Positions 1 through 11,193 of a stretch of 11,193 bases of DNA are shown here, piece after piece. The DNA is from a virus. The position numbers were made by a program, and so were the translations under genes. Every line of letters begins with the position of its first letter. Position 1 is the stretch's first letter. Where the stretch lies: the UHGV virus genome UHGV-1649846, one strand, 5' to 3'. Below the pieces are notes generated by a model. That model was not told the DNA's origin, searched no databases, and saw nothing but the letters and a program-made list of their open reading frames with translations.

Positions 1-505
1 GCACCGAGGCGTCGCATTCTTCAGATGGTTCAACCCTTAAGTTAGCGCTTATGGGAGAAATCCCCGCAACCTCTGATGTATTATGCATCCTCAACGCAGC
101 CACAGTTAACCTGATTGGCGGGTTTACTTCATCTGTAAATATTTTTATAAAAATAATGCCCACGCACAGCATAAAACAAAAAGTATTACAGATAAAAAAG
201 GAACGTAATGTGCAGATTTGTTGTTTTCCATATTTACTCACCTTAATATGATTAACCCTGATAGGGTTGTTATTTCAGCGGTTTTTAAATGAGATATTAT
301 GGTGATCTGACAAATTTGCATAACATTAAAATTTAATTTGTCTAACCGCTTTTAATAATAAGCGTTGTATTTTATCCCAGCAATCTATTGTTTGATTTTT
401 ATTCCATCAATGTGGGGGCTTTACACTGGAACCAGTTTATTTATACTTTATACGTCAGCCTGAACAACTGGCATCTGCTGCACTGCGCCATCGAGAGATT
501 GAGAA

Positions 506-1105
506 ATGGCGCATATACAACTGGTCAAACAAACTTCTTCTGGTTTACTTCTCCCGGCGACGCCGGAGAGTTGCGATTTTCTGCATCAAATCAAAATAGG
601 TGAGTGGATACACGGAGACTTTAAGCGTGTGCGTAACTACGCATTCCACAAGCGTTTTTTCAAACTCCTGCAACTGGGATTCGATTACTGGACTCCGGTC
701 GGTGGGGCGATCACGCCTCGCGAACGAGAACTGCTGTCTGGTTTCGTTGATTACCTGTGCGAATCAGTTGGTCGGGAACACACGCCAGCCCTGAGTGATG
801 CCGCAGAGCAATACCTTAACACCGTTGCGACTCGTAGAACCCGGGATACGGCGTTGCTAAAGTCGTTTGAGGCTTTCCGCGAGTGGGTAACCATTCAGGC
901 CGGATTTTACACCGAGCATATTTATCCGGACGGTAGCCGTGGGCGTCGGGCAAAATCCATCGCTTTTGCGAATATGGACGAAGTCGAGTTTCAGCAGGTT
1001 TATAAATCTGTACTGAATGTGCTGTGGAACTGGATTCTGTTCCGTAAATTCTCCTCTCAGGAGGAAGTTGAAAATGTGGCCGCACAACTACTGGAGTTTG
1101 CGTAA
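506..1105 (+). CDS. DUF1367-family nin-region protein (YdfU-like), function unknown
   Basis: 199-aa ATG ORF. Its stop overlaps the next start (TAATG at 1103-1107), indicating translational coupling. The sequence (MAHIQLVKQTSSGLLLPATPESCDFL...) is recognised from memory as the DUF1367 family found upstream of Q in lambdoid prophages. The antisense ORFs 816-1087 look spurious. Confidence 0.85.
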   Translation: MAHIQLVKQTSSGLLLPATPESCDFLHQIKIGEWIHGDFKRVRNYAFHKRFFKLLQLGFDYWTPVGGAITPRERELLSGFVDYLCESVGREHTPALSDAAEQYLNTVATRRTRDTALLKSFEAFREWVTIQAGFYTEHIYPDGSRGRRAKSIAFANMDEVEFQQVYKSVLNVLWNWILFRKFSSQEEVENVAAQLLEFA

Positions 1106-1395
1106 TGGTGAATTTACGTAAAGCGGCTAAAGGCCAGATGTGCCAGATCAGAATCCCTGGCTACTACAATCACAATCCCGAAACCTCTGTGCTGGCGCAT
1201 TACAGGCTGGCGGGGACGTGCGGAACAGCGACAAAACCACATGATATGCAGGCGGCGATAGCCTGTAGCTCATGCCACGATCTAATCGACGGGCGGGTAA
1301 AAACCAGCGATTACACCAAAGAAGAATTGCGCCTGATGCATGCTGAAGGGGTTTTTCGCACACAAGAAATCTGGAGAAAGAAAGGTCATTTATGA
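1105..1395 (+). CDS. YbcO-like DUF1364 protein (putative Zn/Cys-containing nuclease-like nin protein)
   Basis: 96-aa ORF. The N-terminus MVNLRKAAKGQMCQIRIPGYYNHNPETSVLAHYRL and the ACSSCHD motif resemble E. coli DLP12 YbcO as I recall it. It is coupled on both sides (TAATG upstream, ATGA at 1392-1395 downstream). Confidence 0.85.
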   Translation: MVNLRKAAKGQMCQIRIPGYYNHNPETSVLAHYRLAGTCGTATKPHDMQAAIACSSCHDLIDGRVKTSDYTKEELRLMHAEGVFRTQEIWRKKGHL

Positions 1396-1934
1396 TTTAC
1401 CCAACGAATACAGGAAAAAGCGGAGAACACCTTCGCCTCACCACGCTGGAAAGTGTCTGGATTCAGGGAAAACTACGTATGTGGGGGCGCTGGTCGTATA
1501 TTGGCGGTGGCAGGTCAGGGAATATGTTCAATCAGTTGTTGGCATCCAAAAAACTGACGAAAACAGCCATTAATGAAGCCCTGCGCAGAATGAAAAAAGC
1601 GGGAATAGAGAAAGCTGAGCTGGAAGCGTTTTTGCGAGAGATGATCAACGGCAAGCAAAAGAGCTGGCTGGCGCATTGTACTGATGCAGAGGCGTTATGT
1701 ATTGATCGAGTCATAAGTGAGGTGCTGGCAGAGCATCCAGGATTGATTTGCATTCTCCGGCAACGCTATGAAGGGCGGGGGATGACTAAGCGCAAAATGG
1801 CTGAATTGCTAAATGATGCACACCCAGAGTGGTGTTTTAGCACATGCGAAAAACGGATTGCTAATTGGTTAGCTGTTGCTGAGTATGCCCTACATATTCC
1901 CATGCGTGAATCATTTGCTGAGAAAATGGCTTGA
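1392..1934 (+). CDS. putative late-gene antiterminator, Q-like (DUF1133-type)
   Basis: 180-aa ORF with an ATGA overlap to the upstream gene. It is the last gene before a strong terminator and the lysis region. It contains a MWGRWS motif reminiscent of the ERWGAWA motif of 21/82-type Q proteins. The assignment rests on position and a weak motif recollection. Confidence 0.65.
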   Translation: MIYPTNTGKSGEHLRLTTLESVWIQGKLRMWGRWSYIGGGRSGNMFNQLLASKKLTKTAINEALRRMKKAGIEKAELEAFLREMINGKQKSWLAHCTDAEALCIDRVISEVLAEHPGLICILRQRYEGRGMTKRKMAELLNDAHPEWCFSTCEKRIANWLAVAEYALHIPMRESFAEKMA

Positions 1935-2011
1935 TTTCTTACGTATAAACTGCTTCAATTTTGCTATGCTTCGCAAAGCTGTATCGCGAGGCGGATTGCA
2001 GACATGGACAT

Positions 2012-2044
2012 CGTAAAAAAACCGCTTAATGCGGTTTTTTTACG
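2012..2044 (+). terminator. rho-independent terminator, tR'-like, symmetric (bidirectional)
   Basis: cgtAAAAAAACCGC-ttaat-GCGGTTTTTTTacg: a GC stem flanked by an A7 run and a T7 run, about 80 nt after the Q-like stop. This is the expected place for the terminator that Q-modified RNA polymerase reads through. Confidence 0.75.
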
Positions 2045-2360
2045 TCAGGAAAGCAGGGGAGAATGCTGCTAGTTGGGCAACTGGTCTTTCTGCTCCAAAT
2101 TATAACAGAGACCAGTTATAGTTTCGGTGCTGTGTTTTTTTACAATATTGTGATAACACATTGCTGGCGGGAGTTTTGATATTTCTTGGCAGGGGCTGAT
2201 GATGCGTTATCCTGATGTCGTCAACTCATATAAAATGAGATGAGAGATCATTGCAGGGTGGTTTGTAATTCGCTGTTTAGCGGGACAATATGTTGTCTGA
2301 TACAAGACACCCGACGCCTCAGATTACTATAATAAAGACGAAGCATCCTTTGTATTGACC

Positions 2361-2386
2361 AACCGCCTGTTTAGGCGGTTCTTTTT
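2361..2386 (+). terminator. rho-independent terminator
   Basis: aaccgcct (2361-2368) / gttt loop / aggcggtt (2373-2380): a perfect 8-bp stem followed by cttttt. Confidence 0.6.
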
Positions 2387-2709
2387 GGGCTGGTTTATTG
2401 TATGCCAAATGATTATTAAAAAGGTTGTGTTAATAACAAAATCCGAAATAATATGCCTGCATATTTTTATCTTGCTTATATTCTGCATATTGTGCATAGC
2501 AGGCTCATCCCTGCAATCAAAACTGTATGATGAGTATTTTTTGTTTTCCTTTTTTCCAGTCATCTGATGATGACCTGCTTCTTTTTAATCCGGATCGACA
2601 TCAGTTTTTTAAGATAATTCCTGCGAGTTATATGCATAAATGCCACAAACTCCGCATTTTATGTGGTTGGGAGTTGCCGGGCGCGCAGTGAGTTTGCTAA
2701 GAAAACTCC

Positions 2710-2814
2710 TGCATGGTGAATCCCCCTGTGCGGTGGGGTGATACCATTAACCTTTTCTGTCGCCGACAGGTATCACGAACATTTTGTTCACCGGGAGGCA
2801 CCCGGCACCATGTA
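2710..2814 (+). ncRNA. candidate structured RNA element (cloverleaf-like, non-canonical); function unknown
   Basis: GC-rich island in an AT-rich spacer. Closing helix catggtg 2712-2718 / caccatg 2806-2812. Inner helices: C-run 2722-2726 / G-run 2735-2738; gtgatacc 2738-2745 / ggtatcac 2769-2776; gaac 2777-2780 / gttc 2786-2789; ccggg 2791-2795 / cccgg 2801-2805. The helices abut with 0-1 nt junctions. There is no canonical T-loop, so it is not a normal tRNA. The stems are short and could arise by chance. Confidence 0.2.
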
Positions 2815-2918
2815 CTTCAATAGATTCTCTCCACATTATGGATATTCTTTCAGAATATCCCACGCAGACTTTGTGTAAATGTTAACAAATGTGCGTTTTA
2901 TTTGATCTGATTCGCTGT

Positions 2919-2948
2919 TTGAGCGTCCAAAACAACGGTATATATAAT
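2919..2948 (+). promoter_or_regulatory. putative sigma70 promoter of the lipoprotein moron
   Basis: -35 TTGAGC (2919-2924), 18-nt spacer, consensus -10 TATAAT (2943-2948), about 30 nt upstream of the ATG at 2978. Predicted by eye only. Confidence 0.4.
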
Positions 2949-2977
2949 CCTTTACTATATGACATATGTGAGGAAAA

Positions 2978-3406
2978 ATGGGTTTTCGTAGCGCATCAAT
3001 TCTTACGTTGATTATTAGTGGGATTATTATCGGGTGCACTGATGCTGTATCGACAAATTATCATGACCGTACATCATATTACTCCGATAAAGCAATAGAG
3101 ACACAGTATGTGAGTTCATCTGAACGTACTTCTGATGTTAGTGAGGATATCCGTCTGTATGCCCATCAAATCAAGAGCGCCATCGAAAAACAGTTCGGGG
3201 ATGCGAGTAAGTATTCAGGAAAAGAGTGTACACTGAGAATGCATATGGCCCCGAATGGCCTTCTACTGGAGGTTAAAAGAGAAAGTGGAGACCTCGATTT
3301 ATGTCGTGAAGCGATGAATGCGATAAAGAATGCTGATATACCTGCCCCCCCTTCGCCGGAAGTATATAAAGTATTTCAAAATGGGGTGCTGGATTTTAAA
3401 CCCTGA
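2978..3406 (+). CDS. lipoprotein with TolA C-terminal (domain III)-like domain
   Basis: 142-aa ATG ORF with SD GAGGA just upstream. Signal peptide plus lipobox MGFRSASILTLIISGIIIG|C. The C-terminal ~85 aa aligns without gaps to the C-terminus of E. coli TolA as I recall it (QIKSAIE, CTLR, APxGxLL, GDxxLC, IPxPPS, VYxVF, terminal LDFKP). Confidence 0.85.
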   Translation: MGFRSASILTLIISGIIIGCTDAVSTNYHDRTSYYSDKAIETQYVSSSERTSDVSEDIRLYAHQIKSAIEKQFGDASKYSGKECTLRMHMAPNGLLLEVKRESGDLDLCREAMNAIKNADIPAPPSPEVYKVFQNGVLDFKP

Positions 3407-3556
3407 TATTTATTGTTTTGTAATAAACGGTTTCGGCTTAGGTTTGTTCTGACACAGCTACGGCACTGAGCTAAATTTAGCGGATAGTCAGCTCTGAGCC
3501 AGTGGCGGACGTAACAACTACTATTGCTGAGATTTTAATGGATTGAGGAGCAAGAA

Positions 3557-3952
3557 GTGGGATTAAAGAAAATCGTTATGTTGACTTTTTGGGTCGGTTT
3601 TGTTGCGGGATGCACACCTTTACACCCTTCAGATTGCCACAAAACTACTGCTACAGGTAGTTGCAGTTCAGGACGCTGGGATGATCAGGATGAATGGGGG
3701 GCGCAAGCGCGGGGAATCAGAGCTGCAATTAATGCCAAACTTGATGAGCCGCATAACTGGAAAGGGAAAAAATGCAGGTTGCATATGGAATTCTCTCAGG
3801 ATGGCACGGCGTTAAAAATATCTACCAGTAACGGTGATAAAGCCTATTGCGAAGCGATAAAGTCCGCAGCTCATAAAGCCAAATTTCCGGCCTTCAACAA
3901 TCCGGAAGTCTACAGAGATTTTCAGAAATCTGGCTTTGACATGCGAGGTTAG
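3557..3952 (+). CDS. second, diverged TolA domain III-like lipoprotein
   Basis: 131-aa ORF with a GTG start 6 nt after SD GAGGAG. Signal peptide plus lipobox MGLKKIVMLTFWVGFVAG|C. The C-terminus keeps the TolA-III skeleton seen in the upstream paralogue (GKKCRL...DG...GDxxYCEA...A...P...EVYxxF) and both conserved Cys. Confidence 0.8.
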   Translation: MGLKKIVMLTFWVGFVAGCTPLHPSDCHKTTATGSCSSGRWDDQDEWGAQARGIRAAINAKLDEPHNWKGKKCRLHMEFSQDGTALKISTSNGDKAYCEAIKSAAHKAKFPAFNNPEVYRDFQKSGFDMRG

Positions 3953-4077
3953 CTCTTCAATTACTATATCTCATTCATAGCAAACTGACAGATTTGATGA
4001 TGTTCTATATACGAAACCTGTGATGTCAAGTCTGAGCTAATACAAATAAACATAATATCAGAGAAATACATTTTATT

Positions 4078-4101
4078 AGCTCGCTACGGCGAGCTTTTTA
4101 T
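4078..4101 (+). terminator. rho-independent terminator closing the lipoprotein moron
   Basis: agctcgc (4078-4084) / tacg / gcgagct (4089-4095), followed by ttttat. Confidence 0.7.
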
Positions 4102-4203
4102 ATTGCATCGTCTCCAGCATATATATCAATTAAGGCTCTGATTGATGTGTCTGAAAGCCTACACATAATAACTATGCCATCCGTTCCGTGCGGAGGTGAG
4201 GCT

Positions 4204-4419
4204 ATGAAATCCATGGACAAAATTTCAACAGGCATTGCCTACGGCACCTCCGCAGGCAGTGCTGGCTACTGGTTTTTACAGTTGCTCGATAGAGTAACTC
4301 CGTCACAGTGGGCTGCAATCGGTGTGCTGGGTAGTCTGGTATTTGGCCTGCTGACGTACCTGACAAACCTTTATTTCAAGATTAAAGAAGATAAGCGCAA
4401 GGCTGCGAGAGGTGAATAA
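4204..4419 (+). CDS. essD: class II holin / pinholin, phage 21 S-type (EssD family), dual-start
   Basis: SD GGAGGTGA lies 4 nt before the ATG at 4204. The 71-aa product [26 protein letters not shown]... is near-identical to E. coli EssD / phage 21 S as recalled. Met1-Lys-Ser-Met4 is the dual-start motif. The longer track ORF from GTG 4147 is not favoured. Confidence 0.9.
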
Positions 4420-4916
4420 TGCCTCCATCATTACGAAAAGTCGTTGCTGCTGCTATTGGTGGCGGAGCAATTGCTATAGCATCAGTGCTAATCACTGGCC
4501 CAAGTGGTAACGATGGTCTGGAAGGTGTCAGCTACATACCATACAAAGATATTGTTGGTGTATGGACTGTATGTCACGGGCATACAGGAAAAGACATCAT
4601 GCTCGGTAAAACGTATACCAAAGCAGAATGCAAAGCCCTCCTGAATAAAGACCTTGCCACGGTCGCCAGACAAATTAACCCGTACATCAAAGTCGATATA
4701 CCGGAAACAATGCGCGGCGCTCTTTACTCATTCGTTTACAACGTGGGTGCTGGCAATTTCAGAACATCGACGCTTCTTCGCAAAATAAACCAGGGCGATA
4801 TCAAAGGCGCATGTGATCAGCTACGTCGCTGGACATATGCTGGCGGTAAGCAATGGAAAGGTCTCATGACTCGTCGTGAGATTGAGCGTGAAATCTGTTT
4901 GTGGGGTCAGCAATGA
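4419..4916 (+). CDS. rrrD: SAR endolysin, phage 21 R-type lysozyme (GH24; RrrD family)
   Basis: 165-aa ORF with a TAATG overlap to the holin gene. The N-terminal Gly/Ala-rich signal-anchor-release segment is [18 protein letters not shown]. The E-x8-D-x5-T catalytic arrangement appears in [16 protein letters not shown]. Near-identical to K-12 RrrD as I recall it. Confidence 0.95.
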
Positions 4917-5377
4917 ACAGAGTAACCGCGATTATCTCCGCTCTGGTTATCTGCATCATCGTCTGCCTGTCATGGGCTGTTAATCATTACCGTGATAACG
5001 CCATTACCTACAAAGCCCAGCGCGACAAAAATGCCAGAGAACTGAAGCTGGCGAACGCGGCAATTACTGACATGCAGATGCGTCAGCGTGATGTTGCTGC
5101 GCTCGATGCAAAATACACGAAGGAGTTAGCTGATGCGAAAGCTGAAAATGATGCTCTGCGTGATGATGTTGCCGCTGGTCGTCGGCGGTTGCACATCAAA
5201 GCAGTCTGTCAGTCAGTGCGTGGAGCCACCACCGCCTCCGGCGTGGATAATGCAGCCTCCCCCCGACTGGCAGACACCGCTGAACGGGATTATTTCACCC
5301 TCCGGGAACGACTGGTAATGATGCAGGCCCAACTTGAAGGTGCTCAGCAATACATAACCGAGCAGTGTTTAAAGTAA
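4913..5377 (+). CDS. rzpR: i-spanin Rz (inner-membrane spanin subunit)
   Basis: ATGA overlap with the endolysin stop. N-terminal [23 protein letters not shown], then a coiled-coil-like Ala/Arg/Asp-rich periplasmic domain. RzpD/RzpR family. The symbol was chosen from synteny with trkG; the DLP12 allele name is rzpD. Confidence 0.9.
5133..5318 (+). CDS. rzoR: o-spanin Rz1 (outer-membrane lipoprotein), embedded out of frame within Rz
   Basis: 61-aa ORF wholly inside Rz in another frame. Lipobox LVVGG|C and a proline-rich mature part [21 protein letters not shown], which is the classic Rz1/RzoD/RzoR architecture. Confidence 0.9.
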
Positions 5378-5514
5378 AATCTTAACTACAATATGATTCA
5401 TTTTGATGATTGTTTCATAAGGAACAGTGAAGTAAGATCTAAGAGGAGTTAAATTTTATACAGTATAATCATAATATTGCAGCAAGGTGGTTATAATTGA
5501 AAGAATATTTAGAT

Positions 5515-6972
5515 ATGAATACATCTCATGTAAGAGTTGTTACTCATATGTGTGGGTTCCTAGTTTGGCTCTATAGTCTTTCAATGTTGCCACCAATGGT
5601 TGTAGCATTGTTTTATAAAGAAAAAAGCCTGTTCGTTTTCTTTATAACTTTCGTTATATTTTTTTGCATTGGTGGCGGAGCGTGGTATACAACTAAGAAA
5701 TCTGGCATTCAATTACGTACCCGTGATGGGTTTATTATAATTGTAATGTTTTGGATTTTGTTTTCTGTTATTAGTGCATTCCCTTTATGGATTGACTCAG
5801 AACTTAATTTAACGTTCATTGATGCTCTGTTTGAAGGGGTTTCTGGAATAACAACAACAGGAGCAACTGTAATTGATGATGTTAGTTCATTACCTCGGGC
5901 ATATTTGTACTATCGGTCACAGTTAAATTTTATAGGTGGTTTAGGAGTTATTGTTCTAGCGGTTGCTGTATTGCCATTATTGGGTATTGGTGGTGCAAAG
6001 CTTTATCAGTCAGAAATGCCGGGGCCATTTAAGGATGACAAACTCACTCCCCGCCTGGCCGATACGTCACGGACACTGTGGATAACTTATTCTTTATTAG
6101 GTATTGCTTGTATTGTCTGTTATAGACTTGCAGGAATGCCTTTGTTTGATGCTATTTGTCACGGGATTTCCACAGTTTCGCTTGGTGGTTTCTCAACTCA
6201 TAGCGAGAGTATCGGATATTTTAATAACTATTTGGTTGAGCTGGTGGCTGGTTCTTTTTCCCTGCTATCGGCTTTCAACTTCACTCTTTGGTATATTGTT
6301 ATTAGCAGGAAAACGATAAAACCTTTAATCAGAGATATTGAACTTCGTTTCTTTCTGTTAATAGCCTTAGGGGTGATCATTGTTACCTCTTTCCAGGTCT
6401 GGCATATAGGTATGTATGACTTGCATGGAAGTTTTATTCATTCGTTTTTTCTTGCCAGCTCCATGCTCACTGATAATGGTTTAGCTACGCAGGATTATGC
6501 AAGTTGGCCCACGCACACGATAGTGTTTTTGCTGTTGTCAAGTTTCTTTGGGGGATGTATAGGTTCAACTTGTGGTGGAATTAAGTCACTTCGATTTCTT
6601 ATACTTTTCAAACAAAGCAAACACGAGATAAATCAGCTTTCTCATCCCAGAGCGTTGTTGAGTGTAAATGTAGGAGGGAAGATAGTTACAGATCGTGTAA
6701 TGAGGTCTGTATGGAGTTTCTTTTTTCTTTATACTCTCTTCACGGTGTTTTTTATACTGGTGTTAAATGGTATGGGATATGATTTTCTTACATCATTTGC
6801 AACAGTGGCTGCATGTATTAATAATATGGGATTAGGTTTTGGGGCTACTGCATCGTCATTCGGAGTGCTTAATGACATTGCAAAATGCTTAATGTGCATA
6901 GCTATGATTCTTGGTCGCCTTGAAATTTATCCTGTTATTATATTGTTTTCAGGTTTTTTTTGGCGCTCCTAA
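5515..6972 (+). CDS. trkG: Trk-system K+ uptake membrane protein TrkG
   Basis: Polytopic membrane ORF. From the ATG at 5515 the product (MNTSHVRVVTHMCGFLVWLYSL..., 485 aa) matches the Rac-prophage TrkG of E. coli K-12 as recalled. The track ORF starts earlier at TTG 5497, which has a better SD (AAGGTGG, 6-nt spacing), so the true start is uncertain. The gene is visibly more AT-rich than its flanks. Confidence 0.95.
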   Translation: MNTSHVRVVTHMCGFLVWLYSLSMLPPMVVALFYKEKSLFVFFITFVIFFCIGGGAWYTTKKSGIQLRTRDGFIIIVMFWILFSVISAFPLWIDSELNLTFIDALFEGVSGITTTGATVIDDVSSLPRAYLYYRSQLNFIGGLGVIVLAVAVLPLLGIGGAKLYQSEMPGPFKDDKLTPRLADTSRTLWITYSLLGIACIVCYRLAGMPLFDAICHGISTVSLGGFSTHSESIGYFNNYLVELVAGSFSLLSAFNFTLWYIVISRKTIKPLIRDIELRFFLLIALGVIIVTSFQVWHIGMYDLHGSFIHSFFLASSMLTDNGLATQDYASWPTHTIVFLLLSSFFGGCIGSTCGGIKSLRFLILFKQSKHEINQLSHPRALLSVNVGGKIVTDRVMRSVWSFFFLYTLFTVFFILVLNGMGYDFLTSFATVAACINNMGLGFGATASSFGVLNDIAKCLMCIAMILGRLEIYPVIILFSGFFWRS

Positions 6973-7058
6973 TATATGGCTGATTTATAATTGTGAGTTT
7001 AATATTATGTTGACTCACTCATTGATCCAATACCTAACTTTACCAGCAACACCTCCGT

Positions 7059-7093
7059 CCCCAGTAGCACTGGCTGCTGGGGTGCGTTTTATT
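7059..7093 (+). terminator. rho-independent terminator after trkG
   Basis: ccccagtagc (7059-7068) / actg / gctgctgggg (7073-7082): a 10-bp stem with one G-U pair, followed by tgcgttttatt. Confidence 0.7.
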
Positions 7094-7109
7094 CATAAAG
7101 CAAGGCTGT

Positions 7110-7838
7110 ATGAGCGAGAAATTAAAGATAGTCTATCGCCCATTACAAGAATTGTCACCGTATGCGCACAACGCCAGGACGCACAGTACTGAGCAGGTGG
7201 CACAACTGGTAGAAAGTATTAAGCAATTCGGCTGGACTAATCCGGTGCTGATTGACGAAAAGGGCGAAATTATTGCGGGTCACGGTCGTGTTATGGCGGC
7301 TGAAATGCTCAAAATGGATTCTGTTCCGGTCATTGTTCTGTCTGGCCTGACGGATGAGCAGAAAAAGGCGTACCGCCTGGCAGATAATCGCCTGCCGATG
7401 AATGCTGGCTGGGATGAAGATCTGTTGCGGATGGAGCTGTCGGACCTAATCAATGCTGATTTTGATGTCTCCCTGACAGGCTTCATCCCGACAGAAATTG
7501 ATGAACTGTTGACGGATGTTTTGCCCGGTACCGGACGTTGCGTCGTGCTGGCTATACCGGGAAAATTTTTATCGTTGTTGATGATGAAGATAAGACACGG
7601 CATCAGTACATGGCTGAATTTGGTGAACAGGTGCTGGTGTTTTCCAAAGCCGATATCGCCAGTCGTTTTGACGAAGCCGATAATTTCTGTGACCGCCGCT
7701 CAATTTTTTACGCCCGTAATGCCTGTTTCGACCTGGCAAAACTGGTCGGGTGTAAATACTTCATTCAGCTCGATGATGATTATCACGAGTTCCAGTTTCG
7801 GGTGGATCGCAACTATGACCAGGCCTATTTTCCGATAA
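7110..7838 (+). pseudogene. ynaK: ParB-like nuclease-domain protein (YnaK-like), 3'-truncated and fused out of frame to downstream DNA
   Basis: The first ~134 aa (MSEKLKIVYRPLQELSPYAHNARTH...IIAGHGRVMAA...LADNRL...EIDELL) look like a ParB/Srx-type N-terminal domain and match K-12 YnaK as recalled. After about nt 7512 the reading frame yields non-protein-like sequence that overlaps the better frame of the next fragment. Confidence 0.7.
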
Positions 7839-8185
7839 GGAAACTGGATGCGATCCTTTCTGAAATGCTGGCGTACTACGAATCAATACCTGCTCTTTCC
7901 ATCGCTATGTCGCAGGGCGGGGATTTTCTTGGTGACAATGGCGGCCATGCTTCGTGGGTGAAACGCAAGGCAATGAACAGCTTTATCTGTTCGGTTGATC
8001 GACCGTTCTCATTCATGGGGCGCATTAACGAGGATGTGAATACGTACACGAATCTCGGTCGCTGTGGTGAATTGTTTATGACGATCGGTGCTGTCCAGTT
8101 AGGGCAGAAACAGACGCAGAAAAACAGCGGCGGAATGACCGAGCTGTATCTGGATTCCGGAATCAGCGAAGGAACTGGGTATTGA
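7505..8185 (+). pseudogene. glycosyltransferase-like (GT-A style, DxD) gene fragment lacking its 5' and 3' ends
   Basis: The frame opens at 7505 just after two stops and has no credible start (the track uses TTG 7538, which has no SD). It contains IFIVVDDED, FIQLDDDY (DxD-like) and RINEDVNTY motifs typical of nucleotide-sugar transferases. Protein-like sequence ends at ...TELYLDSG (~8160), then 7 junk codons and a stop. The family assignment is tentative. Confidence 0.5.
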
Positions 8186-8435
8186 TGTTCGCGATATTTC
8201 CCCGGCTGAGCGGGCCAGCATGGATGGCGTGGTGGCCGGAGATACAACCTACAGGGAATGGTTTTTGCGTCAGCCTTACACCAGACAAAAACAGATTGTG
8301 GGGGAAACCCGAGCAAAGCTGATTCGGGATGGTGGTATGTCGCCAGATGAATTTTACACCGATAAAGGCGAATGGCTGACGCTGAAGCAGCTCCGTGAGC
8401 GTGATGCACAGGTATTCAGAAAAGCAGGGATTTAA
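8139..8435 (+). pseudogene. C-terminal remnant of a phage minor head / head-morphogenesis protein (Mu F / SPP1 gp7-like)
   Basis: The frame is open only from 8139. The sequence from ~8160 (ESAKELGIDVRDISPAERASMDGVVAGDTTYREWFLRQPYTRQKQIVGETRAKLIRDGGMSPDEFYTDKGEWLTLKQLRERD...) resembles the conserved C-terminal end of this family as I recall it. There is no N-terminal ~300 aa and no RBS. Confidence 0.5.
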
Positions 8436-8454
8436 ATAAATCATTTATTACAAC

Positions 8455-8480
8455 AGGCTACCTTCGGGTGGCCTTTTTTA
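8455..8480 (+). terminator. rho-independent terminator with UUCG tetraloop
   Basis: aggctacc (8455-8462) / ttcg / ggtggcct (8467-8474), with one G-U pair, followed by a T6 run. Confidence 0.75.
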
Positions 8481-8539
8481 TTGCTGCGATCCGGATGGTG
8501 AGCAGCGTAACTGTCGGAAGAATTAAACCAGGTACTAAT

Positions 8540-9304
8540 ATGAAACTGAAAACGGTCGAGATTAACGGAAAACAATACGCAGAAATTGATACTGCTGGCC
8601 TGCCAGTTTATGTGCACGACGATGGTAAAGAAATTGGCTTCGATGCACCGCTGGCGACAAAAAAAATTACAGAGCTTAATGGCGAGGCAAAAAATCATCG
8701 CCTGGCTAAAGAAGCTGCAGAGGAAAAACTGGCTAAGTTTGCCGCTATCGAAGACCCGAAGAAGGCGATCGAGGCACTGGAAATGCTGTCAAAAATCGAC
8801 CAGAAAAAGCTGCTCGATACGGGACAGGTTGACCAGGTTAAGGCAGAAATTACGAAAAATTTTCAGCAGCAATTAGATGAAGAAAAGCAACGCTCTCAGA
8901 TGCTGGAGAAGCAGCTTTACGATTCTATGATTGGCGGTAGTTTTGCGGGTTCAAAATATATTGCCGATAAAATTGCGATCCCGGCAGATTTATTACAAGC
9001 CCGCTTCGGGCAGGCATTCAAAGTGGAAGAAGGGAGGATCGTTGCTTATGACGCTTCCGGCAACAAAATTTATTCCCGCGCGAAGCCTGGCGAACTGGCG
9101 CAGTTTGATGAGGCGCTGGAGTTCCTTGTCGAAAATTACCCTCAGAAAGACTACATCCTGAAAGCCAGTGGCAACAATGGCGGCGGCTCCCGTCCGACAC
9201 AGCATGATATTGGTCAGAAAACGATGAAACGCTCTGCTTTTGATGCACTGGATGTTGCAGGTAAGCAAAACGCATTGAAAGACGGTATCACAATCGTTGA
9301 TTAA
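8540..9304 (+). CDS. phage head scaffolding-like protein (coiled-coil, Lys/Glu/Gln-rich)
   Basis: The ATG at 8540 follows AGGT with 6-nt spacing. The track ORF start at 8468 lies inside the terminator and is rejected. The product MKLKTVEINGKQYAEIDTAGLPVYVHDDGKEIGFDAP... has a long charged helical middle and sits directly after a minor-head-protein remnant, the usual scaffold position. Confidence 0.75.
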   Translation: MKLKTVEINGKQYAEIDTAGLPVYVHDDGKEIGFDAPLATKKITELNGEAKNHRLAKEAAEEKLAKFAAIEDPKKAIEALEMLSKIDQKKLLDTGQVDQVKAEITKNFQQQLDEEKQRSQMLEKQLYDSMIGGSFAGSKYIADKIAIPADLLQARFGQAFKVEEGRIVAYDASGNKIYSRAKPGELAQFDEALEFLVENYPQKDYILKASGNNGGGSRPTQHDIGQKTMKRSAFDALDVAGKQNALKDGITIVD

Positions 9305-9350
9305 CACATTTGTCAGCTTCCGGATGGGAGCTGGTGTCAGGGCTGGATAG

Positions 9351-11193
9351 CTCATTACTCCATCTAAGGGACGCTTCCTGAACAACATTAACGCGGTCAG
9401 TAAAACAGACTTTGCTGATAAGCGTGGTATGCGTTATGTGCGGGTTAACGCTCCTGCAGGTGCAACATCTGGAAAATATTACCCTGTTGTTGTTATGCGT
9501 TCTGCTGGCTCAGTAAGCGAACTGGCATCAAGGGTCATTATCACCACGGCAACGCGAACCGCAGGCGATCCGATGAATAACTGCGAGTTTAACGGATTTG
9601 TTATGCCTGGTGGCTGGACTGACAGGGGGCGTTATGCTTATGGAATGTTCTGGCAATATCAAAACAATGAACGAGCCATCCACTCAATAATGATGAGTAA
9701 TAAGGGCGATGATTTGCGCTCTGTGTTCTATGTTGATGGCGCTGCTTTCCCTGTTTTTGCGTTTATCGAAGATGGCCTGTCAATATCCGCACCTGGTGCT
9801 GATCTCGTTGTTAATGATACGACCTATAAGTTTGGGGCAACAAATCCGGCGACTGAATGTATCGCGGCGGACGTTATCCTTGATTTTAAGAGTGGGCGTG
9901 GTTTTTATGAGTCTCATTCGTTAATCGTTAACGATAACTTGTCGTGCAAAAAACTTTTTGCCACAGACGAAATTGTAGCGCGTGGTGGTAATCAGATTCG
10001 AATGATAGGTGGGGAGTATGGGGCATTATGGCGTAATGATGGCGCTAAAACTTACCTGCTGCTTACCAATCAAGGTGATGTTTATGGTGGCTGGAATACA
10101 TTAAGACCGTTTGCTATTGATAACGCAACCGGCGAACTGGTTATTGGAACCAAACTGTCCGCAAGTCTGAACGGTAATGCATTAACAGCAACAAAGCTGC
10201 AAACGCCAAGACTGGTTTCTGGTGTTGAGTTTGATGGTTCCAAAGATATTACTTTAACCGCCGCGCATGTGGCTGCTTTTGCCAGAAGGGCAACGGATAC
10301 ATATGCCGATGCGGATGGTGGCGTTCCCTGGAATGCCGAATCAGGCGCTTACAATGTCACCCGCTCTGGCGACAGCTATATTCTGGTTAACTTCTATACC
10401 GGAGTCGGAAGTTGCCGGACCCTGCAGATGAAGGCGCATTACAGAAATGGTGGTCTGTTCTACCGTTCTTCAAGAGATGGCTATGGTTTTGAGGAAGACT
10501 GGGCAGAAGTTTATACCTCGAAAAATCTTCCACCAGAAAGCTACCCAGTCGGCGCACCAATCCCGTGGCCATCAGATACCGTTCCGTCTGGTTATGCCCT
10601 GATGCAGGGGCAGACTTTTGACAAATCTGCCTACCCGAAACTTGCTGCCGCTTATCCGTCAGGCGTGATCCCTGATTTGCGTGGCTGGACGATTAAGGGC
10701 AAGCCCGCCAGTGGTCGTGCCGTATTGTCTCAGGAACAGGATGGCATTAAATCGCATACCCACAGCGCCAGCGCATCCAGTACGGATTTGGGGACGAAAA
10801 CCACATCGTCGTTTGATTACGGCACTAAATCCACGAATAACACTGGTGCGCATACCCATAGTTTAAGTGGCAGCACGAATGCAGCTGGTAATCACAGCCA
10901 TAGAGATGGCCGTCGATTTAACCCCAGTGTTTTTAAAGATACTTATCAATATGGTTATACAAGCTCAGGTCAAAATACCTGGGGTGTACAAGGCTCAGTA
11001 GGTATGTCTACGGGGTGGTTAGCGAATACCAGTACAGATGGTAATCATAGCCATTCACTGTCCGGCACAGCAGCATCTGCAGGTGCACACGCGCATACTG
11101 TCGGTATTGGTGCTCATACGCACTCCGTTGCGATTGGTTCACATGGACACACCATCACCGTTAACGCTGCTGGTAACGCGGAAAACACCGTCA
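9351..11193 (+). pseudogene. stfR: side tail fibre protein, StfR-type, 5'-truncated; 3' end beyond the window
   Basis: This frame (codon starts divisible by 3) is open from the stop at 9348-9350 to the window end, so it is absent from the ORF track. The translation (...[38 protein letters not shown]...[19 protein letters not shown]...[19 protein letters not shown]) matches the central and C-terminal part of K-12 StfR as recalled. There is no upstream start with an RBS; the first in-frame ATG is at 9429. Confidence 0.85.

Follow-up and report, generated by a model that had tools for sequence, protein, structure and literature searches.

The closest described relatives of the element analysed here are STnc100 and PasD, Hfq-dependent small RNAs (sRNAs) that EHEC and EPEC express from prophages and that have been treated under the names STnc100, EcOnc27/sRNA103 and PasD (PMC5331693, PMC8550237, PMC12711010, bioRxiv 10.64898/2026.05.13.724894). 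In EDL933, 11 STnc100 copies are expressed without induction, one of them with confirmation by Northern blot. EcOnc27, the copy adjacent to stx2, is an Hfq-binding sRNA, and a machine-learning study (PMC12711010) counted variants of this copy among the features that predict haemolytic uraemic syndrome (HUS); a literature search for the name EcOnc13 found nothing. PasD requires Hfq for its stability, and the pair formed by PasD2 and the yjbJ 3′UTR accounts for 20% of the chimeric reads of CsrA; no other CsrA-bound RNA pair in EPEC is as abundant. Transcription of a typical family member starts at P1, i.e. the helix that closes its 5′ domain, or a few bases away from it, and yields an Hfq-dependent sRNA of ~170–200 nt, which in the case of PasD2 is also heavily associated with CsrA. 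The typical order is a P1-proximal start, the 5′ domain, a single-stranded linker of 20–40 nt and an intrinsic terminator; for PasD2, the 5′ end has been mapped to the first base of its P1-equivalent helix. For PasD, a target-pairing seed has been proposed in the 3′ linker, an assignment that rests on weak MEME statistics, and a common ancestor of PasD and STnc100 has been proposed by Zhu, Shabalina and Storz.

Other small RNAs share this prophage neighbourhood. The co-occurrence of AgvB/AsxR and PasA/PasC with STnc100 was described by Zhu et al., and an AgvB match lies directly beside the STnc100 copy of phage BP-4795. Although found in the same prophage interval, these RNAs are unrelated to STnc100 in sequence and structure, are short and do not have a multi-helix 5′ domain. 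The short pR′–tR′ late-leader RNAs of lambdoid phages (lambda 6S RNA, StxS) are likewise small RNAs of the prophage Q-to-lysis interval and are made without induction. STnc100 and the pR′ leader, however, are different RNAs: in BP-4795 and in Stx2 phages it lies downstream of stx, most of its copies have a promoter of their own, and the copy described below is located ~330–690 nt downstream of two terminator-like hairpins behind the Q-like gene.

An STnc100-family copy in the Q-to-lysis interval

Our analysis concerns a GC-rich island in the window, i.e. the whole 11,193-nt stretch of viral DNA (UHGV virus genome UHGV-1649846). The preliminary description had seen this island as a tightly packed multi-helix structure within an AT-rich spacer, and both parts of this claim hold: GC content is 52–54% at 2650–2800 as opposed to 28–39% in the flanks, all helix coordinates agree with the sequence, and the minimum-free-energy (MFE) structure of 2710–2814, calculated with ViennaRNA, is exactly the proposed five-helix junction at −42.9 kcal/mol. 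Shuffled versions of the same segment average −31.8 kcal/mol, with none of 200 being as stable (z = −3.02), so the core folds better than expected by chance, and the larger segment 2681–2867 folds with −63.1 kcal/mol (z = −3.62).

An Rfam scan with cmscan identified this segment (2681–2867, + strand) as a match to STnc100 (RF02076), with 83.4 bits (gathering score, 47; E = 4.5e-17) and an alignment that covers the full model (positions 1–206); the core at 2698–2819 alone gives 68.6 bits. Two STnc100 core blocks, UGGUGAAUCCCCCnnnGCGGnGGGG at 2714–2738 and CACCGGGAGGCACCCGGCACCA at 2788–2809, close into P1, P2 and P5, and the sequence blocks of these three helices are common to the window copy and the family. 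Judged from these sequence matches, the island is one copy of STnc100/PasD, a catalogued small-RNA family of enterobacterial, mostly lambdoid prophages, so that it is not a new RNA and not the relic of a tRNA either. The earlier expectation that a lambdoid prophage carries a structured non-coding RNA here, between Q and the lysis genes, was thus borne out, whereas the suggestion of a novel ncRNA was not, since the STnc100 family is already known.

Positions 2711–2813 correspond to the conserved promoter-proximal 5′ domain of the family, consisting of P1, P2, the variable helices A and B and the invariant hairpin P5, which adjoins the 3′ strand of P1 with 0 nt between them and stacks directly on this helix (table 1). 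The P2 pairs in the table are given in the family register obtained from alignment A1; the hairpin of C-run and G-run as originally described spans 2722–2738. Helix A encloses a variable insert and a small hairpin (2758–2761/2765–2768).

Table 1. Features of the island and its surroundings in the window.
Feature	Position	Strand	Details
P1 closing helix, register of the preliminary description	2712-2718 / 2806-2812		CAUGGUG / CACCAUG; extendable to 2710/2814
P1 5′ strand	2711..2718	+	GCAUGGUG; pairs with 2806-2813 in MFE fold
P1 3′ strand	2806..2813	+	CACCAUGU; from MFE fold and family alignment
P2 hairpin	2721..2738	+	U2721·G2738, C2722-G2737, C2723-G2736, C2724-G2735; conserved loop CCUnnGCGGn
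Helix A	2738..2776	+	GUGAUACC 2738-2745 / GGUAUCAC 2769-2776; in MFE fold
Mini-hairpin B	2777..2789	+	GAAC(A)/(U)GUUC; GAAC 2777-2780 / GUUC 2786-2789; in MFE fold
P5 hairpin	2791..2805	+	CCGGG 2791-2795, loop AGGCA, CCCGG 2801-2805
Weak candidate promoter	2668..2703	+	TTGGGA 2668-2673 or TTGCCG 2674-2679; GAGTTT 2691-2696 or TAAGAA 2698-2703
3′ linker and AT-rich hairpin	2814..2867	+	GGAUAUUC 2840-2847 / GAAUAUCC 2853-2860; no U-tract
Segment 99.5% identical to phage mEp460	2787..3000	+	megablast; query positions 388-601 of 2400-3000
Q-like antiterminator gene (DUF1133 / Phage_antitermQ)	1392..1934	+	Pfam; upstream of element
Moron cassette	2919..4103	+	promoter-like site, two TolA C-terminal-domain genes, terminator
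Promoter-like site TTGAGC-18-TATAAT	2919-2948	+	between element and moron genes
TolA C-terminal-domain genes	2978-3406 and 3557-3952	+	PF06519, 2.4e-23 and 1.3e-14
Terminator, then T-run	4078-4095	+	terminator scan
Lysis cassette	4147-5377		Pfam; downstream of element

With a Q-like gene upstream and a lysis cassette downstream, the element is located in the late operon, and the same orientation between Q and lysis genes is seen in three phages that encode three different Q proteins. Its RF02076 score (83 bits) is lower than that of the copy located just downstream of stx1B in BP-4795 (190.7 bits) or that of the mEp460 copy (114 bits), both of which share its place and orientation between Q and lysis genes, because an AT-rich hairpin without a U-tract replaces the terminator part. 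PasD1 and PasD2 of EPEC E2348/69 occupy the same type of locus, i.e. after Q and before a SASA esterase or holin gene, and the RNA begins with GCAUGGUGAAUCC. Unlike the window copy, PasD stays below the Rfam threshold for STnc100 and its P2 loop and P5 are eroded, but it has what the window copy does not have, namely a canonical terminator and a defined RNA of 172 nt; moreover, PasD2 has kept crossing helices A and B, with AUGAUC/GAUCAU inside GAGUUCUG/CAGAACUU.

Covariation of the family and a majority pseudoknot

The structure of the family was assessed with 70 non-redundant copies in a MAFFT alignment that had been fitted to no structure. In this alignment, 78.6% of cells are paired, compared to 41–48% when partners are slid, and none of 500 shuffles reaches 78.6%. 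Covariation among relatives, a check already named in the preliminary description, is seen in P1 (double-sided compensatory changes in 7/8 pairs), in helix A (6/6 pairs) and in helix B (8/8 pairs). P2 is 99.3% paired, with covariation in two of its four pairs (C-G to U-A), and P5 is 99.7% paired without any double-sided changes, i.e. essentially invariant in the 70 copies. The 59–60% pairing obtained for A and B is an underestimate, because loop lengths shift in the unfitted alignment; when cognate strands were compared to non-cognate ones, they formed 6.9 versus 5.4 bp in helix A (p = 2e-17) and 7.0 versus 4.5 bp in helix B (p = 7e-31).

In most members, helices A and B cross. Hairpin B holds the 3′ strand of A within its loop, so that this loop pairs with the strand that follows P2, and under strict criteria such a pseudoknot is found in 175 of 203 unique cores (~86%). 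The crossing is absent from the Rfam RF02076 consensus line; the pseudoknot is a majority feature derived in this analysis rather than a curated Rfam criterion. A more permissive version of the test, which used best helices in wide windows and mononucleotide shuffles, was discarded, as 48% of shuffles passed with 5 + 5 bp; it was replaced by the cognate/non-cognate comparison and the pair counts on the unfitted MAFFT alignment. As regards a possible tertiary contact of the CCU in the P2 loop with the AGG in the P5 loop, rare AAGCA variants revealed, by eye, no compensating change, and the loops are otherwise invariant.

The window copy shows a nested order, in which helix A closes before mini-hairpin B, the nested-subtype equivalent of family helix B, and therefore it has no pseudoknot. 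At the mini-hairpin, the relatives have GGAC..GUUC, a one-sided change from A-U to G·U. In strain 2014C-4135, a nested copy carries a compensatory C-G to U-A change in helix A (GUGAUAUC/GAUAUCAC) and retains a canonical terminator. The nested subtype in E. coli is thus real, and on the strength of this terminator-bearing copy and its compensatory change we keep the window copy in the family as a subtype.

Promoter, terminator and a mosaic joint

In the family, σ70-like matches peak sharply with a −10 element that ends 1–5 nt before P1. In the window, no match to the σ70 consensus of at least 9/12 is present within 200 nt upstream of P1. The weak candidate at 2668–2703 coincides, in the alignment, with TTGACT and TTGATG of the relatives, which suggests that it may be the corresponding promoter region. 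This region also contains one arm of a putative attenuator, for which the preliminary description had proposed that two copies of aaactcc(t)gcat (2647–2657 and 2703–2714) pair alternatively with ggagtt (2670–2675). These motifs are indeed present, but pairing above chance level is not: 27 of 200 shuffles of 2640–2720 are as stable as the actual sequence (z = −1.33). A repeat finder detected no direct repeats that reach 10 nt, the 7-mer AAACTCC has six occurrences in the window, and the first aaactcc(t)gcat copy aligns with an unrelated upstream motif of the relatives. As ggagtt falls on the −35 hexamers of the relatives, it is probably promoter DNA, and an attenuator with mutually exclusive pairings was rejected on the basis of the chance-level folding, the repeat and motif counts and the overlap with promoter-homologous DNA.

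At the other end of the element, the AT-rich hairpin sits on the terminator-stem positions of RF02076, with the UUUU positions being deleted in the cmscan alignment, and terminator scans of the + strand found no terminator-like site from 2575 to 4078. In the family, the terminator comes first in 149 of 207 copies (72%), and ~13% of copies, those before chromosomal kdgM genes among them, share the terminator-less ‘leader’ layout of the window copy. A gap of 164 nt between core and open reading frame (ORF) occurs at four loci with TolA-like genes, and gaps of 78–220 nt occur at ten loci with kdgM porin genes, which are chromosomal and non-prophage. The leader-type copies at kdgM are conserved across several genera and have kept the covarying helices.

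From the P5 block up to position 3000, the sequence is nearly identical to that of phage mEp460 (table 1), whereas identity over the whole of 2690–2870 is only 79.5%. As the near-identity starts at the invariant P5 block, a mosaic joint is located inside the element, and the island thus marks a recombination joint between phage modules. Against phage records, megablast found mEp460 only, and Stx phages were seen with a sensitive mode. The mEp460 sequence, which was deposited as a 45.9-kb phage genome, shows the same terminator-less arrangement as the window. In strain L73, IS66 and IS3 insertions adjoin the element.

Overall, we favour, with a probability of about 75% for the reading as a whole, an STnc100/PasD copy of the nested and terminator-less kind, which would form the head of a longer RNA that extends into the TolA-like moron. 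Recombination at the P5 block has given this copy mEp460-type downstream sequence in place of its terminator, and therefore it is most likely no autonomous sRNA gene. Rather, its transcription would yield the 5′ portion of a longer RNA, which in the lysogen would originate at a weak promoter of the element itself and which, after induction, would belong to the late transcript that depends on Q. By analogy to its relatives, the 5′ domain could serve as a stable 5′-terminal fold and a protein-binding platform for Hfq or CsrA. A promoter-like site lies between the element and the moron, which therefore does not depend on the element for a leader.

Alternative readings and the role of the 5′ domain

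A question raised by the order of the helices is whether the island descends, as a degenerate or repurposed gene, from the tRNA genes that lambdoid phages carry between Q and lysis genes. The likeness to a class II tRNA is restricted to helix order and spacing: a closing helix of 7–8 bp is followed by two unpaired A residues as a linker, a hairpin of 4 bp whose loop has 10 nt, a middle part that varies and, flush with the closing strand, a hairpin of 5 bp, and P1 plus P5 with 0 nt between them reproduce the geometry of a 7-bp acceptor and a 5-bp T-stem, which is a resemblance only. In addition, mEp460 has real tRNA genes in the same interval, but these and its STnc100 copy are separate and 700–950 bp apart. 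ARAGORN found 0 tRNA or tmRNA genes, and no RF00005, tmRNA or RNase P model was matched in Rfam even at E ≤ 10. The equivalent of the T-loop is an AGGCA of 5 nt that is invariant in 70 copies and not a 7-nt TΨC loop, and in place of an anticodon arm there is a variable middle helix, which in most members is part of the pseudoknot. Of the class II tRNA geometry proposed initially, the helix connectivity therefore stands, but derivation from a tRNA, highly improbable by our estimate, is in effect refuted as far as homology can be detected. Even less can be said for a small protein-coding gene (ORF 2713–2823 with 36 amino acids, or ORF 2738–2878 with 46 amino acids and containing AUG 2810), which we consider extremely improbable. 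Some phage records have a hypothetical protein annotated over the homologous region, ribosome footprints have been reported on several STnc100 copies in EDL933, and a GGAGG is located 11 nt upstream of AUG 2810. However, Pfam gave nothing meaningful for four overlapping ORFs that include both candidates, core lengths in the family (84–166 nt) fall into all three residue classes modulo 3, and the middle is hypervariable with its base-pairing being retained. Moreover, in most genera the 3′ strand of P1 is CACCACAC or CACCACAA and thus has no AUG, and the NCBI annotation pipeline places no gene there. A fragment of a coding gene was likewise rejected, as there is neither a Pfam family nor a conserved frame.

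The remaining alternatives concern the activity of an STnc100 copy rather than its identity. With neither a σ70 match of at least 9/12 nor a terminator, the copy could be silent in lysogens or could be a mere remnant, i.e. a patch of recombination homology that lost promoter and terminator in the exchange and is now inactive. Apart from these losses, the position of the recombination joint exactly at the invariant P5 block, the reduction of helix B to a mini-hairpin of 4–5 bp and the decay of the prophage in at least one carrier (L73 with its IS elements) would fit this explanation. Yet P1, P2 and P5 are intact in a fold far more stable than its shuffles, the mEp460 phage genome shares the arrangement, the nested subtype exists elsewhere with a compensatory change and a canonical terminator, and leader-type copies with covarying helices are conserved before kdgM in several genera, all of which makes a non-functional remnant unlikely. 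The opposite view, according to which the element is a dedicated leader that acts in cis, and not in trans, on expression, stability or processing of the moron mRNA or the late transcript, draws on the absence of a terminator before the moron and on the same core-to-ORF layout at the four TolA-like and ten kdgM loci. Furthermore, a P1 of 7–8 bp on a 5-bp P5 would have the geometry of a tRNA acceptor/T minihelix, which is a minimal RNase P substrate. A dedicated role in cis nevertheless appears quite unlikely to us: 72% of the family copies are self-terminated sRNA genes, trans partners are documented, a separate promoter-like site precedes the moron genes, no alternative pairing joins the core to the ribosome-binding site of the moron, and the attenuator pairings are at chance level.

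For the window, the outcome is a clean annotation as an STnc100-family element. Hypotheses on the 5′ domain come from the covarying pseudoknot in most members, the domain heading mRNAs such as those of kdgM and the nested subtype. It is conceivable, if doubtful, that the ~105-nt core is an autonomous and portable RNA domain that acts in cis at the 5′ end of its host RNAs. Such a domain—pseudoknotted in most members, with tRNA-like connectivity and invariant nucleotides in P2 loop and P5—may bind one specific factor or ligand, e.g. CsrA, Hfq, an RNase such as RNase P or another one. If this were true, it would head prophage sRNAs, moron mRNAs (TolA-like) and chromosomal kdgM porin operons alike, the island would regulate, as their leader, the TolA-like lysogenic-conversion genes of the window, and a class of structured RNAs would be hidden inside an Rfam ‘sRNA’ entry. 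The family itself is widespread: STnc100 matches are found in 1,459 of 5,426 complete E. coli genomes, i.e. in about a quarter, with up to 11 copies in EDL933, and the family is located beside stx and other cargo genes. Copies are also present in many other enterobacterial genera, where tandem arrays are frequent, and the 22-nt block CACCGGGAGGCACCCGGCACCA occurs exactly in 110 stretches of species-representative genomes.

Identity and fold of the island

The GC-rich island in the spacer upstream of the TolA-like cargo genes (morons) is almost certainly a member of the STnc100/PasD family of RNAs. When the whole window was searched with Rfam 15 at the gathering threshold, RF02076 (STnc100) was the single match, at 2681-2867 (+) over the full model, with 83.4 bits (threshold 47) and an E value of 4.5e-17, and the core by itself (2698-2819) scores 68.6 bits. 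All features and coordinates of the preliminary description are present in the sequence, including the island itself (52-54% GC at 2650-2800, 28-39% in the flanks), and the proposed multi-helix junction is exactly the ViennaRNA minimum-free-energy (MFE) structure of 2710-2814. This segment folds at -42.9 kcal/mol versus -31.8 ± 3.7 in dinucleotide shuffles (z = -3.02; 0/200 shuffles as stable), with z = -3.62 for the longer segment 2681-2867, and the Rfam consensus shares the closing helix (P1) and the first and last hairpins (P2 and P5). For the window itself we thus deal with a catalogued, repeatedly studied and already known family, not with the novel ncRNA initially considered, and any Infernal/Rfam annotation would provide the label.

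The junction geometry had also suggested a tRNA-like relic. This idea did not survive testing, as ARAGORN found 0 tRNAs or tmRNAs in the window and Rfam models of tRNA, tmRNA and RNase P had no match even at E ≤ 10; a tRNA-derived element is therefore highly improbable. Equally little speaks for a small coding gene, which we consider the least probable reading of all: small ORFs do overlap the element, with no Pfam match among them. Upstream of the core, the repeated element and its potential partner ggagtt exist as described, but their pairing is not special (2640-2720: z = -1.33, 27/200 shuffles as stable); the attenuator proposed on this basis was rejected. A repeat finder reported no direct repeat of at least 10 nt, and the 7-mer of the repeat occurs six times in the window. 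A 10-nt inverted repeat with 90% complementarity (TGCCGGGCGC, 2675-2684; GCACCCGGCA, 2798-2807) could let the 3' strand of P5 pair with DNA or RNA further upstream; the match is probably fortuitous, since conservation of the upstream arm does not extend to phage mEp460.

Features of the window and family loci with a core ahead of a KdgM-family porin gene
Feature	Position	Remarks
DUF1367 and YbcO genes		First in gene order
Q-like antiterminator gene (DUF1133/Phage_antitermQ)	1392-1934	After DUF1367 and YbcO
1-kb spacer		Between Q-like gene and TolA morons
Terminator-like hairpin with T-run	2017-2047	Between Q-like gene and element; read directly in sequence
Terminator-like hairpin with T-run	2361-2386	Between Q-like gene and element
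Closing helix (P1)	2710-2718 with 2806-2814	MFE structure
C-run/G-run hairpin (P2)		Inside closing helix; MFE structure
8-bp helix (A) with small inner hairpin	2738-2745 with 2769-2776	MFE structure
Short hairpin (mini-hairpin B)	2777-2789	MFE structure
CCGGG/CCCGG hairpin (P5)	2791-2805	MFE structure
Promoter-like site of morons	2919-2948	
Two TolA C-terminal-domain morons	2978-3406 and 3557-3952	
Moron terminator	4078-4095	Just ahead of holin
P21-type holin, lysozyme, Rz	4147-5377	
TrkH-family potassium transporter gene	5497-6972	Directly after Rz; PF02386, 5e-145
kdgM-porin loci	L019 6291-7342 (-)	Also L021, L022, L023, L029, L031, L050, L072, L078, L098

Structure and gene layout across the family

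Using two conserved blocks as separate seeds, we collected 278 family instances, among them 203 unique cores. The sources were 110 stretches of species-representative genomes (many enterobacterial genera) and at least 120 IMG/VR viral contigs. In 70 non-redundant copies, aligned with MAFFT from sequence alone after removal of the hypervariable insert, the full structure is 78.6% paired, compared with 41-48% after a shift of partners by 1-3 columns, and 0/500 shuffles reach this value. Double-sided changes occur in 7/8 pairs of P1 and 2/4 pairs of P2, and P5, with none, is conserved as sequence. In the middle of the core two variable helices cross, i.e. the loop of hairpin B contains the 3' strand of helix A. 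Despite dilution from register shifts, all pairs of A (6/6) and B (8/8) show double-sided changes, and A/B covariation is 0.415 versus 0.21 in shuffles (0/500). A register-free comparison of cognate with non-cognate strands gave mean pairings of 6.9 versus 5.4 bp for A (p = 2e-17) and 7.0 versus 4.5 bp for B (p = 7e-31). Under strict criteria at least 175 of the 203 unique cores (86%), with 95 distinct helix-A sequences, form this pseudoknot, which is of the H-type in, for example, phage BP-4795 (L003 4009-4135), mEp460 (L002 4020-4130) and the PasD2 locus of EPEC (L234 3158-3255). In the Rfam consensus line, hairpin B appears without the A pairing within it, and the structure analysis in the preprint of Zhu et al. 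relied on RNAalifold, which is unable to represent pseudoknots. At the family level the covarying pseudoknot may be new.

Family genes are usually laid out as promoter, core, linker and terminator. Strong σ70-like matches peak with the -10 end 1-5 nt before P1 (38 in this bin, ~1-2 in each of the others), and there is an enrichment of TTGAC 31-45 nt upstream. PasD2 has its mapped 5' end at the first base of its P1; the seed proposed for it, UGUGAG, is located outside the core, in the single-stranded linker preceding the terminator. An intrinsic terminator comes first after 149 of 207 distinct copies, an ORF without a terminator after 40 (~27 of them apparently real after exclusion of starts inside P1) and neither after 18. 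The ORF-first group includes ten copies at a distance of 78-220 nt from a downstream KdgM-family porin gene (PF06178), with no terminator between, which score 79-85 bits in Rfam, the same range as the window copy. At L019 a periplasmic pectate lyase comes after the porin, and the neighbourhood is a chromosomal one for pectin utilisation, not a prophage; the family therefore extends beyond prophage sRNA genes, and reuse of the STnc100 5' domain as an mRNA leader, including at this kdgM locus, may also be novel.

Loci commonly carry 2-5 copies. Tandem same-strand arrays of this size (L236 702-1681; also L118, L166, L028, L043 and L046) differ from copy to copy in the variable middle and linker, like a paralogue array of sRNA genes; in E. 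coli 2014C-4135 (L236) four copies with a period of ~265 nt precede a SASA esterase gene. At the Enterobacter hormaechei locus L046, matches to the Hfq-binding RNA IsrI (2583-2679, 3281-3377) are interleaved with STnc100 copies, which points to mixed sRNA gene clusters.

The copy in the window and its possible working

In contrast to the family majority, the window copy has no pseudoknot, because helix A closes before a mini-hairpin of 4-5 bp. In 2014C-4135 a copy ahead of the SASA esterase gene has the same nested arrangement; it keeps a canonical terminator, and its helix A carries a compensatory change from C-G to U-A. The nested middle is a genuine subtype, and it may be a further novelty at the family level. 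The window copy also lacks the terminator: the family terminator positions align to an AT-rich hairpin without a U-tract (2840-2860), and no terminator-like site was found between element and morons. No σ70 match of at least 9/12 occurs within 200 nt upstream; weak promoter candidates lie at 2668-2703, opposite TTGACT and TTGATG in an alignment with relatives. Compared with mEp460, the whole core is ~80% identical and its 5' part much more diverged, whereas 2787-3000 is 99.5% identical, starting exactly at the invariant P5 block. This jump in identity therefore places a recombination joint inside the element. The terminator-less 3' part travels with the TolA-like moron, and the conserved P5 block appears to be a crossover point between phage modules.

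We tentatively propose, with a probability of about 0.4-0.5 for this reading as a whole, that the core would head a longer transcript running into the TolA-like genes, made in the lysogen from its own weak promoter and after induction as part of the Q-dependent late transcript, and would serve, as in the sRNAs, as a stable 5' fold and protein-binding platform. That the core acts as an autonomous 5' domain binding a factor or ligand is, taken separately, rather unlikely. A silent recombination remnant could share the joint and the missing terminator, and is, given a core that folds better than all shuffles, similarly unlikely. A dedicated cis-regulatory or processing leader would be in keeping with the kdgM-upstream copies and the uninterrupted path into the morons; with the unremarkable upstream folding, it seems slightly less likely still.

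The window represents the late region of a lambdoid prophage. The TrkH gene directly follows Rz, as trkG does in the Rac prophage of E. coli K-12, which suggests a Rac-like prophage. Of the two terminator-like hairpins behind the Q-like gene, one may be a pR'/tR' late leader and the other its duplicate or relic. The second has a promoter-like site (AAGACA-18-TATAAT, 2304-2333) in front of it, from which an RNA of only ~45 nt would arise.

Distribution and published relatives

Matches to the element occur in 1,459 of 5,426 complete E. coli genomes (461 covering at least 80% of the query, 447 with an identity of at least 99%) and also in 88 phage records, mainly of Stx-converting phages. Its orientation and place between Q and lysis genes are the same in phages with three different Q proteins, i.e. 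the window, mEp460 and BP-4795; in the last of these it comes right after stx1B.

For other copies the literature describes lysogen expression, Hfq dependence, CsrA association and a proposed seed in the 3' linker. Strain EDL933 has 11 family copies, most expressed uninduced and one Northern-confirmed (PMC5331693). The stx2-downstream copy is the Hfq-binding sRNA EcOnc27/sRNA103, variants of which were among the features predicting haemolytic uraemic syndrome in a machine-learning study (PMC12711010), and family RNA is present in outer-membrane vesicles (PMC12370729). EPEC PasD1 and PasD2 are Hfq-dependent relatives (PMC8550237); a common ancestor of PasD and STnc100 was proposed by Zhu, Shabalina and Storz. 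The PasD2-yjbJ 3'UTR pair makes up 20% of CsrA-bound chimeric reads (bioRxiv 10.64898/2026.08.12.744399). A review gives no function for the family.

In BP-4795, a match to the anti-GcvB sRNA AgvB lies on the opposite strand immediately past the STnc100 terminator (L003 4198-4257, -), at threshold with 56.6 versus 56 bits. In mEp460 (L002), two genuine tRNA genes (3043-3115 and 3219-3292) precede the STnc100 copy by 700-950 bp, and a cspA-type thermoregulator leader (7280-7696) follows the lysis genes. E. coli L73 (L001) is 100% identical to the 231-nt query 2640-2870; there, the first TolA-like gene, immediately past the STnc100 element, contains an inserted IS66-family element, and the lysis cassette is interrupted by an IS3 element (sites 6646-8978 and 10862-12024). 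The prophage is decaying in some hosts.

Follow-up and report, generated by a model that had tools for sequence, protein, structure and literature searches.

Two predicted lipoproteins with a TolA domain III fold, encoded beside the holin gene of lambdoid prophages, as possible decoys for TolA ligands

Introduction

Why should a prophage carry, between its late antiterminator gene and its holin gene, two small genes that resemble part of a host envelope protein? The question is raised by positions 2919-4101 of the window, the whole stretch of DNA analysed (11,193 nt of the virus genome UHGV-1649846). A preliminary description had read the two products as lipoproteins mimicking domain III of TolA (TolA-III), and had proposed that they act as decoys for TolA-dependent invaders or, alternatively, that they alter the Tol-Pal system.

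The cassette and its setting

ORF1 (2978-3406, plus strand, 142 aa) begins with ATG behind a GAGG at 2970-2973, and ORF2 (3557-3952, plus strand, 131 aa) begins with GTG behind a GAGGAG at 3545-3550, at the point where ORF2 homologues begin MGVKK. Each product is built from a signal peptide, a linker and a TolA-III-like domain. In ORF1 these are signal residues 1-19 with the lipobox IIG-C20, a disordered linker from residue 21 to about 51, and the domain at 52-142 (nt 3131-3403), which ends in LDFKP; in ORF2 they are signal residues 1-18 with the lipobox VAG-C19, a conserved, cysteine-bearing linker from residue 20 to about 41, and the domain at 42-131 (nt 3680-3949). The reading frames lie where the preliminary description had placed them. 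The spacer between the genes (3407-3556, plus strand) holds a weak promoter-like site at 3449-3477, and no terminator-like or significant RNA structure was found in it (fold z = -0.44).

Pfam matches bear out the proposed Q-to-holin position in a Rac-like prophage. On the 5' side lies a DUF1133/Q-like late antiterminator gene (1392-1934, plus strand; PF06576, E 3e-106, with a weak Phage_antitermQ match), followed by a terminator at 2012-2044, a pR'/tR'-like pair (2304-2333 and 2361-2380) and an sRNA-like element of the STnc100 family (2681-2867, plus strand; Rfam RF02076, 83.4 bits, E 4.5e-17). On the 3' side are a P21-type, essD-like holin gene (4204-4419, plus strand; PF04971, E 2e-35), lysozyme and Rz/Rz1. 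A search of the Q-holin gap for tRNA genes found none. These Q-like and phage lysis genes are the neighbours of the cassette, and the tolQRA-tolB-pal cluster is absent around it.

The cassette had also been credited with a promoter and a terminator of its own, and of the two it is the terminator that has stood. It lies at 4078-4101 (plus strand), directly 5' of the holin gene, and closes the cassette with a 7-bp GC-rich stem (4078-4095) and a T run, with a fold energy of -13 kcal/mol (z = -4.9). The promoter-like site of sigma-70 type at 2919-2948 (plus strand; TTGAGC-18 nt-TATAAT), 5' of ORF1, agrees with the consensus at 10 of 12 positions and is suggestive only, because 11 such matches occur in this AT-rich region against 5.9±2.1 in shuffled sequences. 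The site is at least 98.7% conserved at 79 of 80 cassette loci from the best 80 IMG/VR matches, which are near-identical copies only and are informative on backbones, not on diversity. For ORF1 variants of other prophages no obvious promoter of their own was found. The cassette is a moron-like block in the Q-to-holin slot, with a predicted promoter.

Homology to TolA domain III

ORF1 and ORF2 are true homologues of TolA domain III, since Pfam, sequence matches in the PDB and fold searches agree. Against Pfam TolA_C (PF06519; gathering cut-off 25 bits), ORF1 scores 82.6 bits (E 2.4e-23) and ORF2 54.6 bits (E 1.3e-14). In phmmer searches of the PDB, residues 55-142 of ORF1 align without gaps to TolA 334-421 with 52 of 88 positions identical (59%; E about 5e-28), including both Cys and the terminal LDFKP. 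The TolA sequence quoted in the preliminary description equals the PDB chain over that stretch and is identical to ORF1 at 50 of 82 positions. ORF2, described as more weakly TolA-like with two extra linker Cys, indeed aligns without gaps to TolA 341-419 at 27 of 79 identical positions (34%; E 5e-9) and bears those residues at C27 and C36.

The proposed check on predicted structures gave the same answer. AlphaFold2 models have pLDDT above 90 over residues 52-142 of ORF1 and 42-131 of ORF2, with disordered N-terminal parts, and both show the α/β fold of TolA-III (three strands, three helices). TolA-III structures are the top Foldseek matches of both (3qdp, 3qdr, 2x9a and 1tol; TM 0.85-0.96), the best being 2x9a_B for ORF1 (TM 0.96, rmsd 0.7 Å) and 3qdp for ORF2 (TM 0.92, rmsd 1.1 Å). 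The TolA cysteine pair C363/C388 corresponds to C84/C109 in ORF1 and C73/C98 in ORF2 and is invariant in the alignment, and conservation of these disulfide residues in both proteins fits a periplasmic location.

The homology is confined to this one domain. Profile NF007065, a TolA equivalog with a cut-off of 213 bits, gives ORF1 107.8 bits and ORF2 53.7 bits, over the last ~95 profile positions only; TIGR02794 (cut-off 59.45) matches ORF1 at 75.6 bits, above the cut-off but in its C-terminal part only, and ORF2 at 47.2 bits, below it. In the 142 and 131 residues of the two proteins there is neither a transmembrane anchor for TolQR coupling nor a long helical domain II; the N-terminal part is instead a predicted cleavable lipoprotein signal and a disordered linker of 20-30 residues.

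Predicted export

Lipoprotein signals were recognised by a positive n-region, a hydrophobic h-region and a lipobox [LVI][ASTVI][GAS]C at about residue 15-35. The ORF1 signal peptide, MGFRSASILTLIISGIIIG followed by C20-T-D, has R4 and 14 hydrophobic residues before IIG-C20; that of ORF2, MGLKKIVMLTFWVGFVAG followed by C19-T-P, has K4, K5 and 12 hydrophobic residues before VAG-C19. The lipobox is retained by every intact member of the ORF1 and ORF2 families, and in ORF1 variants (65-91% identity) it is conserved down to 65%. Under the +2 rule of lipoprotein sorting, the outer membrane is the predicted location of both lipoproteins, because the +2 residue is not Asp, as had been noted from the C-T-D and C-T-P signals; it is Thr in both proteins and Ala in many homologues.

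Origin of the two genes

Whichever reading of its function holds, the RefSeq annotation of ORF1 as a tolA pseudogene, which recurs across hundreds of genomes, is wrong, although the PGAP call 'tolA, incomplete, missing N-terminus' speaks for a dead tolA fragment in a cassette without function. Such a fragment is scarcely credible. The frame is intact and has a Shine-Dalgarno sequence, a lipoprotein signal replaces the TolA anchor and its lipobox persists in the diverged variants, the domain has a dN/dS of 0.24 (0.155 over the last 42 residues), and the cassette is at least 99% conserved across 775 genomes. ORF1 moreover shares only 55-59% identity with genuine TolA proteins, which is not the mark of a recent fragment. 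Its identity to long TolA representatives is at most 57%, and a recent capture of the 3' end of a host tolA was rejected on that ground. Together these observations refute the pseudogene reading.

The preliminary description had called the pair old and diverged; read as a local duplication, this did not survive the comparison. ORF1 is 59% identical to TolA and 32% identical to ORF2, each gene occurs alone elsewhere, and the plasmid form of ORF2 comes with its own 114 nt of upstream sequence (nt 3443-3556, which accompany ORF2 on an IncK2/Z plasmid); a local tandem duplication is excluded on these grounds. Because ORF1 is closer to TolA than to ORF2 and each gene is found without the other, the two are independently acquired lineages.

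Distribution and selection

Recurrence at the same site in other prophages had been put forward as a check, and the cassette is found at 99% identity or more in 775 of 5,426 complete E. coli genomes, on several phage backbones. It has been deleted from the Rac prophage of K-12, which explains why it has been little studied, and among 50,697 deposited phage genomes the genes occur in a single one. Cassette and holin gene move as one block among differing Q and lysis/lysozyme backbones, the holin accompanying the cassette in 76 of the 80 loci from the best IMG/VR matches. The mobile block spans 2690-4420, with the STnc100-family element as its left edge, and has a 97% match in phage mEp460_ev081. 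Its behaviour is that of a mobile, moron-like block in the late part of lambdoid (Rac-like) prophage genomes.

Many relatives exist, and not in prophages alone, a point absent from the preliminary description. ORF1-type genes occur without the partner in other prophages. On IncI-complex plasmids, ORF2-type genes immediately follow the relaxase genes nikAB; they are also present on pO157 and on the chromosomes of Enterobacter and Citrobacter. Conjugative Klebsiella IncF plasmids carry a third lipoprotein-TolA-III lineage. The combination of lipobox and TolA-III domain is common to about 58 clusters at 50% identity, and of 77 short TolA-III representatives drawn from 1.84 billion proteins, 58 have a lipobox.

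Purifying selection acts on both cassette genes (dN/dS 0.06-0.24). For ORF2 dN/dS is 0.08-0.12, and values of 0.02-0.1 were obtained for ORF2-type genes with the linker included; the near-invariance of this linker suggests that it may take part in an additional interaction.

These data bear on the idea that the proteins are auxiliary to the envelope, for instance as outer-membrane-anchored partners of TolB, Pal, CpoB or some other periplasmic protein, and represent fitness cargo rather than defence. Such a role would explain the very strong selection on ORF2-type genes and their linker, as well as the size and diversity of the family, and the stable chromosomal setting in several Enterobacter genomes, where ORF2-type genes sit in a conserved, non-mobile neighbourhood (also in Citrobacter), hints at a housekeeping envelope function. 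Yet no chromosomal copy was found in the E. coli data examined apart from those on prophages and plasmids, no partner gene is conserved beside family members, and the fact that prophages, IncI-complex plasmids and IncF plasmids have each recruited such genes on their own, time and again, argues for a benefit related to conflict. An auxiliary envelope role is judged distinctly improbable.

Binding surfaces and possible functions

The C-terminal β3 strand of TolA (L417, D418, F419, K420, P421) is identical in ORF1 and reads F, D, M, R, G in ORF2, where FDMR for LDFK is a conservative change and the segment is a strand in the AlphaFold2 model. TolB, colicin N and the N1 domain of g3p use the D418/K420 site by backbone β-strand addition, for which strand propensity counts more than sequence (PMC4339652). 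The face of TolA that binds colicin A comprises L375-P380, K368 and K396 (PMC3365938); it is mostly retained in ORF1 and charge-reversed in ORF2. Published affinities for TolA are about 1 µM for colicin N and g3p and about 40 µM for TolB; a modest dose of decoy could titrate invaders in preference to TolB. Soluble periplasmic TolAIII reportedly disturbs Tol function and confers tolerance to colicins and phages, as described by Levengood-Freyermuth in 1993. Perturbation of Tol function by this soluble form is also on record in PMC6195910.

The best reading at present, tentative and with a probability of roughly 0.4, is that ORF1 and ORF2 are outer-membrane-tethered decoys for TolA ligands. The cassette would give rise to two exported lipoproteins, each a free-standing, flexibly tethered TolA domain III. 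The domain would then lie just beneath the outer membrane, where the T-domains of group A colicins and g3p N1 first emerge. There it would present the β-strand-addition surface of TolA (β3, to which ORF1 adds the colicin A face). Since the decoy is proposed to be uncoupled from TolQR, bound ligands would be trapped and not energised, leaving the cell tolerant. Ligand ranges may differ, ORF1 having kept both faces and ORF2 only β3. Expression in the lysogen would come from the cassette's own predicted promoter and, after induction, would be boosted by readthrough of Q-modified polymerase.

The same logic could apply to the plasmid copies, as conjugative pili attract filamentous phages, for which TolA-III is the required co-receptor. 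Phage IF1 attaches to I-type pili. The title of PDB entry 2x9a describes the g3p of this phage crystallised with TolA-III, its co-receptor. That such genes are carried by conjugative plasmids, and that the β3 strand is conserved, speaks for decoys and is no proof of them.

One objection to the decoy reading is that such a protein would be expected to bind TolB as well, at a cost to envelope integrity; the near-invariant ORF2 linker, the stable Enterobacter copies, the weakness of the promoter match and the rarity of the genes among deposited phage genomes also count against it. In the main rival reading, interference with Tol-Pal is itself the selected function. By binding TolB (or Pal) at the outer membrane, the lipoproteins would break its coupling to TolA, and strong Q-dependent late expression would loosen the outer membrane, aiding lysis, vesiculation, and phage or periplasmic release. 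The place of the cassette inside the late operon, beside the holin gene with which it travels, fits a lytic-phase role as well as it fits a decoy, and between Q/tR' and ORF1 there are only terminators that Q overrides. The conserved β3 strand is also in keeping with interference of this kind. In the literature, proline substitutions in β3 of TolA that abolish binding to TolB produce a full tol phenotype, and overproduction of TolAIII in the periplasm makes E. coli leaky, an effect exploited to release proteins (PMC6195910, which cites Wan & Baneyx 1998). However, the phage already has a full holin, endolysin and Rz/Rz1 set, the promoter-like site and terminator of the cassette suggest expression outside the lytic phase, and the same type of gene is carried by conjugative plasmids and Enterobacter chromosomes with no lysis genes near, where chronic leakiness would be costly. 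Selected interference with Tol-Pal is held to be unlikely, if less so than an auxiliary envelope role.

The decoy reading can be extended to the whole family, whose lipid-anchored TolA-III copies would then form a widespread, unrecognised class of mobile-element immunity by mimicry of a periplasmic co-receptor, giving lysogens tolerance to Tol-dependent bacteriocins and offsetting the cost of the pilus for conjugative plasmids (IncI-complex, Klebsiella IncF), while the diverged faces of the two cassette proteins would widen the range of invaders trapped. This wider proposal is somewhat more doubtful than the decoy reading of the cassette itself. If the latter is true, tolerance to group A colicins and filamentous phages would have a hidden genetic basis in roughly a seventh of sequenced E. 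coli strains, on pO157, and on many IncI-complex and Klebsiella IncF plasmids. This would bear on antimicrobials that rely on colicins or phages, on the hosts used in phage display and on how conjugative plasmids survive despite pilus-specific phages, and periplasmic co-receptor mimicry would join the known exclusion strategies. If instead Tol-Pal interference is the function, the proteins would be natural Tol-Pal modulators, with a bearing on vesicle production and toxin release.

Comparison with known systems

PHROG 5772 matches ORF1 and ORF2 (E 1e-62 and 1e-65) and is labelled 'unknown function', and neither protein matched a PADLOC defence profile at E ≤ 0.1. In line with the preliminary description, which knew of no characterised prophage TolA-III lipoprotein, neither such a protein nor any characterisation of the lipoprotein-TolA-III family was found in the literature that could be searched. 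The link between a CP-933O gene and TolA in PMC11125564 concerns a tail-fibre gene, and PMC9621596 mentions prophages and Tol-Pal but not the lipoprotein-TolA-III family.

Compared with domain III of E. coli TolA (PDB 1TOL, 1S62, 3QDP/3QDR, 2X9A), the cassette proteins share the fold (TM up to 0.96), the disulfide pair, the C-terminal β3 strand and, by prediction, the periplasmic location. They differ in having no transmembrane anchor or domain II, and hence no coupling to TolQR or the proton-motive force, in their lipoprotein signal, and in being encoded on mobile elements rather than in the tol-pal operon. Engineered periplasmic TolAIII likewise places a free TolA-III domain in the periplasm (as predicted here), where it competes with native TolA and has tol-like effects such as leakiness; it is, however, artificial, soluble and overproduced, whereas the cassette proteins are natural, predicted to be lipid-anchored, 59% and 34% identical to TolA, and presumably made at a low level.

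Llp of T5, Cor of φ80/N15/HK022 and TraT of F are also small lipoproteins of mobile elements, and exclude phage or DNA at the envelope, as is proposed here. They mask outer-membrane receptors (FhuA, OmpA) and have no TolA fold, in contrast to the periplasmic co-receptor mimicry suggested for the cassette, and no sequence relationship to the cassette proteins was found. In cells infected by Ff phages, g3p is said to cause tolerance to colicins and to superinfecting filamentous phage (Boeke, Model & Zinder, 1982). The interaction between g3p and TolA-III would be the target in both cases, but with the logic mirrored: there the ligand occupies the host TolA, whereas here it is the ligand that would be occupied, by a TolA-III copy. 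Finally, the cassette resembles lambdoid morons (stx and nanS-p in the Q-S slot; bor/lom) in being an extra late-region block with a promoter-like site and a terminator, swapped across backbones, and differs from them in its cargo.

Two predicted lipoproteins carrying a TolA-III-like domain

ORF1 (2978-3406; 142 aa, ATG start, Shine-Dalgarno GAGG at 2970-2973) and ORF2 (3557-3952; 131 aa, GTG start, Shine-Dalgarno GAGGAG at 3545-3550) are adjacent on the plus strand. The preliminary description had credited each with a lipoprotein signal, and both N-termini do run from a short positive stretch through a hydrophobic segment to a lipobox, IIG-C20-T-D in ORF1 and VAG-C19-T-P in ORF2. [quoted passage not shown] The Pfam TolA_C profile was matched far over threshold (ORF1, E 2.4e-23; ORF2, E 1.3e-14), and in searches of all PDB sequences ORF1 residues 55-142 aligned without gaps to TolA 334-421 (E about 5e-28, 52/88 identical; the two cysteines and the LDFKP terminus are among the shared positions) and ORF2 residues 51-129 to TolA 341-419, also ungapped (E 5e-9, 27/79 identical). 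AlphaFold2 models exceed pLDDT 90 over residues 52-142 and 42-131, respectively, with disorder N-terminal of these, and the Foldseek comparison suggested earlier ranked TolA-III structures first for both: 2x9a_B for ORF1 (TM 0.96, rmsd 0.7 Å; PDB 2x9a is the complex of IF1 g3p with TolA) and 3qdp for ORF2 (TM 0.92, rmsd 1.1 Å). The two proteins belong to the TolA_C domain family but are not TolA; they have neither anchor nor domain II, lie outside the tol operon, and score below the cut-off of the equivalog model NF007065. Both are assigned to PHROG 5772, labelled 'unknown function', and neither matched any PADLOC model.

Genomic setting and annotation

The cassette sits among the late genes of a lambdoid prophage resembling Rac, in the order DUF1367, YbcO, DUF1133/Q-like, gap, ORF1, ORF2, holin, lysozyme, Rz/Rz1, trkG and ynaK-like. 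The DUF1133/Q-like gene (1392-1934) is followed by a 1-kb non-coding gap, which opens with a strong plus-strand terminator (2012-2044; -19.7 kcal/mol, z = -6.4). A plus-strand promoter-like AAGACA-18-TATAAT (2304-2333) with a terminator about 30 nt on (2361-2380) gives 2304-2390 the appearance of a pR'/tR' pair at which Q-dependent antitermination would act; with the P21-type holin gene at 4204-4419, this places the cassette between Q/tR' and holin, as first described. The gap also holds a full-length plus-strand Rfam match to the STnc100 sRNA (2681-2867; 83.4 bits, E 4.5e-17), present in 74 of the 80 best IMG/VR cassette loci, which may act as an sRNA or as the leader of the late transcript. 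The cassette had been assigned its own promoter-like site and terminator. The terminator is convincing (4078-4101; -13 kcal/mol, z = -4.9 for 4078-4095), and none was detected in the ORF1-ORF2 spacer. The promoter-like TTGAGC-18-TATAAT (2919-2948) does match at 10/12 positions, but the surrounding sequence is AT-rich and holds many matches of this quality (11, with 5.9 expected), so the site is no more than suggestive of a promoter.

In RefSeq/PGAP (L001, a comparison locus, 12267-13073, equal to window 3146-3952), ORF1 is a pseudogene, 'tolA, incomplete, missing N-terminus', and ORF2 starts 21 nt late at ATG 3578, losing the charged n-region of its signal peptide; the MGVKK start of ORF2 homologues coincides with the GTG. 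This is probably a systematic misannotation across hundreds of genomes. Elsewhere in the window, long ORFs overlap in different frames at 7110-8450 around the ynaK-like ParB gene, which RefSeq calls 'truncated', and the region has a degraded look.

Binding surfaces and a possible decoy role

Strand β3 of TolA-III is the β-strand-addition site for TolB, colicin N and g3p-N1, where strand propensity outweighs sequence, and TolA D418P or K420P abolishes binding with a full tol phenotype (PMC4339652). ORF1 has the L-D-F-K-P of TolA here; ORF2 has F-D-M-R-G. Colicin A uses the opposite face, L375-P380 plus K368, K379 and K396 (PMC3365938), which is mostly retained in ORF1 (LLEVKR, K100, K117) and not in ORF2 (K368E, D377K, K379S, K396H). 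The two proteins probably differ, judging from these residues, in the partners that they can bind.

Our leading interpretation, to which we give a probability of roughly 0.4, is that they are decoys, TolA-III copies uncoupled from TolQR that trap invaders. With Thr and not Asp after the lipobox Cys, both proteins would be sorted to the outer membrane, and a tether of 20-30 residues would hold the domain just beneath it, at the point where g3p-N1 and the translocation domains of colicins enter the periplasm; binding there would be unproductive. Since the affinity of TolA for ColN and g3p exceeds its affinity for TolB about 40-fold (PMC4339652), modest decoy amounts could trap invaders without collapse of Tol-Pal. 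Interference with Tol-Pal may instead be the purpose itself; the cassette adjoins the holin within the late operon and periplasmic TolAIII makes cells leaky (PMC6195910), and we consider this main rival unlikely.

Distribution and lineages

The cassette (at least 99% identity over at least 80% of length) is present in 775/5,426 complete E. coli genomes and on 151 IMG/VR viral contigs. One deposited phage has it, mEp460_ev081, which shares 2690-4420 at 97% (STnc100, whose start marks the left edge of the block, ORF1, ORF2 and holin) and whose Q and lysozyme genes are unlike those of the window. Promoter region, ORF1, ORF2, terminator and holin occur in 76-80 of the 80 best IMG/VR loci; where flanks suffice, the window-type Q gene is found in 39/73 and the window-type lysozyme in 29/63. 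As Q and lysozyme vary while cassette and holin stay constant, the cassette is, on this comparative evidence, a mosaic block shuttling with the holin among late-region backbones. K-12 MG1655 Rac (NC_000913.3 1419000-1427000, compared with window 1-5400) has lost the Q-like gene, both TolA-III genes, holin and lysozyme; ydaW abuts a truncated rzpR, and trkG and ynaK come next as in the window. This absence is probably why the cassette has not been studied so far.

The pair had been described as old and diverged. Read as a local duplication, this is rejected, as ORF1 is nearer TolA (59% identity) than ORF2 (32%), and ORF2 is roughly equidistant from both; they represent two lineages. An origin of ORF1 by recent capture was also rejected, its identity to every long TolA representative being at most 57%. 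ORF1-type genes (65-91% identity) were seen in E. coli only and also occupy the Q-holin slot of other lambdoid prophages without an ORF2 partner (loci L013-L016, about 6826-7539), between an AraC-family regulator gene and nanS-p-like (SASA/DUF1737) genes. ORF2-type genes (78-89%) are widespread in Citrobacter, within an island bearing arsenic resistance genes, Enterobacter, Klebsiella oxytoca, Raoultella and Serratia. The Enterobacter chromosomal copies, in a conserved, non-mobile neighbourhood, suggest a physiological envelope role, the least probable of the three explanations.

Filamentous phages use pili as primary receptor and TolA-III as co-receptor, and recurrence on conjugative plasmids thus fits the decoy interpretation. 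An ORF2-type copy (88% identical) is carried by about 600 plasmids, lying immediately 3' of nikA-nikB on IncI1/B/O and IncK2/Z plasmids. On pO157 (E. coli O157:H7 SS52, L018 2876-5546) it is intact in a 2.67-kb fragment, flanked by hok and toxB and 99% identical to the IncI-complex nikB 3' end plus TolA-like gene, in which the relaxase is truncated and the TolA-like gene retained. A third lineage, a 144-aa lipoprotein (LLITAC-SN ... ALDFRL) 35% identical to ORF2, was seen on the Klebsiella pneumoniae IncF plasmid pMR0617ctx (L017 5217-6246), immediately 3' of a gene whose DsbC/G-like thioredoxin-fold product has a CVYC motif; copies occur on about 300 plasmids, mostly in Klebsiella, the one examined being conjugative IncF. 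When 1.84 billion representative proteins were searched with a profile, 598 matched, the best 148 of which include 77 short proteins (105-165 aa), 58 with a lipobox at the start and many ending in LDFKP, LDFKL or LDFRL.

Selection, the ORF2 linker and related systems

Against a 66%-identical variant, dN/dS for ORF1 is 0.24 in the domain and 0.155 in the last 42 residues; ORF2 gives 0.08-0.12 overall against plasmid and chromosomal homologues. By this measure both are working genes. The ORF2-family linker (residues 20-48, window 3614-3700; C-x-PLHPS-x-CHKTTATGSCSSGRWDDQDEWG) shows no less constraint than the domain and is near-invariant between genera (dN/dS 0.02-0.1) despite being disordered in the AlphaFold model. 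Such conservation marks it as more than a spacer and suggests an unrecognised binding element, in which the two cysteines could form a small disulfide loop.

The genes are well documented at the sequence level. The literature searched yielded no natural, characterised case of the mode proposed here, periplasmic co-receptor mimicry, and, in agreement with the preliminary description, no characterised prophage TolA-III lipoprotein exclusion system. In their logic, ORF1 and ORF2 are similar to the exclusion lipoproteins Llp, Cor and TraT, and to engineered soluble TolAIII.
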